From an uncultured Candidatus Peribacteria bacterium (GTDB lineage Bacteria > Patescibacteriota > Gracilibacteria > UBA4473), in contig CAYFJZ010000006.1 of NCBI GenBank assembly GCA_964343715.1, positions 96,425 to 160,424 on the forward strand: DNA of 64,000 nucleotides, in the 5' to 3' direction. Both the position numbers and the translations under genes were made by a program. Below, one piece after another: positions 1 through 64,000 of the stretch. The notes under the pieces are model-generated. The model saw nothing but the letters and a program-made list of their open reading frames with translations. It ran no database searches and was not told where the DNA came from. Within the stretch, counting starts at the first letter, position 1, and each line of letters opens with the position of its first letter.

Positions 1-237
1 CCCGAAAGTCTCGACAAAGAATTCGTCCGAAGAATGTTGGTCGACAAAGGCATCGACATCCAGGCCGATACCGAAAACTACGACGGATCCAGTTTCCTCG
101 ATGACGAAATCAAAGTCGCCGCGGCCGAAAAATACATCCAGCTCTACGAAACTATGACGGGCGAAAAATTCGTCTTCCCCGAAAATATAAACGCGACCGA
201 AAGAATTGAGGAAACGCTGAAACAGTTAGTGGCGTAA
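1..237 (+). CDS. purC: C-terminal fragment of SAICAR synthase (5' end outside the window)
   Basis: Frame 1 is open from base 1 (PESLDKEFVRRML...). SLDKEFVR and YIQLYETMTGEKF resemble the DKQF(V/L)RDWL ... YIEAYE.LTG C-terminus of long ADE1-type PurC. Stop TAA at 235-237. Confidence 0.5.
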   Translation, partial: PESLDKEFVRRMLVDKGIDIQADTENYDGSSFLDDEIKVAAAEKYIQLYETMTGEKFVFPENINATERIEETLKQLVA

Positions 238-287
238 AGTTAGTTTGTTCCTAAGCTCCTGGTTGATAAGTTCACAAGTTCAATCAT

Positions 288-316
288 TCTCTACTCTTTG
301 TTCTTCACTCTTAACA
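288..316 (+). repeat. CTACTCTTTGTTCT-type low-complexity motif
   Basis: TCTCTACTCTTTGTTCTTCACTCTTAAC lies directly upstream of the SPFH start codon. Confidence 0.7.
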
Positions 317-326
317 CTCCCCCCTC

Positions 327-1079
327 ATGCTCTACCTCCCTTTCGCCATCCCCGTCCTCATCCTTCTCCTGGCCTCCATCAAGCAGGTCAACCAGTATCA
401 AAGAGGAGTCACTTTTACGCTGGGAAAGTTTTCCGGCATCAAGCAACCCGGGTGGCGAATTGTCATTCCGATTTTTCAGAGTCTGTGGAAAGTAGATATT
501 CGAACCAAAGCCGTTGATGTACCCGATCAAGAGGCGATCACCAAAGACAACATCCCCGTTCGAATCAACGCGGTAGTATACTATCGAATCGTTGATTCGG
601 CGAAATCTGTGCTGGAGGTCGAAAACTTCTTTTGGGCCGTCTCTCAGGTCGCGCAGACCAACATGCGAAACGCGGTAGGAGAAGAAACCCTCGATGAACT
701 CCTCCAAAATCGAGCCAAAGTGGCCGATCGCATCAAAAAAACCGTCGACAGCATCACCGACCCCTGGGGAATCGATATAGAAGACGTAGCGCTTAAAGAC
801 ATCATTATCCCCGAAGGGCTCAAGCGTACTATCTCAAAAGAAGCCGAAGCCGAACGAGAAAAACGAGCCGTCATCATCAAGGCCGAAGGAGACAAAATTG
901 CTTCGGTTAACCTCTCAGCCGCGGCCAAAACCCTCAACGAAACTCCCGGAGCCATGCATCTGCGAACGCTTCAGAGTATTAATGATTTGAGTTCTGATCA
1001 GTCCAATACCACCATCTGGATGATTCCTACCGAGGTCTTGGATGCGATTAAGGGGTATGGAGCGAAGATGAAAAAGTAA
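327..1079 (+). CDS. SPFH/band-7 (stomatin/prohibitin-like) membrane protein
   Basis: N-terminal TM helix followed by a typical band-7 core (QYQRGVTFTLGK, ITKDNIPVRINAVVYYRI, EAEREKRAVIIKAEG). Confidence 0.9.
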   Translation: MLYLPFAIPVLILLLASIKQVNQYQRGVTFTLGKFSGIKQPGWRIVIPIFQSLWKVDIRTKAVDVPDQEAITKDNIPVRINAVVYYRIVDSAKSVLEVENFFWAVSQVAQTNMRNAVGEETLDELLQNRAKVADRIKKTVDSITDPWGIDIEDVALKDIIIPEGLKRTISKEAEAEREKRAVIIKAEGDKIASVNLSAAAKTLNETPGAMHLRTLQSINDLSSDQSNTTIWMIPTEVLDAIKGYGAKMKK

Positions 1080-1105
1080 GAGTACTCCCCAAGATTATAT
1101 AATGC

Positions 1106-1299
1106 GTCATCCCGAATCTGCTGCGGTTTTTCTTTAAATCAGCGACAAAATGAGGGATCCTCGAAATATTAAATGAGAAAAAACACAAAAGAAGTGACAA
1201 GATAAGCAACACTTTCTTCAGTTCTTATCTCATGAAACAAAAGGAAGATTTCTCGTGTTATGTTTATTTGCTTCGGGGAGGTCCGTGACTCGAAATGAC
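1106..1299. repeat. REPIN/MITE-like inverted-repeat element, copy 1 (194 bp)
   Basis: Termini GTCATCCCGAAT ... ACTCGAAATGAC. Inner boxes ATGAGGGATCCTCG (1150-1163) and GGAAGATTTCTCG (1243-1255). Confidence 0.75.
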
Positions 1300-1403
1300 G
1301 ATTTTTATGAACTATTCAATTCAGACCCCTAGTTCATTATTTGCCTTGCCAAAAACCTCTTACCTATGCTATAATCAAGAGATTTAATCAAAAACAAAAC
1401 CCA

Positions 1404-2678
1404 ATGGTCGCTGATTTTTCTCTCACTCATCCGCTCTTTGAGCTTTTGATCGCCATGTTTTTGGGCGCCTTTTTGGGGATTCGACGAGAAATGCGAGCCA
1501 TCGAAAGTGCCAAAGAAAGGAGCTTTATGGGGGTGCGAACCATGACCATGTTGTGTGCCATGGGGACGATTTCAACTTTTTTCCCTGACTATCAGTACCT
1601 CCCACTGATAATTTTTGGAGGAATTCTTTCGCTGGTTGTAATTGCCTATTCTCATGGGAGTTTCGCCATGAAGAGGATTGGGATAACCACCGAACTTTCA
1701 GCAATGCTGACCTATTGGATTGGTGTGTTAGTCGGAGTCGGGGAACCGGTCATGGCCATTGTTTTGACGATCTTTTTGGCCAGTCTCAACGCGTTCAAAG
1801 ACAAGCTCCACGGGTTTGTTCAGACCCTCAACGAAGAAGAATGGATCGGATCGTTTCAGCTGTTGGCACTTTCGGGAGCGATTTTACCCTTCCTGCCTCG
1901 GACTCCCATCGATCCCTGGGGCGTGCTGATTCCTTTCAATATCTGGCTTTTGGTGATGCTGATTTCGGGAATTGGATTTGTGGGGTACTTCCTCATCAAA
2001 TATTTCGGCGCCCGAGGAGGCGTGCCCCTGACCGGGTTTTTAGGATCTCTAATCTCCAGTACCGCCGTAACCACCTCTATGGCCGCTCAGTCTGCCAAAA
2101 TAAGGCTCTCCAGTATCTTTGCCGTGGGAATCCTGATCGGCCTGGCGACCATGCAGGTCCGAGTGTTAGTAGAAATCCTGCTGCTGGGAACCAAAGAAAT
2201 CATCGAACAGCTGGTCTGGATTCCGATCTCTATGGCGATTGCCGGAGCGATTTTGGCGCTCTACCTGTTTAAACGCAGCGACGAAAAGCTCCGATTCTGG
2301 GAAACGCATCCCGACATAAAAATCGACAGCCCTTTTGAAATCAAACCCGCGCTGCAATTTGGAGCGATCTTTGTCATCGTCCTTTTGGCGGTGGTCTTCG
2401 GAAAAAAATACTTCGGAGAATCCGGGGTCTACATGGCCGCCATGTTTTCCGGGATTATCGACGTCGATGCGATCGTGCTTTCTACCCTCGAATCAGCCAA
2501 ACTAGGGGAGTTCTCCTCTCAAGTCGCCGCCAACTCCATCGCCATTGCGCTTTTTACCAACACAATCATCAAGATTTTGTACGTAGGATTTCTCGGATCG
2601 AAAAAACTCCTCAAAAAAGTCGCCATTTCGGTCGCGATAGTGACGGCGGTGGGAGTGGCGACGATGATGTTGGTGTAG
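1404..2678 (+). CDS. MgtC/SapB-family membrane protein with DUF4010-like C-terminal region
   Basis: Polytopic membrane ORF. The N-terminus LLIAMFLGAFLGIRRE ... GVRTM matches the MgtC motif. ATG at 1404 is preferred over the TTG at 1341. Confidence 0.75.
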   Translation: MVADFSLTHPLFELLIAMFLGAFLGIRREMRAIESAKERSFMGVRTMTMLCAMGTISTFFPDYQYLPLIIFGGILSLVVIAYSHGSFAMKRIGITTELSAMLTYWIGVLVGVGEPVMAIVLTIFLASLNAFKDKLHGFVQTLNEEEWIGSFQLLALSGAILPFLPRTPIDPWGVLIPFNIWLLVMLISGIGFVGYFLIKYFGARGGVPLTGFLGSLISSTAVTTSMAAQSAKIRLSSIFAVGILIGLATMQVRVLVEILLLGTKEIIEQLVWIPISMAIAGAILALYLFKRSDEKLRFWETHPDIKIDSPFEIKPALQFGAIFVIVLLAVVFGKKYFGESGVYMAAMFSGIIDVDAIVLSTLESAKLGEFSSQVAANSIAIALFTNTIIKILYVGFLGSKKLLKKVAISVAIVTAVGVATMMLV

Positions 2679-2839
2679 CAAAAAAACGTCACTTGTTGTG
2701 GCTATTCCTCTCCGTCTCACATTGACACTGCAGAAAGCAGGGATTGCTTTACTTTACTTGGAAATATTCCACAAAAACAAAACCTTGCCTTTTCCCCGCA
2801 AAACCTTATGCTCCCGTGGATTTAGCTAATCTTTTTCTC

Positions 2840-3319
2840 ATGTCGACTTCCGATCAAAAAGTCCTCGTCACCAAAGCGGGGCTCAAAAAACTTCAAGAAG
2901 AGCTTGAAGAACTGCAGACCAAAGGCCGTAAAGAAGTGGCCAAAAGACTTGCCGAAGCGATCTCTTATGGAGACCTTTCGGAAAACTCAGAATACGACGA
3001 AGCCAAAAACCAACAGGCCTTTATCGAAGGACGAATTGCCGAACTCGAAGAACAGATCAAAAACGCCGAGATTATCTCAGATTCCAAAGCCCAAACCGGG
3101 GTCATTCAGATTGGATCTACGGTAAAACTCAAACGAAAAGGCGAAAAAGATTCGCACGAATACATGATTGTCGGATCCACCGAAGCCGACCCCACCATGC
3201 ACCGAATTTCCAATGAATCACCGGTTGGATCAGCTATTCTGGGAAAAAAGAAGAAAGAAAAGGTAGAAGTGGCCGCTCCAGGAGGAAAATTTGAGTATGA
3301 GATTTTGGCGGTAGCGTAG
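2840..3319 (+). CDS. greA: Transcription elongation factor GreA
   Basis: Coiled-coil N-terminus (LVTKAGLKKLQEELEELQ ... GDLSENSEYDEAK) and C-terminal globular domain (ISNESPVGSAILGKK). ATG at 2840 gives the typical 159 aa. Confidence 0.9.
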   Translation: MSTSDQKVLVTKAGLKKLQEELEELQTKGRKEVAKRLAEAISYGDLSENSEYDEAKNQQAFIEGRIAELEEQIKNAEIISDSKAQTGVIQIGSTVKLKRKGEKDSHEYMIVGSTEADPTMHRISNESPVGSAILGKKKKEKVEVAAPGGKFEYEILAVA

Positions 3320-3335
3320 TAAATAAAAAATCATT

Positions 3336-3436
3336 AGAAGGAATAAAGAAGTAAGAATGAGGAATTAGGGACTCCAAGAGGTAAATTAAACGGTTTGTTT
3401 ACCCCTTATTCCTAATTCCTTATTCCTCATTCTCCC
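3336..3436 (-). repeat. ~100-bp inverted-repeat element (copy 1; reverse orientation relative to 22567-22662)
   Basis: Its reverse complement (GAGAATGAGGAATAAGG...AATAAGGGGTAAACAAACCGTTTAATTTACCTCTTGGAGTCCCTAATTCC...CTTCTTTATTCC) aligns over ~95 nt with 22567-22662. Confidence 0.75.
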
Positions 3437-3445
3437 GAAAATACA

Positions 3446-4453
3446 ATGAGCCTCCACACGCCCATGGTTTTCTACCACCTCCTCATCGGCACCACCCTCT
3501 CGATTCTCCTCACCTGGGGCGCTCTTCGGATTTTTCCCAAAATGGGACTCCTCGACTTTCCACACCGGTACCAGCTCAAGCGTCCTCGGCTGCCCTATCC
3601 TGGAGGGCTTATTTTCGCGCTTTGTGCGGTGGGTTTTTGTGCGCTCAACGAACACTTTCGAGTTTTGGTCCCAGCGTTGCTGGTGTTGGGGGGCATCAGT
3701 TTTATCGACGATCGCCATCCCATCAGTCCTTTTATTCGACTACTATTACAGCTCAACATTGCTTCTTATGTCTACTGGAGCGGTATCCAGATCGATTTTA
3801 TCGGCAATCCCTTCCGCGAAACCAACTTCGAGCTGGGGGCTTATCCGGTCATTTCTTTTTGGCTTACTATTATCTGGATTGTGGTGGTCCAAAACGCCCT
3901 CAACTGGTTCGATGGTCTGAAGGGCCTGGCGCCGGGCGTAAGCGGAGTGGGGTTTTTGACCCTGGGAATTTTGGGGCTGGTTCGCCCCGAGCTCTTTTTT
4001 GATCCGGCTCATCAGCACCTCACCCTTGCCAATTTCTTTTTTGCCGGAGCCACTCTGGGGGGATGGTGGTGGTTTTGGAAGGGCAAAATCATCCTGGGCG
4101 ACACCGGATCGCAGGTTTTGGGATTTTTGCTGGCGGTCATGTCGATTTTTTCCGGCGCCAAGATCGGAACCACCATCATCGTCCTCGGACTCCCACTGCT
4201 CGACGCGGTGTTTGTGGTGTTTCGAAGAGTCTTTAAAGACAAAAAATCACCCTTTTCCGGTGACCTTTTTCACCTCCACCACAACCTGGCCCGAAAAATG
4301 GGAGAGTCCAAAGCCAGTGTTTTACTCGTGGGGATTTCAGCCGGCCTTGGAGCCGGAGCAGTGTTTCTCACTGGCATCAGCAAACTGCTAGCTTTGATTG
4401 TAGTAAGTTTTTTGGTGCTAGAACTTTGCCGAGCCGTGGGGCAGAAGTCGTGA
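3446..4453 (+). CDS. Glycosyltransferase family 4 (MraY/WecA-like) polyprenyl-phosphate sugar-phosphate transferase
   Basis: About 10 TM segments. Motifs IDDRHPISP, NALNWFDGLKGLA and GDTGSQVLGF are typical of the MraY/WecA family. Confidence 0.85.
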   Translation: MSLHTPMVFYHLLIGTTLSILLTWGALRIFPKMGLLDFPHRYQLKRPRLPYPGGLIFALCAVGFCALNEHFRVLVPALLVLGGISFIDDRHPISPFIRLLLQLNIASYVYWSGIQIDFIGNPFRETNFELGAYPVISFWLTIIWIVVVQNALNWFDGLKGLAPGVSGVGFLTLGILGLVRPELFFDPAHQHLTLANFFFAGATLGGWWWFWKGKIILGDTGSQVLGFLLAVMSIFSGAKIGTTIIVLGLPLLDAVFVVFRRVFKDKKSPFSGDLFHLHHNLARKMGESKASVLLVGISAGLGAGAVFLTGISKLLALIVVSFLVLELCRAVGQKS

Positions 4454-4571
4454 TCCAAGTTTGAGAGAAAAGAATCAAACTCAATGATGTCAGGTTCAAC
4501 GATAAGTGAATATTTTGTGTTGAGGTGAAATTGGGGTTGACGATTTCCAGGGAAAGATTAATAAGGATGAA

Positions 4572-5087
4572 ATGGAAAGAACCCCAGACTGCCTCCAGCT
4601 TACGCGTCCTCAGTTGCTCATGGGAGCTCTTTCGGTCACCGTCTTTCTTTTTCTTTCGGACGTGTGTAATCGCGTAGAAGCGGCCACAAAACCTGTAACG
4701 AGTAAGGATGGGGTTTCGTTTAGAGTCATGGGGGTTGAACAGCTGTTTGAATACGACAAGAAAGGAAGGATCAAATGTTCTTTTCCCGCCGGAAGAGAAT
4801 TTTTGGATCAAGTCCTCCAAGACCCTCAAAAACTAAAAGCGCTCTACGATAAATTAGTGTCAAAAGAAGATGCAGCCCTCAGCTCCTTCCAAAAGTGGGC
4901 GCTAAAAGGGGTAGGAAATTCTGAAAAAGGAAAGAAATTGTTTCGAGACGGCATGAAAGACCCAAAAAGAAGAGCCAAGTATGTAGGCTACATTAAAAAG
5001 TGCAAAGGAGATGGAGTGATAGATAATTCTGAGGTTCAGATTCGACCTATGTCGCTCGAAGAGTGGAAGGCTCAAAACCACCAATAA
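4572..5087 (+). CDS. Hypothetical protein with N-terminal TM/signal anchor
   Basis: 171-aa ORF with a hydrophobic N-terminus (LLMGALSVTVFLFLS) and a Lys-rich C-terminus. No recognisable domain. Confidence 0.5.
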   Translation: MERTPDCLQLTRPQLLMGALSVTVFLFLSDVCNRVEAATKPVTSKDGVSFRVMGVEQLFEYDKKGRIKCSFPAGREFLDQVLQDPQKLKALYDKLVSKEDAALSSFQKWALKGVGNSEKGKKLFRDGMKDPKRRAKYVGYIKKCKGDGVIDNSEVQIRPMSLEEWKAQNHQ

Positions 5088-5234
5088 GAAATCCTCCAGG
5101 AGAGACCATAAAAACCTTTGCTTCTGCTTGGTTCTTGTTTGTATTTGCCAAAGAGAAGGAATTCTTGAGAAAATCTTCCCGTAAGTCTAAGAGAAGGTGC
5201 GCGAAGATCTTTTTGGGAAGAAGAACTCCAGGAA

Positions 5235-5257
5235 GGAGCAGGGTTGTACCCTGCTTC
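5235..5257. repeat. REP-like hairpin GGAGCAGGGTTGTACCCTGCTTC
   Basis: 9-bp stem AGCAGGG../..CCCTGCT. Lies between convergent genes. Confidence 0.8.
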
Positions 5258-5313
5258 ACATGTTTCAGCCTTTCAATAAGCACCAAAGAGAGGGGGCAAC
5301 AAGGAGAAAAAAA

Positions 5314-7197
5314 TCAAAAAGAGGCCACTTTTGAAAGCGTAGAGCCAGCCCCCTCTCTCACAAAAACCGGAAACTCCACCCGATCTCTCTGCCCACTCCC
5401 ATCAATCACCTCCAACACAATATCTTTTCGCCCGGGGGTCAGAAACCGTTTTGAAATCTGAGAATTCGCAGAGGTATATTTGGCCAGTCCACGCGTGTCT
5501 TCGGGGAAATGCCAGACATACTGAAGCATATGGCCCTGACTGCCTTTGGCATCAAACCGAAAAGAAGTCTTGTTCACCGTTCCAAATTTGTCCGATACCA
5601 CCACCCGTGCTTTGGGCGAGGGGAAGGGAGAAACCAACACTTCTTTCGAGAAGGTTTTCACCTCGCCACTTTTGTCTCGGACCTGGATAACCACCGGATA
5701 CGTTCCGGGGGTGTCAAAACGGCCCGTATAAATACGGTGCCCTCGAAAATCCGTTTCCCAGATCCCATCACCGTTGGTGTCCCAGCGCATTTGCAGTTGG
5801 CCCTGAGGTGTTTGCGCGTCATACACTTCGGCCGTAAGCGTTACTTTGTCTCGGGGATAAATGGTCTTGGGTTTCACCACAATTCGGCCAGTGGGAGCGG
5901 TGTTATTTTCCACCCACACCATCTTTTTTGAGCTCGCCATCTGCGACAGGGCATTCATTCGATCGGTCAGGATTTCAACCCGGGGGGTAAACTTTCCAGC
6001 CCTCGAAAACGTATACCGAGCCCAAGGCGCCACCGAAAAGGGCGTATCAAAGATTCCATCACCTTCAAAATCCCATCGATATTGGGTTTTTCCACTCAGT
6101 TGACCTCGATGAGGAACAGAAGCATGAAATCGCAACTCATCTCCAACCACCGCCCAGACAAGAGGTTTTTGTCCGCCCCCGCTTCCGGGATGAGAATGGT
6201 TGGTGATTCTGATTTCAGGAGCCACCTGAATCCGGCGAGGTTTGATCTGAAATTGGATTTCGGTGTCTCGACACTCGGGTTTGGATCGACGATAGCACGA
6301 CCGAGCCAAGACCCGATGAGTCCCTGGGGAATCAAAAGCATATTCCACCTTTTTTCCCGTTTTGCGGTCCTGTCCATCAAAAAGCCATTCAATCCAGCCG
6401 TCTTGAGCCAGAGGACTTTTGTGAGCGTCAAAACGAACAATAGTGCCCTCATACAGAGAGGAGGCCGAAGGAGAATGATCTACTACCGGTGGCACCAGGG
6501 CCGAATGGGTCAGATTAACTCGATTCCAACGGTTGGAGGGAATATGGCTTCGGCCACGTGAATTCTGAACCGGAACCATCTGAAGTCCCCGAATAGTCTG
6601 CTCCCAGCCTTCGGGCCAGCGAATCTGAACCACGGGATTCAGGCGTCCAGGGGCCGAATAGATATGCGAAACCAGCTTTGATTTATTGAATCCCGTATCA
6701 AAAGTGCCGTCTCCCTCAAAGTCCCATCGCACGAGTACCTTTTCGGGGTCCTCAGAAGATGGAACAATCAGTTTGAGTCGAAAGTAAACCGGCTTCCCCA
6801 CGGCAGAATGAGGGTTGATCACCTCAATGCGAGCATAACGTGGACTGTGCTCGCGCACTTTATACGTTCGATAAGTCGTCGAGGTTCGTCCATCTTGGTC
6901 ACGAACCTGTAGCAAAGCCTTAAAAGAGCCCATTCTTCGCGGCACATAGCTCAGTTGTGAGCGGTGTGAGTATTCCGTCCATTTTTCATCCGGATGCACC
7001 CGAAAACGGTATTTTAGTCCGGTTTTTTGGCCTCGGGTATTTCGAGAATCATCCGCCAAAAAAACAATCGGCTGATCCATCACCCCCACACTCGGCTGAA
7101 TGGACAAATTCGCACTCGGCAGGGTCGAAGCCCACACAAAAGCGGGAAAAAGGCAAAAAAGTATGGTCAAAAATCGCATTTTCAGGATAATATTCAT
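5314..7197 (-). CDS. Secreted protein with about six PKD-like repeats
   Basis: Signal peptide (FLTILFCLFPAFVWAS). The motif recurs about every 95-100 aa: WDFEGDGTFDT, RWDFEGDGIFDTPF, RWDTNGDGIWETDF. Confidence 0.8.
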   Translation of the reverse strand: MNIILKMRFLTILFCLFPAFVWASTLPSANLSIQPSVGVMDQPIVFLADDSRNTRGQKTGLKYRFRVHPDEKWTEYSHRSQLSYVPRRMGSFKALLQVRDQDGRTSTTYRTYKVREHSPRYARIEVINPHSAVGKPVYFRLKLIVPSSEDPEKVLVRWDFEGDGTFDTGFNKSKLVSHIYSAPGRLNPVVQIRWPEGWEQTIRGLQMVPVQNSRGRSHIPSNRWNRVNLTHSALVPPVVDHSPSASSLYEGTIVRFDAHKSPLAQDGWIEWLFDGQDRKTGKKVEYAFDSPGTHRVLARSCYRRSKPECRDTEIQFQIKPRRIQVAPEIRITNHSHPGSGGGQKPLVWAVVGDELRFHASVPHRGQLSGKTQYRWDFEGDGIFDTPFSVAPWARYTFSRAGKFTPRVEILTDRMNALSQMASSKKMVWVENNTAPTGRIVVKPKTIYPRDKVTLTAEVYDAQTPQGQLQMRWDTNGDGIWETDFRGHRIYTGRFDTPGTYPVVIQVRDKSGEVKTFSKEVLVSPFPSPKARVVVSDKFGTVNKTSFRFDAKGSQGHMLQYVWHFPEDTRGLAKYTSANSQISKRFLTPGRKDIVLEVIDGSGQRDRVEFPVFVREGAGSTLSKVASF

Positions 7198-7321
7198 ACA
7201 TTCTTTTAGTATATTTTTGACAAAAAGTCAAATTAAATATATAAAAGAAAGTACTGATGCCTCGAAGTGATTGTTTTTGCTCGTGGCTCGCTCTAAAACA
7301 AGACGGAGGGAGGAGAACCTC

Positions 7322-7546
7322 ATGAAGATCTGGATGGAGAATCAACTCAGTAAAAGTGGGTTTTATGTCCTGGTCTGGACCCTGTGGGCGGTGGCTTTTG
7401 TGGCAAGTTGTTGGCTTGAAATATTCATCATGATTACCTGCTGGGCAACACTGTATGCACTTTTGATGCCTATACTGTGGCTCAAGTCTACCTATTGCCC
7501 AGACGCCTATCTACAGGCAAAACTAAAAGCCCCTATAACGGTCTGA
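7322..7546 (+). CDS. Small hypothetical membrane protein
   Basis: 74 aa from the ATG at 7322 with two hydrophobic helices. Followed by a terminator hairpin at 7588-7627. Confidence 0.35.
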   Translation: MKIWMENQLSKSGFYVLVWTLWAVAFVASCWLEIFIMITCWATLYALLMPILWLKSTYCPDAYLQAKLKAPITV

Positions 7547-7587
7547 CGTCCAAACCCCCAATCCATGGGGGAGCTCCCCCCACCGCC

Positions 7588-7627
7588 TTCCCCGGCTACT
7601 ACGGTAGCCGGGGAAAGACTTATTTTT
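7588..7627 (+). terminator. Intrinsic terminator
   Basis: 12-bp stem TTCCCCGGCTAC/GTAGCCGGGGAA followed by a T-rich tail. Confidence 0.7.
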
Positions 7628-7630
7628 GAT

Positions 7631-7666
7631 AAAAAAACCGCGCCCCCAGAAAGCCGGGACGCGGCG
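7631..7666 (-). terminator. Intrinsic terminator for 7688-8566
   Basis: The minus strand reads CCGCGTCCC...GGGGGCGCGG followed by TTTTTTT. Confidence 0.7.
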
Positions 7667-7687
7667 TGATTTCATCATTCCCGATAA

Positions 7688-8566
7688 CTAGTGAATCACT
7701 CTCCATAGAAAGGCAGCGATTATGCTTCCCCCGATGAAAAACCAGACGAGATTACGGTAGATGGACATGAATATCGAACGCCAGAAAGCCTTTCGAAGAG
7801 AGGATTTCCAGGACAGCGGGTAGATGGAAAGAGAAAGGGCCCATGGGCCTTCATGCTTTTTACTGAACTCCTGAGCCCGTTTTATGAGGGTCCGCAGAAA
7901 CTGATGAACCTCTGTTGGCGGAAGCTCAGGAAGGGAGCTCAGGCTCAAGTCGAAGAAACAATATTCATGACCTAAGATCAGAAGTTTGATAGAGAAGGGA
8001 TCTCTGGATAGATCGACCCGAAAACCAGAACCACAAGAAAGATGGCGTAGGTAATAAACGCGTTTTTTTTCTGTGAGGTGTCGTTTTAGGCCACAGACCA
8101 AAGCCCTTCTGAGGTCTCCCAGCTGGGCAGGGGTGAGTAGCGCCAGGGCATGGGAAGCATCCAGGAGTTTTTCGCGATCGCCTGGCTCTTTTTCCCAAAA
8201 GAAGCAATCCGGCCGATTGCCTTCTGCAAGAAATCCCTCCATTTTTTGGGCAATCTGTTTCAGGAGCGTCTGCAGATCCTGCTTCCTATTCCAATCATCA
8301 GGCAAGCCCAAAACTCGTTGATCCTCAATCGTGAACTTCTGGCCACAGATGTTGAAAACGGTGGTGTTCTGCGAGGAACGAGTTGGGGAACGGAGAGGGT
8401 CATCGGTTTGATTGCAGCGAGTATGACGAATCATCCATACTTGCCCATCGGTGAGTGATCGACGATAGAGAAGCTCAGTGGTAGTTTCCTTGGCCAGGCA
8501 CAAGCCGGCCAAAAGCGCGGTTTCGATTTGTAAGAGAAATAGATCATATTCGGTCATTTGGACCAT
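7688..8566 (-). CDS. Hypothetical C-terminally anchored protein (paralogue of 10134-10991)
   Basis: Shares ALLAGL...LLYRRSLTDGQVWMIRH and GHEYCFFDLSLSSLPELPP...LIKRAQEF blocks with the 10134 ORF. C-terminal TM helix. ATG at 8566 was chosen by alignment with the paralogue. Confidence 0.7.
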   Translation of the reverse strand: MVQMTEYDLFLLQIETALLAGLCLAKETTTELLYRRSLTDGQVWMIRHTRCNQTDDPLRSPTRSSQNTTVFNICGQKFTIEDQRVLGLPDDWNRKQDLQTLLKQIAQKMEGFLAEGNRPDCFFWEKEPGDREKLLDASHALALLTPAQLGDLRRALVCGLKRHLTEKKRVYYLRHLSCGSGFRVDLSRDPFSIKLLILGHEYCFFDLSLSSLPELPPTEVHQFLRTLIKRAQEFSKKHEGPWALSLSIYPLSWKSSLRKAFWRSIFMSIYRNLVWFFIGGSIIAAFLWRVIH

Positions 8567-8911
8567 GACGTTTACTCCGTAGCGTAGAGGGAATGATGAA
8601 TAATAAGCTAAAAACAAGACTTAAAAATAAGTTTGTATCAGCAATGAACGTAAAAGAATTTGCGCATAATAATAAAAAGTGGTAAAAAGTCAATTCAGGG
8701 AGGCCGGTTTCGTTCCTCAAAGAATAGACAAAACCCAAAAAAGCAATAAATCTAAGATCGTTCTTTTTCATTCCGTTTCATAGCAAAGAGCCATGTGCCC
8801 TCCGTAAGTTTTTTCACTCAAACCCAATAGGGAAGAAGGAGCAAACTTCAGCATTGATTGACTCATTAAAATGAGAAGAGGGCAGGTTCCCTCTTTGTTA
8901 TAAACCAGATC

Positions 8912-9427
8912 TTGCACCAAATCACCAGGAGAGCGAACGTGTCCGATACTGATACCGATAAACCCGTAACCCGAGAAGAATTCGAAGCCGCCCAGGAAGA
9001 AATTAAACGGCTAAAAGCATTGCTCGAAGAGCATCTGCGCGTAGAAAAACCTCCCAAAAACCCCGCGGGAGGAAATTTGTTCCTCCGGCTTGGCCCCGCC
9101 TTTAAATACGCCGCCAATGGGATACTGGAGGGATGGAACGATCGAGCCGCCTTCTTTTCCGAAGCAGTAGTAGGAGGCTTGCTACACATTTTAGCCTTCG
9201 CTATGGGAAGCCCCTTCGAAGTGCATTGGTTCCTTTTTGTCGGGACATCAGCCGTACTTTCGATGGAGCTGAGCAACACCGGGCTTGAATCCGTAGTTGA
9301 TTATCAGAAGAAAGTCCACCCACTTCTAAAAAGGGCCAAAGACACAGCCTCCGGTGCCGTTTTGCTTAAAATTATCCCCTGGATGGGGACCAATTGCTGG
9401 TTGTTATTCGTCTTTGAAAAAAGCTAA
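8912..9427 (+). CDS. dgkA: DgkA-family lipid kinase (diacylglycerol/undecaprenol kinase-like) with N-terminal coiled-coil extension
   Basis: The C-terminal 120 aa match the DgkA pattern (AANGILEGWNDRAAF, SMELSNTGLESVVDY, LLKRAKDTASGAVLL). The start is uncertain; only a TTG at 8912 opens the ORF. Confidence 0.7.
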   Translation: MHQITRRANVSDTDTDKPVTREEFEAAQEEIKRLKALLEEHLRVEKPPKNPAGGNLFLRLGPAFKYAANGILEGWNDRAAFFSEAVVGGLLHILAFAMGSPFEVHWFLFVGTSAVLSMELSNTGLESVVDYQKKVHPLLKRAKDTASGAVLLKIIPWMGTNCWLLFVFEKS

Positions 9428-9447
9428 AAGGGAACCTTATCATTTCC

Positions 9448-9483
9448 ACCCCGTTCGGCGTCCTGCGCCGAACGGGTTTTTTT
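9448..9483 (+). terminator. Intrinsic terminator after the dgkA-like gene
   Basis: 11-bp stem CCCGTTCGGCG/CGCCGAACGGG plus T8. Confidence 0.85.
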
Positions 9484-9610
9484 ATAGAGGGCCGAGAGTT
9501 GAAAAATCAGGTCACGATGTTAGCCTGAAGATACATCTTGTTTTCAAGGGCCAAAAGACGGTCTTTTGGCACCTTCTCACAGATCTTTAACGATGATGGA
9601 GGCGTGAAAA

Positions 9611-10003
9611 GTGTCCGAAACAAAAGAAATGGAAGTAACCTCAACTCTCTTAGCCCTAGGACTAATGTCATTACTCAGTTTCTGGGCGGGGCACCCAAAA
9701 ACCTCATTTTGGTGGAGTGGAATTTATTTGGTGGGCGCTGGATTTGGCGCCATGATGGCCTGGACCAAGCTGCAAATGGAGAAACGAAGTGGGAGAGCAA
9801 AAGAAACATCCACTGGTATGGCTTCGGTAATTACCGGGATCATTTTGGTGTTGGATGGAGGCTTTTTTGCAGGCCACTACAATATCCTCCAAGCGGGAAC
9901 CAATACAGAATCTTGGATAGCCTTTTGGACGTGGGTGATAGGACTTCAGTTGGTGTTGGTAGGGACCTACGATGCAGCCACAGAAAACCGTCCCCAGTAT
10001 TGA
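9611..10003 (+). CDS. Hypothetical 4-TM membrane protein
   Basis: GTG start 9 nt downstream of a GGAGG (9597-9601). Four hydrophobic helices. Confidence 0.6.
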   Translation: MSETKEMEVTSTLLALGLMSLLSFWAGHPKTSFWWSGIYLVGAGFGAMMAWTKLQMEKRSGRAKETSTGMASVITGIILVLDGGFFAGHYNILQAGTNTESWIAFWTWVIGLQLVLVGTYDAATENRPQY

Positions 10004-10067
10004 TCTGCTACCCTCCACCCTCACCCTCATCGTTCACCACCGCACCTCAGGTTCTGGGGTGCGGTAC

Positions 10068-10100
10068 ACAAAAAAACAGACCACCCAGTAGAAGGGTGGC
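10068..10100 (-). terminator. Intrinsic terminator for 10134-10991
   Basis: Stem CCACCC/GGGTGG, then TCTGTTTTTTT on the minus strand. Confidence 0.6.
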
Positions 10101-10133
10101 CTGCAAAAGTCATTTCCGTCCCGCCCTTTGAGT

Positions 10134-10991
10134 TTAGAGCACCCATTTCAAAAGGACGGCAATGAAGGCTGTCACAGTCAGTATTCCCGGCAGAGAAGTG
10201 AAAAACCGTTTGGCCCGAAAGAAAAAGATATCCCATTTCCAGTGATCAGGATACTCCTCCAGGAAGAACGCGTTCAGGATTTTGCCGTTTTTTTGGTAAT
10301 GAAAAGCCCGTTCAAGTATCAGTTTTAAGAGTTCTCGAGCCGGGCGAGGGAGATCGTCGGGAAGTTGGTCCAGATTCGTAGAAAAGAAGTGGTGTTCTTT
10401 TCCAGCAATATCCAGCGTTACACATCGGTGGAAAGGAAGGTGTTGCATGAACTGGAAGTTCGTGAGAGTAACCCCAAAATGAGTTTGGCGCTTCAGAGGG
10501 AGCTGGTAGGAGCTTTCCTCAACATCAGCTGTGATCAGGGGCCATCCCGAAGCGAGAGAAACACGAAGGTGCGCTTCTTCCGTTGCACAAAAAACTTTCA
10601 GCGTTTCAAAGAAGGCTTCCCAGCGCTCTCTCTCACCTTTGTTGAATTCCAGGTAGAGTAATCCAGGCGCTTCTCCTTCTCGCAGATAGGTATCTAGACG
10701 ACCGAGAAGGTCCTCCAAAATGGGAATCACATCTTGTGGAGTGTCTGGAGGCAGAGATTCGAGATCACGATTTGTGATAACGAGCTCCAGATCACACATT
10801 CTAATCACTGAGTTAGAGGAGTCTTTCCCAGAGATCGAGTGAAAGATCATCCATTCACGTCCATCACTGAAACGACGTTTATACACCAATTGATTGGAGG
10901 GCGAAGCCCCCCGAGTGAGACCAACCAAGAGCGCATTTTGGAGGTCGATAAGCGTTTGAGAGGGGGAAGTCGCATCTGGCATAGCCACCAC
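10134..10991 (-). CDS. Hypothetical C-terminally anchored protein (paralogue of 7688-8566)
   Basis: Blocks ALLVGL...LVYKRRFSDGREWMIFH and GKEHHFFSTNLDQLPDDLP...ILERAFHY. C-terminal TM helix. Terminator at 10068-10100. Confidence 0.75.
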   Translation of the reverse strand: MVAMPDATSPSQTLIDLQNALLVGLTRGASPSNQLVYKRRFSDGREWMIFHSISGKDSSNSVIRMCDLELVITNRDLESLPPDTPQDVIPILEDLLGRLDTYLREGEAPGLLYLEFNKGERERWEAFFETLKVFCATEEAHLRVSLASGWPLITADVEESSYQLPLKRQTHFGVTLTNFQFMQHLPFHRCVTLDIAGKEHHFFSTNLDQLPDDLPRPARELLKLILERAFHYQKNGKILNAFFLEEYPDHWKWDIFFFRAKRFFTSLPGILTVTAFIAVLLKWVL

Positions 10992-11127
10992 ATCCTTTGC
11001 AAAAAGAGGGAACGGAAAATGACAAAAAAAGAGTCACAAGACTCAAAAAGAGTTTGTTACTCCAAAGCCGCAAAGAGCCCCGTATTCTTAATAAAACAAC
11101 AAAAGAATGTCAAAGCTCCAGAATGGT

Positions 11128-11916
11128 TTAGGGGCTCCTCTTCACTTTTCGTTCTAAACGCACCAAGAGCCATCCCCCCACCAACACCATCCCTCCACAC
11201 AACCACTGTCCTGTACTCAATGGACCGACCATCCCATCGGGGACTTTCCACAACTCAATTCCAAACCGCATCACGCCATATCCCACCAAAAAAATCCCCA
11301 ATAGCGCCCCGGGACGTTTCCAGATCTGGCACCGAAAGAAAAAGAAACAGAGGCCTCCTCCCAGAACCAGATTTTTGGCCAGTTCATATAGCTGGGTCGG
11401 ATGCCGCAGCAGGTAGTCATAGGTAGGGAACATCACCCCCCAGGTCTGATCGGTGGCCACGCCCACCAGTTCTGCATTTACAAAGTTAGCACCTCGACCC
11501 AAGGCCAGAGCAAAAGCCAGCGGAACCACCAAAATATCGGCTATACGAAGAAAAGAAATCTGATTTTTTCGACACCACCAGGCAATCCATCCGGCCGACC
11601 CCAGTATTCCACCATGAATCGACATCCCTCCATGCCAGATCTTGAACACCTCCAACGGGTCGGTCCAAAAAATATGGGGGGCATAAAACAGAAATTCCCC
11701 CAGCCGTCCGCCCAGAATTCCAAACAAAAACCCTCCAAAAACCAGGTGTTCAAATTCCTCATGACCGATTTCGAGATCAGATCGATCCAGGAGTTTGCGC
11801 CCGCCCAAAAGCACTATAAAAAAACCCAGCGCATAGGCCAAACCATACCAACGAACCTCCCACCCAAAGGCCGAAAGTGCTACCGGATCGAGGGTGTGAA
11901 CCCAGGTAAAATCCAT
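11128..11916 (-). CDS. lgt: Prolipoprotein diacylglyceryl transferase
   Basis: Motifs VRWYGLAYALGF, HGGMSIHGGILG and RHPTQLYE. ATG at 11916 avoids overlap with the upstream gene. Confidence 0.9.
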   Translation of the reverse strand: MDFTWVHTLDPVALSAFGWEVRWYGLAYALGFFIVLLGGRKLLDRSDLEIGHEEFEHLVFGGFLFGILGGRLGEFLFYAPHIFWTDPLEVFKIWHGGMSIHGGILGSAGWIAWWCRKNQISFLRIADILVVPLAFALALGRGANFVNAELVGVATDQTWGVMFPTYDYLLRHPTQLYELAKNLVLGGGLCFFFFRCQIWKRPGALLGIFLVGYGVMRFGIELWKVPDGMVGPLSTGQWLCGGMVLVGGWLLVRLERKVKRSP

Positions 11917-11920
11917 AATT

Positions 11921-12535
11921 TTAAGGATCAATAAAATTCTCAAATTTCTCAGCCTTTCTCAGTCCCAACAGATAAACCATACCATTCAATCCCGGGATGG
12001 ACAACAGACGGTTCCACTTCTCAGTTTCTTTGTTGTAGACCTTTTGAAGGTCCACCAGCTTCTGATCAATAAACTCCAGATCCTGCACCACCCGAGCCAA
12101 AGCCGGGATTTTTTCGAGCGAGCCAGATCGCTCGAGATCCGAAAAGAACACCAACAAAAACTTCGAAATCTCATGTTCCAGATGCATTCGGTCGCCCGGC
12201 TGCAGCCGAAAAGAGGTCTCACGGCACTGTCGGTAGATTTTGAGCAGTTTTTCCAGCTCTCCCGACCCCATTTTGCCACTCCTTTCCGCTAGGGTATATA
12301 CCAAAGGAATCGCCATCTGCCGTTTGGTCAGGAAAAAAAGCGTAAACCGCCACAATCGCTTCAGATATGCCTGACGCTGGTGCAATTTCCAGGCTCCCAA
12401 GCCGATCCCCGCCACCAAAATCGTCCCCCCAAGCAGATAAAATCCATACACCTCCCACAAATCCAGCCCCATCTGAAGGGTCTGACTCCACAAATGAAAA
12501 AGAAAATCCGAAAACGTTGGGGCCGCAGAATGCAT
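11921..12535 (-). CDS. LemA-like membrane protein
   Basis: N-terminal TM helix. KRQMAIPLVYTL and the C-terminal VYNKETEKWNRLLSIPGLNGMVYLLGL resemble LemA (RRxDLIPNLV ... YN..v..yN..i..fP). ATG at 12535 lies just downstream of a CTACTCTTTGTTC-type motif. Confidence 0.6.
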   Translation of the reverse strand: MHSAAPTFSDFLFHLWSQTLQMGLDLWEVYGFYLLGGTILVAGIGLGAWKLHQRQAYLKRLWRFTLFFLTKRQMAIPLVYTLAERSGKMGSGELEKLLKIYRQCRETSFRLQPGDRMHLEHEISKFLLVFFSDLERSGSLEKIPALARVVQDLEFIDQKLVDLQKVYNKETEKWNRLLSIPGLNGMVYLLGLRKAEKFENFIDP

Positions 12536-12543
12536 TTGTATAA

Positions 12544-12569
12544 GTGAGGAACAAAGAGTAGAGAATAAC
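12544..12569 (-). repeat. CTACTCTTTGTTCT-type motif
   Basis: The minus strand reads GTTATTCTCTACTCTTTGTTCCTCAC, 9 nt upstream of the LemA-like ATG. Confidence 0.7.
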
Positions 12570-12983
12570 TTAATTGATGCCCAAGAGGATCTCTCCCGGC
12601 TCAGAGAGAAGGAGTCACTACGAAGTAAGAGCTTCGCCACCCGCTCTTATAACAAGAGAGGGTTTCAGAAATTGCGCCATGTTGGCCCTTTCTCTTGCTA
12701 TAAGAGAAAGGGCAGCGAGGATCGAAAGCAAAGAAATATCATTCATAACGAGCAGGATAGAGATCCCTTGGCACAAACAAAAAAGAAAGCCTCTAGAGCC
12801 TACAACGTTTCCACAAAATGCGAAGAAGTCAGCACACTGTGAAATCCAAACTGCTCCAGTATTTCGGCCTTCAGCGCCTCGTCATAAGATAAGGCCGCTG
12901 TAGATTCTTCCACTCGAATTCCGAACTGATCCTGTGATTTTGCCATCAAGATAAGTTTAGTGATTGAGGAGGGGATGAATAGA

Positions 12984-13012
12984 TTGACAAAAAGAGAAAA
13001 GCAGGTATAGAT
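12984..13012 (+). promoter_or_regulatory. Sigma-70-type promoter TTGACA-17-TATAGA
   Basis: Consensus -35, 17-nt spacer and near-consensus -10, upstream of the structured leader and the 13227 ORF. Confidence 0.6.
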
Positions 13013-13033
13013 ACAGTGTTCTTTAACGTCTCA

Positions 13034-13136
13034 AAACGAAGAGCCCTTTGCTCTCACGGTGAGTTTCAATTTTTAAGAAAAAAAGACTCCCACGGAGGAG
13101 TACGCAAGTACTTGAGAGCAGGTTTTCTCTTCGTTT
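13034..13136 (+). ncRNA. Candidate structured 5' leader or small RNA
   Basis: Closing stems AAACGAAGAG/CTCTTCGTTT (13034-43 / 13127-36) and TGCTCTCA/TGAGAGCA (13049-56 / 13113-20). Inner hairpins CTCC-CAC-GGAG and AGTAC-GCAA-GTACT (GNRA loop). Begins ~15 nt downstream of a consensus promoter. Confidence 0.35.
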
Positions 13137-13226
13137 CAATAGTATATACAAGGGTTATTTTTGGGCACCTTCACAAAAGCGCTCAGTAGTCACCCTTGTA
13201 TAAACGTCACTTGCAGGAGATCCACC

Positions 13227-13670
13227 ATGTTGACAGGAAAAGGCTTTGTCCCATTTTTCATTTTGGCCCTGATGCTTATGGCTCCCTTTGGAGATCTGTG
13301 GGCAGGAGGGAAATCAGCCCCCCCCACATTTGCAATTCCGCTGGTTGTGACATTCCCAGCCTCTGTGGAAGTAGGGGGAGAAAAAAGAGTGACGAGCCAT
13401 CTAACGGTCAGCGCCAAGAAGCTCGCAGAACTGGAAACCTTCATCGCCCAATTCAAAAAGGCGCCTGGTTTTACGATCGGAATCCCGGTTCATATCGGCG
13501 GGTGGAAAGAGATCTACATGCTGACACGGCCCCAGGCACAAGCGCTAAAGGCGTGGGTTAAGCAGCAGGGGGTAGGGTATACGCGGCAACTGCACCCACT
13601 TCTGCACTTCAAAACATCGGGCGACAGACCTGCCGCAATCGTCTATCCGGTTGAAACTTCCGGTAACTAG
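13227..13670 (+). CDS. Hypothetical secreted protein
   Basis: AGGAGA 6 nt upstream of the ATG at 13227. Signal peptide FVPFFILALMLMAPFGDLWAGG. Confidence 0.6.
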   Translation: MLTGKGFVPFFILALMLMAPFGDLWAGGKSAPPTFAIPLVVTFPASVEVGGEKRVTSHLTVSAKKLAELETFIAQFKKAPGFTIGIPVHIGGWKEIYMLTRPQAQALKAWVKQQGVGYTRQLHPLLHFKTSGDRPAAIVYPVETSGN

Positions 13671-13762
13671 GCATCATCCCTTCGAGAGAAAACCCCTCCC
13701 ATCCATATGCCGCCACAGAGCAATCTGTGGCGGTTAACTTATAATATAAAAAATCCATCAGT

Positions 13763-13795
13763 CTTTACTCTCTACTCCTTGTTCTCTACTCATCC
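13763..13795 (+). repeat. CTACTCCTTGTTCT-type motif
   Basis: CTTTACTCTCTACTCCTTGTTCTCTACTCATCC lies directly upstream of a 38-codon ORF (13798-13914). Confidence 0.7.
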
Positions 13796-14072
13796 TTATG
13801 AAATTTATCCGTCTTCGCAGATCAGATAGTCTCAAGCGTTACAATATGAAAGGGAAAGCCAAAGATAAAAGGGTGAATTCAGGCTTCACCGGATTATTTT
13901 GGGAAGAAAAGTAATTAAATCCAAAATAAAAACCTCCACTCAATCGACATTCAGAACTAATTTAGGAGAATGAAGTGAGCGGAGGTAAGGATAACCGATC
14001 CAAAAACTCGAGCCTTGCTTTGGTAGCTTTCGGCGTACCGACCGTGTTCTTTAATGCCTTCCAGGGAAAAAC

Positions 14073-14100
14073 TTGACACGAGATCAAATTGATATAAAAT
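14073..14100 (+). promoter_or_regulatory. Sigma-70-type promoter TTGACA-16-TAAAAT
   Basis: Read directly. No protein gene lies within 800 nt downstream. Confidence 0.45.
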
Positions 14101-14106
14101 GCGAAC

Positions 14107-14166
14107 AGTTTTTGTGAGACCGTAAAACGGTTGAAGAGGAAGGCGGCTTTTGGGCCGTCTTTTTTA
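14107..14166 (+). ncRNA. Candidate ~60-nt small RNA between an orphan promoter and an intrinsic terminator
   Basis: TTGACA-16-TAAAAT (14073-14100), then hairpin ACCGT-AAA-ACGGT, then a 7-bp stem AGGCGGC/GCCGTCT followed by TTTTT (14141-14166). No ORF fits. Confidence 0.3.
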
Positions 14167-14641
14167 CAAAAGAGACAAAAAAGGACCAACCTCACATTCT
14201 ACGGACGCTGGGAGAGGGGGTTAGGCCTCATCAGCGACATCGCAAAGCAAAGAGAAGGAAGCAAATGAACTTCTGCTGTAAGCAGTAAAAACATTTTTTT
14301 ATTTTTTTGAAGTGATGGGCTTAGAGAAAGATCATTTACTTCATACTCTTTACTTGAACACCTCAGATTAAAGATAAAAATGAAGTGAAATCCGCCGAAG
14401 CCGGAGAAGGAAGGTTGAAAACAACACTTCTTTCTGCTTTTTCTACTGAAGAAGAGGCGAAGGGGGATGGGGCGAGATGTGAAAGAACTGTGTTTTGAAA
14501 TTTAACTTTCAAATCATCTTACCCGTCGGATAGATTTTAGGCAAATTTTTACGCTTGATAGAGCGGAATGGATATGTTTAAGTATAAAAATATTGAACAA
14601 GGGGGAGGGAGGGAGTGTTCGCTCTGGGATTGATGAAAACA

Positions 14642-14790
14642 GTCATCCCGAATGAAGGAAGAAGAAAGACCAAAGAGATGAGGGATCCCCAAGTGTATCA
14701 AAAGAAAGAGAACTTTCTGAAGAATAGGGGAATTAAGGGATTCCTCGGGTGAAGGTTGTCCGTTTTAGGGGGGGCTTCACTCGGAATGAC
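14642..14790. repeat. REPIN/MITE-like inverted-repeat element, copy 2 (149 bp)
   Basis: Termini GTCATCCCGAATGAAG ... CTTCACTCGGAATGAC. Inner boxes GATGAGGGATCCCC and AGGGATTCCTCG. Confidence 0.8.
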
Positions 14791-14921
14791 TTTTACAAAA
14801 AAAATCCCCTCAACCCCCATTCCCAAGACAAATCGGCCCCCCAAACCTTAAATCAACCTTAAATCCGTATTTGCGTCTCGGTTCAGAAAAAGAAAAAGTA
14901 CGGGTTTTAACCCTTTTTCTC

Positions 14922-17009
14922 ATGTATATCCCGTCTATAAGGCTCTTTTGGGGGCTGCTCGGCCTCTTTCTCCCCCTTGCCACCTACGCCACACCACGAC
15001 TGGTGATTACCAAAATCGATGCCTGTGCCACCTCCGATGCCGAATGGATAGAAGTCTACAATCAGTCGGAGTCAACGCTTGATCTGAGCGAGTGGCGTTT
15101 TTTTGAGCAGGGAAGTAATCACACTCTAAAGGCCCTCGAAGGCCAAAACACCCAACTTATCCCCAATTCTTCCACCGTCATTGTGGACAACCCCACCGCC
15201 TTTTCGGAAAAATATCCCCAATACACCGGACCTATCATAGACAGCAGCTGGGGAAGCCTAAAAAACAGTGGAGAAGAAATTGGGATGAAAAACGAAACGG
15301 GAGCGGAAGAAGAACCATTTTTTACCTATCCCAAATGTGAATCCGACACTTTTTTGGCCCGAGTAGGCCATGACAACAACCCTTCGCAGACAGAAAACTG
15401 GATACTTCAGCCCCTTTCCGAAGCCTTTTTGTCTTTTGATCCCCCTCAATCAGAGCCGGAAGCGGAGGTCCCAGACACCGAGACGGAAACAGAAACCAAT
15501 CCTTCCAAGCAAGAAGGATCCCCAGAATCATCTGTGCCCGAAGAAACAACAGAAGAAGAGATTCCTCAAGAAGAGGCCCCAAAAGAGGAAGAAGAACCGC
15601 TCACGATTCCTATTCAAGAACCCGCTCTAGAAGAAGAGGCCGTTGACTCAGAACCAGATCCTATCGAGGCAGATGGGGGTCCTGTCCCAACCTTTACCGT
15701 CCAGATTACCGAAATTCAGCCCGTAACCATAGGCACAGAAGAGGAATGGTTTGAGTTTGTCATCACGCCTACACAGAACGATCCCATCGATCTTTCGACC
15801 TGGAGTATTCAGAACGGAAAAGGCACCAAAAAACCTTTCATCGAAGCAAAAGACGCTCTCAAAACCAATCAGGTGATCGGTTGGGCCCCCGAAACACAGG
15901 TGTGGACCCCGAATTCAGAGCCTGCTTACTTTTTCTTTGCGCCTTCTCCCCTCACACTGTCCAATGGAGGCAGCACGATCCAGTTGTACCAAAACGACCA
16001 ATTGTTAACCCAAATCACCTATCCAAGTACCAAAAACGGCACCACAAACGGAAAAAAATGGGCCGAGACCTGGAATTTTGCCCCCAATACTCAGCAGCTC
16101 GTCCCCCTGATCACCCAACAAGATCACGATCAGCTTATTCACAGTCAGGGATTGTCTTCGCTCAATTTTCCAGCTGCGCCAGACCACGTACAACTGCAGG
16201 TGAATCAGATCAAATCGAACCCGGGATCCCCCGATCAGATCGATGAAATAAAACTCACCATAACCCATTCCAGTGAAAAACAGGCCAACCTCAAATACCT
16301 CGAAATTCTGCACAATGGGACGACCCTGGTCTGGATAGAAACCGATTTTTATGTTCGAGAAGGGGAGGAATTAAAGCTGCAGTTTGGCCTCCCTTTTTCT
16401 GGGATAGCCGAAACACCTACCGGCTACCTCCTTACCACCGACAAGAGAGGGGGGCTGGTTCAGTCAGGCGGAACAGTCGAGGTACGGCTGTTTGGTTCTA
16501 CCAGTCACGAAACAACAGAAGACTTTGTCTGTTGGGGGGAAGAATTAACCGCTTCTGAACAAGAAAGAGTCAGTAATGCTCAAGATCAGGACCACTGGAG
16601 TGGCAATTGCCTCCTTCCTCCCGATCAAGAAGGTACTTATTTGCAGAGGAAAGAAGGAAATCCCGATACCAACACCAAAGAAGATTTTGAGACCAGCCTT
16701 CCAACCAAAGAAGAAACAGTTATTCCCACCGCCGTGCTCGCTCCCGTCCCAAAAGCCACCGGATCCGCTCCCACATTCAACCGCCGAGCCCTAAAAGACT
16801 GGCTCAAGGCCCAATTACACGATTTTGTGAGTCAGAAAAAAGCCGAACAGGTAAAGTCCCTTTCGTTTTATCAGTCTTTCTTGAGTCGGTTAACGCCGGT
16901 GGCAAAACAGCTGTTGGTAGAGCGGGCGAGGGCTTTCTGGAAAGCAGAGGCATTAAGAGATTCCTCGTATAAAGGTTATACGTTTCAGGACGGTCTTCAC
17001 TCGGAATGA
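14922..17009 (+). CDS. Secreted protein with two lamin-tail-domain (LTD)-like modules and an acidic linker
   Basis: Signal peptide. LVITKIDACATSDAEWIEVYNQSESTLDLSEWRF and VQITEIQPVTIGTEEEWFEFVITP...IDLSTWSI fit the LTD pattern. Glu/Pro/Thr-rich linker. The last 14 codons lie inside repeat 16967-17011. Confidence 0.75.
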   Translation: MYIPSIRLFWGLLGLFLPLATYATPRLVITKIDACATSDAEWIEVYNQSESTLDLSEWRFFEQGSNHTLKALEGQNTQLIPNSSTVIVDNPTAFSEKYPQYTGPIIDSSWGSLKNSGEEIGMKNETGAEEEPFFTYPKCESDTFLARVGHDNNPSQTENWILQPLSEAFLSFDPPQSEPEAEVPDTETETETNPSKQEGSPESSVPEETTEEEIPQEEAPKEEEEPLTIPIQEPALEEEAVDSEPDPIEADGGPVPTFTVQITEIQPVTIGTEEEWFEFVITPTQNDPIDLSTWSIQNGKGTKKPFIEAKDALKTNQVIGWAPETQVWTPNSEPAYFFFAPSPLTLSNGGSTIQLYQNDQLLTQITYPSTKNGTTNGKKWAETWNFAPNTQQLVPLITQQDHDQLIHSQGLSSLNFPAAPDHVQLQVNQIKSNPGSPDQIDEIKLTITHSSEKQANLKYLEILHNGTTLVWIETDFYVREGEELKLQFGLPFSGIAETPTGYLLTTDKRGGLVQSGGTVEVRLFGSTSHETTEDFVCWGEELTASEQERVSNAQDQDHWSGNCLLPPDQEGTYLQRKEGNPDTNTKEDFETSLPTKEETVIPTAVLAPVPKATGSAPTFNRRALKDWLKAQLHDFVSQKKAEQVKSLSFYQSFLSRLTPVAKQLLVERARAFWKAEALRDSSYKGYTFQDGLHSE

Positions 17010-17030
17010 CATGAGGTCATCCCGAATGAC
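16955..17030. repeat. Partial REPIN/MITE-like copy: a right arm abutting a left terminus
   Basis: AAGAGATTCCTCG...CTTCACTCGGAATGAC (right arm, 16955-17010), then ATGAG, then GTCATCCCGAATGAC (17016-17030). Confidence 0.7.
16967..17011 (+). repeat. 45-bp direct repeat A flanking the RAYT cassette
   Basis: GTATAAAGGTTATACGTTTCAGGACGGTCTTCACTCGGAATGACA. Identical to 17780-17824 except one G/A. Encodes the last 14 codons and the stop of the LTD protein. Confidence 0.9.
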
Positions 17031-17058
17031 GGGAGGAAAGAGAAGCAAAGCAGAGGAA

Positions 17059-17081
17059 GGAGCAGGGTTGTGCCCTGCTCC
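17059..17081. repeat. REP-like hairpin GGAGCAGGGTTGTGCCCTGCTCC
   Basis: Lies upstream of RAYT and is followed by AGTTCTATCAAAAAGTCAG, which recurs after the hairpin at 17654-17680. Confidence 0.85.
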
Positions 17082-17148
17082 CTAAAGTTCTATCAAAAAG
17101 TCAGCACAAGAGACCCACAGAAAAGTAATTCATTTACTCTCTCCAAAA

Positions 17149-17652
17149 ATGCCCTCCAAAAGAATTCCAAAAGACCTAAATCAAGGAATATACTTTCTCA
17201 CTTTAAGCGTGAAAAACCTCTATTATCTCTTCGATCGACACAACCGGTGGGGGATACTCGCTTCGAGCCTAGAATTTTGTCGGAGAAAGAAAGCACTTAA
17301 AGTATTCGAATATGTCTTTATGCTCAATCACATTCATTTACTAGTCCAATCCCCAGATGTTTCAGGTTTTCTTCGAGATTTTAAAGCCTATACCTCCAAA
17401 GAATTGAGAATAAATATCCAAGAAAGTGAGCCAACGGTTGAAAAACTGTTTAAAAAAGAGGGAAAGTTTGAGCTCTGGGAAAAGACGAATATGCCCATAG
17501 TAATTGAAACAGAGAAGTTTTATTTTCAGAAGGCTCAATATATCAGGCAAAATCCCGTAAAGAAACAATACGTAGAAAAAGAGGAACATTGGTATTGGTC
17601 ATCTGCGAACTCAAACGGAGGATTGGAAATAGACATAATTGAAGGACGATGA
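17149..17652 (+). CDS. REP-associated tyrosine transposase (RAYT; IS200-like Y1/HUH transposase)
   Basis: HUH motif in FMLNHIHLLV. Catalytic-Tyr helix QYIRQNPVKKQYV and the HWYWSSA tail. Flanked by inverted REP hairpins. Confidence 0.85.
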   Translation: MPSKRIPKDLNQGIYFLTLSVKNLYYLFDRHNRWGILASSLEFCRRKKALKVFEYVFMLNHIHLLVQSPDVSGFLRDFKAYTSKELRINIQESEPTVEKLFKKEGKFELWEKTNMPIVIETEKFYFQKAQYIRQNPVKKQYVEKEEHWYWSSANSNGGLEIDIIEGR

Positions 17653-17653
17653 A

Positions 17654-17680
17654 AGCCGGAGCTGGGCTGTGCCCGGCTTC
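17654..17680. repeat. Degenerate REP-like hairpin AGCCGGAGCTGGGCTGTGCCCGGCTTC
   Basis: Lies immediately after the RAYT stop and is followed by AGTTCTATCAAATAAGTCAG. Confidence 0.6.
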
Positions 17681-17748
17681 GAAACAGTTCTATCAAATAA
17701 GTCAGATCAGGTTTGAAGGAGGGGGGATACGTCACATTAGAAACGTGC

Positions 17749-17771
17749 GGAGCAGGGTACAACCCTGCTCC
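17749..17771. repeat. REP-like hairpin in inverted orientation, GGAGCAGGGTACAACCCTGCTCC
   Basis: Its loop GTACAA is the reverse complement of the TTGTAC loop of the copy at 5235. It differs by one base from the reverse complement of the TTGTGC loop at 17059. Confidence 0.85.
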
Positions 17772-17779
17772 GGCAAAGG

Positions 17780-17824
17780 GTATAAAGGTTATACGTTTCA
17801 GGACGGTCTTCACTCAGAATGACA
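17780..17824 (+). repeat. 45-bp direct repeat B flanking the RAYT cassette
   Basis: Same 45-mer (44/45 identical). It ends 1 nt before the stop codon (17825-17827) of the convergent gene. Confidence 0.9.
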
Positions 17825-18901
17825 CTAGCGTCGTCCCGGCCCAATGGCCTGCCATTCCAGGGGAGAAAGGATAATCTCAAGTGAGCTATCGGGGAAATCC
17901 ACCACCTGGATGTTCTGAATAACCGCCTCCTTATTGGCGACCAAGTCCTGGTACAACCGTCGGAGTCGAGAATCATAATGCTGGATATTCTGAAGAATGA
18001 TATTTCGTCCACTCGCGAGGGCTGAGTATTTCACCACATTCTGTTCGGCCTTCACTTTCTGATCCAAAAAGGTCTCGGCTTCAAAACCCTGAAAGGCATG
18101 AAGAGCATTAAAAAAAGCTTCTCCATTGGTGACTGAGTCACTGCTCGATTCCCGAGAAAGCTCGGTCAGACGGTTAAATTCTTCAAAAAGTTGTTGCTGA
18201 AGTGTTTCTGATTGTCTTAAAAGCCCTCGAATGTCGGACAAAATAGCCTCGACTCTTTGAGCTCGTAGGGTGGGGACATTGCTGGGAATCAGCCGTGCAG
18301 AAGGCAGAGACAAAAAAGAACCGGCATTATGAAGCCACGCCACCGATGATTTTACCAAACTCAATTCCTGAGGCGGCGGGGCCAAAGGCAGGGAGCTTGC
18401 GGGACGTTTTTGGGGGGGCGTTGAGTTTTGAGGCGGTTTTGTGGCGGGAACGGGCTCTGAAGCAGGGGGTTCCTCCACAGCAGAAGAAGGGGCTTTTGAA
18501 AACCAAGACTCCCAAAACCAGGGGGTCGGAGCCTCTGCTACCGGTTCGGTTTCAGACGTTGTCTCTGTCGGAGTTGGAATCGCTGGGGTCGGAGAATCCC
18601 CAAACCAGATCACCCAGACAAAAAAACCAATTCCTCCTACCACCACAAGGGTTTTAATTATCCCCCAAACCGCTCGCTGAATCACCCAGAAGAAATCATT
18701 ATCTTCTTCGATCAAAAGATCGTCATCTTCTTCGATAATATCTCCCGTTTGTTGAGCGACATCACTTTCCACCGCCGCTACGGGGGCATCTTGAAGCTCT
18801 TTAGACTTCGGTTTGACCTCCGTTTTAGGCGTCAAAGCCGCCTTTTCGTCAGATTTTTCTGAATCCTGGGGCGAATTGGGAGCCGGATTAGGGGTAGGCA
18901 T
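17825..18901 (-). CDS. Hypothetical single-pass membrane protein (acidic N-terminus, Pro/Thr-rich linker, coiled-coil C-terminus)
   Basis: 358-aa ORF with TM helix TLVVVGGIGFFVWVIWF. TGgTATAAT lies 6 nt upstream of the ATG. Confidence 0.65.
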   Translation of the reverse strand: MPTPNPAPNSPQDSEKSDEKAALTPKTEVKPKSKELQDAPVAAVESDVAQQTGDIIEEDDDLLIEEDNDFFWVIQRAVWGIIKTLVVVGGIGFFVWVIWFGDSPTPAIPTPTETTSETEPVAEAPTPWFWESWFSKAPSSAVEEPPASEPVPATKPPQNSTPPQKRPASSLPLAPPPQELSLVKSSVAWLHNAGSFLSLPSARLIPSNVPTLRAQRVEAILSDIRGLLRQSETLQQQLFEEFNRLTELSRESSSDSVTNGEAFFNALHAFQGFEAETFLDQKVKAEQNVVKYSALASGRNIILQNIQHYDSRLRRLYQDLVANKEAVIQNIQVVDFPDSSLEIILSPLEWQAIGPGRR

Positions 18902-18907
18902 CTATTA

Positions 18908-18916
18908 ATTATACCA
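18908..18916 (-). promoter_or_regulatory. Extended -10 (TGgTATAAT) positioned for a leaderless mRNA
   Basis: The minus strand reads TGGTATAAT-TAATAG-ATG. Only 6 nt separate the -10 from the start codon of the 17825-18901 gene. Confidence 0.5.
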
Positions 18917-18971
18917 TAAAAAAAGCGACGAAGCCAGCATTTAAAGCCCAAAACGAGTCATTGCCAGAAAA

Positions 18972-20198
18972 CTAAAGTGCTTCCGAAATCCTCAACAACT
19001 GATTGTACTTACACACTCGTTCACTCCGACACAACGAACCGGTTTTGATCTGTCCCGCATCTGTTCCCACCGCCAAATCAGCGATAAATGAGTCTTCGGT
19101 TTCACCCGAACGATGAGAAATAACCGTCCCAAAGTTGTTTTCTTTCGCCAGTCGGATGGTGTCAAAAGTCTCACTCAGCGACCCAATCTGATTGACTTTG
19201 ATCAGAATCGCATTGGCCTGTCCCTCATCGATTCCGGTCTGAAGTCGCTTGGGGTTGGTCACAAATAGGTCATCTCCCACCAACTGTACATCGTTTCCAA
19301 AACGTGCCTGCATGGCCTTGAAACCCTCAAAATCATCCTCGGAATGAGAATCCTCCACCGAAATAATCGGGTATTTATCCATCAGGTCGCCGTAAAAATC
19401 GACCAATTCATCCGAACTCAGCGCATTTCCATCAACCAGGTATTTGCCGTCTTCATAAAACTCCGAAGCCGCGGCATCCACCGCGAGTTTTATCTGGTCC
19501 GAATTATAGCCAGCGGCACTAATAGCTTCCATAATCACCTCAAACGCATCCGAAATTTTGGGGAGGTGAGGCGCAAAACCACCCTCATCTCCCACACCGA
19601 CGGCCTCCCCTCGATCCTTTAAGATCTTTTTGAGGTGATGAAATATCTCTGCCCCCGCCCGGAGATTATCCGAAAAATCATCAAACTGCGGCAGCACCAT
19701 AAACTCTTGAATCGCCAGCCCCGCATCGGAATGAGAGCCGCCATTAACAATATTCATCATCGGACGAGGCAGGCTCATGCCGCCGCCAAAAAGGTCATTA
19801 ATATGCCGAAAAAGAGGCACTCCCTTGTTCCGAGCCGCTAGTCGAGCCCCGGCCAGAGAAATCCCCAAAATCGCATTGGCTCCCAAATTCGTTTTATTTT
19901 CCGTTCCATCAATTTCGAGCATACGATGGTCCAAAGCCGACTGATCCTCTGGATCCATACCAATTATTTCCCCCGCCAGCTTTTCATTTACATTTGCCAC
20001 CGCTTTGGTAACCCCTTTTCCCAAATATCGACCGGCATCTTTATCCCGCAATTCGAGCGCTTCATGTGTTCCCGTACTCGCCCCCGAAGGCACACAGGCT
20101 CGCACGGTATGCGTTCCATCACTCATTTCCACCTCTACCGTTGGGTTTCCCCGAGAATCAAGGATTTCGCGCGCGTGGAGAGAAGAAATAGAGGTCAT
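18972..20198 (-). CDS. eno: Enolase
   Basis: Full-length match to the enolase pattern (REILDSRGNPTVEVE, SGASTG.HEA.ELRD, IKVNQIGSLSET, SHRSGETED). Confidence 0.95.
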   Translation of the reverse strand: MTSISSLHAREILDSRGNPTVEVEMSDGTHTVRACVPSGASTGTHEALELRDKDAGRYLGKGVTKAVANVNEKLAGEIIGMDPEDQSALDHRMLEIDGTENKTNLGANAILGISLAGARLAARNKGVPLFRHINDLFGGGMSLPRPMMNIVNGGSHSDAGLAIQEFMVLPQFDDFSDNLRAGAEIFHHLKKILKDRGEAVGVGDEGGFAPHLPKISDAFEVIMEAISAAGYNSDQIKLAVDAAASEFYEDGKYLVDGNALSSDELVDFYGDLMDKYPIISVEDSHSEDDFEGFKAMQARFGNDVQLVGDDLFVTNPKRLQTGIDEGQANAILIKVNQIGSLSETFDTIRLAKENNFGTVISHRSGETEDSFIADLAVGTDAGQIKTGSLCRSERVCKYNQLLRISEAL

Positions 20199-20735
20199 GG
20201 GAAAGATTTTTTAAGAATTATCGATCAAATCCTACAAAAACCAAGGGGGCGCGTAAACCAAAGTGGCTGAATAATCTTCCGACAAAAGAATACAAAAAAC
20301 TTGCTAAGAAATAGAAATATACTAAAATACCAAACAAGATCCTTAGTTATGAGGGTCGCAATCTTCCAGACAGAGTGGGGAAAATTATGAGTGACAGTAG
20401 TGGAGTACGGTGCCACCAAGGGCTTGGTAAGTGGGGGACTCGAATCAAGTGGGGATTGATTGGAGTGGTGATATGTATAGTTAGCTTCGTTATCGCCGTT
20501 GACATCCTCCATATTGGCAGCTGATCTCTTCACCTCTCCTGGAGAGTCTCAAGCGGTCGATCTGGGGATCGGCCGCTTTAACTTAATGATACTCCATAGT
20601 TTGACTCAAAACCCTCATCAGCGCCAAAGCCTTCCGAAAAATTGAGCTTCTTTAGTGATCGATTTTGATTCATATCAGGTTCCCGATTCGCAGGGGGATT
20701 ACTTACTTTCAGAGTTTGTTAAAGAGAGAGGCCAA

Positions 20736-20781
20736 ATACTCTCTACTTTCTACTCTCGACTCTATACTCTATACTCTCCCC
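20736..20781 (+). repeat. CTAC/TACT-word motif
   Basis: ATACTCTCTACTTTCTACTCTCGACTCTATACTCTATACTCTCCCC abuts the ATG at 20782. Confidence 0.65.
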
Positions 20782-21285
20782 ATGAAAACCACCCTCCTCA
20801 TGGCCCTTTCCCTCGACGGAAAGATCGGAAAAGATTCCGAACACTTTCCCGACTGGACCGAAAAAGCCGACAAAGCACTTTTTGTGAAAGAAACCAAAGC
20901 CGCAGGAGTCATTATAATGGGGGCCAATACCTATAAGACGATCGGGAAACCCCTTCCAGGACGAAAAAATATCGTTCTTACTCGCAACCAAACCCTCACC
21001 TCCGACGATCCTGACTTGGTCTACACCTCCGATTCCCCTCAAGCAATTCTTCAGAACCTAGAAAGCGAAGGGTACTCCCAAGTCATCTTGGCCGGAGGCG
21101 CCCAAATAAACACCCTCTTTGCTCAAGCCGGTCTCATCGACGAAGTCTTACTCACGTTTTCGCCTGTTTTAATCGGGGAAGGGATCGGCCTTTTCAGCGA
21201 AGACGTTGACCTCAGCCTCGAACTCCAACACCTCGAAAGACTGGGGGAAAACTCCATCCAGGCCCGTTATAAGGTAGTGAAATAA
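20782..21285 (+). CDS. RibD_C / dihydrofolate-reductase-like reductase
   Basis: ALSLDGKIG, VIIMGANTYKTIGKPLPGRKNIVLT and ILAGGAQINTLFAQAGLIDEVLLTFSPVLIGEG fit the RibD C-terminal/DHFR-like fold. ATG at 20782. Confidence 0.8.
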   Translation: MKTTLLMALSLDGKIGKDSEHFPDWTEKADKALFVKETKAAGVIIMGANTYKTIGKPLPGRKNIVLTRNQTLTSDDPDLVYTSDSPQAILQNLESEGYSQVILAGGAQINTLFAQAGLIDEVLLTFSPVLIGEGIGLFSEDVDLSLELQHLERLGENSIQARYKVVK

Positions 21286-21312
21286 AGAACAGGAGCCACA
21301 AATGAATTGGAT

Positions 21313-21332
21313 GGACGCAAAATTTTGCGTCC
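21313..21332. repeat. Perfect 20-bp palindrome GGACGCAAAATTTTGCGTCC
   Basis: Followed by CTACAA. Lies 28 nt after the reductase stop and 41 nt before the next ATG. Confidence 0.85.
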
Positions 21333-21337
21333 CTACA

Positions 21338-21369
21338 ATGTTAATTGCTAATTGTTTATTGTTCATTGC
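21338..21369 (+). repeat. TAATTGTTAATTG-type A/T word motif
   Basis: ATGTTAATTGCTAATTGTTTATTGTTCATTGC lies just upstream of the ATG at 21373. Confidence 0.7.
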
Positions 21370-21372
21370 TCC

Positions 21373-21801
21373 ATGCAATACTTATTCGCCCCCTCCCTCT
21401 GGCTCTACACTCCCCTCACGGTTTTTGCTCTGGGAAATTTCGTAGCCTTAGCGCTCAACTCAGTAGCTCCCTACGAAGGGTTTGATCCGCTTCACTGGGT
21501 GTATTACTTCATGACGGTTTTGACCCAGTGTTTTTTCGTCTTTTACTATCTCCGTGTAGCCCAAGACGTCCCGGCCAAATTTATGACCACTCTCTATTTC
21601 ATCCACACCTTGTTTTTGCTCTCTTTTTTCGTCTATATCTTTCTCTTTATCCTTCATTTGGTTTTCTTCATCCTCGAGCCCCTTCTGGTTCACACCCTCT
21701 GGGAATACATCCAAAGAGTCTATGAGATACTTATGATTGTGTTTTGTGGGTTTGTACTGAAAGCAACATTCAACGGGTTTGGAACGGCCGCTGTCAAATG
21801 A
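21373..21801 (+). CDS. Hypothetical polytopic membrane protein
   Basis: Four hydrophobic helices. The ATG at 21373 directly follows a TAATTG-type motif. Confidence 0.5.
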   Translation: MQYLFAPSLWLYTPLTVFALGNFVALALNSVAPYEGFDPLHWVYYFMTVLTQCFFVFYYLRVAQDVPAKFMTTLYFIHTLFLLSFFVYIFLFILHLVFFILEPLLVHTLWEYIQRVYEILMIVFCGFVLKATFNGFGTAAVK

Positions 21802-21877
21802 GCGCCTGAAATATAGTTAAAGAGATTGGTTCGTTATTGCAGAAGAAGTAAGTATTAGGAAATAAGAATTAGGGGAA

Positions 21878-22017
21878 GTCATCCCGAATGATCTACTTTC
21901 AGAAGACAATATTATTGAGATGAGGGAGCTCTGAAGTTATCATTCTTAAAGAAAATGCCTTAAGAGATTTCTCGTTTCATGTTCGTCGCTTCGAAAAATT
22001 CTGTCACTCGAAATGAC
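21878..22017. repeat. REPIN/MITE-like inverted-repeat element, copy 3 (140 bp)
   Basis: Termini GTCATCCCGAATGA ... GTCACTCGAAATGAC. Inner boxes GAGATGAGGGAGCTC and AAGAGATTTCTCG. Confidence 0.8.
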
Positions 22018-22111
22018 AAGTTTTCCCCCCTACTTTCTACCTGATACCTGAGTACCACCTTCAAAAACACCACAAATACCAGGGCCACTAATTCATAATT
22101 TCTCTCTGCTC

Positions 22112-22552
22112 ATGATCCGCACTCTCGACTTCCTCGTCTCCCTCTTCATCTTCATCATTATCCTCTTTCTCATTACCCACATGGGGCTCAAGATGTGGGA
22201 TTTGGGCGGCGGTCTATGGGAAAACATTCAGTGTCAAACCTGTTCCGATACTCAAATTCTGCATGGAATTGCGCATGCCATTGTTTTGGTAAAGGCCTAC
22301 AAAATCCTCATGTCCTACCTCAAAACCCACCACGTAAACATAAAGTACCTGGTTGAGATAGCGATCATAGCTGCAGCAGTAGAGATTATCTTCAACTCCA
22401 CTAGCCACACACTCCAAATGAACCTCGTCTTTGGCGCCTTCGGCGTATTGAATCTCGGTTTGTACCTGTTTTTTTACGAGAAATTCAAAGAAATGGGCCA
22501 AGAAAAAGAGGCGAGTTTTTCGATCTGTAAGATGTGGGGGGGAAGTAACTAA
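22112..22552 (+). CDS. PsiE-like (phosphate-starvation-inducible E family) membrane protein
   Basis: 146 aa with 4 TM helices. The segment AIVLVKAYKILMSYL...IKYLVEIAIIAAAVEIIF parallels E. coli PsiE (FEFIALIVKYF...LRYFVYIGITAIVRLII). Confidence 0.5.
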   Translation: MIRTLDFLVSLFIFIIILFLITHMGLKMWDLGGGLWENIQCQTCSDTQILHGIAHAIVLVKAYKILMSYLKTHHVNIKYLVEIAIIAAAVEIIFNSTSHTLQMNLVFGAFGVLNLGLYLFFYEKFKEMGQEKEASFSICKMWGGSN

Positions 22553-22566
22553 ACAGTAAATCAAAA

Positions 22567-22662
22567 GGAAGAACGTATGAGGAATAAGGAATAAGGGGAA
22601 GGCAAATAGCTTTATTTATACCTCTTGGATCGCCTAATACCTACTTCCTACTTCTTTATTCC
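22567..22662 (+). repeat. ~100-bp inverted-repeat element (copy 2)
   Basis: GAACGTATGAGGAATAAGGAATAAGGGGAAGGCAAATAGCTTTATTTATACCTCTTGGATCGCCTAATACC...CTTCTTTATTCC. Confidence 0.75.
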
Positions 22663-22734
22663 AGAGCAAAATCGCTAAATTACCCCAAAAAATATGATGG
22701 CCCATTACACAAGTTCACATCGCCCCCCCTCCCC

Positions 22735-23379
22735 ATGATCCTCACCCGTCACGAAATCGCCCAACTCATCCAGGCCAACCAACTCATTTTTGAGCCTGCG
22801 ATCGATCAGTACCAAAACCAGCCTCATGCAGTAGATCTTCGTCTGGGAACGGTGTTTTACCTGCCCAAGACCTGGCGCCTCACCGAAAAAGGGAGAGAGA
22901 TTCTTACCGTCGACGTAACCCAATCGGCCGGAGACAACTACAAAAAAATCGAACTTCAGCCCGGGCAGTTTTTTGAACTAGCCCCTGGGGAATCCATCAT
23001 CGCTTCAACCCTCGAAAAAGTATCTCTCAAAAGCCCTGATATTATGGGGGTCCTCTATCCGCGAAGCTCCATCAACCGAAGAGGGCTCTCGGTTGATCTC
23101 ACCGGCATCGTGGATGCTCATTATTCCGGACATTTGATGATCCCCATTTGGAATAAAACCACTTCGCAGGTGATCCGCATTTACCCGCTGGAACGAATCT
23201 GTCAGATCGTTTTTAAGCGTCTCACTCAACCCCTCACCAAAGAAGACGCCCTCATGCACGGGGCGATAAAATCAAAATACGACGGAGCAGCAGCCCAAGA
23301 ACTATCCAGCAAAAAAGACGCCGAAGAAGAGATAAGGATGATCCGAGAAGGCCGTTTGGACGATCTCAAAAGCCCATAA
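22735..23379 (+). CDS. dcd: dCTP deaminase (dUTPase superfamily)
   Basis: AVDLRLG, VLYPRSSINRRGL and GIVDAHYSGHLMIPIWN match Dcd motifs. Confidence 0.9.
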   Translation: MILTRHEIAQLIQANQLIFEPAIDQYQNQPHAVDLRLGTVFYLPKTWRLTEKGREILTVDVTQSAGDNYKKIELQPGQFFELAPGESIIASTLEKVSLKSPDIMGVLYPRSSINRRGLSVDLTGIVDAHYSGHLMIPIWNKTTSQVIRIYPLERICQIVFKRLTQPLTKEDALMHGAIKSKYDGAAAQELSSKKDAEEEIRMIREGRLDDLKSP

Positions 23380-23434
23380 GAGGGTCAAAATAAGCCTATA
23401 GAGCGCTGTTTAATCTAATCGCGAAGTCGGATAA

Positions 23435-23461
23435 AGACGCACAATTTTGTGTCTTTTTTTC
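23435..23461 (+). terminator. Intrinsic terminator after dcd (core resembles the GGACGCAAAATTTTGCGTCC palindrome)
   Basis: AGACGCACAATTTTGTGTCT plus T7. Confidence 0.7.
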
Positions 23462-23556
23462 TCTCTGCTGGATCGAACAAAGGAGACGTAAATCTTCGCG
23501 AGTCTTTGTCATCCGCTCAAAATATGTCAAAATACAGACGACATTAAATCTCAATC

Positions 23557-23949
23557 ATGTACTTCGACCTTGCCCGTCTGGCCACGACCCAGTATTACCT
23601 CGACCCAAACCCTGGAGGAGATTTTATTTTGGGATACTTTTTGTTGATATTCTTCATCGCCCTGTGCTTTGTGGGGAGCCTCACTCAGCCCTTCATCGCC
23701 AAAAACAAGTACCTTCGAAAATCGTTTAAAAACCAGCTCTGGAAGTTTTATATCTTGGGTTCTTTGGGGGTTATTCTGGTCCTCTCAAGGTTTGCGGCCG
23801 TGCCCGGGTTCTCAATGCGATTGTGGTTGTATATCGTACTCGCCCTAACGTTGATTGCTGGAGCAACAACCTTTTGTAATGTTCGCGCCCGATACCAAAA
23901 AAGAATGAAGTCGGTAGAACGGGAGAAAAAGAAAAAGCGAATGAAATAA
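23557..23949 (+). CDS. Hypothetical membrane protein
   Basis: 130 aa with three TM helices and a basic C-terminus. Confidence 0.5.
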   Translation: MYFDLARLATTQYYLDPNPGGDFILGYFLLIFFIALCFVGSLTQPFIAKNKYLRKSFKNQLWKFYILGSLGVILVLSRFAAVPGFSMRLWLYIVLALTLIAGATTFCNVRARYQKRMKSVEREKKKKRMK

Positions 23950-23960
23950 CGAGGGAAACC

Positions 23961-26663
23961 TTACTGCTTCGCGTTCTTTGGTTTTGTTTTTCCCGAATCA
24001 TTTTTAATTCCGGCCTTCTGATCCGAAACATTTTTTGGAGTAGTATTCTTGTCCTTTGCCGCAGGTGCTTTGGTGTCTTTTGACGCCTCTTCTGCAGGTC
24101 TTGAAGTCTTCTTTGGGGCCTCTGCAGGGGGCGTTTTTTTCTCTGATGCTTTGGGCGTCTCCTTTTTTGTTTCTGGCTTACCTCCAGATTGGGGGGATGA
24201 ATCAGCACCTTTCTTTTGATTCTGGCGCTTTTCATCCTCCGGACGTGACCATCGGTTAATCTTACTTTCTACCACTTCTCGGGGTTTGGCATATCGTTGT
24301 CGTGAAAATCGAACGATCTTTTCGGCGCGTTCATCCAGATCATCCTCGATACTAAATTTTGGAGGAGGAAGCGTCTGTCCCGAAAAGACCGGCGTAGGCA
24401 TTCCGTCCACCAAAATTCGATTATAAACGGTATATTTTGGCAGGTTCACGAGGTCAATGGGTTCTACTTTTTCTTCATCAAATTGTTCCGCAAATACCTT
24501 GGCATCATCGACCCCTACCTGAAAAGAAATCAGGCTTCCCACATTTCCAAAGACCGCCGCGGCCACTTCTTCGCTCATCTGGGCGACGTACTGGTTAGCC
24601 ATAGTCAGACTTAGGTGATACTTACGGGCTTCGGAAAGAATCGTCGCAAAAGAGTCAGTCGCAAAGTTCTGGAACTCATCCACAAAGAGTGAGAAGTCCG
24701 GTCGTTTTGATTCTTCTACATCAGCTCGACTCATCGCATCGATCTGAAACTTCGTAATCAAGAGCGATCCGAGCATGGCCGAGTTGTCTTCTCCGATTTT
24801 TCCCTTCGAGAGGTTAACGATCACAATTTTACCGCTGTCCATAGCAAAACGCAGATCGAGGGTTGATTTGGGCTGGCCCACAATGTTTCGAATAATGGGA
24901 GTCGAAAGAAACTGTCCCACCTTGTTCTGGATCGGTCCGACGGCTTCGGCCAGCTTGGCCGGCTGAAGGGCCGAAAACTCGGTCTTCCAAAAACTCTGCA
25001 CCATCGGATCCTGCACGAAATGGAGTACTTTTTCACGATAGTGTCGGTCCACCAGCATGCGGGTGATCCCCAGCATAGTAGTGTCGGGCGCTTCTACCAG
25101 CGCCAGGATGGTATTTCGCAAAAAGTGTTCTAGTCGTGGCCCCCAGGAATCGATATTCAGTTTCTTGATCACGCCAATCAACCCCGAAGCAATGAGTCCT
25201 CGCTGTTCGGCATTTTTTCCCTCAAGCATGTTAAACGCAATGGGGAAGTCGCGATCGGCCGGATCAAAGACAATCACATCATTGGTTCGATTTTTGGGAA
25301 CATATCGAATAATTGCTTCGGCCAGATCTCCGTGGGGATCAATCACACCAACGCCTTTCCCGGCTAAAATATCGGAGAAAATCATGTTTTCCAGCAGGGT
25401 CGATTTCCCCATCCCCGTCTTTCCGATGATGTACACATGTCGTCGTCGGTCTAGTTCTCGGATGCCGTATAGATCGTTGATATCTCGAAAGTTGGTTCGA
25501 CCAATCAGGGTTATGCCTTTTTCAGTTTCCGAAGGAAGATTGACTGGGGGTTCCAACTTCGCCGAATCCACCCACTGAATAGCCGGAGAAGTTACCGTTT
25601 CAGTCGGCAGGTGAAACATGGTCGCCAGTTCTTCCTGAGACAAAGCAAAAGGCTCTTTACTTCGCCGAAAAACAATATTTCTGAAGGTGTCAGATTTGAT
25701 GTCTTGGGTTGTGGTAGAAACCGAAAAGTGATTCATCTGCGGCAACGAATACTGCTGAAAAGTTCCCGCAATTTCTCGAATTTTGGCCTCGGCCTGAAGA
25801 TCGGGCATGTCTTTGTCGCAGACATAAACCGTTCGAATATTGGTCGCAAAATGCAGACGATTGAGTTTGTCATAAGAGGCCGAAAAAACCGTTTCTCGAT
25901 CATGCCGCCCAGAAGTCTGAGCCTCACGATCCAAATCCTGTTCTTCGTCATCATTGTTGTTATTGTCAGAGGTCGTAGGAAGAATATTTGATCCTGGACC
26001 AGCCATCCCCGTCAAAAACAGCATCATACACCACAAAGGCGATCTCCACGTTCTGACGCCCTTTTCGGGAGAAAGACGAGCCCATTGATAGAGCAATCGA
26101 AACCAGTCCCATTGCCAAGGGCCTGAGCCAAAAAACCGACGCAGTGTTTTTTGGGCAATAGCGTTCCACTTGGGGGCTACGGGCGTAATAACAAACTGTA
26201 GGACGGCTGAATCATTCTTATCAGCCAAATGCGTCAAAGCTGCGGTCACCGGACCCATAGGATCTTCAAAGGCCTGCGCCATTTTGTCCTCAAACTGAGG
26301 ATATCGCTTAAAAGGGAAAACCGTCGGTTCGGCTGGGCGAAGGGTCGCCATGAGCACTTTTTTGTCCTTGATGAGCTTTTTGGTGAAAATATCCGGCACT
26401 TCTTCGATCTCAACTTCGGGATACTGCGCATAAAACTGCGAAGAAAGCAAGGTCTTGAGATGTTCAGGGATAACCACATAAAAATAAACCCGACCATGCA
26501 CTCGAGCAATCTCAAAACTAACGGCTTCTTTCCGGTGTTGTTTGGCCGATTTAAGCAGCAATCCATGCAGCGAGGCGAGTATCTGCTCAAACGCCATAGG
26601 ACCACGCTGATTCAGTCGCGGAACGGTGAGCCGGAGCACTGCTTTTTTATAAGACCTTTTCAT
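23961..26663 (-). CDS. VirD4/TraD/TraG-like (type IV coupling-protein-like) P-loop NTPase with Lys/Pro-rich tail
   Basis: Walker A GKTGMGKST, VGVIDPHGDL, Walker B LFVDEFQNF and RKYHLSLTMANQY. ATG at 26663 (a TTG alternative lies at 26699). TTGTCA-17-TATAAA promoter upstream. Confidence 0.85.
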   Translation of the reverse strand: MKRSYKKAVLRLTVPRLNQRGPMAFEQILASLHGLLLKSAKQHRKEAVSFEIARVHGRVYFYVVIPEHLKTLLSSQFYAQYPEVEIEEVPDIFTKKLIKDKKVLMATLRPAEPTVFPFKRYPQFEDKMAQAFEDPMGPVTAALTHLADKNDSAVLQFVITPVAPKWNAIAQKTLRRFFGSGPWQWDWFRLLYQWARLSPEKGVRTWRSPLWCMMLFLTGMAGPGSNILPTTSDNNNNDDEEQDLDREAQTSGRHDRETVFSASYDKLNRLHFATNIRTVYVCDKDMPDLQAEAKIREIAGTFQQYSLPQMNHFSVSTTTQDIKSDTFRNIVFRRSKEPFALSQEELATMFHLPTETVTSPAIQWVDSAKLEPPVNLPSETEKGITLIGRTNFRDINDLYGIRELDRRRHVYIIGKTGMGKSTLLENMIFSDILAGKGVGVIDPHGDLAEAIIRYVPKNRTNDVIVFDPADRDFPIAFNMLEGKNAEQRGLIASGLIGVIKKLNIDSWGPRLEHFLRNTILALVEAPDTTMLGITRMLVDRHYREKVLHFVQDPMVQSFWKTEFSALQPAKLAEAVGPIQNKVGQFLSTPIIRNIVGQPKSTLDLRFAMDSGKIVIVNLSKGKIGEDNSAMLGSLLITKFQIDAMSRADVEESKRPDFSLFVDEFQNFATDSFATILSEARKYHLSLTMANQYVAQMSEEVAAAVFGNVGSLISFQVGVDDAKVFAEQFDEEKVEPIDLVNLPKYTVYNRILVDGMPTPVFSGQTLPPPKFSIEDDLDERAEKIVRFSRQRYAKPREVVESKINRWSRPEDEKRQNQKKGADSSPQSGGKPETKKETPKASEKKTPPAEAPKKTSRPAEEASKDTKAPAAKDKNTTPKNVSDQKAGIKNDSGKTKPKNAKQ

Positions 26664-26716
26664 TCTATTTATTTTACCAGAAAATCGCGTTTGAGGCAAT
26701 GGTGAAAGACGCTTTT

Positions 26717-26745
26717 TTTATAACACGTTTCGAGGTAATTGACAA
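26717..26745 (-). promoter_or_regulatory. Sigma-70-type promoter TTGTCA-17-TATAAA for the VirD4-like gene
   Basis: The minus strand reads TTGTCAATTACCTCGAAACGTGTTATAAA, about 50 nt upstream of the ATG at 26663. Confidence 0.55.
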
Positions 26746-27042
26746 GTCATAATTACATTGTTTACAAATGGAGAATGGGCGCTTAACGACGAAACCGAAA
26801 TAAAGGACCCGCTCTTTTTCCGCTCTTTTTAGTTTTGGACTTTGTAGGAGAAAAGGAATCAGGGGCAATTTAGCCACTTAAGAATAGGGGAGTTTCATCG
26901 AGATAAAGGCCTTCCAAAGTGATGGTCATGGTTGGTTACCTTTTTAGTTTTTTTGACGATTTATGACACACAAAGTCGTAGTATCTTACCCATCCTTTGG
27001 ACAAAAAGAGGACAGAGCCAAGTTTTAGCTTGAATTGGGGTA

Positions 27043-27080
27043 TAAAAAAGAGCCCGGGTGTCGGTGAAGACACCCGGGGA
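27043..27080 (-). terminator. Intrinsic terminator ending the four-gene small-membrane-protein operon
   Basis: Perfect 10-bp stem CCCGGGTGTC/GACACCCGGG followed by TTTTTT on the minus strand. Confidence 0.85.
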
Positions 27081-27123
27081 GTTATAGTCCTGCTAGGTCG
27101 CTGGGCGATGGGATCTCGCCGGT

Positions 27124-27588
27124 TTACGCCTCGACGGCGTGGAAGCTCAGGGTTTCAATACAGCAGTTGTCCGCCATCAGGCTCTGTAAGCGGTAGTAGT
27201 CTGCCCCATGGGAGACTACGAAGCTGAAGAGGAAACCCCCATATTGAAAGTCCACAACCAGAATTTTGCCCGCCCCAAGACGCGCTTGGGCCTGAGAAAA
27301 AGTACTGGTTCGGGGAATCTTGGGCGCTTGCACGGCCTCATCCCACGAGAACTTTTGCATGTCGTGACGAAGCCCCAACCGGAAGAGTATCCGTTGACGG
27401 AGTTTTTCAGAGTCGGAGGGGTCCGCCGGAATGGGGGAGGGCGGAACTTTATCCAAATTCCACCCCTTTCTCAGTCGTGGCCGATTGTACCAGCGCAGAA
27501 AATTCACCACCAGAGTGATGAGTCCGCCGGCAATCAGAGCCAGAGCGAAGAAGTCAGTCCAGGTCAGGATCAGAGGGAGATCAATCAT
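27124..27588 (-). CDS. Hypothetical N-terminally anchored membrane protein (operon gene 4)
   Basis: 154 aa with TM helix FFALALIAGGLITLVVNF. Its start overlaps the upstream stop (ATGA). Followed by terminator 27043-27080. Confidence 0.6.
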   Translation of the reverse strand: MIDLPLILTWTDFFALALIAGGLITLVVNFLRWYNRPRLRKGWNLDKVPPSPIPADPSDSEKLRQRILFRLGLRHDMQKFSWDEAVQAPKIPRTSTFSQAQARLGAGKILVVDFQYGGFLFSFVVSHGADYYRLQSLMADNCCIETLSFHAVEA

Positions 27589-28226
27589 TGGGAGTCTCCT
27601 GGGAAAGGTTCGAAATTAGGCGGATGGCATCCTTCATCCAGTAGTTGCTGGATCCGAGCCTTCTTGAGACCTAGATCGGCCCGGGTCAGCCCCGCGTCAT
27701 CAAGAATCGCATCCATTTCATGCACATAGCTTTCCGGATCACCTTCACAGTCCAAGGCGTTATGCCAGTAGCTGAAAGCCTGGTCCAGCGCAAACAGTTT
27801 TTCCTTTGGCACTGCTAGCCAAACCTTGGGGATGGCGTAGTAGTGTGACCAAACAACCGCAGCCGAGTGACGGATTCTCTCGATGTCAGCAAAGTCATCC
27901 TCAGAAGAAACCGTTTGGGCTGATTTCTCAACACCATTGTCGAGGTGAACAACAAGCACTTCACCTGGTCTCAGCCAAGACTTGAGGCTTTGGTAAGAAG
28001 ATCCGCTCAGTGAGCGGCCTTTCTCAACCATCCAGGTGTTGCACCGCAGAAAAGTGAAACACTCTTCGGCGGGTGTTTCCAGAACGGAGAGCTCCGCCGT
28101 TGGTGCGGGGGGGGTGGGGGATGACAGTTCTCGGTTCTCAACGAACCAATTCCAGATCCAGAAAAAGCCTGCGATAAAGAGCACGAGGCCAATGATGAGA
28201 GGACGATATTGTTTCATGATGATCAC
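27585..28226 (-). CDS. Hypothetical N-terminally anchored membrane protein (operon gene 3)
   Basis: 213 aa with TM helix LIIGLVLFIAGFFWIW. No recognisable domain. Confidence 0.65.
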   Translation of the reverse strand: MIIMKQYRPLIIGLVLFIAGFFWIWNWFVENRELSSPTPPAPTAELSVLETPAEECFTFLRCNTWMVEKGRSLSGSSYQSLKSWLRPGEVLVVHLDNGVEKSAQTVSSEDDFADIERIRHSAAVVWSHYYAIPKVWLAVPKEKLFALDQAFSYWHNALDCEGDPESYVHEMDAILDDAGLTRADLGLKKARIQQLLDEGCHPPNFEPFPGDSQ

Positions 28227-28256
28227 CGTGAATAGAAAAGTGAAAACAGGTTTCGA

Positions 28257-28586
28257 CTAGGCCTTCACGTCCCGAGGCGAAAAGCTCAGAACATGGTCAT
28301 GGAATCGCTTAACAGACGCGGCCCAGAGTTGATCAAGTTCCTCTTGCTTCGAACCGATGGTTTCCAATGAGGCATTTACCTTAGCAAGATCGCGCTTCAG
28401 CGCGTTGATGCTGTGGAAGGCCTCGTTGAACATCAGGTATTCATGATAACGAAGGCGATTCAGGATCCCCTTGGCAGATTTAAGACACCAATGCCGGTAT
28501 CGAAGATACTCCCACAGGAGAAGCGCAGGGATAAAGTAGGACGCCAAGATGAGGAGCCCCAACAGGATGATCAGTAGGGTGTTCAT
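28257..28586 (-). CDS. Hypothetical N-terminally anchored membrane protein (operon gene 2)
   Basis: 109 aa with TM helix LLIILLGLLILASYFIPALLLW and a helical C-terminus. Confidence 0.6.
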   Translation of the reverse strand: MNTLLIILLGLLILASYFIPALLLWEYLRYRHWCLKSAKGILNRLRYHEYLMFNEAFHSINALKRDLAKVNASLETIGSKQEELDQLWAASVKRFHDHVLSFSPRDVKA

Positions 28587-28610
28587 AAAACCTCCTTTTT
28601 CATATTGAAG

Positions 28611-28832
28611 CTAGGGCTTCTGAATCTGATTGGGCTGAAACTTGGTGTGTTCTTGATGCTCAGCCCGAAACTTCGGGTATTGAGTCTGCTGTTGAAGATG
28701 TTTGTAGCGAATGGAAAGTGAATCTGAGCGGAGATAGACCAGGCTATATCCAATCAGACAAGCAATGATGCTCAGGGTTAGAAGGAAATACAGGATCCTT
28801 CGCCCCCAGAGATGAAAGTAATACAGAAGCAT
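28611..28832 (-). CDS. Hypothetical small membrane protein (operon gene 1)
   Basis: 73 aa with TM helix ILYFLLTLSIIACLIGYSLVY. Confidence 0.45.
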   Translation of the reverse strand: MLLYYFHLWGRRILYFLLTLSIIACLIGYSLVYLRSDSLSIRYKHLQQQTQYPKFRAEHQEHTKFQPNQIQKP

Positions 28833-28924
28833 AAGGACCCCCTGTTAAAGCGAAATGGAAAAATAAAACCACAAATCCAATGAGCCAACTCATCAGATCA
28901 GTGGCTTCATTTCCCATGTTTATT

Positions 28925-29004
28925 TAGCGAGCAGGACATTTGCAATCGAGAAAATCCGTCTAAAAAAGAAAAAAATTCCATCAATTGCAAATTGTCGCTC
29001 GCTA
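28925..29004. promoter_or_regulatory. Imperfect 21-nt inverted repeat in the divergent pilD / small-membrane-protein promoter region
   Basis: TAGCGAGCAGGACATTTGCAAT (28925-46) versus ATTGCAAATTGTCGCTCGCTA (28984-29004), separated by 37 nt. Confidence 0.4.
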
Positions 29005-29147
29005 AGAGCGGAATGTGAAAGATCTACAGTCTTTATTTAATAGCATGAAAACGTAAAAAAGTCAAGCAATAAGGCATAATTATTAAGACAGAAACGAGTT
29101 CAAAAAGTACGATTAAGCAATCAAAGGTCCTTCAATATTTTTCTGCG

Positions 29148-29900
29148 ATGCTTTTCTATCTTATTGCCGGTCTCTTGGGGGCTATTCTCGCGAGTTTTAG
29201 CAGTGTGCTCATTACCCGCCTCCATCACGAAGAAAAGGGAATCTTTTGGGGACGATCCAAGTGCCCAAAATGCGGCAAAGTCCTCAAACCCTGGAATCTG
29301 ATTCCCATCCTTTCCTGGATTTTTCAGAAGGGGAAATGTGGGGCTTGCCAGGAACGGATTTCGGCTCGCTATCTCATCATTGAGCTGGTCTACTTTTTTG
29401 TATTCATCGTGTTCACCGAAAAATTCTTCGGAGAACCATTTTTTCCCATTCTCATGGCCTTTGTCTTTGTCACCCTGGTGGCCTTCTTCTACGACTGGTG
29501 GTATCACGAGGTAGATTTAAGAATCATGACTCCCGCCCTCGTAGGAGCCACCATGTGGGCGTACTTCCGCCCTCTTCCGTTTGAGGATTTTCTCCTTGGA
29601 GGGGCTATTGGAGCGGGTTTTTATGCGGCTCAGTACTACGCCTCAAAGGGGAAATGGGTCGGTCTAGGGGATCTCTGGTTGGGGGGCTTTATGGGCCTAC
29701 TCTTGGGCTGGAAATACGTATTAATGGCTCTCTTGATCGCTTATATCGGTGGCTCAATCATTGCCCTCGGGCTCGTGGCCTTCAAAGACTACAATCGAAA
29801 ATCAGCGCTTCCCATGGGGGCTTTCCTTATGCCCGCTCTGCTGCTCATGTTGTACGGCGGAGACGTGATTTGGGAGTGGTACTGGGACTTAATACTGTAG
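29148..29900 (+). CDS. pilD: Type IV prepilin peptidase (A24 family)
   Basis: Zn-finger CPKCG...CGAC, polytopic membrane body and the GLGDLWLGGFMG catalytic Asp box. Confidence 0.9.
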   Translation: MLFYLIAGLLGAILASFSSVLITRLHHEEKGIFWGRSKCPKCGKVLKPWNLIPILSWIFQKGKCGACQERISARYLIIELVYFFVFIVFTEKFFGEPFFPILMAFVFVTLVAFFYDWWYHEVDLRIMTPALVGATMWAYFRPLPFEDFLLGGAIGAGFYAAQYYASKGKWVGLGDLWLGGFMGLLLGWKYVLMALLIAYIGGSIIALGLVAFKDYNRKSALPMGAFLMPALLLMLYGGDVIWEWYWDLIL

Positions 29901-29992
29901 TGGTGAGTAGGTTCGATCGTGCTAATGATAAATTATCTTTCCAATTGAAAAGTTAATTGATAGGATCAGCCGCGAGTATAAAGATTCACAGC

Positions 29993-30277
29993 ATGATTGT
30001 AGATCTCGCAAAAACGGCTCGGCCCTCAAAAATTCAGCCAAAAGTATTTCAGATTTTTAAAGAAATGCAGAAATCAGACGATAGTTATTTGGTAGTAGTA
30101 GATGGAGATAATCGCCCCATGGGAGCGATCGTTTCGCCTGCTATAATCCAGAACTATATCAATACCCACCAAGAGCAGGAGCTCAAAGACTTTTCCCAAT
30201 TGGCAAAGTCGTCTTTTTCATTCTGGGATAATTCAGAGGACGATATTTATGATGATTTTTATTCAGAGTCATCATGA
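29993..30277 (+). CDS. Putative antitoxin of the MazF/PemK-like toxin
   Basis: 94-aa ORF whose stop overlaps the toxin start (ATGA at 30274-30277). SYLVVVDGDNRPMGAIVSPAIIQNYI resembles Phd/YefM-type antitoxins. Confidence 0.55.
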   Translation: MIVDLAKTARPSKIQPKVFQIFKEMQKSDDSYLVVVDGDNRPMGAIVSPAIIQNYINTHQEQELKDFSQLAKSSFSFWDNSEDDIYDDFYSESS

Positions 30278-30615
30278 AAAAGCTTCAAAAAGGCGAAATA
30301 ATTCTTATTAATTTTCCTTTTTCTGACCAAGAAGGGAAAAAGTTGCGTCCGGCCTTGGTTGTGGCCGATTGTAGCCACGGAAAATATCAAGACATTATTA
30401 TTCTGGCCATTACCTCGCAAAAATTAGAAAAAAAAGAGCGAGAAGTTGAGATTAACGACAGCGATTTATCTGAAGGGAAATTGCCCAGAAGGTCCTACAT
30501 TCGAGTTTCAAAAATCACAACGATCGAAAGAAAAATGATAAAAAATAGAGTAGCCCTTTTGGGGAGTGATAAAATAAGCGAAGTTGTTTTCAAATTGAAC
30601 CAGATTTTGAAATAA
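30274..30615 (+). CDS. MazF/PemK-family type II toxin (endoribonuclease)
   Basis: KGEIILINFPFSD..GKKLRPALVV, ILAITSQ and SYIRVSKITTIE fit the PemK/MazF fold pattern. Confidence 0.8.
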   Translation: MKKLQKGEIILINFPFSDQEGKKLRPALVVADCSHGKYQDIIILAITSQKLEKKEREVEINDSDLSEGKLPRRSYIRVSKITTIERKMIKNRVALLGSDKISEVVFKLNQILK

Positions 30616-30662
30616 AAAATATTCTTAATACCTACTTCCCTATACTTTCTTCCATTCGAATT

Positions 30663-31697
30663 ATGTCCTCTATTTCCGTCTGCATTCCCGAATCAAAAAC
30701 CGAGTATTCCGTTCAATTCGGAGAAGATTTTAGTTGGTTGCATAAACAAATTGAACAAGTAATACGGGGTAAGGACGTGCTAGTAGTGACTGATGAAAAC
30801 GTCTTTCAGAAAACGAATTTTCCCTTTGATAAATTTTCTTCCGTCCAGGTGATTCCGGCGGGGGAGTTGAATAAAAAGTGGGAAACCGTGAACGGTATCT
30901 TAGAAAAGGCTTTTTCGCTCGGTCTAGATCGCAGCGCAACCTTTGTTGCGGTGGGTGGGGGCGTAGTGGGAGATATGACGGGTTTTGCCGCGTCCCTTTT
31001 TATGCGGGGATGTGAATTTATTCAGGTGCCTACCACGCTTTTAGCCCAAGTAGACGCCAGCGTCGGGGGAAAAACTGGAATCAACTGCCGTCACGGAAAA
31101 AACCTCATCGGGGCCATTTATCAGCCCCAAGCGGTATGGTGTTGCCGCCAATTTTTGACCACCCTCCCCGAATCCGAAATGAAAAACGGGCTGGCGGAGA
31201 TGATTAAACACGGGATTCTTGGTTCAGTGGCTCATTTCGAAGCACTCCAAGCGCTTGGAAACCAGTTTCAAGGCCAATCCCAAGTATCATCCGAGTTTCT
31301 CGAAGCCATATTCAGACTCGTTCCCGATTCGGTCGACATCAAGCGAAAGGTGGTCGAAGGAGACGAAAAAGAAGCCCATTCAAGAATGGTGCTCAACCTA
31401 GGACACACCTTTGGTCACGCTATAGAGCTGCTTTCTGATTTTAGCATTGCTCATGGAACCGCCGTTGCCATGGGGACCATAATGGCAACCAATAAAGCCG
31501 AAAAAGAAGGGCTGTGCGCCTCAGAAGAAGCTGAACGCATTCGAAATATTTTTCCGCTGTTTGGGTTTGATCTTTCGTGCCCCTATTCCGACGAAGAGAT
31601 CCAAAATGCCATGCAGCACGACAAAAAAAAGCGGGAAGGAAAGCTGAAATTGGTGTTGCCCAAAAAGATAGGAAAGGTCGTAATTAAAAGTCCGTAG
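30663..31697 (+). CDS. aroB: 3-dehydroquinate synthase
   Basis: GGGVVGDMTGFAAS, IQVPTTLLAQVDASVGGKTGIN, GLAEMIKHG and LNLGHTFGHAIE match. Confidence 0.92.
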   Translation: MSSISVCIPESKTEYSVQFGEDFSWLHKQIEQVIRGKDVLVVTDENVFQKTNFPFDKFSSVQVIPAGELNKKWETVNGILEKAFSLGLDRSATFVAVGGGVVGDMTGFAASLFMRGCEFIQVPTTLLAQVDASVGGKTGINCRHGKNLIGAIYQPQAVWCCRQFLTTLPESEMKNGLAEMIKHGILGSVAHFEALQALGNQFQGQSQVSSEFLEAIFRLVPDSVDIKRKVVEGDEKEAHSRMVLNLGHTFGHAIELLSDFSIAHGTAVAMGTIMATNKAEKEGLCASEEAERIRNIFPLFGFDLSCPYSDEEIQNAMQHDKKKREGKLKLVLPKKIGKVVIKSP

Positions 31698-31823
31698 TCA
31701 AACCAAGAATCCCCCTTTTGAAGGGGGAGTTCTTCCGTAAATGAAGCAAAAAGATTGGAGAAGTATTATTCAAGAGTGATCAACAGACACGCGAAGGAGG
31801 GGGTTTTTGAGTTCAACAAAACA

Positions 31824-32093
31824 TCAGTACAACTTCCCTCGATGCAAAACCCTTAAAAGTTCTATAGTTTTAGTTTCACGATGCAGAATAAAGAGCACCC
31901 GATAATTTCCTACTCGAAGTCGAAAATCTGCGAGCTTAAAATGGTGCAGCTTTTTTACCTGAACAAAACCTGGCCAAGGTTCTTCAGATAGCTCTTGAAT
32001 TTTTTTATTTAGAGTAGCGATCGATTTGGCAGAAAGAAGAGAAAGATCTCTTTCCCAGGTTTTTGCACAAGCAATAACCAATTTATAAGCCAT
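31824..32093 (-). CDS. RelE/ParE-family type II toxin
   Basis: 89 aa from the ATG at 32093. FRLRVGNYRVLFILHRETKTIELLRVLHRG is typical. It overlaps the upstream antitoxin gene by 11 nt. Confidence 0.75.
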   Translation of the reverse strand: MAYKLVIACAKTWERDLSLLSAKSIATLNKKIQELSEEPWPGFVQVKKLHHFKLADFRLRVGNYRVLFILHRETKTIELLRVLHRGKLY

Positions 32094-32367
32094 GTTTGTG
32101 GTTGAATTTTTCCCAGGAAACGGGGCTGGTTTTTCCGGTCCTTGCTTTTGCAACCAAAGAAGAAGTGGTCTCATCCTGTAGTTCCCACATTTCTTCTAAT
32201 ATCTGTTCTAAAACACCAGAATCCAATAGATATTGAGCTGTTTCTTTATTAACGAGCAGGCCCTGTAACTGATTATTATTCAGAATAATCTGAAAGGGCT
32301 CATCTGAATTAAGCACCTTTTTGGTGTTTCTCTGTAGCTGAGTAGTGGGAACAAAAGTTGTTTTCAT
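32083..32367 (-). CDS. Phd/YefM-like antitoxin
   Basis: The N-terminus TTQLQRNTKKVLNSDEPFQIILNNNQLQGLLVNKETAQYL fits the Phd/YefM pattern. Paired with the RelE-like gene. Confidence 0.7.
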   Translation of the reverse strand: MKTTFVPTTQLQRNTKKVLNSDEPFQIILNNNQLQGLLVNKETAQYLLDSGVLEQILEEMWELQDETTSSLVAKARTGKTSPVSWEKFNHKHGL

Positions 32368-32444
32368 TTTAAGATTTGATAATTGTATGATAATTATATG
32401 ATAAAATTACACAAAATACCAGAAAAGCGACAGGGAGACCGAAT

Positions 32445-32477
32445 TTACTACTCCTTGTTGTCTACTCTTCACTCTTT
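32445..32477 (+). repeat. CTACTCCTTGTTGT-type motif overlapping the U32 3' end
   Basis: TTACTACTCCTTGTTGTCTACTCTTCACTCTTT. Its complement encodes ...KKSEE plus the stop TAG. Confidence 0.7.
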
Positions 32478-33862
32478 TTAAAGCTCGGGTTCTTCACCTC
32501 CTGCCGCACAAACGTCCCCGCCGGAACCTCTTTTTCACACTTTATCGAGGCCACTTTATTGGTATTCCCTCCATGCAAAGTATCCACTTCTTCCTCGCCA
32601 AAACGCATACCCGCTGCTTCAATAGAAAAATCATCCTCCATTCGAGGCAGAACAAATTCAAGCATCGCCCCGGTCTCAATCCGATTCTTCACCTCTATTT
32701 CCACTCGCCCGTCCTTCCAGCCTGTCACCAGACCACAAAACTCCTTCTCACTAGTCGAACGATTGCCCTCGTACTGAATATCCCCCTCACGCGGTTTTCC
32801 GTTTAAAAACCCTGGGAAAAAACCTCGATTGGCCGTCGCCTGGATCTCTTTCCACAAACCCGGATCAAAATCTTTCCCGGCTTTTAGGTCATCCAGGGCT
32901 CGGCGATAAGCTCGCGCCACCGTGGCCAAATAATAAGCGGTTTTATTTCGGCCTTCTACCTTGAGCGAAACCACCCCCGTTTTTGCAATATCCGCCAGAT
33001 ACTCAATCATACACATATCCCGCGAACTCATAATATGCGTTCCATGAAAGTCCTCCTCAACAGGGATAATTTCCCCCTTTCTTGCTTCCTCCTCAATAAA
33101 AGCCGACTTTTCAAAATCACGAATCGAACGAGTTTTTTCTTCATTAAAGTTCGATTCGTCCGGTGAAGCTATGGAATTTTTTTTATTTAATGCGAAGACG
33201 GAGTCTTCCCTTGTTTTTGAACAGTGGTCCGACACATCCACCTTCCGCCCCTGCTCATCATACACCTGATAATTCCAACGGCAGCTGTGATTACAGATTC
33301 CACGATTGGCATCTCGCCCCGAGTTGAATGTGGAGAGCAGGCATCGCCCCGAATAAGCCATACAAACCGCTCCATGAATAAAGATTTCCAGCTCCATATC
33401 CGGAATCCATTCGTGTACCTTGGCTACCTCTTTGAGCGACATTTCTCTCGCCAAGATAACTCGACTCACTCCCAGCTCACGCCAGAATTCCAGCGCGGGG
33501 GCATTTACCGTCGAAGTCTGTACCGAAAGGTGTTTATCAATAGAGGGGGCGTGTTCTTTGGCCAGCTTTAACACCCCAAAATCCGCAAAAATAATCCCAT
33601 CGGGCTTCACCCGCTCCAAAAACTGTAAATGATCCACAAACAGCCGCATCATCGTTTGATGCGGGAAGGCATTCACCGTCACATAGACTTTTTTTCCCTG
33701 CTTCTGGGCATAAGGAATAATCTCGGCCATATCGTCTTCGGTGAAGGTATTCTCTTTCGTCCGCAGCGAAAACATACTACACCCACAATAAATCGCGTCG
33801 GCTCCGTACCGAAAAGCGGTATAGGCCTTTTGTAGGTCTCCAGCGGGCAGTAGTAATTCCAT
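32462..33862 (-). CDS. Peptidase U32 family protein
   Basis: MELLLPAGDL...GADAIYCG, EIFIHGAVCMAYSGRCLLS and the C-terminal U32 beta-barrel region match. Confidence 0.9.
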   Translation of the reverse strand: MELLLPAGDLQKAYTAFRYGADAIYCGCSMFSLRTKENTFTEDDMAEIIPYAQKQGKKVYVTVNAFPHQTMMRLFVDHLQFLERVKPDGIIFADFGVLKLAKEHAPSIDKHLSVQTSTVNAPALEFWRELGVSRVILAREMSLKEVAKVHEWIPDMELEIFIHGAVCMAYSGRCLLSTFNSGRDANRGICNHSCRWNYQVYDEQGRKVDVSDHCSKTREDSVFALNKKNSIASPDESNFNEEKTRSIRDFEKSAFIEEEARKGEIIPVEEDFHGTHIMSSRDMCMIEYLADIAKTGVVSLKVEGRNKTAYYLATVARAYRRALDDLKAGKDFDPGLWKEIQATANRGFFPGFLNGKPREGDIQYEGNRSTSEKEFCGLVTGWKDGRVEIEVKNRIETGAMLEFVLPRMEDDFSIEAAGMRFGEEEVDTLHGGNTNKVASIKCEKEVPAGTFVRQEVKNPSFKKSEE

Positions 33863-33948
33863 CTCTTCCGTTCTACCAATTTGAGCAAATCACGCAAGAA
33901 AAAGCCCGCCGTGATAAGTACGGCGGGGCTTTTTCCCCTTGGGGAGGG

Positions 33949-34317
33949 TTATTCTGCAGGCGCATAGCCTCTGCGCTTCAATTCATCCTGTATGTCTGGG
34001 GGATAAAGCGAGAAATAGACCCGGTTGTCAGCCAGGAGTGCTTCCTTTTGGGTGGTGAGATAGAGCTTTACATGGGATTGTCGGATAGGAAGCTCACTAA
34101 TTGTCACATCCATCGCAGCAAGATGACACTCATAGGGATTAAGCCTGGGATGACAATGCTCCTTGGATTTCTCAATCATTTGATAGACTTCGATCTTGGC
34201 TTTGGGGTTTTCTATAAATATTTCTATTACCAAAGAAGCGGTATAAAAAGCCACTCCCATGCCCAAGACAAAGCCAATAATCACGCCCTTAAAGAGAGTT
34301 AAAATTCGAAACGACAT
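33949..34317 (-). CDS. Hypothetical N-terminally anchored protein
   Basis: 122 aa with TM helix VIIGFVLGMGVAFYTASLVI. Confidence 0.5.
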   Translation of the reverse strand: MSFRILTLFKGVIIGFVLGMGVAFYTASLVIEIFIENPKAKIEVYQMIEKSKEHCHPRLNPYECHLAAMDVTISELPIRQSHVKLYLTTQKEALLADNRVYFSLYPPDIQDELKRRGYAPAE

Positions 34318-34504
34318 TTTTGGTACTCCTCACGGAAACAACAACAAGGGGAAGCCGACTTCGACCACCCCCAAGAGTTTTTGGATAGACGGTACAAAAG
34401 CAGCTGACCTTGTTATACGAAACAATGTAAAAGAGCGAGGAATCACTAACGCTAAATATAAATACGATAAAGGTAAAAAGAACGCAAGGGTGTTTGTACG
34501 AAAA

Positions 34505-34539
34505 ACTCCTTGTTCTCTACTCTCTACTCTCTACTCTCC
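34505..34539 (+). repeat. CTACTCCTTGTTCT-type motif overlapping the ECF sigma 3' end
   Basis: ACTCCTTGTTCTCTACTCTCTACTCTCTACTCTCC. Its complement supplies the last two codons (GGAGAG, Gly-Glu) and the stop TAG. Confidence 0.7.
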
Positions 34540-35109
34540 TCCCTCCCCCCATCGTTCACGAATAGCCCTCAACGCTCGCAGCTGAATAATCCGAACATTT
34601 CCTTCTGATTTTTCAACCACATGAGCTGTTTCGGCAACAGAAAGACCTTCTAGGTATCGAAGCTCCAAAACCGTTCGCTGAAGTGCGGGAAGATCCGCCA
34701 AAATAGTATGGAGTTTTTCAGTGTTTAACTGCAGATTTGCACTTTCGTCCGGAGTAGGACGATCTTCATCTGGAATCTGCGTAAAAAAAGCACCTTCTTC
34801 TTCGTCTAGCCCCAAGAAGTCCTTTTTTCTTCGATAAAAATCGATAATCGTATTATTCGCAATACGAAACAGCCAGGCCGAAAAATGAGCGTTTTTGCGA
34901 GGCGAATATCGTTCAAAGTGATCTACCACCTTCAGAAATATTTGCGCTGTCAGATCAGCCGCTTCCTGGTTTTCGACCCGAAAAGACACATGACGATGAA
35001 CTTTTGGATGAAAGTAGTCAAAAATCTGAGCGAAACTATCTTCATCACCCTTCTGAGCCTTGGCCACTAAGCATTCAATGGCCTGAGAAGAAAGCGTACA
35101 AGGAACCAT
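34531..35109 (-). CDS. ECF-type sigma-70 family RNA polymerase sigma factor
   Basis: Region 2 (ADLTAQIFLKVVDHFERY, FSAWLFRIANNTIIDFYRRK) and region 4 (LPALQRTVLELRYLEGLSVAETAHVV). Confidence 0.88.
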   Translation of the reverse strand: MVPCTLSSQAIECLVAKAQKGDEDSFAQIFDYFHPKVHRHVSFRVENQEAADLTAQIFLKVVDHFERYSPRKNAHFSAWLFRIANNTIIDFYRRKKDFLGLDEEEGAFFTQIPDEDRPTPDESANLQLNTEKLHTILADLPALQRTVLELRYLEGLSVAETAHVVEKSEGNVRIIQLRALRAIRERWGEGGE

Positions 35110-35223
35110 GAATCAATTGTAACCAAAGCGGCTTTGGATGGAAACCCCCAGAACAGAAAGGGAAAAAGAGTTGAACGTTTGATTTCAGTTCGTAATATCA
35201 AGTCGATTTCTAACACCGAAAAA

Positions 35224-35520
35224 ATGAAAAACAATACGATCGCTAAAGTTATTATGGGGGTTCTCGCATTTTTAGTAGTGGCGGGAGGAAGCGCTTATGG
35301 AGCGGCTTATTTTTATTTTGCTCCGATGGCCTTCGAAGCCGGAATGCAGCAAGGGGCCGCAGCCATGATCACCGAAATTGTGGGGCGAACTATCGACACG
35401 GAAAAATGTGAACCCATCAATCTCTACTCAGGAGAAGCTAAGGTCGACTTGCTCAACGTAAAATGTATCAACCAACAAGAAGGAGTTGAAAACACCGTTG
35501 AGGAGCTAAGTGCGGAATAA
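35224..35520 (+). CDS. Hypothetical N-terminally anchored protein
   Basis: 98 aa from the ATG at 35224 with TM helix VIMGVLAFLVVAGGSAYGAAYFYF. Confidence 0.5.
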   Translation: MKNNTIAKVIMGVLAFLVVAGGSAYGAAYFYFAPMAFEAGMQQGAAAMITEIVGRTIDTEKCEPINLYSGEAKVDLLNVKCINQQEGVENTVEELSAE

Positions 35521-35539
35521 AGAAGTACTAAGGCCTAGA

Positions 35540-35586
35540 CACTCTACTCTTTGTTCTTAACTTTTTACTCCCTTTACTCGTCTTCT
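35540..35586 (+). repeat. CTACTCTTTGTTCT-type motif overlapping the nrnA 3' end
   Basis: ACACTCTACTCTTTGTTCTTAACTTTTTACTCCCTTTACTCGTCTTC. Confidence 0.7.
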
Positions 35587-36557
35587 ACAATCTTCCAGGT
35601 TACTTCCTTTTCGAGGTGTCCATGAGGAAAGGTAAATCCAGAAGCTTTTACGTGCCCGCCTCCGCCATACTGTTCGGCGAGCGCCTTAACATCCACATCG
35701 GGTTTTCGGGTTCGGAAGCTGGCTTTTACGTTTCCTTTTTCGTCTTCAGAAAGCACCACCGCATATTGGGCTTCGGGAACAGAATTAATGAAGTCGATAA
35801 CGCCTTCCAGGTCCGTTCTTTTGGCGCCTAAAGATTCGTAGTCTTCCCGGCTTACCCCCACAATAGCGGCTCCTTCGGGTGAAATATGCAGGTTTTTCAG
35901 TACTTTTCCCCACAATTTAAGGGTTTTAAGGTCATAAGAATTAAAGACGTTCTGCGCAATTTTGGTCACATTTGCGCCCAGTTTTACTAGTTCAGATGAG
36001 GTGTAGTAAATATCAGGGGTGGTGTTTTGGTGCATAAAACTTCCCGTATCGGTATAAATCCCCAAAAGGAGGGCCGTAGCAATATGAGGGGTGATTTCTA
36101 GATTTAGCTTTTGCAGGATTCGAAACACGATCTCGGTCGAAGAGCTCGCATTTTCGATCACAAAGTTAATGTCTCCAAAATGATCATTAGAAGAATGATG
36201 ATCAATATTGATTTTAGTCATTTCCGAAGACAAAATTCGAGGTTTGGTTTCCTGAAATCTGGCCATCCGTTTGTCTCCACAATCGACAAAAATCACGCCG
36301 TCATAAGCCCGTTCGTCAAAATCATTCACAACATTTTCCCAGCCCGGAACAAAATGCAGTTTTTCGGGAATGGGATCTACGCACGCGATGGAAATATCGT
36401 GACCGGCTTGCTTGAGGGCCAAATAGATCGACAAAGCCCCTCCATAGGTGTCACCATCAGGGTTCCCATGAGCCAGCACGACCATTCGAGGCTTCAGCGC
36501 CAGAAACGATCGAAGTTGCTCGAGGGTATGAGAAGGAATAGGGATTTCGTGGGGCAT
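35574..36557 (-). CDS. nrnA: DHH/DHHA1 phosphoesterase (NrnA-like oligoribonuclease/pAp phosphatase)
   Basis: HGNPDGDTYGGA, VDCGD, NIDHHSSN and the DHHA1 GGGGH motif. Confidence 0.88.
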   Translation of the reverse strand: MPHEIPIPSHTLEQLRSFLALKPRMVVLAHGNPDGDTYGGALSIYLALKQAGHDISIACVDPIPEKLHFVPGWENVVNDFDERAYDGVIFVDCGDKRMARFQETKPRILSSEMTKINIDHHSSNDHFGDINFVIENASSSTEIVFRILQKLNLEITPHIATALLLGIYTDTGSFMHQNTTPDIYYTSSELVKLGANVTKIAQNVFNSYDLKTLKLWGKVLKNLHISPEGAAIVGVSREDYESLGAKRTDLEGVIDFINSVPEAQYAVVLSEDEKGNVKASFRTRKPDVDVKALAEQYGGGGHVKASGFTFPHGHLEKEVTWKIVEDE

Positions 36558-36683
36558 GAAAATTTGATGTAAGGAGTATAATACGATAAAAAATTGAATT
36601 TGTCAAATATTATCACTCTTTTTCAAGACTTCTTTGTACCCTATTTGGTTGCCGTGTCAAAACCAAAACGTTATTTTTTCTCC

Positions 36684-37415
36684 ATGACAAAATACTTTGC
36701 CATCCTCAACATCACCCCCGATTCATTTTCCGACGGGGGAAAGTATATTAAAACCGAAGACGCCCTCCGTCAGGCCGAGCATTTAATGGCGCAGGGGGCC
36801 GACTTCTTAGATGTAGGAGGGGAGAGCACCCGCCCAGGCGCAGAAACCATTTTGCCATCAGAGGAATGGAAACGGGTAGAGTCTGTACTAAAGGTATTAC
36901 TCGAAAAATATCCCAAACGAATATCGCTCGACACTCGAAATCCAGAAACGGCTCAGCGCTTTCTCGAAATAGGAGGAACCATCCTCAATGATGTGTCGGG
37001 GTTTCAGGATCCCAAAATGAGGGAACTGGCAGCTCAATATCAACCACTTTGTATCATTAATCATTTCCCCGGCCGCTCTATCGAAGAAGTTCACACCCAT
37101 CAAATTGATTCGGTTCAGCGCATCAAAGAAGACCTGCTCAAACGCCGAGAAGCGCTGGTTTCTGCGGGGGTATTACCAAGTAATATTATTCTGGATCCGG
37201 GTATAGGATTTGGAAAAACGATGGCGTGTAACGCCCGATTACTCGAATTTGCCAGAGAAGTCCCCGAAGAAAAAGTCCTCATCGGACACAGCCGAAAGCG
37301 GTTTTTAGGCGAAAATCGATTTGATCCGGACGTAAATCAAAAAGCCGCCGAAAAAGCAATACAGGCTGGGGCGGCGTATTTGAGGGTGCATGAGGTTAAC
37401 GGGTCCTCAAATTAG
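36684..37415 (+). CDS. folP: Dihydropteroate synthase
   Basis: ILNITPDSFSDGG, DVGGESTRPG, ISLDT, NDVSG and DPGIGFGK. ATG at 36684. Confidence 0.92.
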   Translation: MTKYFAILNITPDSFSDGGKYIKTEDALRQAEHLMAQGADFLDVGGESTRPGAETILPSEEWKRVESVLKVLLEKYPKRISLDTRNPETAQRFLEIGGTILNDVSGFQDPKMRELAAQYQPLCIINHFPGRSIEEVHTHQIDSVQRIKEDLLKRREALVSAGVLPSNIILDPGIGFGKTMACNARLLEFAREVPEEKVLIGHSRKRFLGENRFDPDVNQKAAEKAIQAGAAYLRVHEVNGSSN

Positions 37416-37494
37416 AGGCGAGGTCTGCAACCTCGCCCCTTCCAGGAAACACCAGATCAGCCAGGTTTAACTCAGCTGAACATGATCATCGGTT

Positions 37495-37857
37495 TTAAAA
37501 AAGGTGGCAGCTAGGGATGTGAATAGGTTTAGGAGGCCGTGGGGGGCGTTTTAGGCGGCCTTCCACACGAACAGAATCCTCACAAAAACAACTCAGGTGG
37601 AGAATCCCTTCCGAAGTAGAGAGTTCTCCAGGGCCTGTCATTTGCCCAAGCTCGGTTCCTCCATCAATGTAAGAGCCTCTGAGACAACCCCCCGCTGGAG
37701 AGCCTCCTTTGTATAATATAAAAGTGAGCACAGGAAGAGGGATCGTGCCGGGACCATGCGGTGTGATTTTGCCAAAGAGAACACAATACCCCTCCCAGAG
37801 TCCATAGGCTCCAGGAGTAATTGTTCTCGTAATTCTAATGTATTTCGAAGCTGGCAT
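37495..37857 (-). CDS. Hypothetical Cys/Gly/Pro-rich protein
   Basis: 120-aa ORF with AAAGGAG 10 nt upstream of the ATG. No recognisable domain. Confidence 0.45.
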   Translation of the reverse strand: MPASKYIRITRTITPGAYGLWEGYCVLFGKITPHGPGTIPLPVLTFILYKGGSPAGGCLRGSYIDGGTELGQMTGPGELSTSEGILHLSCFCEDSVRVEGRLKRPPRPPKPIHIPSCHLF

Positions 37858-38094
37858 AACAGAAGTGCTCCTTTCTCAAATGTAAGTTGCAACCGATAAG
37901 ATCAAAACAGGAAGGAGGAAAATCTATCAAGAAATAATCCTTCACTGAGCACGTGTATAGTGACTATGAAAAATTAAGTCAAGGGGAGAGAGTGAGGAAG
38001 GACTCCGACTCCAAAACGATTCAATCTCGAATTTGGATCTGATTCAAATCTTTCTAGAAGTCTCAACTCCCAAAAAGGCCGTTTAAAAAACAGC

Positions 38095-38117
38095 GAAGCA
38101 GGGAACAGCCCTGCTCC
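38095..38117. repeat. REP-like hairpin GAAGCAGGGAACAGCCCTGCTCC
   Basis: Same stem as the other REP copies with a variant loop. Lies downstream of the DAHP synthase gene. Confidence 0.75.
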
Positions 38118-38133
38118 GGATTCCTTAGTAAAA

Positions 38134-38170
38134 AATTGATTATTGCTAATTACTAATTGTTAATTGTTCC
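38134..38170 (+). repeat. TAATTGTTAATTG-type motif overlapping the DAHP synthase 3' end
   Basis: Contains ATTGCTAATTACTAATTGTTAATTG, identical over 25 nt to 52179-52203. Its complement encodes ...LTISN plus the stop TAG. Confidence 0.8.
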
Positions 38171-39201
38171 GCCAGCCCCAATATCATTTCCTCTGTCTTT
38201 TCCATTCCCACGCATCCATCCGTTACCGAAAGACCGGGAGTGAGTTCAGAAGCCGAAGAAGCGTTGTTCAGGCTCTGGTTGCCATCCAAAAGGAAACTTT
38301 CCACCATAAATCCCTTCGTTGCTGCCATGAGCTCGGGATCAGATTTCATAGAACCCAGTACTTCTTCTAAAACGATCGATTGTCTGAGCGGATCTTTTTT
38401 GCCCGTGGCTGGATCAATACAGTTTTCATGCGAAAGGTCCATCACGACGGCCGGATTTTGGATATTTTTTGCCTTCATCAGCTCCACCGCTCGACGCATA
38501 TGTTCGGTATCGTAGTTTGGTCGTCCACTTCCTCCGCGCAAAATCAAATGCGCAAAAGGGTTCCCACTCGTTCTCATCTGACGTCCATGAAGCGCATAAA
38601 CGTGTGAATGTTGGGCGGCAATAACAGAATTAATCGCTACGGGAATATTCCCTGAAGTTGGATTTTTTAGTCCCACAGGATGGGGGATCATCGAAGCAAA
38701 AATACGGTGTTCCTGGTCTTCGGCCGATCGAGCCCCAATAGCAATCCAAGAAATCAGATCCACAAAGTAGCCATCGTTGTGGGTAAAAAGCGCTTCATCG
38801 GCAATAGGAAGCCCAATTCCCAGGACATCCAACATCATTTTTCGGCAGTAGTAAATACCTGCCTCCAAATCAGGTTCTCCATAAGGATCCGGTTGGCTCA
38901 ATGGTCCTGTCCAGCCCACGGTGGTCCGAGGTTTTTGAGTATAAATCCTCATAATAACCTTGAGCTTGTCCTTTACCTGGTCGGCCACGGGTTTGAGCTT
39001 TTTGGCATACTCAATGACCGAAGTGTCAGGCCAGGCCGAACACGGCCCAATTATGAGCAGTTTACGATCATCAGCGCCCTTCAAGATGTCATACACCTCT
39101 CCACGGTCACGCTCGACATTTTTTTTGAGCGCTTCGGTGAGGGGAAGTTTAGATTTCACATCCTTAGGATGCGGCAGGACCTTTTCAACGATATGGGACA
39201 T
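38146..39201 (-). CDS. aroG: 3-deoxy-7-phosphoheptulonate (DAHP) synthase, class I
   Basis: KLLIIGPCSAWPD, MRIYTQKPRTTVGWTG, IGARSAEDQEHR and VMDLSHENC parallel the E. coli AroG/F/H motifs. Confidence 0.88.
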   Translation of the reverse strand: MSHIVEKVLPHPKDVKSKLPLTEALKKNVERDRGEVYDILKGADDRKLLIIGPCSAWPDTSVIEYAKKLKPVADQVKDKLKVIMRIYTQKPRTTVGWTGPLSQPDPYGEPDLEAGIYYCRKMMLDVLGIGLPIADEALFTHNDGYFVDLISWIAIGARSAEDQEHRIFASMIPHPVGLKNPTSGNIPVAINSVIAAQHSHVYALHGRQMRTSGNPFAHLILRGGSGRPNYDTEHMRRAVELMKAKNIQNPAVVMDLSHENCIDPATGKKDPLRQSIVLEEVLGSMKSDPELMAATKGFMVESFLLDGNQSLNNASSASELTPGLSVTDGCVGMEKTEEMILGLAEQLTISN

Positions 39202-39493
39202 GGCGGCAGGGATTAAAAAGTAGAACCGGTAGGGTTCGACCTAAGTGTCGAACCTGAGATCAAATAAAAAAGCCCTTTTCCGGGGCCCTTAGATCATTTG
39301 TTTTGTGCAAAATAAAGGCTCCTCCGGGACTATTCAGCCCAGAAATAAGTTCCAATAAAGAAAAAACGGAATGCTTTCATTTGCGCCCCCAGTATAAAAC
39401 GGAACTAAGAAAAGAGTCAAAATTATTCCCCATCCCCTGATTGACGAGCTATACAAAACTCCAACATCTACTACAATCTCTCCGAAATAAAAG

Positions 39494-39521
39494 TGTGAAT
39501 TACTAATTGTTAATTATTTTT
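39494..39521 (+). repeat. TAATTGTTAATTG-type motif
   Basis: GTGAATTACTAATTGTTAATTATTTTTT ends 5 nt before the aspS ATG. Confidence 0.75.
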
Positions 39522-39525
39522 TGTC

Positions 39526-41322
39526 ATGCTCCGTACCCACACCTGCAACGACCTTACCGCTCAAAACGAAAACGAAAGCACGACCCTTTGTGGTTGGGTT
39601 CACCGAAGAAGAGACCACGGGGGGATTATCTTTATCGACCTGCGAGATCAACACGGGCTAACCCAGATTGTTTTTGATCCCGAGGTCGATGCCACCGCTC
39701 ATCAGGCCGCCGAACAAATTCGACCCGAATGGGCCATTCAGGTGAGTGGGACCGTGAAAAAAAGACAAGAAGGGGCCACCAATGCCAATCTCAATACGGG
39801 GGAAATCGAAGTTTTTATCAATCAGGTACAGATCTTTAACAAGGCCAAAACGCCGCCTTTTGAAATCGACGTCGAAAAAGACATTCGCGAAGATCTTCGT
39901 CTGGAATACCGATATTTAGATATGCGAAAAGAACGCCTGCAAAAAAACCTGCGCCTTCGTCACCAGATGGGACAGGCCATTCGGGCGTACTTTGATCAGG
40001 AAGGATTTCTCGACATCGAAACCCCGATCCTGGTAAAAGGAACTCCCGAGGGAAGTCGAGAATACCTCGTTCCCAACCGGATGCATCCCGGGCAGTTTTA
40101 TGTTTTGCCCCAGTCTCCTCAGCAGCTCAAACAGCTCCTCATGGTAGGAGGAATCGACAAATATTTTCAAATCGCCCGCTGTTTTCGAGACGAAGACCTC
40201 AGAGGTGATCGACAGCCCGAGTTCACCCAGTTTGAAATCGAAATGGCTTTCTGCGAAGAAGAAGATGTGATCAACGTCATCGAACGCTGTTTTTATACCC
40301 TCACCGAAAAATGTGCCCCTCAAAAAGAGTGGAAAAAATACCTGGTTGATGGGAAATTTCGACGTATGACGTGGCGACACGCCATGGAAACCTACGGATC
40401 AGACAAACCCGATCTGCGGTTTGATATGCCCATGGTAGATGTTTCAGACGTCTTCGAAAAATCTGAATTCGTGGTTTTTGCCGGCGCGCTCAAAAAAGGC
40501 GGCGTGGTGAAATGCCTGAGAGTAGAAGGCGGATCGACGCTGTCTCGAAAAGAAATCGACGATCTGACCGAACTAGCCAAAACCCACGGAGCCAAAGGTT
40601 TGGCCTATATCTTGTTCGACGCTGAAACCGGCGAAAAAAAGTCCCCTATCCTCAAGTTTTTCAGCGACGAAGAAATCGAATCTCTCCTGCAAAAAACCGG
40701 GGTGGGCAAAGGCGACGCCCTCTTTTTTGGAGCGGATGAATTCATCACCGCGTGTGAAAGCCTGGGAGCGGTTCGTAAAGCGCTAGGAAAAAAGCTAGAA
40801 CTCATTGATCCCAACGATTTTGCCTACTGCTGGGTCACAGAATTTCCGATGTTTGAGATCAAAGAAGACGGCACCATTCAGGCCGCCCACCATCCGTTTA
40901 CGATGCCCCACAAAGACGACCTGCACCTTTTAAATTCAAAAGAAGAAAAAGACCTCCTCGCCATCCGATCTTATGCCTACGACATCGTGCTCAATGGCGA
41001 AGAAATCGGAGGAGGATCCATTCGAATCCACGATCAAGAGCTGCAGCACAAGATTTTTGAGGTTTTTGGCATGAACGAGGACGAAATTCAGATGAAATTC
41101 GGCCACATGCTTAAAGCCTTCCAGTACGGATGCCCCCCACACGGAGGTTGTGCCATGGGATATGACCGCGTGGTAATGCTCTTTGCCGACGAGCCCAACA
41201 TCCGAGAAGTCATCGCCTTCCCCAAAAACCAATCCGGCCAAGACCTCATGCTCGGCGCTCCCTCTCCCATGCCCGAAAAAGAAGTTCGCGAACAGAACAT
41301 CCAGGTTGTAGAAGAACTTTAA
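39526..41322 (+). CDS. aspS: Aspartate--tRNA ligase (bacterial type)
   Basis: 598 aa with OB anticodon domain, class II motifs (FRDEDLRGDRQPEFTQ, GGGSIRIH, GCAMGYDR) and the GAD insertion. Confidence 0.97.
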   Translation: MLRTHTCNDLTAQNENESTTLCGWVHRRRDHGGIIFIDLRDQHGLTQIVFDPEVDATAHQAAEQIRPEWAIQVSGTVKKRQEGATNANLNTGEIEVFINQVQIFNKAKTPPFEIDVEKDIREDLRLEYRYLDMRKERLQKNLRLRHQMGQAIRAYFDQEGFLDIETPILVKGTPEGSREYLVPNRMHPGQFYVLPQSPQQLKQLLMVGGIDKYFQIARCFRDEDLRGDRQPEFTQFEIEMAFCEEEDVINVIERCFYTLTEKCAPQKEWKKYLVDGKFRRMTWRHAMETYGSDKPDLRFDMPMVDVSDVFEKSEFVVFAGALKKGGVVKCLRVEGGSTLSRKEIDDLTELAKTHGAKGLAYILFDAETGEKKSPILKFFSDEEIESLLQKTGVGKGDALFFGADEFITACESLGAVRKALGKKLELIDPNDFAYCWVTEFPMFEIKEDGTIQAAHHPFTMPHKDDLHLLNSKEEKDLLAIRSYAYDIVLNGEEIGGGSIRIHDQELQHKIFEVFGMNEDEIQMKFGHMLKAFQYGCPPHGGCAMGYDRVVMLFADEPNIREVIAFPKNQSGQDLMLGAPSPMPEKEVREQNIQVVEEL

Positions 41323-41599
41323 TAAGTAATTTGAGAGGGGAGAAGTGTTTGACAAAGGCACAAAAAGAAAGTAGTAAAGCACAGCAAATAGATCGACCAG
41401 GTCTTTCTCATTTGCGCTGTTCTTTTTCAGTCCATACCACACATCAAAAAAAGGCGCACAAGTGGCTAATAATAGGTTTCGCTGATTTAGGTCAGACGGA
41501 ATCTTTCGTTAGCCATTTGTCATTCACCTCAGCAATGTTTTTTACAAGACCCCTGAACTACAGAGTCAGAAACAGAACGAAGAGAAAGGAATCAGAATC

Positions 41600-43672
41600 A
41601 TGGGAGACACAACTACCCAAGTGGAAGAAGAAATCCAGAAGTGCGAGGACGTCACCAGTCTCAGTGTTTGGGCCTCAGGAATCAAAGACAACCGACACGC
41701 CCCAGCACAGATTGCCGCGCTCTTGGCCAGAGCCGATGAGCTCTGCGTTGATGCAAAGGCCCTTTCGGGTCTTGTAACGGCTCATGAAAAGCAGGCGTTC
41801 GTCAAAAGGGCTCTTCTGGAGCACTTCATTCAGAAGCCGGATTTTCCGATTGCCGATGCCTCAGAAATGGCCATGCTGATGCACAGCCTGATAACGCCTG
41901 AGCAGGAAGGTCCAGAACATCGTCGGACCGAAGCGCTGCTGATCGAGCGAGCCAAATCGGTTTGCACCGACGAAGCCGCAACGGCTAAAGTGGGCAGTTA
42001 TATCCATTATGGGGATTTGAGAAATCAGTTTCTCTTGGATCTCTACGGCGATCAAGAAAGAAAAATCGACCCAAAAGCGTTTGGGACGCTTTGGAACCAG
42101 GTAGACGACGATGAGGAGTCTGCAGCAGGAGTAAAATCCTGTTTGTTGGAAAGCACCAAAACCTCCACCACAACCCCTTTAGAAGTGATGCAGGCGGCGA
42201 TGGGCGTCGCAGATTCAGAAGAACAGAGCCGTGTTTTGGAAGAACTGGCTCTCCTCGACAAAGTGGCAATTGCGTATCCGAATGATCTGGAAATGCTTCT
42301 GTCGCAGACCTCCCGGCGGGAGGAAGCCCTTCGTCAAAAGCTGATTGAGGCCAGTCGTTTTGTCCTGAGTCCAGACGAGCTGGTAGAGCAAGTGGGTCAA
42401 TATTCCCCTGATCCGACCCTCAATCACCAGCTGCTAAAACATTTCACCAAGCCTCCTTTCCGCATCGAGACCTTTGCGCAGCTCGACGCGCTGTTGGCTT
42501 CGGTCCAAGAAGGGAAAGGTGCCGACGCCCTCAAAGTGCAGATTTGCAGAAGAAACGCAAAGAAGCGACTGTCCGTTCCCAAGCGAACCAATGCCTGGGA
42601 TCTGTGCCAGATGGCCGAACGCGACACCAGTCAGTGGCCACAGGAAGTAGCCGTTGAGTGGGAAGAGAAGATCATCCAGGCGGCGCTTTGGGGCAATAAG
42701 ATCAAGGATCTCAAAGCCGCCACAAAGTGGGGGAACTCCTTCAGCTCTTTACGAGGGAGAGTCCACTGGATGGACCAATTCGTACAGAAACATGGAGGCG
42801 CCCTTACCGATCTGGTAGGCCTCTGGATGTGGGCCAACAAGATGGATGAGATGACAAAGGAGAGAGCATGGGCCACCGATTATCCCGGTGCCACCAGCCC
42901 TTCCGACCTCAAGCGGACCATCGAAAAGAAGCTGATCGAAATGGTTCGAAAACCGGGGCAGCGTACAGAAGAAGAGCAACAAGCGCTGATCACGCTCATT
43001 CGGTATGCAGAAGAAGGCACTCCTATGCACAAGCTGTGCCAGGAGGGGTTCCAAATGCTGCTTCAAGGCGTTTCGAGCACGAGGGTGGCCGTTGGCAGAT
43101 CAAGACGCCTCCAAAAAACGCTGCGTCTTCGGTTTCTTCTGGCCTACCTCGAACAGATAGGTTCCTACACGGAAGCCGATCTAAAAGCCCTGATAACCCA
43201 GGCCGATACCACACTCTGGAAACACGGTGGAGGGGCGCTCATTCAGGCCATTCTCCAACGAGCCGAAGGGTTGGGAATGGATCTCAACGATCCAGCACTC
43301 ACTCCCGGAGGGGCCGAAGAAGACTCGGAAGCAATGATGAAGCATGTTTTCGACATCTGCGAAGGGATGGATCCCCATGAGCCGGGAGACGCGGTGGCGG
43401 CCATGCAACGGATGAGGGATATTTTTCGATCCAAACCGGGAGCAACAGGGCTTGGGGAGGTGTTGCTCAGTGGAAAGGGATTTCCCGGGATGATGGGAGT
43501 CGGAAACCCGCCTTTTGATCCGATGGCTTTCGGCCTGATCAATCACCTTCTCGGAGAAGGTGGGCAGTCATTCCCATTTGCCTCAGGACCGGGGAGCCCT
43601 TTTAGCGTGGGAGATCTGGCCGAGGCCATGACACAGATGGATGAGGAACTGGTGAATAAGAAGCGACGGTAA
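41600..43672 (+). CDS. Hypothetical large alpha-helical protein, paralogue family member 1
   Basis: 690 aa. Shares many blocks with 45798-47357 and the C-terminal module with 47901-49064. Terminator at 43712-43750. Confidence 0.75.
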   Translation: MGDTTTQVEEEIQKCEDVTSLSVWASGIKDNRHAPAQIAALLARADELCVDAKALSGLVTAHEKQAFVKRALLEHFIQKPDFPIADASEMAMLMHSLITPEQEGPEHRRTEALLIERAKSVCTDEAATAKVGSYIHYGDLRNQFLLDLYGDQERKIDPKAFGTLWNQVDDDEESAAGVKSCLLESTKTSTTTPLEVMQAAMGVADSEEQSRVLEELALLDKVAIAYPNDLEMLLSQTSRREEALRQKLIEASRFVLSPDELVEQVGQYSPDPTLNHQLLKHFTKPPFRIETFAQLDALLASVQEGKGADALKVQICRRNAKKRLSVPKRTNAWDLCQMAERDTSQWPQEVAVEWEEKIIQAALWGNKIKDLKAATKWGNSFSSLRGRVHWMDQFVQKHGGALTDLVGLWMWANKMDEMTKERAWATDYPGATSPSDLKRTIEKKLIEMVRKPGQRTEEEQQALITLIRYAEEGTPMHKLCQEGFQMLLQGVSSTRVAVGRSRRLQKTLRLRFLLAYLEQIGSYTEADLKALITQADTTLWKHGGGALIQAILQRAEGLGMDLNDPALTPGGAEEDSEAMMKHVFDICEGMDPHEPGDAVAAMQRMRDIFRSKPGATGLGEVLLSGKGFPGMMGVGNPPFDPMAFGLINHLLGEGGQSFPFASGPGSPFSVGDLAEAMTQMDEELVNKKRR

Positions 43673-43711
43673 CGTCATGAATCAAGGATGATCGCGACGT
43701 TCTGAATTGAT

Positions 43712-43750
43712 ACGCCCTGTACAGGCTCAATCCTGGCAGGGCGTTTTTTC
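43712..43750 (+). terminator. Intrinsic terminator after family member 1
   Basis: ACGCCCTG...CAGGGCGT plus T6. Confidence 0.75.
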
Positions 43751-43796
43751 TGCGTTCACGAGCCATTTTTGGGTTGAGTTTTTAGTGGTGAAGAGA

Positions 43797-43825
43797 TTGA
43801 CAGGGAGTAGGTAATGATGTAGAGA
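43797..43825 (+). promoter_or_regulatory. Sigma-70-type promoter TTGACA-17-TAGAGA
   Basis: Upstream of the lipoprotein gene. Implies a ~190-nt leader. Confidence 0.45.
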
Positions 43826-44023
43826 GCATTTGTTCTTTTACATAATTCTTCCCTTTCCTCACGAAGCGATCCGAGTTTTTGTTTTTCAAAGATTGGGATG
43901 GCTTCGTTTTGGGGAGGGAGAAGAATGTTTGTTTAACTCATATGAGCCGGTTCCAGAGGAGGACCGTGAGAGGAATAGAGACGGGATATTAGTGACAACG
44001 TGGGAACAGAGTAGGGTTTGGTG

Positions 44024-45556
44024 ATGTTCAATGTAAGAGTGAAGTGGTGGCACTGGATTTTTGTGGCATTCCTTTTGTCTGGCTGTCAGCAACATTTTCA
44101 ATCTGAGAAACCGACCGTGGGGGTCACCGCTTTGGGGGGGCAGCAGTACCCCTCTTTGGCGGAACTAAAACAACTGAAGACGCCTGGAGATCAGGCCGAA
44201 GCCCTCATCAGCTGGTCACAACAGGTGATGGATGGGACTCTGAAGGTGGCGCCCGCAGCGCTCTTCGAAATCATGGGAAAGGTGCCTTGGGGTGAATCCT
44301 CAATAACTCGGCCCCAAGAACGTCTTCGGGCCTTTCGGAACCAGGCGTTGCAAAGCGCCATTGAACAGGAGCAATACTCTGTAGTGGAGCACTACAAAAG
44401 CTTCTGTGCAAACACCTTAGTTCCCTGGGTGAAGGAGAAGAGGGCGAGTGTAGTAGATCTTGAAGCGAGAGACTGTGCTTCTACAGTGAGCCTGTTGGCG
44501 GGAAAAGCCTACCAAAATCTGCTCTCCAGGCAAAAATGGGAGAGCGCCGAAAGGGTGTTGGTAAAATACGTAGACATCCCGAAGGGGTACAGTGAAGACT
44601 ATAATTCATTGCTCTGTCCTCCGCCCTGCAGTGTTCGGGATCATCACAACCATTCGGCCTTCAATCAGCTTTTGGTGAATAAACGCTACTCGGATGCCAA
44701 GGCCCTTCTGGAGAAAGGATTGGTCAAAGAGCCTCAGAGGATGTGGATTGTCCTGGATCACCTAAATATGCTCCTAGAAGGTAATCGCCTAGATCTGTAC
44801 TGGGCCATGGTCGATACCTTTGGCTTCGTCCAGAGCGAATGGCTGGTGCCCAGAATGGAACGCTTTGTTGCTGACCAGACCGAGAAAGCGCTGAAAGCGT
44901 TTGATCTAGTGGCGCTGAATAAGGTCAAAACGGTCGCTCAGCAGTTGGGGATGGACTTTGATGCGATCCTAAGGGCTCAGGGATTTATCCACTCTTTGGC
45001 CCACGGATTGACTCAAGAGTTCGACTTTGAGTTGCTGTCGAAAGAGCAAGTTCTGCTGGCAGCCGGATGGTATCTGCTGGTGGAGGGCTACAACACAGAA
45101 GAAGTAAGGCTGGAAATCGTCATCCAGATGCTCCGCAAGAAGCAAGTGGCCCTAACCCATCCCGAGGCGAAACGGATTTTTGCCCGTTATGTGGCTCGGA
45201 ACCTGATGTCTATCATCAACCAAGACGAACGCGTCAACCGATACAAGGGCCCTGATACCCCCCTGTCCAAGCTCTGTCGCACCGAGTTTGGGGTTGATTG
45301 GTTCGGAATGAGGACGGCCTGGCATATGGCGCGGATTCAATTCTTCCAAGAAGAGGCTCATCTGCGCTCCAACAAGATCGAAAAGGCCTTTGTGGCTCTG
45401 GCAGAGGAGAAGGGACTTTTGCCCGAAGCGTCCTCTGTGTTCTATGGGCCGCAGCGGCCGCTGCTGAGAAAGATACGGCGGATTATGTTCATCGCTCAGC
45501 AGGCAAAGGATTCGCCGGATATGAAGAAGGAGCTCGACCTTCTCAAGAAGATGTAA
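44024..45556 (+). CDS. Hypothetical lipoprotein
   Basis: Signal peptide plus lipobox WWHWIFVAFLLSGC. 510 aa, helix-rich. Promoter at 43797-43825 and terminator at 45604-45643. Confidence 0.75.
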   Translation: MFNVRVKWWHWIFVAFLLSGCQQHFQSEKPTVGVTALGGQQYPSLAELKQLKTPGDQAEALISWSQQVMDGTLKVAPAALFEIMGKVPWGESSITRPQERLRAFRNQALQSAIEQEQYSVVEHYKSFCANTLVPWVKEKRASVVDLEARDCASTVSLLAGKAYQNLLSRQKWESAERVLVKYVDIPKGYSEDYNSLLCPPPCSVRDHHNHSAFNQLLVNKRYSDAKALLEKGLVKEPQRMWIVLDHLNMLLEGNRLDLYWAMVDTFGFVQSEWLVPRMERFVADQTEKALKAFDLVALNKVKTVAQQLGMDFDAILRAQGFIHSLAHGLTQEFDFELLSKEQVLLAAGWYLLVEGYNTEEVRLEIVIQMLRKKQVALTHPEAKRIFARYVARNLMSIINQDERVNRYKGPDTPLSKLCRTEFGVDWFGMRTAWHMARIQFFQEEAHLRSNKIEKAFVALAEEKGLLPEASSVFYGPQRPLLRKIRRIMFIAQQAKDSPDMKKELDLLKKM

Positions 45557-45603
45557 TCTGCCAAATCCCTTGTGGCCGGAAAGGAGTTAAACACCACAAG
45601 AAT

Positions 45604-45643
45604 ATCCCCCGGGGTCGACAACGACCTCGGGGGATTTTGCTTT
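45604..45643 (+). terminator. Intrinsic terminator after the lipoprotein gene
   Basis: ATCCCCCGGGGTCG / CGACCTCGGGGGAT followed by a T-rich tail. Confidence 0.75.
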
Positions 45644-45654
45644 AGAGGGCAAGA

Positions 45655-45683
45655 TTGACACTTTTTTAGAAAAAAAGTAAAAA
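45655..45683 (+). promoter_or_regulatory. Sigma-70-type promoter TTGACA-17-TAAAAA
   Basis: Upstream of family member 2 (45798), directly after terminator 45604-45643. Confidence 0.45.
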
Positions 45684-45797
45684 AGCCCTCGCTCTTTGCA
45701 TTTCGCTCAAGACGGTTCCATGTGTCTTGGGATGATTTATACATCCTATCATTAACCAGAATAGCAGTGACTACGAGAAAAAAGAGAGGGAAGAACA

Positions 45798-47357
45798 ATG
45801 CCTACCCCAGAACCAATTACCGCCAAAACCGCCGAAAATATGGAGCATATCCGTTATTTGGCCAGAATCATCCAAAACGATCGTCATGCATACGATCAAA
45901 TTGAAACCCTTTTGACTGAGGCAGCTGACCGCATTATCACCTCTCCGGTTCAGATGAGAGAACTTGCGGGGGAGAGGGGGATTGATGGCTTTGTGATTAA
46001 CGCCATTCTGCTCCACTTCATCCAAAAACCTGATTTTCCTATCAACACCCCGGAGGACTTCGGGATTCTGCATCAGATGATCTACTGGAAATCGGACTGG
46101 AGAGACGTCGAAGAAGCCTTGGTGCCTCGAGGGAAAACCCTCTGCACCGACGCCCAACAGACCGCTCTGGTGGCGGCCAAAATTTTGGATTCAGGCCGGC
46201 GTCATGGTTTTCTGAGCCGAGTCATAACAGAGGAAGGGGGCGTTATGAATGGCCCCGAATGTTTTATCGGCCTCTGGAAGCTGGTAGATAAGAATAACGT
46301 AAGCGAAGAAGCGACTTTGCTGATGTCTCAGCTGAGGAAGCTGGCTCAACAGCACTTTTCACCCAATCCGGACCAAGTGGCCCAGATGGCAAAAGCCGAG
46401 TCAGATCCGCATCTGAATCATCAGATTATCCGTTTCTTCTGCATAAATTCGAGCTGTGTCATCACCGAGACGGATCAACTCAATACAATCCTATCCGCGG
46501 TCAAAAAAGGTCGTGGAGACGAGAAGTTTAAAAGGTGGATCTGTGATGTACCGGCCGAGGGTCTATTCACTATCCCAGCTCGGACAACCACCTGGAACCT
46601 CCGTACTCTGGCGAGCCGAGATTCTGATGTTTGGCCCGTATCGGTCGCTATCGGGTGGGAAGAAGAAATTGCTCGGTTGGCACTCAGTCGAAAAGACATC
46701 AACACGCTTCTCAACGCCCAAGAGTTTGCCAAAGGATTTTTCACGCTTCGAGGGAGGATCATCTTCATCGACGGCTACATCCAAAAGCATTCCAAGAGGA
46801 TCCCCATCGAGCAGTTGGTGGCAGTTTGGAAGTGGGTCGACAGGCGATCGCCCGAAGAACTGGCTCAAACAGAGCTAGAAGGTCGTCTGTTTCCCCCCGA
46901 TCTGAAGTCTACGATTGAAGCAGCTTTGTTGGGGAAATTGGCCTCAAGAATTGTCCTTACGGTTGGCGAACGTCGAAGTTTGGCGGGAATAGTTCGCCAA
47001 GATGAAAGCGGGTCGGCCATGGATGTTCTGAGGGCCGAAGTCCTCAAGCGTGAGGTGCGAGAATGTGCCAATATGCAAGAAGCGGTGGATCATTTTCACT
47101 GGTTTCATCTGACCATTCGATTTCACTTTCTGATCCAATACGTCTCTTCCATCCAAAACTGCTCTGAAGAGGATCTACTGCTGTGCAAAGATCAAATTTG
47201 GGTTGACGCTTGGAGTTTTGGGGGCGGGCAGCTGATGAGTCTTGTCATGCTTCGTGCGACGGAACTCAAGCTGGATGTGAATCAAGCCAAATGGGCCCCC
47301 AGAACAGAACCTGAAGTAAAACCCGTCCGTGTTCCCTTACGGATCGATCCTGAGTGA
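45798..47357 (+). CDS. Hypothetical alpha-helical protein, paralogue family member 2
   Basis: 519 aa. ILLHFIQKPDFPI, DPHLNHQIIRFF, TLRGRIIFIDGYIQKHS and WSFGGGQLM match member 1. Confidence 0.75.
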   Translation: MPTPEPITAKTAENMEHIRYLARIIQNDRHAYDQIETLLTEAADRIITSPVQMRELAGERGIDGFVINAILLHFIQKPDFPINTPEDFGILHQMIYWKSDWRDVEEALVPRGKTLCTDAQQTALVAAKILDSGRRHGFLSRVITEEGGVMNGPECFIGLWKLVDKNNVSEEATLLMSQLRKLAQQHFSPNPDQVAQMAKAESDPHLNHQIIRFFCINSSCVITETDQLNTILSAVKKGRGDEKFKRWICDVPAEGLFTIPARTTTWNLRTLASRDSDVWPVSVAIGWEEEIARLALSRKDINTLLNAQEFAKGFFTLRGRIIFIDGYIQKHSKRIPIEQLVAVWKWVDRRSPEELAQTELEGRLFPPDLKSTIEAALLGKLASRIVLTVGERRSLAGIVRQDESGSAMDVLRAEVLKREVRECANMQEAVDHFHWFHLTIRFHFLIQYVSSIQNCSEEDLLLCKDQIWVDAWSFGGGQLMSLVMLRATELKLDVNQAKWAPRTEPEVKPVRVPLRIDPE

Positions 47358-47413
47358 GAAGCACCCAAAGAGCTGTAGCAAAACGGCAAAAAGGCCCCTT
47401 TTGTTCCTTCAAC

Positions 47414-47448
47414 GCCCCGCGCAGGTACCAAACCTGCCGGGGCTTTTT
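47414..47448 (+). terminator. Intrinsic terminator after family member 2
   Basis: GCCCCGCGCAGG / CCTGCCGGGGC plus T5. Confidence 0.75.
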
Positions 47449-47526
47449 CAGATATCGTGAAAAAATTGTGCAAAACTTGTATAAAACTATTGGAAAACTA
47501 TAATTTATCTAGTTAAAAACTATCTC

Positions 47527-47766
47527 ATGCTCGCCCAAATCAACTTTACTGCCGATCAAGACCTCAAAAAAGCCGCTTTAGCCAAGGCCAAATCACAGGG
47601 TATTCCGCTAAAAGTCTTGTTGAGTTTTTTTCTCAAATCCTACGTCGAGGGCGAGATCGAGTTTGGCCTCCAAAACAGCGGAGGAGCAAAAAGGAGCCTT
47701 CGTACTCCCCAAGAGCACGCTAACACGCTTCGAGCCAAAAAAGACAAGCTTCAGGGGATCAGGTAA
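47527..47766 (+). CDS. DinJ/RelB-like antitoxin-type small protein (no adjacent toxin)
   Basis: INFTADQDLKKAALAKAKSQGIPLKVLLSFFLKSYV resembles the ribbon-helix-helix N-terminus of DinJ/RelB. Confidence 0.45.
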   Translation: MLAQINFTADQDLKKAALAKAKSQGIPLKVLLSFFLKSYVEGEIEFGLQNSGGAKRSLRTPQEHANTLRAKKDKLQGIR

Positions 47767-47900
47767 GAGGATTGGGAGCCAAGGTCTTGACGAATATGTA
47801 TAAGAGGGTATCAATTGGGCGCCTAATTTATTAAGCACCCCGATCTTTTTCATTATCACCACCCTGAAATACTTTTTTTCAGAGAAAGGAAGTCCATCCC

Positions 47901-49064
47901 ATGTCCACCATTTCAATGGAAGACCTCAACGAATTACAGGTCAGCGCGCTCCTGCAGAAGGCGTTCGTAGAAAATCCAACCGTCGAGCAGGTGAGTCTTC
48001 AGCAGGTTCTCATTGCTGAGGCGGTAAAGCGATTTCCCTCAGCCGAAAGAGCCACCCAGATCGCTCAGAAGATTGAGAACGCTCAGGGGCGGTATCAATT
48101 TCTTCTGGAGCATTTTCGAACTCACTGTGAGACCTTTGCAGAAGAAGATCTCCATTATTTTGCCGCCCAGTGTGATGACTGGACGAATGGCGGTGGTCAC
48201 CTTCTGACCGATGTTCTCATCATCGCTCGGGATAAAAAATTTAATCTCAACCACGGCAGGATGAATCCTTTCCAAAAGCACTTCTCAGAGCAAGAGGGAA
48301 GGATTCAGAAAGTCGCTCAGCTGCTTGGAAACATCCAGGTCGCAGTCCAAGAAGCAGAGGAGATGCTGAGCCAAGCAAGAGCGGGAAATGAAATGCATCT
48401 CCCCCCGCCCCAGTTCATTTTGTCTCCTGATGAAGCAGATTCCTTAATGGCCAAAGCGGAAGAGGAGGGCTTGCTTCCAGCATCTCTCGAAGAAGAATCT
48501 TCTGACAAAGCGGAAGGGGAGGAACCAGATCAAGAAATGGAGGAACCGGCCGTCGAGGATCTTCCAGAGCCGGAAGAATATCCTAATCCACCACCCACTC
48601 CGACAGAAGTCGCTCTTCCCGAGGCAGAAGAAGTAGAGACAGAGACCAACACTGAACCACCCGAAGGAGAAAACCAAGATGGTTTTGAAGAAGTTCCAGG
48701 ACTGAAGGACCATTTAGCAGCTCGCAGAGCGATTCAAGATGGGGTGAACCAACCGGACGGAGAGCCAACACCAGATCTCACAGAGCAGGAACCTCTAGAG
48801 TTGACGAAGCCTCTAGACGAGGAAGCAGATCCACAAGAGGCAGAACTGGAAGCAGACTCAGGAGAAGCCTTGCTCGAACCAGACCCGATTAAGGATGAAA
48901 CAGTTCGTGAACTGGAGGCAGCAGAGGCGGAAGAGGAGGAAGAAGGCCTCGAACCAGAGCGGAAGGAGGAGGAGCCGGATCAGGAGGAATTTGCAGAGCT
49001 CGAACCCGATCCTGATGCAGGAGAAGGATCAACCTTTATCGGGAGTTCCAAAAGACCAGAATAG
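47901..49064 (+). CDS. Hypothetical protein: family C-terminal module fused to a Glu/Pro-rich acidic tail (family member 3)
   Basis: RYQFLLEHF...EEDLHYF...WTNGGGHLL aligns with the C-terminal modules of members 1 and 2, followed by a ~200-aa low-complexity acidic tail. Terminator at 49137-49171. Confidence 0.7.
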   Translation: MSTISMEDLNELQVSALLQKAFVENPTVEQVSLQQVLIAEAVKRFPSAERATQIAQKIENAQGRYQFLLEHFRTHCETFAEEDLHYFAAQCDDWTNGGGHLLTDVLIIARDKKFNLNHGRMNPFQKHFSEQEGRIQKVAQLLGNIQVAVQEAEEMLSQARAGNEMHLPPPQFILSPDEADSLMAKAEEEGLLPASLEEESSDKAEGEEPDQEMEEPAVEDLPEPEEYPNPPPTPTEVALPEAEEVETETNTEPPEGENQDGFEEVPGLKDHLAARRAIQDGVNQPDGEPTPDLTEQEPLELTKPLDEEADPQEAELEADSGEALLEPDPIKDETVRELEAAEAEEEEEGLEPERKEEEPDQEEFAELEPDPDAGEGSTFIGSSKRPE

Positions 49065-49136
49065 GATTGTCAACAATAATTAGGTCGTGACCCAAAGATC
49101 AAAAGAGTAATCAGATGATCCCAAGTCCAATATTCA

Positions 49137-49171
49137 CACGCCCCGCAGAAAGACCGCGGGGTGTGCTTTTT
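49137..49171 (+). terminator. Intrinsic terminator after family member 3
   Basis: CACGCCCCGC / GCGGGGTGTG plus T5. Confidence 0.75.
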
Positions 49172-49217
49172 AAGTTAATAGACAACCCTCATGAAACCCG
49201 CTATAAGGCTTTTATCA

Positions 49218-49237
49218 GGACGCAAGATTTTGCGTCC
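49218..49237. repeat. 20-bp palindrome GGACGCAAGATTTTGCGTCC (second copy)
   Basis: 19/20 identical to the copy at 21313 and followed by CTACGA. Lies 35 nt upstream of the tsaD ATG. Confidence 0.85.
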
Positions 49238-49271
49238 CTACGAACGCCTTAAATTAGTTTGATACAACCCC

Positions 49272-50318
49272 ATGCTCATCCTCGCCTTCGAGACCTCTTG
49301 TGACGACACCGCTGTAGCGGTTGTAAAAGACGGCACCCAGGTTTTGAGCGCCGTGACCGTAGCGCAGGTGCAGCACTCAGAATGGGGCGGGGTAGTGCCA
49401 GAAATTGCCGCCCGACTCCACGCCGAAAACTGGCGGGGGGCCCTGGATAAATGCCTGGAGGAAGCGCAATGCACCATTGATCAGATCGATGCGCTGGCCG
49501 TAACCCAAGGCCCCGGATTGCAAACGTCACTTCTCAACGGAACTACGGCGGCAAGCTTTTTGTCGCTCCTTCACCAAAAGCCCCTTATTCCCGTACATCA
49601 CATAGCCGGGCATATTCATTCAATTTTTCTGGAGCGAAAAGTTTCCGACATCGTTTTTCCGGCCCTGGTTCTCGTGGCTTCGGGAGGGCATACAGATTTG
49701 TATCTCTGGAAATCAGTTTCTCATCTGGTTCGAATCGGAAAAACACTGGATGATGCGGTGGGGGAGGCGTTTGATAAAACCGCTAAGATGCTGGGGTTGG
49801 GCTATCCCGGAGGGCCAATCGTGAGCAAAATGGCAAATAAAGGCGACGGAAAAGCCTTCGATTTGCCCCGCATCTGGATGGGCAAGGAATCTTTGGATTT
49901 CTCTTTTTCCGGATTAAAAGCCGCCGTTTATCGTACAATTCAGCAGCACCGTAGAGACGTGATTCATCGCGTCTCTCCTTCTAAAGAAAAGGATTTCACT
50001 CCCAATATCTGCGCCTCTTTCCAGCACGCCGTGGCCGACACCTTTCTCCAAAAATTCAAACGCGCCTGCCACCGGTATCCCCAAATAAAGCAGATTCACT
50101 TTGTAGGGGGCGTTTCTGCCAACACCTTTCTCCAAGAAAAATTCCAAAAGTTTTGTACCCAAAACGGCCTCGAATTCCTGACGCCTGTGCACCCCAAATA
50201 TTCCACCGACAACGCGGCCATGATCGGGGCAGCGGCCTATTTTGCGGCACAAGAGGATCCCGGATGGGCCAAGATACAGTTTGTTAATGCTCAGCCAAGG
50301 CTCAGTATGGTTTCTTGA
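49272..50318 (+). CDS. tsaD: tRNA N6-adenosine threonylcarbamoyltransferase
   Basis: ILAFETSCDDTAVAV, VHHIAGHI, ASGGHT, DEAFDK and LGLGYPGGP match. Confidence 0.95.
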   Translation: MLILAFETSCDDTAVAVVKDGTQVLSAVTVAQVQHSEWGGVVPEIAARLHAENWRGALDKCLEEAQCTIDQIDALAVTQGPGLQTSLLNGTTAASFLSLLHQKPLIPVHHIAGHIHSIFLERKVSDIVFPALVLVASGGHTDLYLWKSVSHLVRIGKTLDDAVGEAFDKTAKMLGLGYPGGPIVSKMANKGDGKAFDLPRIWMGKESLDFSFSGLKAAVYRTIQQHRRDVIHRVSPSKEKDFTPNICASFQHAVADTFLQKFKRACHRYPQIKQIHFVGGVSANTFLQEKFQKFCTQNGLEFLTPVHPKYSTDNAAMIGAAAYFAAQEDPGWAKIQFVNAQPRLSMVS

Positions 50319-50525
50319 TTTCATGGAGGTAGAAAGGGAGGAAGGACAATGATTGACAAGAAAAGGAAGCTCTATAGGGTTAGGCCGTTCTTTTACAGTA
50401 TTGAGAAAATGATTTTGTAGCCCAAAACCAAGTGGTTTTTTGCTACTTACAAGAGAGTTAATTCTAGAAAGGAGAGTCCAGAAAGTAACTTTGATCACCC
50501 TTCTACTCATGAGGAAATAATCTTT

Positions 50526-51413
50526 ATGGATGCATCAGCAACCCAACAATTTCAAATCATCGCCCTAGGTGTAGGATCCGCTTTTACCCTGCCCCCAAAA
50601 CCAAAGAAAGGAGAGAGGCCAGATCTCAACGCCTGCGACTTTCAGTCCAATTTCGCCATCAGAGGACCCAGCGGAAGATATCTGATCCTGGACGCGGGAG
50701 GCGATTTGCGTTTTGCCCTGTTTCTGGCGGGGATCTCACTCAGCGAGATTGACGGAGTTTACATTAGTCATCTGCACAATGATCACAACGGCGGGATGGA
50801 GAATCTGGCCCTTGCTACCTACTTCAATAAAGATCTGAAGCGACCAGCTCTATACTGCTACAAACCCCTTATGACAGAGCTCTGGAACAAGTCTCTAAAA
50901 GGGGGACTGGAAACCCTGCAGGGGAAGCAGGCCGAACTTTCAGATTTCTTCGATCTTCGGCAGGTTCGTAAAAATGGAGAGTTTGTCTGGGACGGGATTC
51001 GGTTTGAGCTGATTCAAACCGTTCACATCGTAGCAAATCGGACCTTCAATCACAGCTTTGGTCTGATGATCCAAGGAGCCTGTGGCCGAGGTCCGAAGGT
51101 CTTCTGGACAAGCGATACCCAATTTGCCCCCAGTCAGATCTGCACTTTCTACGATATGGCTGATTTGGTTTTGCACGACTGCGAGACAGCGCCCTTCAAG
51201 TCAAAGGTTCACGCTCATTACGACGATTTGTGTGGACTTTCTGAAGAAGAGAGGGCCAAGATGCTGCTCTACCACTATCAACCTGGGGCCAGGGAACAAA
51301 GAAAACCCAAGGAGGATGGTTTTATCGACTTTATGCATCGGGGAGATACCATCACGATTACCCCGAACGGCATAATCCTTCCCAGGGAACTCCAGATGGG
51401 GACGGCAGCTTAA
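50526..51413 (+). CDS. MBL-fold metallo-hydrolase
   Basis: HxHxDH motif (ISHLHNDHNGG) plus downstream His/Asp ligands (TVH, LHDCE, HAHY). Confidence 0.85.
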   Translation: MDASATQQFQIIALGVGSAFTLPPKPKKGERPDLNACDFQSNFAIRGPSGRYLILDAGGDLRFALFLAGISLSEIDGVYISHLHNDHNGGMENLALATYFNKDLKRPALYCYKPLMTELWNKSLKGGLETLQGKQAELSDFFDLRQVRKNGEFVWDGIRFELIQTVHIVANRTFNHSFGLMIQGACGRGPKVFWTSDTQFAPSQICTFYDMADLVLHDCETAPFKSKVHAHYDDLCGLSEEERAKMLLYHYQPGAREQRKPKEDGFIDFMHRGDTITITPNGIILPRELQMGTAA

Positions 51414-51448
51414 TCAGCAATCCATTTTCCATTTGACTCTCAAACTCA

Positions 51449-51478
51449 GGCGGCTCACCCGAGCCGCCCAAACTTTTT
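51449..51478 (+). terminator. Intrinsic terminator after the MBL-fold gene
   Basis: GGCGGCTC-ACCC-GAGCCGCC followed by CAAACTTTTT. Confidence 0.6.
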
Positions 51479-51557
51479 GACTTCAAAATAATTTTCTCTC
51501 GTTAAAAAAGGTAAAAATCGAGTGTTTGCCATTCCAATAAACTATATATGGATCCGC

Positions 51558-52103
51558 TTACCTAGACACCTGAAACAAAAAATCCGATTTCAGACTCGGA
51601 TCGGTTTTGAAATTACCCAAAAAGTCCGTCGTAACCGTTTCGGCCTTAGGTTTTTGGACGCCTCGAGCCGACATACACAAGTGCAGTCCCGTCATCTGAA
51701 CAGCCACTCCTTTGGGCTTCAGCGCTTCGTTCAGTGTTTTTGCAATCTGCGTGGTTAATCGTTCTTGGTTCTGTAGTCGACGTGAAAAAGCCTCTACCAA
51801 TCGAGGGATTTTGGAAAGCCCCGTAATATGCTGGTCCGGAATATAAGCCACATGCGCTACCCCGAAAAAGGGAATCATATGATGCTCACAGACCGAAAAA
51901 TACTCGATATTGCGCACCAAAACCATCTCGTCATAGGCCTCATTGGTAAAGGTCTTCAGAATCGATTTTGGATCAACTTTGTATCCCGAAAAAAGTTCGG
52001 CGTAGGCTTTCTCAACCCGAGCAGGGGTGTCGACGAGTCCCTCACGAGAGGGGTCATCGCCCACATGAGTAATGATCTGTTGGATGTGAGATTGAATCGA
52101 CAT
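51558..52103 (-). CDS. folE: GTP cyclohydrolase I
   Basis: DPSREGLVDTPARV, FSVCEHHMIPFFG, GLSKIPRLV and QERLT. ATG at 52103. Confidence 0.92.
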   Translation of the reverse strand: MSIQSHIQQIITHVGDDPSREGLVDTPARVEKAYAELFSGYKVDPKSILKTFTNEAYDEMVLVRNIEYFSVCEHHMIPFFGVAHVAYIPDQHITGLSKIPRLVEAFSRRLQNQERLTTQIAKTLNEALKPKGVAVQMTGLHLCMSARGVQKPKAETVTTDFLGNFKTDPSLKSDFLFQVSR

Positions 52104-52106
52104 TTT

Positions 52107-52142
52107 CAATAAACAATAAACAATTAACAATTAACAATAATG
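52107..52142 (-). repeat. TAATTGTTAATTG-type motif
   Basis: The minus strand reads TTATTGTTAATTGTTAATTGTTTATTGTTTATTG, 3 nt upstream of the folE ATG. Confidence 0.75.
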
Positions 52143-52169
52143 TTCCTCTGCGTAGTATCAATAAAGCCA

Positions 52170-52204
52170 AAATTGTTAATTGCTAATTACTAATTGTTAA
52201 TTGG
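52170..52204 (+). repeat. TAATTGTTAATTG-type motif overlapping the folK 3' end
   Basis: AAATTGTTAATTGCTAATTACTAATTGTTAATTGG. Its complement encodes ...PINN plus the stop TAG. Confidence 0.8.
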
Positions 52205-52603
52205 TTTTTTCATTACTTCAGAAAGCGGCCCCATCACAAAATCCCGCTTTTCCATCTCTGGATGAGGAATCACCAGATCTGGTTCGTTCACGATCGTACT
52301 TCCAAAAAGCAAAATGTCTAGGTCCAAAGTGCGATCATCCCACTTTTTTTCCCGAATTCGTCCATTTTCGTTCTCGATTTGCTGAAGCAATTCCAAAAGC
52401 TTCCGAGGTGATTTATCGGTCTCAATTCGCCACACCGCATTTGTAAAAATATTCTTCGCCACCCCTCCAATGGGGGGAGTCTGGATGAGTGAAGACTTTT
52501 TGATAATACGAATCCCCGCATCAATAAGCGATTTTTCAGTATTCTCAAAGTATTTATTCGCGTCCCCCAGAGATGAGCCCAAAGCCACATAAGCAGTCGT
52601 CAT
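52190..52603 (-). CDS. folK: 2-amino-4-hydroxy-6-hydroxymethyldihydropteridine diphosphokinase (HPPK)
   Basis: AYVALGSSLGD, WDDRTLDLDILLFG, LVIPHPEMEKRDFV.GPL. Confidence 0.88.
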   Translation of the reverse strand: MTTAYVALGSSLGDANKYFENTEKSLIDAGIRIIKKSSLIQTPPIGGVAKNIFTNAVWRIETDKSPRKLLELLQQIENENGRIREKKWDDRTLDLDILLFGSTIVNEPDLVIPHPEMEKRDFVMGPLSEVMKKPINN

Positions 52604-52628
52604 TTTTCCTTTTAATAAAGGGGTTTCT

Positions 52629-52637
52629 GTGGTATAA
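52629..52637 (+). promoter_or_regulatory. Extended -10 TGgTATAAT
   Basis: Lies 40 nt upstream of the muramidase ATG (52677). Confidence 0.5.
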
Positions 52638-52676
52638 TGTAAAGATTTTTAAACCGCTTTCAAAGCAAAGTAAAAA

Positions 52677-54680
52677 ATGCGACATTTTATCTTCCAAAAT
52701 GGACTCAATGAATCTCTCCCAAAAGCAGAGGGAGGGCGCATTCAAACACCAGAGCAAATTAAAGCGGCAACCAGGAGGGGAGAAGAAAAGGCAGGAAGGA
52801 GAATCGAAAAAAGACATGGAATCCATCTCAAAGAGCTCTTAGACCCAGAATTCAAAAATAAGTCTCGAGAAAAGATCGTTGAAAAAATAAAACCAATTTC
52901 GGCTGAGAAAATTTTGAAGCTGAGTGACGAATTACTCGTAAAACTCTTTTCCGACAAAGATGGGAAGAGGGATCTTTTCGAAAGAAAAGAACCACAAATA
53001 AAAGCGAGAGTTGAAAAAGCCTTCAAAAACGAAAAAGCCATTGCCGCAGCGAGAGAGGCAATGGGAATAAAAAGTAAAAAACCCGACGCCCCAAAAATGG
53101 ATCCCCTAGAGTTAGAGGCGCTCAAAAAAAAGGGAGTCAAGGGGCTTCTGGAGCATCTTAACAAGTCTCAGGTGAATAGGGAGGATATGAAAGTACTTTT
53201 GGCTGATGTGACACTAGAGCAGCTAAAAGCGCTAGACGATGAGAGTATCGCCAAGATATTTTCAGGATCCAACGGAAAAATGGAGCTTTTTGGAAGAGAC
53301 AAGGGCGAAAAGGGAGCAGGATTGAAAGAGCGAGTGGTAAGGGCTTTCGTGAATTTGGCAAAAAAAACGAATCCCGAGGTAAACCCTCTTCTCACAGAAG
53401 AACTGAATCAGTTAAAAAGCAGAGGACTTAAGGCCGTCATTGAGAAGCTCAAAAAAACTTCTCTCCATCGAGATGACATGAAAAAGCTCTTAGCCGATGT
53501 AACTCCAGAACAGTTGTTGGCCCTGAAGGATCCCAAAGAATTGGGACTTCTTTTTCCCAGAAATTCACACTTTTACGGAATTGATAAATTTAGTAAGCAT
53601 GAAGAACTGCAGAAGGCGGTGAAAAAAGGACAAGAAAAGCTCTCGACGGACACGCTCAGCGATATTTTCAAGAACAAAGACAAACTCCAGTCACCAGAAG
53701 TAGCCGAAAAACTCAAAAGAGTAACTACCAAACATCTATTGGGAAAAGACCTTCCTCAAGCCGAAGAAGGAAAGCCCCTCACAGACAAACAGATTGCCGA
53801 GTACGCCAAAAAAGAGCCCGAGTTGGCCAAACTCTTTCTCAAAACGATCGAAGAAGGGAAGATCTTTATCGTGGATTTTCAGGGACACGAAGGCGCCATA
53901 CAGAACATCGGTTTGGGAGATCTGCTCCCTCCAACACAGAAATTTGTAAAGGTAAATGGAGTTGTGGGGAAAAGGTCTATTTCCGGCTCTGGAAAAGTCG
54001 GATACCTCACCCGAGAAGGAAGATACATTCCCGTTTTTGGAGGAGAAAAAGTAGAACTCCAGGTTTCAGAAGCAGAACAGAAAGGATTCGATACTATACG
54101 GACACTGTCGCCAAAAGAAGAAATTGAAAACAAGAAAAGATTCAAAGAAAACGAAGGGCAGATGAATCGAGTAAACAGAATCAAGAATCTTCCATTATCA
54201 CCCGTAGAAAAAGAGGCTCTGAACAAAGTCGCTGAGGACCTCAAGGTTGATCCCTGTGTAATACAGGCCATTATGCGCCAAGAATCAGGAAGTGGAAACC
54301 TAAGAGCGGTAAGGCATGAGCCTCCCTACATCCGAAAAGGGCGGCGAAAGGGATACAGTCCAGAAGAAGCAGAGGCCTATGGGACGAGTTATGGGCGGTT
54401 TCAGATCATGGGATTCAACTACGCCAAGTGTGGGTTTAGTTCCCCCCTAGAACTCAAAAGAGTCATGATGACCGGAACTATAGGAGATCAATTCAACGCT
54501 TTTGCGAATTTTATCAGAAACAAGCCCCCACTTCACAGAGCTATGCAGAACAAAGAATGGTCCACCATTGCTCATTATTACAACGGAGCAGGGTACGCTC
54601 GAAATAACTACGACAACGAAATCAGAAACCACTACCAAGCCTTCAAAATGCGAGAAGGAGCAAACATGAATATGGCCTAG
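52677..54680 (+). CDS. N-acetylmuramidase (DUF3380/PF11860-like) with Lys/Glu-rich repeat N-terminal region
   Basis: The C-terminal ~170 aa (IMRQESGSG...YGRFQIMGFNY...QFNAFANFI...IAHYYNGAGYARNNYD) fit the muramidase domain. The N-terminus carries three ~95-aa repeats. TGgTATAAT promoter at 52629-52637. Confidence 0.8.
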   Translation: MRHFIFQNGLNESLPKAEGGRIQTPEQIKAATRRGEEKAGRRIEKRHGIHLKELLDPEFKNKSREKIVEKIKPISAEKILKLSDELLVKLFSDKDGKRDLFERKEPQIKARVEKAFKNEKAIAAAREAMGIKSKKPDAPKMDPLELEALKKKGVKGLLEHLNKSQVNREDMKVLLADVTLEQLKALDDESIAKIFSGSNGKMELFGRDKGEKGAGLKERVVRAFVNLAKKTNPEVNPLLTEELNQLKSRGLKAVIEKLKKTSLHRDDMKKLLADVTPEQLLALKDPKELGLLFPRNSHFYGIDKFSKHEELQKAVKKGQEKLSTDTLSDIFKNKDKLQSPEVAEKLKRVTTKHLLGKDLPQAEEGKPLTDKQIAEYAKKEPELAKLFLKTIEEGKIFIVDFQGHEGAIQNIGLGDLLPPTQKFVKVNGVVGKRSISGSGKVGYLTREGRYIPVFGGEKVELQVSEAEQKGFDTIRTLSPKEEIENKKRFKENEGQMNRVNRIKNLPLSPVEKEALNKVAEDLKVDPCVIQAIMRQESGSGNLRAVRHEPPYIRKGRRKGYSPEEAEAYGTSYGRFQIMGFNYAKCGFSSPLELKRVMMTGTIGDQFNAFANFIRNKPPLHRAMQNKEWSTIAHYYNGAGYARNNYDNEIRNHYQAFKMREGANMNMA

Positions 54681-54857
54681 TTTTAAGCCGCAAAAAAAGC
54701 GAATCAATCAGGGAATCATTAAATATTTTTAATGTACTACTTTAAAATATATGAAAATGTGCACAATGAAATTTTCCCACGAATTCCTTGCCAAAGCGGA
54801 AAACCAAAGCTTAAGATGTGCATTGCTTCTTTTATTATTTTTTAACCCTTTTTAAAA

Positions 54858-55142
54858 ATGGCACTGTCAAAAGGAGATCTCATCACCGCTGTAGCTTCCA
54901 GCGCAGGACTTACTAAGAAAGCAGCAGGAGAAGCTCTCGAGGCTATCCTCGAAGCCGTAACCGGAGAACTTGCAGGAGGAGGACAAGTTACAATCACCGG
55001 ATTCGGAACGTTCAAAGTTTCTCAACGAGCAGCTCGAACGGGAGTTAATCCACAGAATCCTTCACAGAAAATTCAGATCCCAGCTACGGTTGTTCCAACC
55101 TTCAAAGCCGGAAAAAACCTTAAGGAAGCGGTTAAGAAATAA
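54858..55142 (+). CDS. HU-family DNA-binding protein
   Basis: 94 aa. GFGTFKVSQRAARTGVNPQN...IPATVVPTFKAGK is the canonical HU arm. Terminator at 55173-55204. Confidence 0.93.
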   Translation: MALSKGDLITAVASSAGLTKKAAGEALEAILEAVTGELAGGGQVTITGFGTFKVSQRAARTGVNPQNPSQKIQIPATVVPTFKAGKNLKEAVKK

Positions 55143-55172
55143 GACTTTAAAGAGAATTTGAAACGAAGAAAA

Positions 55173-55204
55173 ACCGCTGAGGAATTGCCTCAGCGGTTTT
55201 TATT
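55173..55204 (+). terminator. Intrinsic terminator after the HU gene
   Basis: ACCGCTGAGG / CCTCAGCGGT plus T-tract. Confidence 0.85.
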
Positions 55205-55295
55205 TATGTCCGGCGCAGCTATCTAAAGCGATTTAACAAATCGTGAAGCTGGATTCTCCTAGATTGTATGAAGTGAGAACTTCACCTTACAATTT

Positions 55296-56201
55296 CTACT
55301 GCTTATTGTTGGTTCCTTGTTGTTCACTGTTTTTTCGTCCTCGTCGTCGTCCATTTCGCCCCCCATTTCCTCGACGCTCATTATCAGAATTTCCTCCAGA
55401 TCCTTTGTTGAAGGCCTTCGTAAGTCCCTGAATTTCATCCACCATTGAGATAAATTCCTTTTTCTTATCATTTAGGAGCTTTTCTTCGTCTCGGATTTTA
55501 TTTTTTAGGCCTTCGATTTGTTTCTGGTATTCCTGGATTTTGTCTAGATGGCCCTGAACATATCCCTGAATTTGAGATTTGATAGAAGCGAGTGAAGCCA
55601 AAGGATCAGTGCTATCATCAGTAGTCGCCGTGTCACTTCCAAATGCCGGAGTAGTTTCTTCGACCGGAGCGGGAGTGGGATCGGCACCAATAGCCACATC
55701 CACGGGAGCTCCAAAAGGATCGGCCTCAGCGGCCTCTGGGGCCGGAGCTTGAGGCGCTTCGGTTGCAGGAGCTTCGGCTGCGGGAGCGGCAAAAGGATCT
55801 TCCACAGGAGCCACTTCTTCCACAGGGGCCGCAGTTTCGTCTGCTGGCGCCATAAAATCATTGGCTGGGGCTGGAGGAGCCGTGTCTTCTGTGACAGGAG
55901 CCTCTTCGATTTCAGGAGCCGTTTCGGCGACTGTTTCAGGCTCATCTGCCGTTAGAGGGGGGAGTTCTGCCTCCTCTGTGGGAGTGGCATCAAGTGCATC
56001 GTCAGAAGTGAGAGACGCTTCCTCTACAACGGGAGCACTCTGATCCTGAGAATTTTCCTCTGGGGCCACTACGGCATTATCAGAGGGGGGAGTTGTTTGT
56101 GCATTTTGGTCATCACCCACAGTCCCTCCATTCTTACCGGAAGTAGTCTGCGCATTCTGATCCTCATCACCGAGACCGAAACTAAAATTTACCATGGCCA
56201 A
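55296..56201 (-). CDS. Hypothetical acidic low-complexity protein with C-terminal coiled coil and Arg/Gly-rich tail
   Basis: 301 aa. Ala/Pro/Glu/Thr-rich for ~200 aa, then a heptad-like segment (IQEYQKQIEGLKNKIRDEEKLL) and RRGNGGRNGRRRGRK. Confidence 0.6.
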   Translation of the reverse strand: MAMVNFSFGLGDEDQNAQTTSGKNGGTVGDDQNAQTTPPSDNAVVAPEENSQDQSAPVVEEASLTSDDALDATPTEEAELPPLTADEPETVAETAPEIEEAPVTEDTAPPAPANDFMAPADETAAPVEEVAPVEDPFAAPAAEAPATEAPQAPAPEAAEADPFGAPVDVAIGADPTPAPVEETTPAFGSDTATTDDSTDPLASLASIKSQIQGYVQGHLDKIQEYQKQIEGLKNKIRDEEKLLNDKKKEFISMVDEIQGLTKAFNKGSGGNSDNERRGNGGRNGRRRGRKNSEQQGTNNKQ

Positions 56202-56295
56202 ATATTTAGGTTAGAAATTAAGCAAGATAAATTGACTTTCAAACAAAAATCTAAATACTATACGCGATTTTTCCGAAAAGATCAAGATTTTTCAC

Positions 56296-57342
56296 GTGAA
56301 AACACTACTAAAACGCGTTTCCGATGTGCAAAAAGAAGCCAGAAGCGCTCTTTTGCAGGTAAAAACCCTCGAACAGCTCAAACAGTTCGAAATTCAGCAT
56401 TTGGGGAAGAAGAGTCCGCTGAATGAGATTCTTCGTTCGCTGAAAAATCTTTCGAGTGAAGAAAAAAAGGAATTAGGGCCTGAAGTTCAAAAAGTATCTC
56501 AGGCACTGAGGGAGGAGCACCAAAACACTCGGAAGAAACTAGAAGACGATCAGCTAGAGGCTCGACTAAAGGCTGAGTGGATCGACGTAACCAAGCATCA
56601 TCCGCTCAAAAAAGGAGCGCTTCATCCTATATCGCTGGTTCAAAAACAGGTCGAATCGATCTTTAGTTCGATGGGATTTCAAGTAGCTGATGGGCCCGAA
56701 GTAGAGAGTGAATGGCACAATTTTGACGCACTCAACATTCCCGACAGCCATCCAGCAAGAGACATGCAGGATACTTTTTGGATCAAAAGTGGAGACCGAA
56801 AACCCGAAAAAAACCGAGTTCTCCGAACTCAAACTTCTAATATGCAGATAAGAAACATGCGGGAACAAGGCGTTCCCATCCGCCTGATAGCGCCTGGAAG
56901 AGTCTTTCGTTCAGAAGACGTTGATGCCAGTCACGATGCGATGTTCTATCAGGTAGAAGGGCTGCTTGTGGACCAGAACATATCGTTATCACACCTCAAG
57001 GGGACAATCGAAGAGTTTCTCAGTCAGCTTTTTGAAAGCGCCATAACCATTCGCCTTCGACCGGGATATTTTCCCTTTGTCGAACCAGGGCTCGAAGTCG
57101 ATTTTTCATGCACCCTGTGCAAGGGCGAAGGATGTCGCACGTGCAAAAACACTGGCTGGATAGAGTTTATGGGGGCTGGAATGGTTCATCCCAACGTCCT
57201 CAAAAACTGTGATGTAGATCCGACCAAATATTCCGGTTTTGCTTTTGGTTTTGGGCTGACCCGGCTGGCCATGATGAAGTACAAGATAGACGACATTCGA
57301 CTACTTACTTCACAAAAGAAGGAGTTTTTGTCTCAATTCTGA
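56296..57342 (+). CDS. pheS: Phenylalanine--tRNA ligase alpha subunit
   Basis: HPARDMQDTFW, class II motifs (GRVFRSEDVDASHDAMFYQVEG, GAGMVHPNVL, GFAFGFGLTRLAM). GTG start at 56296. Confidence 0.95.
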   Translation: MKTLLKRVSDVQKEARSALLQVKTLEQLKQFEIQHLGKKSPLNEILRSLKNLSSEEKKELGPEVQKVSQALREEHQNTRKKLEDDQLEARLKAEWIDVTKHHPLKKGALHPISLVQKQVESIFSSMGFQVADGPEVESEWHNFDALNIPDSHPARDMQDTFWIKSGDRKPEKNRVLRTQTSNMQIRNMREQGVPIRLIAPGRVFRSEDVDASHDAMFYQVEGLLVDQNISLSHLKGTIEEFLSQLFESAITIRLRPGYFPFVEPGLEVDFSCTLCKGEGCRTCKNTGWIEFMGAGMVHPNVLKNCDVDPTKYSGFAFGFGLTRLAMMKYKIDDIRLLTSQKKEFLSQF

Positions 57343-57432
57343 TCGGATCATCTCCTCTAAACTACAAAGAAACCCGCTCAAGAAGAGCGCCTCTACTTTC
57401 ACCACCCGATACTTATTAATTTCAACCGAAAA

Positions 57433-58590
57433 ATGGGAAAATTTCAAAATCGAATCGCTAAGTTTCCAAAAGAACTCCAACAATTAATTGAAAAGGGGAA
57501 AAACCAAAAATTTATTACCGAACAGGAGCTTATTAAAGTGGTTCCTGATATCGAAGAAAACATTGCCATACTAGATGATTTTTATGAGTTGCTTTTTGAT
57601 TTGGGGATCGACGTCATCGACGTAAAAGAAGAAAAAATCTGGAAAGAAGCCCTCAAGGCCAAGGAAGAAAAAGAAAAAGGCCCTAAAATTGAGGTCGCCA
57701 AAAAAGAAGGAGAAAAAGAAGAAACCGAAAAAGAAGAAGAGGCCGAGATGCCGAAGGTCGATCTTTCAGAAATCGCCAACGATTCGGTTCGAATGTATCT
57801 CAATGAGATCGGAAGAATTCCGCTCCTTACCGCGGAAGAAGAAGTATCTCTCGCCAAAAGAATCGAGATGGGGGATCTTTCGGCCAAACAAAAACTCGCT
57901 GAATCCAATCTGAGATTGGTCGTGTCTATTGCCAAAAGATACATCGGAAGAGGCCTCCCTTTCCTGGATCTGATGCAGGAGGGGAATTTTGGACTACTAC
58001 GGGCGGTAGAAAAATTCGACTATCGAAAAGGATTTAAGTTTTCCACCTACGCCACTTGGTGGATCCGCCAAGCCATTACACGCGCCATTGCCGATCAGGC
58101 CCGGACGATTCGAATTCCGGTGCATATGGTGGAGACCATCAACAAACTCACCCATACCCAGCGTCGTCTACTCCAGGAGTTCGGACGAGAACCCCTTCCC
58201 GAAGAAATCGCCGCCGAAATGGATATGGACGTGAAGAAGGTCAACCACATCCTCAAGATTTCTCAAGACATCGTTTCGCTCGAATCACCGGTCGGAACAG
58301 AAGAAGACTCCAAACTCGGAGACTTCATCGAAGACGAATCAGCAATTTCTCCTTTTGATTCGGCCCACCGAATTCTCATCAAAGAAAACATCACCGAACT
58401 GCTCCAGTACCTTTCTCCTCGAGAGCAGAAGATCATAAAAATGCGTTTCGGGCTCGAAGACGGTGTCACCCACACCCTGGAAGAGGTGGGGAGAGAATTC
58501 AACGTTACCCGAGAACGTATTCGACAGATCGAGAGTAAGGTGCTCGAAAAAATGCGAGAACATCCAATGTCAGTGAAGATATCCGACTAG
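57433..58590 (+). CDS. rpoD: RNA polymerase primary sigma factor (sigma-70)
   Basis: Regions 1.2 to 4.2 are present ([72 protein letters not shown]). Confidence 0.95.
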
Positions 58591-58600
58591 AAAATCTTTC

Positions 58601-59155
58601 TTAGGCTGCTTCATTAAGGACGGCCCAGGTTGGGGGGAGAACCCTGTTCTGTAGATTTTGCGCTGGAAGTTTGGCCTTCAGCGCAGGGAGCAAAGAAGCC
58701 CTATCAAGTAGGGATTGGACAGCCAGAGGTACATTTCCACCCCGATGCGGCAGAAGATCCAGTAGAGGAGACCCGGCGGTCAATCCATCAGGGCTCACCC
58801 GAATAAAACATCCTTCCTGAATGTCTGCTTCCTTAAGGGACGCCTGAGGGGAAAGGCGAAGAGTACTCTCATCCGAGAGGACCAAATCAGCTACTCCGGC
58901 ACTTTTTTTCTTTGGTTCAGACGGCCAATCAGGCATCTCCTGGTCTTCGTACTGTTCGATTACACCTCTTATAACTTCAGCCACAGTAACAAGTGAAGGA
59001 ACAATTCTATCTATTATAAAATTCGTTCCGTCTGGGCCTTCAACACGGATACTAATCATTTCATCCTTTTCGATAGCATTATCAACCACGGAATAAGTAA
59101 CTCGAGTACCAGTTTCTTGGGTTACGGGGAAAGAAGATTCTTCAGGAGAAGCCAT
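58601..59155 (-). CDS. Hypothetical protein
   Basis: 184-aa ORF downstream of a TTGACA-18-TATAAA promoter (59185-59214). No recognisable domain. Confidence 0.55.
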   Translation of the reverse strand: MASPEESSFPVTQETGTRVTYSVVDNAIEKDEMISIRVEGPDGTNFIIDRIVPSLVTVAEVIRGVIEQYEDQEMPDWPSEPKKKSAGVADLVLSDESTLRLSPQASLKEADIQEGCFIRVSPDGLTAGSPLLDLLPHRGGNVPLAVQSLLDRASLLPALKAKLPAQNLQNRVLPPTWAVLNEAA

Positions 59156-59184
59156 GAGGATTATTTTTTAACAATATCGAAGAG

Positions 59185-59214
59185 TTTATAATATATCTTA
59201 CGAGAGATTGTCAA
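59185..59214 (-). promoter_or_regulatory. Sigma-70-type promoter TTGACA-18-TATAAA
   Basis: The minus strand reads TTGACAATCTCTCGTAAGATATATTATAAA, upstream of the 58601-59155 gene. Confidence 0.55.
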
Positions 59215-59307
59215 GTGGTAAGTTTTATTATTGATTAAAGAGTATAATAGGGGAAGAAGCCGGCAAACGTGTTGCCGGCTTCTTATCATTCCCTCTCCTC
59301 CCATAGA

Positions 59308-59727
59308 TCATGGCCGCCTGCGAACCTTTTGGACCAAGTAGCGATTCTGTCTAAACGCAACGAGGTAGACCGACCCATCAATCGTTCCTCCAACGACAAA
59401 GATGGGACGGGACTTATCGACCATAAGGCGAACCTTGTAGGCGGCATTGACACTCGGATCGCTCCGAAACCCTCGAGACTTCAGAAGGCTGTCGATGAGG
59501 GTTGTCCGAACGAAAAACAAGTTGTCCTTGTGGTGACCTCTATAGGGAGAAACATAGATCCCATTGATGTGTTTCCCAAAGGAGTAAGGCTTAGGCTGCT
59601 TGGCATAGAGCTGGGCGGCCCGAACCCTTTGAACCATATCTTTAAAGGGCATGCTCGGTTTTGCGTGGGTGGAAATGGGGTGGAGGAGCCCCAAAAAGAC
59701 AAACAAGAATAATCCAATACGGACCAT
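59308..59727 (-). CDS. Hypothetical secreted protein
   Basis: 139 aa with signal peptide IGLFLFVFLGLLHPISTHA. Confidence 0.55.
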   Translation of the reverse strand: MVRIGLFLFVFLGLLHPISTHAKPSMPFKDMVQRVRAAQLYAKQPKPYSFGKHINGIYVSPYRGHHKDNLFFVRTTLIDSLLKSRGFRSDPSVNAAYKVRLMVDKSRPIFVVGGTIDGSVYLVAFRQNRYLVQKVRRRP

Positions 59728-60027
59728 GAGAAACTCCTTCTCAGGTTCTAAAAGGGTGGATAATTACTTCGGGAGTCAAAAAGTGATGGAGGGCTCACTG
59801 CTCAACTCCCAAAGTAATTGTCAGTGGAGAGGGAATCTGTTTTCGAACCGCGGTGGAAATGATTCTACCGTGGTCACAAAAACAAATTTATCTCCACCGA
59901 AAACGAATACGCAAAGAACCCACCCCGAGAGGAGCTTTTTTGGTTTTATTCACCCCCTTCTTTAAACATTGTTTAGAGGGGTGTCAATACCTCGGTAATA
60001 CTTTTGTCTTCTCTGGAGAGGGAGTGC

Positions 60028-60882
60028 CTAAAAGACACGAAATGAATCAAACACAGCTTTGGAAGTTTCGATAAAATCGCTCGCGGTTCTCGCATCGCCT
60101 TTGGTCTCTATAACAAAGATTCCCCCCTCCAAATCCGCCACATAATACCGGTTCACAAAAATCGATTCGAGGCCGGTCTGAGTAGCTATGAAATGCTCAG
60201 AAAACGTACTGGTTTTGATTTCGGAATTCAAAACCGTCTGCGCTTCGCGGGTGAGGCGAGTCGTCTTCCCGGTGAGGAAGAATTTTTGCCGCATATTTTC
60301 ATTTTTAGAGAGGGCAATCGCACACATCGTAAAACTCACCCCCTGACATCCGTTCTCAATCCGATGAACTGAAATAGTGAAATCCGATCGAGAATTTGTA
60401 AACAGATGGGTGTTTTCTGGGGTGGGGTGCCAATTGTTGGGCACGTGAATCGAAAAACGATCGTTTTCATAAGTCTCCATAAGTCGGACATCCCCTCCCG
60501 TATTCGTTTTTACAGATCCCGAATAATGCACACGGTCTCGCCAACTAGCCTGGTTGTTTTTTCGGACACTGTGCGCCCGAAAAGCCTGTGACATTCTCTT
60601 GCGAGATTCGAGTCGAACAGGTCTATATCTATGAGAACGAGCTCTCGGGACGGGAGAATTAAGTCGGTGAATATTTTTTTTGCGATTAAAAGCCCCATAT
60701 CGATGCGTAAATCCACGTCGAGAACGAACGTATTGCACTTTTACTTCTCCGCCTCGTTCCAACTGTTTTTTCATGGCATAGACATGATAGGCGCTTCTCG
60801 AAGCATCTGCCGTCCAAACAAGGGCGGCTCCACTCAGCACTCCTCCCAAAACCAATACGAACATTTTTTTCATTTTATACAT
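60028..60882 (-). CDS. Hypothetical secreted/anchored protein (tandem paralogue B)
   Basis: Signal/anchor, ASRSAYH, an Arg-rich linker and a C-terminal globular part ending DSFRVF. Its ATG directly abuts the upstream stop (TAAATG). Confidence 0.65.
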   Translation of the reverse strand: MYKMKKMFVLVLGGVLSGAALVWTADASRSAYHVYAMKKQLERGGEVKVQYVRSRRGFTHRYGAFNRKKNIHRLNSPVPRARSHRYRPVRLESRKRMSQAFRAHSVRKNNQASWRDRVHYSGSVKTNTGGDVRLMETYENDRFSIHVPNNWHPTPENTHLFTNSRSDFTISVHRIENGCQGVSFTMCAIALSKNENMRQKFFLTGKTTRLTREAQTVLNSEIKTSTFSEHFIATQTGLESIFVNRYYVADLEGGIFVIETKGDARTASDFIETSKAVFDSFRVF

Positions 60883-61680
60883 TTAAAATCGAAAGCTACG
60901 AGCTACTTGATGAAACAGAACGGCCGACTTTTTTTCCGATCTTCGGTCTGCCACCCCTTCCACCCGGACAACAGATCCATCATCTGGATCCAGCGCACTA
61001 AGGACAAAGTAGACATTATCAGCTCCAAAAGAATGAGCTGAAAAACGCTCGATAAAAGTCGGGAAACGTTCAAAAGTATGGGCTTGTGACTGCCCCATTC
61101 GGGCTACCCCCTGGTAGCTATTGGCGCTGGTGATTCCCTGAGTTGATTTAAAGGTCTCCCCCAAAGATCTCGCACACAGGGAAAAGCTTTCACTCACACA
61201 AGAATAATCAGAGGCGGTGCGAATGACTCGAAAGGTCAGAGATTCAGACTTGTGTCGAAAAATACCATCCTTGTACAAAAAGAAGCCTTCGGGGATATCC
61301 GCCGTAAATTCGTTGTACTTAAGGGGAACATACGCGCCTTCTTTCTGAAAGGAAGGCTGGTCGTAATGAGTGATGGTTGAAAAGACTGAAGGACGAGGTT
61401 CAGAAGCCCGAGAGACTCGACGCGTATTTTTGGTTCGAGCAATAGATCGAGAACGGTAGTAGTCTTTTCGTTCCGAATAGCTCGAGGACTTTTTGAGTCG
61501 GTAAGAAAAAGCTCGGTAGCGGCCAGAAAAACGTCTTACGTCTCGCTGAGGGGTTTTAATTTTCTGAGTAAAAGTCATTCGGTGATAGGCCTTCCGGCTC
61601 GCCCAGCCAAAAGAAGCCATACTCGCCCCCAAAAGTACTACCCCCACACACAGCACCAACCAACTTCGAGCCACTTTCAT
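60883..61680 (-). CDS. Hypothetical secreted/anchored protein (tandem paralogue A)
   Basis: Same architecture as 60028-60882: ASRKAYH, an Arg-rich linker, C...SFSLCA and an ARSFRF end. Confidence 0.65.
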   Translation of the reverse strand: MKVARSWLVLCVGVVLLGASMASFGWASRKAYHRMTFTQKIKTPQRDVRRFSGRYRAFSYRLKKSSSYSERKDYYRSRSIARTKNTRRVSRASEPRPSVFSTITHYDQPSFQKEGAYVPLKYNEFTADIPEGFFLYKDGIFRHKSESLTFRVIRTASDYSCVSESFSLCARSLGETFKSTQGITSANSYQGVARMGQSQAHTFERFPTFIERFSAHSFGADNVYFVLSALDPDDGSVVRVEGVADRRSEKKSAVLFHQVARSFRF

Positions 61681-61870
61681 AACGTTAACATTTATTTGTA
61701 AGAAAGATGTTCAACACCCTAATACCTACTTCCTTATTCCCAATTCCCACAGAAGAAAGAGTTCTTTGTTTTCCAGCATTCCTAAACCTCACACAAAAAC
61801 AACTCGCTATCTTTACCAAAGACAGCTCACTTTTTTTTCGGCGGTATTCTTATCCCCCAAGACACATTTG

Positions 61871-64000
61871 TCAATTTGTTTTTTCTTGATCAAATTTAAG
61901 TCTCAAGACGGCTCCAAAAGCCTTTTCAAGCGCATTTACAACCATTTCAAAGTGTTCTTCAATATCGGATTCGGTCAGAGTTTTTTTCCAGGATCGGAAG
62001 GCCAGGTGAAACGAGAGATTCTTTACGTCCGGTCCGAGCTTTTCCGCGTCATAAAATTCATCAAAAAACTGAATCGAAATCAACTTATCACTCGCCTGGT
62101 GAGCCACTTCTTCTATCTGGGCAATCAGAACGTCTTTTTTGAGTACAATCGAAAGATCTCGGTGAACCGAAGGATAAGGAGAAAGGCGTGAATATTTCAC
62201 CACTTTGTTGGCGGTACAATCCAGAAGTCGCTCCAGATCCAACTGCACAAAGGCCACCCCGGCCCCTTCGACGGGCAGAAGTCGAGGATGAAGGACACCG
62301 ATATAACCAATATTCTCCAGCCCCACCATCAAAAAAGCCGACTTAAAAGGGTGCGCAAAATCCGGTCCTTCTTCTTCACAGGGAGTAAAAGTAGCTTTCA
62401 CTCCGAGAGAAGAAAGCAGTTGTTCCAGGTCTCTCTTGAGTTCAAAAAAGAGGGTGTCTTCATCGGCCTCCAAAGAAGCGGTAATCATTGCCCCAGAAAG
62501 TCGTTCGGTGATTACTTTCTTTTGCTGCGAAAAGATTTTTCCCAGTTCAAAAAAAGAAACACGTCCGCCCGCTCGTAAATCGGATTCCAGATTCTGAACC
62601 AGATTGTAGATAAGCGTTTGACGCAGACGAACCTGCTGATCAGAGAGCGGGTTCTCGACCGACACAAAATCAGAAAGGTTCGAAAAATCACTCTCCCCCT
62701 CATTCACAAAAGAGTAGTTGTACGTTTCTAGATAGCCAAGAGCCGCAAGAGTAGAACGCATCGACCATTCCAGATTTCTCTGGGGGTTGGGTTTTGGGGG
62801 ATGAAGAGGAAGCGAAGGAAGTTGGGATTCAATATTCTCAAACCCATACAATCGAACCACTTCTTCGATCAGATCTTCTGGAATAGCTATGTCTTTGGTC
62901 GCGCGAAAACTCGGAACATCAACCTCCAACACCTTGTCGCCTTCATGTACTTCAAAGCCCACAGACTGCAGCTTTTGGGCGATGGCCTCATCAGAAATAT
63001 TGATCCCAGAAGCGCGTCGCACTAGTTCAGGATCGAGTTGGATGCTTGTTTGAGGGGCAGGAGAAGGAGCCGTATCAGCAACTCCAGAGGCAATAACCGC
63101 TCCCGGGATTCGGTCGGTCAGCATTTCACAAGCCGCCAAAAGAACAGTCCTACACGCCGACGGATCCAGCGATTTTTCGTATCGCATAGAACTTTCCGAA
63201 CGAAGGCCCAAACGCTGAGAGGTTTTTCTTATCGCCGTGGGATCCCAGTGGGCACATTCAAAAATAATATCTTTGGTGTCCTCCGTAGCTCCAGATTCCA
63301 TTCCGCCCATAATTCCGGCAATAGAAAGCACCTTTTTAGAATCCGCAACCACCGTATCTTCCGGGGTCAAAACATATTCTTCTCCGTCCAAGGCCAATAA
63401 CTTCTCTCCTTTTTTGGCGGGTCTCACCACAATAGTTCCCTCAATCTTAGCCGCATCAAAAACATGCATCGGCTGCCCAAACTCCAGAAGCATCCAATTC
63501 GTAATATCTACCAACGTAGAAATAGCACGCACATCAAGATTTTCTAACCGGGTCTGAACAGACAAAGGAGAAGCTCCCGATCCGCCTACGTTATCAACCC
63601 GAACCGCACAAAATCGACTACAGTTGGCCGATTTTACCTTAAGAGGAACTTCTTTCATTTCCGGAACCACGACCGTGGGTTCGGGAAGCAATAAAGTCTT
63701 CCCAAATATGGCCGCCACTTCACGAGCAAAACCGCGATGACCGACCAGGTCAGGGCGGTGAGTCAGGCTTTTGTTATCAATATCAAAAACCGTATCCCTA
63801 AATTCTTCCGAAATTTCCGGCAGGCTTTTGCCCACCTCCGCATCTGAAAAAGTAGCCAGTCCTTCATTTTTACATCCCAGTTCCGAATTATCACAGATCA
63901 TCCCCTCCGATTTAACCCCTCGTATTTCGGCTTTTTTTATCTCCAGTCCAGAGAGCAGCACTGCTCCATCAAGAGCTACTGGAAACACTTGCCCCACAGT
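61871..64000 (-). CDS. pheT: Phenylalanine--tRNA ligase beta subunit (N-terminus outside the window)
   Basis: tRNA-binding domain fragment (GVKSEGMICD), B3/4, B5 and FDX-ACB domains. The frame is open to the window edge. Confidence 0.95.
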   Translation of the reverse strand, partial: TVGQVFPVALDGAVLLSGLEIKKAEIRGVKSEGMICDNSELGCKNEGLATFSDAEVGKSLPEISEEFRDTVFDIDNKSLTHRPDLVGHRGFAREVAAIFGKTLLLPEPTVVVPEMKEVPLKVKSANCSRFCAVRVDNVGGSGASPLSVQTRLENLDVRAISTLVDITNWMLLEFGQPMHVFDAAKIEGTIVVRPAKKGEKLLALDGEEYVLTPEDTVVADSKKVLSIAGIMGGMESGATEDTKDIIFECAHWDPTAIRKTSQRLGLRSESSMRYEKSLDPSACRTVLLAACEMLTDRIPGAVIASGVADTAPSPAPQTSIQLDPELVRRASGINISDEAIAQKLQSVGFEVHEGDKVLEVDVPSFRATKDIAIPEDLIEEVVRLYGFENIESQLPSLPLHPPKPNPQRNLEWSMRSTLAALGYLETYNYSFVNEGESDFSNLSDFVSVENPLSDQQVRLRQTLIYNLVQNLESDLRAGGRVSFFELGKIFSQQKKVITERLSGAMITASLEADEDTLFFELKRDLEQLLSSLGVKATFTPCEEEGPDFAHPFKSAFLMVGLENIGYIGVLHPRLLPVEGAGVAFVQLDLERLLDCTANKVVKYSRLSPYPSVHRDLSIVLKKDVLIAQIEEVAHQASDKLISIQFFDEFYDAEKLGPDVKNLSFHLAFRSWKKTLTESDIEEHFEMVVNALEKAFGAVLRLKFDQEKTN

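Follow-up and report, generated by a model that had tools for sequence, protein, structure and literature searches.

Intergenic elements near a RAYT gene as heads-outward pairs of hairpin units, probably CGTC-tagged repeats or a variant of them

How does a short repeat element fold when its two ends look like imperfect inverted repeats, and which enzyme would recognize that fold? The element at 14642–14790 of the window, i.e. of the whole 64,000-nucleotide stretch of DNA analyzed here, raises both questions. A preliminary description read this element and its relatives as copies of a REPIN- or MITE-like repeat in which the two ends pair into one long hairpin, with mismatches that turn into wobble pairs on the minus strand only, and it proposed a nearby RAYT gene as the source of the mobilizing enzyme. 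Our analysis leads to a different answer. The element consists of two opposite-strand copies of a small hairpin repeat, each paired within itself; its ends resemble imperfect inverted repeats because the left and right units differ in type, and the strand-specific wobble is an artifact of comparing these two unit types.

Anatomy of the elements in the window

Our inventory covers 81 kb, which is the 64-kb window together with 17 kb of its neighboring source contig (ENA ERZ930068, k127_85472, 174,924 bp; the window corresponds to its positions 17146–81145), and the genome to which it belongs is incomplete. The closest named matches, judged from aspartyl-tRNA synthetase (∼65% identity) and enolase (∼72–73% identity), are assigned to Candidatus Gracilibacteria, Peregrinibacteria or Patescibacteria. 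Within these 81 kb, we count three full doublets and one solo unit, and the RAYT gene has a truncated end on either side. The copies reported earlier at 1106–1299, 14642–14790 and 21878–22017 are confirmed: their inner boxes are present, and their termini occur far above chance, with six matches to the terminus GTCATCCCGAATGA at up to two mismatches where dinucleotide-preserving shuffles predict 0.58, and eight matches to the terminus TCACTCGGAATGAC where the same kind of shuffle, at the same tolerance, predicts 0.51. The copy that starts at 1106 carries two mismatches in each terminus. An extra right terminus, TCACTCAGAATGAC, came out of the same scan at 17810–17823. Mismatch-tolerant pattern scans found no further copies in the extra 17 kb of source contig, and one candidate copy at 68583–68704 was rejected as a chance match within coding-like sequence. 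The elements are built as follows.

14642–14687, plus strand: left unit of the element in question, reading GTC-AT-CCC-GA-A…T-GA-GGG-AT-C; its closing stem ATCCC/GGGAT is made of the left terminus and the left inner box
14688–14738: spacer of the element in question, 51 nt between the units, unconserved among copies
14739–14790, minus strand: right unit of the element in question, with the minus-strand reading GTC-AT-TCC-GA-GTGAAG…CTTCAC-CC-GA-GGA-AT-C; closing stem ATTCC/GGAAT, inner stem GTGAAG/CTTCAC
1106–1299: second heads-outward doublet; left unit 1106–1159 (plus strand, CCC/GGG) and right unit 1247–1299 (minus strand, TTC/GAA, compensated relative to the unit that ends at 14790)
21878–22017: third doublet; left unit 21878–21929 (plus strand) with a degenerate closing strand, GGGAG instead of GGGAT, and right unit 21966–22017 (minus strand, TTC/GAA)
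16959–17010, minus strand: solo unit, GTCATTCCGAG…CGAGGAATC, with closing stem ATTCC/GGAAT

Each element is a heads-outward inverted pair with one unit per strand; the units are 46–54 nt long, and the spacers of the three window doublets measure 36–87 nt. Within a unit, a 5-bp stem is followed by G·A and A·G oppositions and then by 1–6 bp, and the cores span 28–36 nt. The stem is ATCCC/GGGAT in left units and either ATTCC/GGAAT (units ending at 14790 and 17010) or ATTTC/GAAAT (units ending at 1299 and 22017) in right units. Additionally, the base after the 5′ GA complements the base before the 3′ GA, as A–T in left units and as G–C in right units. In other words, where the termini differ by C/T or A/G, the differences that had been taken for wobble, the inner box belonging to the same unit carries the compensating G/A or T/C change. 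Eight of the nine closing strands in the window end in ATC, and the base before GTC is T or C at five of the nine window heads and A or G at the other four. The interiors of the window copies are highly diverged (mean column identity 59%). As for the half copy that the preliminary description placed beside the RAYT gene, related sequence does lie there (a right-hand part of the element, at 16928–17010), but what it contains is no half: it is the complete solo unit on the minus strand at 16959–17010, which overlaps the 3′ end of an LTD-domain gene and holds that gene's stop codon inside its head.

Searches with the strings themselves retrieved little. The 14-mer GTCATCCCGAATGA hit at least 120 loci in genome contigs, chance matches only, with one Spirulina contig that has no second end. 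The literature held nothing relevant for the unit strings or for the peptides obtained by translating them. The public runs, which contain only low-depth contigs, showed no insertion polymorphism of the elements.

Covariation, doublets and GIY-YIG genes in a wider family

A metagenome scan with the right-unit pattern, in which three positions were left degenerate, gave at least 120 loci. Among the 120 loci listed, 43 carry one conserved human-gut sequence that is not unit-like and that we set apart; the remaining 77, on many unrelated contigs, come from soils, sediments, groundwater and reactors, and their unit cores are very different. Do these units preserve the local pairing? Among the matches listed, the free positions of the scan pattern are concordantly Watson–Crick in 72 of 76 distinct matches, and where no complementarity was imposed, 121 of 167 distinct listed units have a fully Watson–Crick triplet, compared with 42 when partners are shuffled. 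An ends-only alignment of 99 distinct units among the listed matches has 94.6% of its cells paired (82.9% in shuffles) and contains 77 compensatory cells (20 in shuffles), values that none of 500 shuffles reached in either case; double changes occur in four of the six pairs, and controls with slid partners pair at 57% at most. Columns 4–5 and 24–25 of this alignment, A–T and T–A, are invariant in all 99 of these listed units.

Other positions define the unit more closely. Among the matches listed, the pair just inside the G·A oppositions is Watson–Crick in 135 of 145 units and takes four pair types, and the closing AT is followed by C in 142 of these units, at a position that the pattern did not impose; the invariance of GTC in the family is built into the search. 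The third base of the triplet is a pyrimidine in 143 of the 145 listed units, so that Y-GA-R is read on either strand; this is the sequence context that goes with tandem sheared G·A pairs. Triplet types among the listed matches include TCC, TTC, CCC, CTC, CTT, CCT, TCT and GCT, and the cores, which tolerate insertions, range from 7 to 64 nt. A GCGNAGC core, known as an exceptionally stable DNA mini-hairpin (PMC13037366), is present in 28 of the 145 listed family members and absent from the window copies. Minimal relatives of 25 nt, e.g. GTCATTCCGAGCGAAGCGAGGAATC, are the only ones that near the described size of a CGTC-tagged REP.

The preliminary description argued for selection on a single-stranded, strand-specific fold, and one part of that argument finds support. 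In predicted folds of the matches listed, the tag strand, i.e. the strand that reads GTC, is the more stable of the two strands for 85 of 100 units, with RNA and DNA parameters alike (p ∼1e-11). The fold in question, however, is a local hairpin in each unit, with the two units on opposite strands, and not a long hairpin of the minus strand. The six window units give a mixed picture, with a folding advantage of the tag strand in about half of them, and these predicted folds suggest decay; the window copies are probably old or decaying because they are few and have weak cores.

Pairs of adjacent units among the listed matches (n = 50) are oriented heads outward in 39 cases, in tandem in seven and heads inward in four. 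The three window doublets are among the 39 pooled here, and the scan pattern itself selected one unit of most of the metagenome doublets; 26 of the 39 listed doublets are heterotypic, e.g. CTT/TCC (8), CCC/TCC (4) and CCT/GCT (2). Complementarity between termini is therefore not maintained, and mismatch types are not limited to transitions. No target-site duplication was found in 38 of these 39 listed doublets, and inverted doublets of a small palindromic repeat without target-site duplication are REPIN-like, as the preliminary description had it. In this listed set, GTC is preceded at −1 by T or C and GAC is followed at +1 by A or G; over both ends of the doublets, the base before GTC is T or C in 75 of 78 cases.

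What enzyme might act on such units? A motif search followed by Pfam PF01541 (E 8e-10 to 2.6e-18) identified nine single-domain GIY-YIG ORFs of 79–113 aa in eight of the 77 unit-bearing loci among the matches listed and none in 163 control loci (1.19 Mb), an imperfect control because the queries for the control loci came from the unit loci. In three loci (L181, L188 and L239), units or doublets lie on both sides of the GIY-YIG gene at distances of 13–138 nt, and in a fourth (L196), a unit lies 174 nt from the gene. The same queries, together with precomputed Pfam lists, found no GIY-YIG gene in 81 kb of the 174,924-bp source contig of this incomplete genome.

With moderate confidence, we take the elements at 14642–14790, 1106–1299 and 21878–22017 to be heads-outward pairs of hairpin units of the CGTC-tagged REP or Ssn-related motif (SRM) kind, or of a variant of that kind, with an Ssn-type nuclease as their partner and with a RAYT that has a repeat of its own. 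The unit takes the form 5′-(Y)GTC, AT-NNN, GA, variable core, GA, N′N′N′-AT, C. It comprises an unpaired GTC tag, a closing stem of 5 bp with AT as its first bases, a pair of G·A oppositions in Y-GA-R, an insertion-tolerant core and an invariant C after the stem, and a window doublet joins a left unit on the plus strand, of type CCC/GGG, to a right unit on the minus strand, of type TCC/GGA or TTC/GAA. By analogy with the SRM kind, the hairpin would form in single-stranded DNA on the tag strand only, and a small single-domain GIY-YIG nuclease (Ssn) would bind it and cut a few nucleotides 5′ of the tag, so that each strand of a doublet would carry one cut site. The earlier proposal had been an HUH/Y1 enzyme; published work (PMC11893778) and our survey of loci point to small GIY-YIG nucleases, and an Ssn-type nuclease acting on single-stranded DNA is the likely partner by this analogy. 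Most simply, the RAYT cassette would have landed in, or recombined with, a pre-existing doublet.

The RAYT cassette and competing readings

The RAYT gene and the sequences around it are arranged as follows.

17149–17652, plus strand: RAYT gene, 167 aa, with HIH motif and catalytic Y region (YIRQNP); Pfam Y1_Tnp, E 5.8e-6; NCBIfam NF047646 REP_Tyr_transpos, 83.8 bits against a cutoff of 80
17016–17030, plus strand: truncated left head, GTCATCCCGAATGAC, without closing strand, 5 bp after the solo unit; left bound of the RAYT cassette
17780–17823, minus strand: truncated right head and core, 44 of 45 nt identical to 16967–17011, stopping exactly before the closing strand GA-GGA-ATC; right bound of the RAYT cassette
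17059–17081, plus strand: REP2 hairpin upstream of the RAYT gene, GGAGCAGGG-TTGTG-CCCTGCTCC (general form GGAGCAGGG-N5-CCCTGCTCC)
17748–17772, minus strand: REP2 hairpin downstream of the RAYT gene, inverted, with loop TACAA
17657–17680: degenerate direct copy of REP2
−1976, 5236–5256 and 38096–38116: dispersed copies of REP2, with no heads adjacent

A family model above its cutoff, an HUH motif, a Y region and flanking inverted repeats identify the gene as a RAYT, and none of the called genes in the 81 kb is recorded as belonging to any other transposase family. Because a further right terminus lies at 17810–17823, the gene stands between a left head (17016–17030) and a right head. Which repeat does this RAYT use? 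Its closest homologue, at 70% identity (L122, L123), is flanked by the inverted hairpins GGGAGCAGGGTTGCACCCTGGTCCC and GGACCAGGGTGCAACCCTGCTCC; homologues at 62% identity (L250, L252) have the hairpin types GGAGCAGGTTACAAACCTGCTCC and GGAGCGGGTTTGTAACCCGTTCC; and a homologue at 67% identity has a different hairpin. REP2-type hairpins thus flank the gene both here and in its homologues, and REP2 is therefore the specific repeat of this RAYT. No GTCAT unit with a closing strand was found near these homologues, up to 10 kb on each side, and the unit-bearing loci among the matches listed, 813 kb in all, yielded no RAYT homologue. The RAYT is accordingly a poor candidate for mobilizer of the elements: the conserved repeat of this RAYT and of its 62–70% identical homologues is another hairpin, and the RAYT and the GTCAT units are probably not partners. 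Loose contig ends in the source samples place REP2 in further contexts as well. Orthologous regions in relatives with a 77% identical enolase have neither units nor REP2, and because gene order around the sites differs in these relatives, no empty site can be defined.

One alternative gives the RAYT a larger role: the enzyme would act on long inverted repeats composed of a degenerate GTC-tagged unit plus REP2, and the doublets would be by-products. The cassette itself speaks for such composite ends, with a symmetric succession of head, 28–40 nt and REP2 on both sides of the gene, a right breakpoint exactly before the closing strand and a left one at about the equivalent position, and a 44-nt stretch duplicated around the cassette at 98% identity; there is also a published precedent (PMC3733652). 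We nevertheless consider composite ends unlikely. The dispersed REP2 copies (−1976, 5236, 38096) have no heads and the doublets have no REP2, the relatives of the RAYT have REP2-type hairpins only, and, since it is the complete unit with its closing strand that is widespread, the truncated heads are derived. On the same ground, we rejected an origin of the short elements by deletion from the RAYT element: complete units with closing strands are widespread, and the heads that flank the RAYT lack those strands.

That heads should bracket the RAYT cassette in the right orientation by pure coincidence is unlikely, and this arrangement counts against the reading that we favor. The symmetric truncated heads, the right break before the closing strand and the 98% identical 44-nt duplication could mean that a Y1/HUH transposase processes hairpins of the CGTC-tagged/SRM type, or, in a milder version of the same idea, that the G·A-containing, insertion-tolerant units are an unrecognized but widespread branch of Ssn-related motifs with GIY-YIG nucleases of their own and new single-stranded DNA specificities; we give this little credence. 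If it were true, RAYT activity on these hairpins would link the RAYT and Ssn-type repeat systems, and a RAYT between truncated units is, to our knowledge, the first known pointer to an interaction of both. The arrangement may also reflect only an insertion into a hairpin hot spot. The CGTC-tagged kind of repeat has been reported to "lack a dedicated transposase" (PMC3733652).

Might the doublets instead work at the level of RNA, transcribed with the flanking genes of the same strand as terminators, attenuators or mRNA stabilizers? All three doublets lie between plus-strand genes, at distances of 27–130 nt from where a gene starts or ends, each has short T runs after its right end, and REPs have often been proposed to act in RNA (PMC3733652). 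Terminator and promoter scans, however, found nothing at the three doublets, and the elements have no match in Rfam at gathering or E-value thresholds. Since the units are read on opposite strands, one transcript would carry one sense unit only. Additionally, the GCGNAGC core present in 28 of the 145 listed family members is exceptionally stable as DNA (PMC13037366), and Ssn binds single-stranded DNA and not RNA (PMC11893778). A function in RNA thus seems improbable to us.

The pairing of the element ends into one long hairpin, functional on the minus strand only by virtue of G·U or G·T pairs and recognized and mobilized by the RAYT, is very unlikely, although several observations do fit it. 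The preliminary description had all terminal mismatches as C·A or A·C on the plus strand when the heads are set against each other, and this holds for eight of the nine, the exception being one T·T in the copy at 1106. Whole-element folds with RNA parameters have lower z scores on the minus strand (−2.5 to −3.7) than on the plus strand (−1.1 to −2.2). A left head and a right head enclose the RAYT gene, and the lack of target-site duplication is what HUH enzymes predict. Against these points, the inner boxes, paired left against right, mirror the pattern of the heads: nine of their 13 mismatches are G·T or T·G on the plus strand, and they fall at the exact partners of the head mismatches (positions 5, 6 and 10 versus −4, −5 and −9). 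The net strand asymmetry is nil because each terminal C·A mismatch is mirrored by a G·T mismatch of the inner box; in the three window elements there are 2–4 mismatches per 14-nt head pair and 4–5 per closing pair.

Nor do the folds of both strands single out the minus strand. With RNA parameters, the plus and minus strands of the three elements reach −43.4 and −50.2, −45.4 and −43.2, and −35.4 and −36.1 kcal/mol, with no consistent strand preference, and with DNA parameters, no whole-element fold beats its shuffles (z −1.3 to +0.6). Heterotypic doublets elsewhere, such as CTT/TCC and CCT/GCT, give mismatches of all types, an outcome that the preliminary description had itself named as grounds for refutation. 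The RAYT-flanking heads without closing strands, the assignment of REP2 to this clade of RAYTs, the relatives without GTCAT units and the unit-bearing loci without a RAYT homologue weigh against the long hairpin as well.

A classical MITE derived from a DDE-transposase insertion sequence is effectively refuted: terminal inverted repeats of ∼14 nt, a length of 140–194 bp and an intergenic location would suit it, but 38 of the 39 doublets among the matches listed lack a target-site duplication, no DDE transposase is on record among the called genes of the 81 kb, and the supposed "terminal repeats" each form one half of a local hairpin, covarying with a partner inside the element.

Comparison with known systems

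CGTC-tagged REPs, described by Di Nocera, De Gregorio and Rocco in 2013 (PMC3733652), have an unpaired CGTC tag (also TGTC or CCTC), a stem of 8–9 bp that almost always starts with A–T, a loop of 4–5 nt and a 3-nt tail that starts with C. They mostly occur as dimers with the tags outside ("HH"), including heterodimers with different stems, and the kind includes Neisseria dRS3 and Rickettsia RPE-4 and RPE-6; no RAYT flanked by CGTC repeats was found (PMC3733652). The window units share with these REPs the unpaired tag, the A–T/T–A start of the stem, the C of the tail, the outward dimers and heterodimers, the intergenic sites with an occasional overlap of a gene end, and the lack of a transposase dedicated to them. 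They differ in that perfect stems of 8–9 bp and loops of 4–5 nt give way to a 5-bp stem, two G·A oppositions and a core of 7–64 nt (28–36 nt in the window), in the A or G that precedes GTC at four of nine window heads, and in the RAYT gene that lies here between two truncated heads.

Chenal et al. (2025, PMC11893778) extended dRS3 to the NTS (CGTCATTCCCGCGMAVGCGGGAATCYRG) and to "Ssn-related motifs" (SRM). [quoted passage not shown] The units described here have the same layout of GTC-AT, palindrome and AT-C, their invariant GTC and trailing C match the critical positions, and by analogy, they would follow the same directional logic, confined to single-stranded DNA. Furthermore, the unit type flanks small GIY-YIG genes on both sides in other contigs, much as in the arrangement NTS-ssnA-NTS. 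Unlike the SRM as defined, they have G·A oppositions and long cores, and there is no ssn gene in the 81 kb examined. The published degenerate SRM pattern, which does match the NTS as a positive control, matches no window unit and only one GTCAT unit among the 120 loci listed. Since this pattern goes unmatched and the sizes of stem and loop differ, we treat the units as a variant of the kind and not as a documented member of it. A lone match to the pattern in the 81 kb, near 7592 on the minus strand, is not a unit.

REPINs (Bertels and Rainey 2011; PMC3116915, PMC3337134) resemble the present elements as inverted small palindromic repeats with a variable spacer and no target-site duplication, near a single-copy RAYT gene that is itself flanked by inverted repeats. 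Unlike in REPINs, the two units are of different types, such that the long hairpin is imperfect and the local structure is the conserved one; the repeat of the RAYT is REP2 and not the unit, with only truncated heads flanking the gene; and the copy number is low, at three doublets and one solo unit in 81 kb. In Pseudomonas, RAYT genes with composite terminal repeats, in which a degenerate GTAG-1 unit adjoins an unrelated stem-loop, have been described (PMC3733652), and the cassette shares with them the order of a degenerate tagged unit and then an unrelated hairpin on both sides. Here, however, the tag is GTC and not GTAG, and whereas the Pseudomonas composites exist in hundreds of copies, there is no further copy in the 81 kb.

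What emerges is a known kind of repeat, the CGTC-tagged REP or Ssn-related motif, in a form that departs from the published definitions; we infer that the units belong to this kind or vary on it. This assignment places elements of a candidate-phyla-radiation bacterium within the kind, and it draws attention to a G·A-containing, long-core form that environmental metagenomes commonly contain, that the published search pattern misses and that is found beside small GIY-YIG genes. Should such nucleases prove to cut these units, the toolbox for cutting single-stranded DNA that was described in 2025 would gain new sequence specificities. For the element at 14642–14790 itself, the reading as a strand-specific wobble gives way to one that can readily be put to the test, i.e. 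two self-paired hairpins on opposite strands, probably drawn from the same kind of tagged, outward-facing and heterodimeric repeat that the CGTC-tagged REPs exemplify.

Organization of the RAYT cassette

The tyrosine transposase (RAYT) cassette is accompanied by a duplication of part of the right-hand repeat unit, a hairpin whose GTC end we call the head, whose 3′ stem half is the closing strand, and whose intervening sequence is the core. The duplicated stretch comprises 44 nt of head and core, and its two copies flank, one on each side, a block that consists of ATGAG, the left head and the RAYT cassette.

Duplication and junction in the window
16967-17010 and 17780-17823, 44-nt duplicated stretch, head and core of the right unit, 98% identity
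16997-17030, junction of right head, ATGAG and left head

The order right head-ATGAG-left head resembles a junction at which two ends abut; a circular form that integrated or recombined there could have produced it.

A short motif, (A)GTTCTA(T/A)C / ATAGTT(A/T)ACAA, follows the upstream REP2 hairpin (REP2 is the other repeat beside the RAYT gene) and is conserved across RAYT homologues; in the window, a second copy follows the second hairpin. It may serve the cassette as a promoter or for recognition.

Occurrences of the motif
Window, 17059-17110 and 17657-17710
RAYT homologue locus L122, 2501-2545
RAYT homologue loci L250 and L252, upstream of RAYT

Units in a coding sequence and in other contigs

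The solo unit is read through by the gene for an LTD-domain protein (14922-17009, + strand), whose TGA stop codon (17007-17009) lies inside the unit's head, such that the repeat encodes the final ∼17 codons. In other contigs, heads (GTCATTCCGAGTC plus 13-14 nt) are repeated in tandem without closing strands, each array ending in one complete unit; thus, truncated heads like those beside RAYT are not unique to the window.

Tandem head-only arrays
L153, 1756-1833, - strand
L164, 1370-1503
L216, 395-470

Still smaller palindromic elements appear to insert into unit cores: a small palindrome, TCCGCCAGCTGGCGGA, is found within the cores of otherwise different units at L137, L171, L178, L220, L230 and L247, and L228 contains further nested insertions.

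The 57-nt sequence GATTTCTCGAAAGATATTCACCAGCGGAGCCGATTGCTATGTTTCACTCAGAATGAC, conserved in many human-gut contigs, matched the scan pattern and accounts for 43 loci among the metagenome scan matches listed, at least 120 in number (e.g. L130, L134, L139); because its triplets do not pair, it probably belongs to a conserved gene rather than being a unit. At L044 (932-3432 of the Bacteroidales MAG contig CAVTIJ010000001.1), GTCATCCCGAATGA occurs eight times, exactly and on a single strand, at spacings of 125-457 bp, mainly ∼363 or 450; this series probably reflects tandem repetition or a repetitive gene and has no relation to the doublets, the heads-outward pairs of units.

Genomic setting and genetic code

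The window also carries a large DUF87/TraG-like ATPase gene (23961-26699) and an MBL-fold gene matching the Anti-Pycsar protein Apyc1. Several toxin-antitoxin pairs are present, ParE-like and PemK-like ones inside the window and RelB/ParE just upstream of it. Other repeats are present as well.

Other repeat families in the window
287-324, 13749-13786, 20746-20783, 32444-32481, 34501-34550 and 35521-35577, pyrimidine-rich repeats between genes, with the pattern CTCTACTCT(T/C)TGTTCTT (families D1 and D3)
21334, 38132, 39489 and 52169, AT-rich TTAATTGCTAATT repeats (family D2)

No tRNA genes were found in the 64-kb window. The best named matches of its genes are to Candidatus Gracilibacteria. Where UGA is read as glycine, in-frame TGA codons would be expected in long genes; despite the Gracilibacteria matches, the standard bacterial code leaves the long genes for AspRS (598 aa) and enolase (408 aa) uninterrupted.

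Follow-up and report, generated by a model that had tools for sequence, protein, structure and literature searches.

The locus lies in a window of 64 kb (the whole stretch of DNA analysed, 64,000 nucleotides from an uncultured Candidatus Peribacteria bacterium), where a small cassette with a transposase-like gene stands between two convergent genes and is enclosed by two copies of a 45-nt direct repeat. The features, in order along the window, are:

14871..17009 (+), LTD (lamin-tail-domain) protein gene, from the ORF list, Pfam LTD at 57.4 bits; its last 13 codons and TGA lie inside repeat A
16967..17011 (+), direct repeat A, 45 nt, whose second copy is repeat B
17012..17058 (+), filler of 47 nt from repeat A to the left REP
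17059..17104 (+), left terminal inverted repeat, comprising the REP hairpin GGAGCAGGG-TTGTG-CCCTGCTCC (17059-81) and the tail AGTTCTATCAAAAAGTCAG
17149..17652 (+), gene for a RAYT / TnpA_REP-type Y1 HUH protein, 167 aa, intact, 37.3% GC
17658..17705 (+), internal degenerate REP (17658-80, 19/23) with tail AGTTCTATCAAATAAGTCAG
17738..17771 (-), right terminal inverted repeat, with the REP hairpin 17749-71 inverted
17772..17779 (+), 8-nt spacer GGCAAAGG from the right REP to repeat B
17780..17824 (+), direct repeat B, 45 nt, 44/45, a non-coding copy that abuts the convergent gene's stop
17825..18901 (-), convergent gene, 358 aa, from the ORF list, with a predicted membrane segment and its native C-terminus kept

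The insert between the repeats is 768 nt long, and the RAYT gene, present in a single copy in the 64-kb window, is its only ORF. The protein matches Pfam Y1_Tnp and narrowly passes NCBIfam model NF047646 (REP_Tyr_transpos), at 83.8 bits against a cut-off of 80; an IS200 transposase is rejected because model NF033573 gives 20.7 bits against a cut-off of 55. Its one match in the PDB is 4ER8, the E. coli TnpA_REP, over the C-terminal half only (E 1e-6). The HIH motif and YIRQNPV helix named in a first-pass annotation of this DNA fall at residues 61-63 and at Y131-IRQ-N135-PV; the catalytic residues H61, H63 and Y131 are invariant in 34 homologues, and the fuller motifs H61-I-H63 and Y131-IRQ-N135-P136 are invariant or nearly so. 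Homology identifies the cassette protein as a RAYT (class 2 Y1 HUH, with the Y---NP signature), as had been proposed.

The left and right REP copies, 17059-81 and 17749-71, differ by one mismatch once the latter is reverse-complemented. Computed folding as single-stranded DNA gives -11.2 kcal/mol (z -3.1) for the left hairpin and -14.5 kcal/mol (z -5.4) for the right. These hairpins form the outer parts of an imperfect inverted repeat of 34 nt (17059-92 / 17738-71, 82% complementary), and it is because the inverted repeat extends to 34 nt that the cassette has TIR-like ends. The degenerate third copy reported after the stop codon is indeed there; with its tail it makes up a module that is a direct copy of the left REP and tail, placed just 3' of the RAYT stop. 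An nhmmer REP profile finds exactly five copies in the 64 kb, three of them inside the cassette, and the REP core motif has four matches in the window against 0-0.1 expected. The other two copies are solo, which upholds the claim of a dispersed family:

5235..5257 (+), solo REP, in the gap between convergent ORFs 4572-5087 (+) and 5314-7197 (-)
38095..38117 (-), solo REP, 29 nt 3' of the stop of ORF 38146-39201 (-) and followed by a terminator-like T-run

The window's REP hairpins fold as single-stranded DNA at -11 to -14.5 kcal/mol (z -3 to -5.4). The shared tail AGTTCTATCAAA(T)AAGTCAG does follow both same-orientation copies, with a 1-nt indel; the inverted cassette copy, which had been called the exact reverse complement of the copy at 5235, differs from it at one stem base (22/23). 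A check for a conserved 5' tetranucleotide had been suggested, and the canonical GT[AG]G foot is absent at all five window copies, whose 5' flanks read GGAA, AGCC, TGCC, GGAA and ATCC. REPs at related loci begin with GC[AG]GG, some RAYT subclasses have atypical hairpin feet (PMC6006769), and the closest RAYT relative is flanked by the same REP plus an AGTTCTA tail.

The direct repeat (16967-17011 / 17780-17824) is confirmed: it is 45 nt long, with 44/45 positions identical and a period of 813 nt. When up to three mismatches are allowed, the 45-mer occurs at these two sites and nowhere else in the 64-kb window, where shuffled sequence gives an expectation of 0. Repeat A had been described as the last 14 codons and the TGA of the LTD gene; the TGA is included, but the coding part comes to 13 full codons and the last base of the 14th, and CA follows the stop. 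Repeat B, thought to end 1 nt short of the convergent gene's stop, ends directly before its CTA (17825-27). Dropping the 768-nt insert and one repeat yields TGA-CA-CTA with both genes intact, just as had been predicted. The one base by which the copies differ turns TCG into TCA, a silent change in the LTD reading frame, and the LTD C-terminus RDSSYKGYTFQD aligns with the C-terminus RAEKNIGFIFVD* of its homologue P0004. By this alignment the 45-nt repeat is host sequence that codes for the native LTD C-terminus.

A small hairpin, (C)GTATAA-AGG-TTATAC(G), opens repeat A.

One could regard the 45-mer as an independent functional or dispersed element (a terminator, small RNA or repeat family) beside a resident, vertically inherited RAYT. 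The opening hairpin would fit, as would the general view of RAYTs as domesticated and stationary (PMC5581495, PMC8266576), but the 45-mer has two copies in 64 kb, a codon-degenerate version of it has 0 matches in JGI metagenomes, Rfam has no match for it, and copy A forms the end of the LTD coding sequence, homologous to the C-terminus of P0004. The repeats of related loci, moreover, are unrelated to one another and taken from whatever gene is near. This explanation is scarcely credible: the repeat is no ordinary dispersed element, and neither outcome that the first pass named as refuting its claim was observed.

The convergent 358-aa gene has no match in Pfam or NCBIfam, and its sole homologue at E<=1e-3 in a 5.8-billion-cluster search is P0002 (45%), whose alignment reaches residue 353 of the 358. 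A second homologue (29% identity, E 7e-23) adjoins an LTD homologue in L005, a distant 1.3-Mb genome, where the pair is directly convergent with no RAYT between. The RAYT of L005 sits elsewhere in that genome, and in the assembly with P0002 the RAYT and P0002 lie on separate contigs. Gene order thus conserved identifies the LTD and 358-aa genes as ancestral convergent neighbours, in line with the earlier claim of an insertion between them. The cassette's composition is foreign: the RAYT gene has 37.3% GC and 37.5% GC3 against about 49-50% in its neighbours, and falls in the lowest 0.9% of 504-nt windows. Since no empty-site allele was found in available collections, where the nearest proteins are 45% (convergent gene) and 37% (LTD) identical, the case for insertion rests on distant synteny and composition.

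Comparison of 80 related RAYT loci places the duplication in a wider setting. Flanking repeats were scored in 65 of these loci and at 120 control positions; the best direct-repeat score is at least 30 in 20 of the 65, against 1 of the 120 controls. In most of the related loci that were analysed the gene has a hairpin to its left and another to its right, and in five or six independent lineages a host duplication of 58-355 nt abuts the hairpin-bounded cassette, with gene ends included in four of them. The duplications, all of host sequence other than REPs, are:

L007, 355 nt, taken from the 5' portion of a small multidrug-export gene
L041, 273 nt, made up of an MCP gene's final 177 nt and the spacer up to a cheA-like ATG
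L055 (the orthologous locus of L041), about 130 nt, the same MCP end/cheA-like region
L031, 249 nt
L038, 58 nt

In L041 the cassette begins 3 nt from each repeat. Duplications start no more than 3-8 nt from the hairpin feet, on either side of the cassette in L041 and L031 and on its right-hand side in L007 and L038. The repeats of these relatives are mutually unrelated and drawn from nearby genes, and no shared motif or microhomology is seen at repeat boundaries across the loci compared. An att core is rejected, the repeats at different loci being unrelated host sequences. The related structures are not assembly artefacts: L041 and L055 come from different species and different studies, and the L031 structure is identical in an independent JGI contig, with its repeat nowhere else in that collection.

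These observations bear on the possibility of a chimera in the window itself, in which two strains with the cassette 45 nt apart (before and after the 45-mer) would have been threaded into one path. The contig does come from a short-read metagenome assembly, and a one-base difference between its two repeat copies is what strain variants would show. The proposal would have the cassette insert twice, independently, within one population and at points 45 nt apart, and the assembly used k=127 (well above 45 nt), so each junction is read-supported; a second contig with the cassette gene and mostly the same neighbour genes is on record, and analogous structures are kept across species (L041/L055) and independent assemblies (L031 and the JGI contig). 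A chimera is very improbable.

Related cassettes also carry signs of movement. Between L031 and L036 the cassettes share 97.5% identity and the flanks 81-84%, the change coming abruptly just beyond the hairpins, and one Nitrospirae MAG has two cassette copies, 94% identical, at different loci. Judged from such copies, related cassettes are discrete units that move. Duplication is a separate matter, as about two thirds of related loci have a hairpin-bounded cassette without a long repeat, and L036 has its near-identical cassette in the same place as L031 without one. Because most relatives, and L036, do not have the repeat, duplication is not an obligatory product of insertion.

The same facts lend some weight to a history in two steps, where the cassette would insert without duplication by IS200/IS605-style "peel and paste" and the 45 nt would be duplicated later, either by local tandem duplication of repeat plus cassette after which one cassette would be lost precisely, through RAYT or slippage, or by unequal sister-strand exchange at the hairpins. 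Most relatives have no long repeat; L031 and L036 share site and cassette, with the 249-nt repeat in L031 only, and the left repeat boundary of L031 matches the L036 insertion point within about 5 nt. In L041 and L055 the repeat copies are 93-94% alike within a genome against 83-92% between orthologous copies, and gene conversion or repeated duplication is therefore required there. Local re-duplications are also frequent in REP-rich flanks (L083, L063, L086/87). Against this, two rare events would have to coincide, with end-points both at the cassette ends, in five or six lineages, and no repeat-cassette-repeat-cassette intermediate is seen among the 80 loci. The L031/L036 cassette is, moreover, far younger than its flanks, so that shared ancestry of the insertion in these two is doubtful. 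Two steps are a fairly unlikely history.

A Campbell-type event would also give the observed arrangement, in that one crossover of a circle [cassette+X] into W-X-Z produces exactly X-cassette-X. Here the circle, with the cassette and at least 45 nt of LTD sequence, would have arisen by aberrant excision, either in a related cell or out of a sister chromosome, and entered the empty site by homologous recombination. Repeats of host sequence with arbitrary length, 45-355 nt, suit such a route, and relatives in the IS200/IS605 group use circular intermediates (PMC6006769). Yet 45 nt is short for RecA-dependent recombination, a prior simple insertion at the same locus in the donor is presupposed, no close relative of the organism is known, and E. 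coli mobilome data are without RAYT circles (bioRxiv 10.1101/2024.07.17.603846). We consider this route improbable.

Of the known systems, the nearest are REPtrons and TIRtrons. A REPtron is a RAYT/TnpA_REP with its cognate REPs, as in E. coli yafM/TnpA_REP, 4ER8 (Nunvar 2010 PMC2817692; Quentin 2018 PMC6006769; Corneloup 2021 PMC8266576). The window matches this in having a Y1 HUH with the class-2 Y---NP signature, a single-copy gene, inverted flanking REPs, and solo REPs in extragenic 3' regions (two in 64 kb); it differs in having no GT[AG]G foot, a low number of REPs (5 in 64 kb), and a unit with signs of insertion (foreign GC, a split ancestral pair) and a 45-nt duplication. For TnpA_REP the literature states "no evidence of tnpAREP mobility" (PMC8266576). 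TIRtrons, or TIRYTs (Di Nocera et al. 2013, PMC3733652), are RAYT-like genes with a terminal inverted repeat on either side, and they share with the window a RAYT-like gene between partly self-complementary TIRs, a wide, patchy taxonomic spread and a moderate TIR copy number. The TIR core in the window, unlike theirs, is a REP-like GC hairpin that also occurs solo, and the TIRtron paper reports neither target duplications nor movement of the unit (PMC3733652).

The IS200/IS605 elements (IS608, ISDra2) have a homologous Y1 HUH core in a small hairpin-bordered element. Their insertion leaves the target unduplicated and takes place 3' to a fixed tetra- or pentanucleotide. Their end hairpins are on the same strand, whereas those of the window are on opposite strands, and the window element shows no fixed target motif and is not multi-copy there; an IS200/IS605 element is rejected, the end hairpins being inverted and the unit flanked by a 45-nt direct repeat. 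Transposition in this group is by "peel and paste" of single-stranded DNA, dependent on single-stranded DNA at replication forks (PMC6006769). A classical DDE TIR transposon is rejected on account of a sole gene that is Y1 HUH and duplications of 45-355 nt instead of a fixed length. An integrase-type element with att repeats is likewise rejected, the insert holding the RAYT ORF only. The remark that HUH/Y1 elements do not usually make a long duplication is upheld and strengthened, as no flanking duplications are mentioned for RAYTs or TIRtrons (PMC3733652, PMC6006769). A hairpin-bounded transposase cassette of this kind is not known to leave a duplication, and here longer versions recur in distant relatives.

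The reading towards which we lean, if by no wide measure, joins two propositions: that the cassette is a compact (about 0.7 kb) REPtron/TIRtron-like element, a RAYT enclosed by hairpin-bearing TIRs, and that it was inserted as a unit with an insertion-linked target duplication. The element would have been acquired horizontally and inserted in one piece where the 3' ends of the convergent genes meet, leaving about 45 nt of target, possibly about 59 nt originally, on both sides. Because the target is duplicated on both sides, the LTD gene keeps its C-terminus and stop and the convergent gene keeps its end. The duplication, probably replicative, would have arisen in the course of RAYT-dependent integration or directly from it, and for this step we infer one of two mechanisms. 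RAYT is predicted to act on these hairpins and, because the hairpin is on one strand at the left end and on the other at the right, the enzyme should work on a different strand at each end. The two end-joining events might be independent, with the interval between their points copied twice; or synthesis primed by the 3'-OH of a nicked target might switch onto the cassette and return upstream of its exit, again copying the interval twice. Since it is the interval between two points that would be copied, the length of the duplication would vary from event to event.

The same logic has been proposed for Rep-mediated integration of AAV, which duplicates part of its target; for Rep78/68 at AAVS1, Henckaerts 2009, as cited in PMC2900306 and PMC5714925, is the source for partial target duplication by polymerase template switching. 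The two cases are alike in an HUH nuclease encoded between inverted hairpin termini, in a partial target duplication that preserves the target gene, and in a proposed mechanism of a target nick followed by polymerase switching onto the element. They are unlike in that AAV is a eukaryotic virus, with a Rep that has a helicase domain and belongs to another HUH class, and with kilobase-scale duplications. The likeness is one of function only and does not extend to homology of the two systems.

The junctions of the proposed insertion-linked duplication may hold further traces of how it arose. Clean cases among the relatives have 3-6 nt between repeat and hairpin, against a left gap of 47 nt in the window, and the first ~25 nt of this filler copy the end of repeat A imperfectly. 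One copy is inverted (TCGGAATGAC / GTCATCCCGA, 9/10, matched by shuffled fillers in 2/20000), and another forms a 20-nt tandem unit (16997-17016 / 17017-17036, 15/20, reached by shuffled fillers in 7/20000). Such inverted and direct imperfect re-copies (P about 1e-4) are the kind of scar left by template switching. Another possible origin of the filler is an extension of the duplication that has since decayed, with GTCATCCCG and GTCGTCCCG in register. The window's right-hand spacer has a counterpart of 8 nt, TGCCTAGG, at the same place in the Peribacteria relative L007.

The cassette at this locus, about 0.7 kb long and carrying a single gene, is a REPtron/TIRtron-type RAYT cassette, that is, a gene for a REP-associated tyrosine transposase (RAYT) with flanking REPs or TIRs. 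The gene, present in one copy in the window, is an ORF at 17149-17652 encoding 167 aa. Its product scores 83.8 bits against NCBIfam model NF047646, "REP-associated tyrosine transposase" (cut-off 80), versus just 20.7 bits against the IS200/IS605 model (cut-off 55), and passes Pfam Y1_Tnp. A profile of 34 homologues has a sole match in the PDB, E. coli TnpA_REP (4ER8), and residues H61, H63, Y131 and N135 are invariant among the 34. The protein carries the class-2 "Y---NP" signature described previously (PMC6006769). An alternative genetic code with TGA read-through was rejected: under table 11 the ORFs, that of enolase among them, are full length.

In the window, a profile search detects exactly five REP copies:

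17059-81, REP hairpin at the left cassette end, GGAGCAGGG-N5-CCCTGCTCC
17749-71, the same hairpin, inverted
17658-80, degenerate direct copy
5235-57, solo copy
38095-117, solo copy

The first-pass annotation had described the inverted pair, the degenerate third copy and the copies at 5235 and 38095, all of which are recovered. It had also held the 5235 copy to match the inverted copy exactly, when in fact one stem base differs; and the check it proposed for a conserved 5' tetranucleotide finds the canonical GT[AG]G foot absent at the REP hairpins of the window. The hairpins are stable when folded as single-stranded DNA. The inverted repeat of the cassette is longer than the REP, reaching 34 nt (17059-92 / 17738-71, 82% complementary), so the cassette ends are TIR-like. 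The REP together with its tail also forms a module found as direct repeats, one on each side of the RAYT gene. Promoter and terminator scans yield nothing exceeding shuffled expectation.

The cassette sits between two copies of a 45-nt direct repeat, A (16967-17011) and B (17780-17824), with 44/45 identity and a period of 813 nt, just as first reported. With up to three mismatches allowed, the 45-mer has 2 copies in the window versus 0 expected from shuffles. Repeat A does include the stop codon of the LTD gene (14871-17009, + strand), as the first-pass annotation stated, along with 13 full codons rather than the last 14. Repeat B, placed by that annotation 1 nt short of the stop of the convergent gene (17825-18901, - strand, 358 aa), instead adjoins the CTA stop directly.

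Indirect, consistent evidence from synteny, the host nature of the repeat, native C-termini and composition points to insertion of the cassette at this gene junction, and the original overall interpretation, a RAYT cassette with a flanking host duplication, is supported. In a distant 1.3-Mb genome (L005), an LTD homologue and a 358-aa protein homologue (29% identity, E 7e-23) form an uninterrupted convergent pair, and the RAYT of that genome is located elsewhere. The 13 residues from repeat A can be aligned with the C-terminal end of a homologue of the LTD protein, which identifies the repeat as host sequence; the C-terminus of the convergent protein is native too. The RAYT ORF has a GC content of 37.3% (GC3 37.5%) versus roughly 49-50% in neighbouring genes, which ranks it among the lowest 0.9% of windows of 504 nt. 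Peribacteria MAGs give the best genome matches, and a relative of these is the probable source of the window. No empty-site allele was found; a codon-degenerate 33-nt pattern of the repeat gave 0 matches in JGI metagenomes. The LTD protein has no homologue above 37%. The 358-aa protein, with its predicted membrane segment and conserved C-terminal half, matches no Pfam or NCBIfam family, and among 5.8 billion protein clusters searched one homologue alone turned up (45%, not syntenic). A second was found only through its position beside the LTD homologue in L005; with homologues so few, and the second one beside LTD, the two genes make up a lineage-restricted, LTD-associated pair.

The RAYT family is large and taxonomically patchy, with 50-70% identity across many bacterial MAG groups (Patescibacteria/CPR-type, anammox Planctomycetota, Methylococcales, Nitrospirota, Cloacimonadota and others). 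For 80 genomic loci (L-numbers), sequence upstream of the RAYT gene was compared with sequence downstream. A typical locus has a unit of about 0.6 kb in which inverted hairpins lie 30-70 nt upstream and 3-50 nt downstream of the gene. Long flanking direct repeats are strongly enriched, scoring at least 30 in 20/65 loci versus 1/120 control positions in the same loci. Many of the flanking repeats in relatives are REP modules; these were set apart, and the subset kept is unique host sequence adjoining a hairpin-bounded cassette.

Host duplications flanking RAYT cassettes in relatives (locus, length, identity between copies, duplicated sequence)
L007 (Peribacteria), 355 nt, 95% identity, upstream region and first 262 nt of a small multidrug-export gene
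L041 (Planctomycetota), 273 nt, 94% identity, last 177 nt of an MCP gene and the whole spacer to the ATG of a CheA-like gene
L055 (orthologous locus of L041 in another species), ~130 nt
L031 (Cloacimonadota), 249 nt, 98.8% identity
L038 (Syntrophales), 58 nt, end of a metallo-beta-lactamase-fold gene

At L007 a truncated copy of the multidrug-export gene lies on the other side of the cassette, and at L041 3 nt separate the cassette from each repeat. Three more complex loci (L019, L077 and L072) are not counted among the host duplications. The duplications are not assembly artefacts: L041 and L055 represent different species sampled in different studies, and an independent JGI contig shows the L031 structure unchanged. 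A search of the JGI collection with the 249-nt repeat of L031, the youngest of the related cases, found only this same occupied locus in the independent contig, and no empty site. Flanking host duplication recurs in independent lineages, and the evidence for this recurrence, as for the anatomy, is solid; the 45-nt repeat of the window therefore represents the short end of a recurrent pattern. Two other explanations of the 45-mer were rejected: it is not REP-derived (nor are the repeats of L007, L041/L055, L031 and L038), and a CRISPR-like or structured RNA element (GTTTCAG...) does not fit 2 copies only and no Rfam family. The cassette of L041 (2681-3809) and L055 (2803-3651) lies between the MCP and CheA-like genes in a chemotaxis cluster.

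Several comparisons show that cassettes of this family move as units. In L031 (2806-3611) and L036 (2836-3612), both from Cloacimonadota, the cassette lies between sigma-70 and aminoacyl-tRNA-synthetase genes. These flanking genes, common to both loci, have 81-84% nucleotide identity, the cassettes are 97.5% identical, and the similarity boundaries are sharp, a few bases outside the hairpins; the implication is that only the cassette was recently transferred or re-inserted site-specifically. One Nitrospirae MAG has two cassettes, 94% identical over ~560 nt, on different contigs with unrelated flanks (L043, JACROO010000128.1; L051, JACROO010000083.1), which argues against strict single-copy domestication in the clade. 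Several locus pairs have nothing in common except the ~610-nt cassette, and others appear to be vertically inherited (L041/L055, L054/L063 and L060/L075). The RAYT proteins P0107 and P0112, identical on 12-20 contigs, were rejected as recent transpositions, being the same locus in many samples.

We infer the mechanism and timing of the duplication. Enzymes of the IS200/IS605 group work on a single strand, and no duplication results. The window cassette differs in having its end hairpins on opposite strands, so nicking or joining by its enzyme should involve one strand at one end and the other strand at the other. The stretch between the two points would then be doubled by either of two routes: the two joining events may lack a fixed spacing, or synthesis primed from the nicked target could switch onto the cassette and return upstream of its departure point. 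By either route, duplication length would vary from event to event. A precedent is AAV, in which, as in the window cassette, an HUH nuclease is encoded between inverted hairpins. A replicative origin would also fit the left junction, where the 47-nt filler (17012-17058, repeat A to the left REP) starts with inverted (9/10) and direct (15/20) copies of the last bases of repeat A, matches equalled by shuffled fillers in 2 and 7 of 20000 trials, respectively. An alternative reading takes the filler to be the decayed remnant of a duplication that reached further, into the end of the convergent gene; such an extension is suggestive in register (GTCATCCCG vs GTCGTCCCG), not significant in unconstrained alignment.

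A serious rival to insertion-coupled duplication is a two-step history, in which plain insertion comes first, and a local duplication with loss of one of the cassette copies follows. Four points make it so. The long repeat is missing in most relatives; L036 lacks it despite having the cassette of L031 at the same place; repeat boundaries in the five clean cases have no common target motif or microhomology on either strand; and the duplicated segments of L041/L055 are closer within a genome (93-94%) than between orthologues (83-92%), a pattern that suggests gene conversion or repeated duplication. Campbell-type recombination of a circle bearing cassette and flank is a lesser rival than the two-step history. 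It is only tentatively, and as a rather unlikely reading, that we propose the cassettes of this widespread clade to be autonomous mobile elements with a non-canonical HUH integration (opposite-strand nicking or nick-primed template switching), able to copy tens to hundreds of target bases on both sides and so to spare both neighbours at gene ends and in operons of compact genomes.

The published description of TIRtrons, the TIR-flanked relatives, does not mention target duplication (PMC3733652), and a flanking host duplication around a REPtron/TIRtron-type cassette appears not to be described in the literature on them. The long host duplications of variable length seen here have not so far been described as a footprint of Y1 HUH elements. 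The locus and its relatives provide sequence-level cases of unit insertion, with sharp cassette boundaries, cassettes far younger than the surrounding DNA and one genome that has two copies. These cases bear on how RAYTs and REPs spread. If made at integration, the duplication would represent a new, AAV-like mode of HUH integration and would explain damage-free entry into gene-dense genomes (here, a 2-nt convergent gap). With a cassette of this size and one gene, the result is directly testable.

Further observations concern individual loci. An imperfect 20-nt tandem repeat (TCACTCGGAATGACATGAGG / TCATCCCGAATGACGGGAGG) occupies window positions 16997-17036. A hairpin of 10 bp (9/10) extends across the LTD stop codon, and a weaker form of it (8/10 if G-U pairs are allowed) occurs at the junction of repeat B and the convergent gene. 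At L038 (2810-2845), the duplicated segment has its end at the 5' arm of a perfect hairpin of 10 bp (GCTTGCCTGT...ACAGGCAAGC), whose 3' arm is found only after the left copy. Repeat A of the window similarly ends 1 nt into a hairpin loop, and the remaining clean cases have no hairpin of this sort. The cassettes of L012, on a contig placed in a Bathyarchaeia (archaeal) MAG, and L013, from a Moraniibacteriota MAG, have 84.6% DNA identity with no similarity in their flanks, which could be binning contamination or cross-domain transfer. A 57% identical RAYT at L090 (3001-3495), between two SLH-domain genes on a 1.3-Mb contig that is, judging by its name, a closed long-read assembly, has no detected REP hairpins or flanking repeats, so this copy may be decayed or domesticated. 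The closest RAYT relative (70%; L086:2481-3171 and L087:1-790) has REP doublets on both sides with a 624-nt period, the doublets being REPIN-like inverted pairs 30 nt apart. Both contigs end inside these doublets, so the element breaks short-read assemblies.
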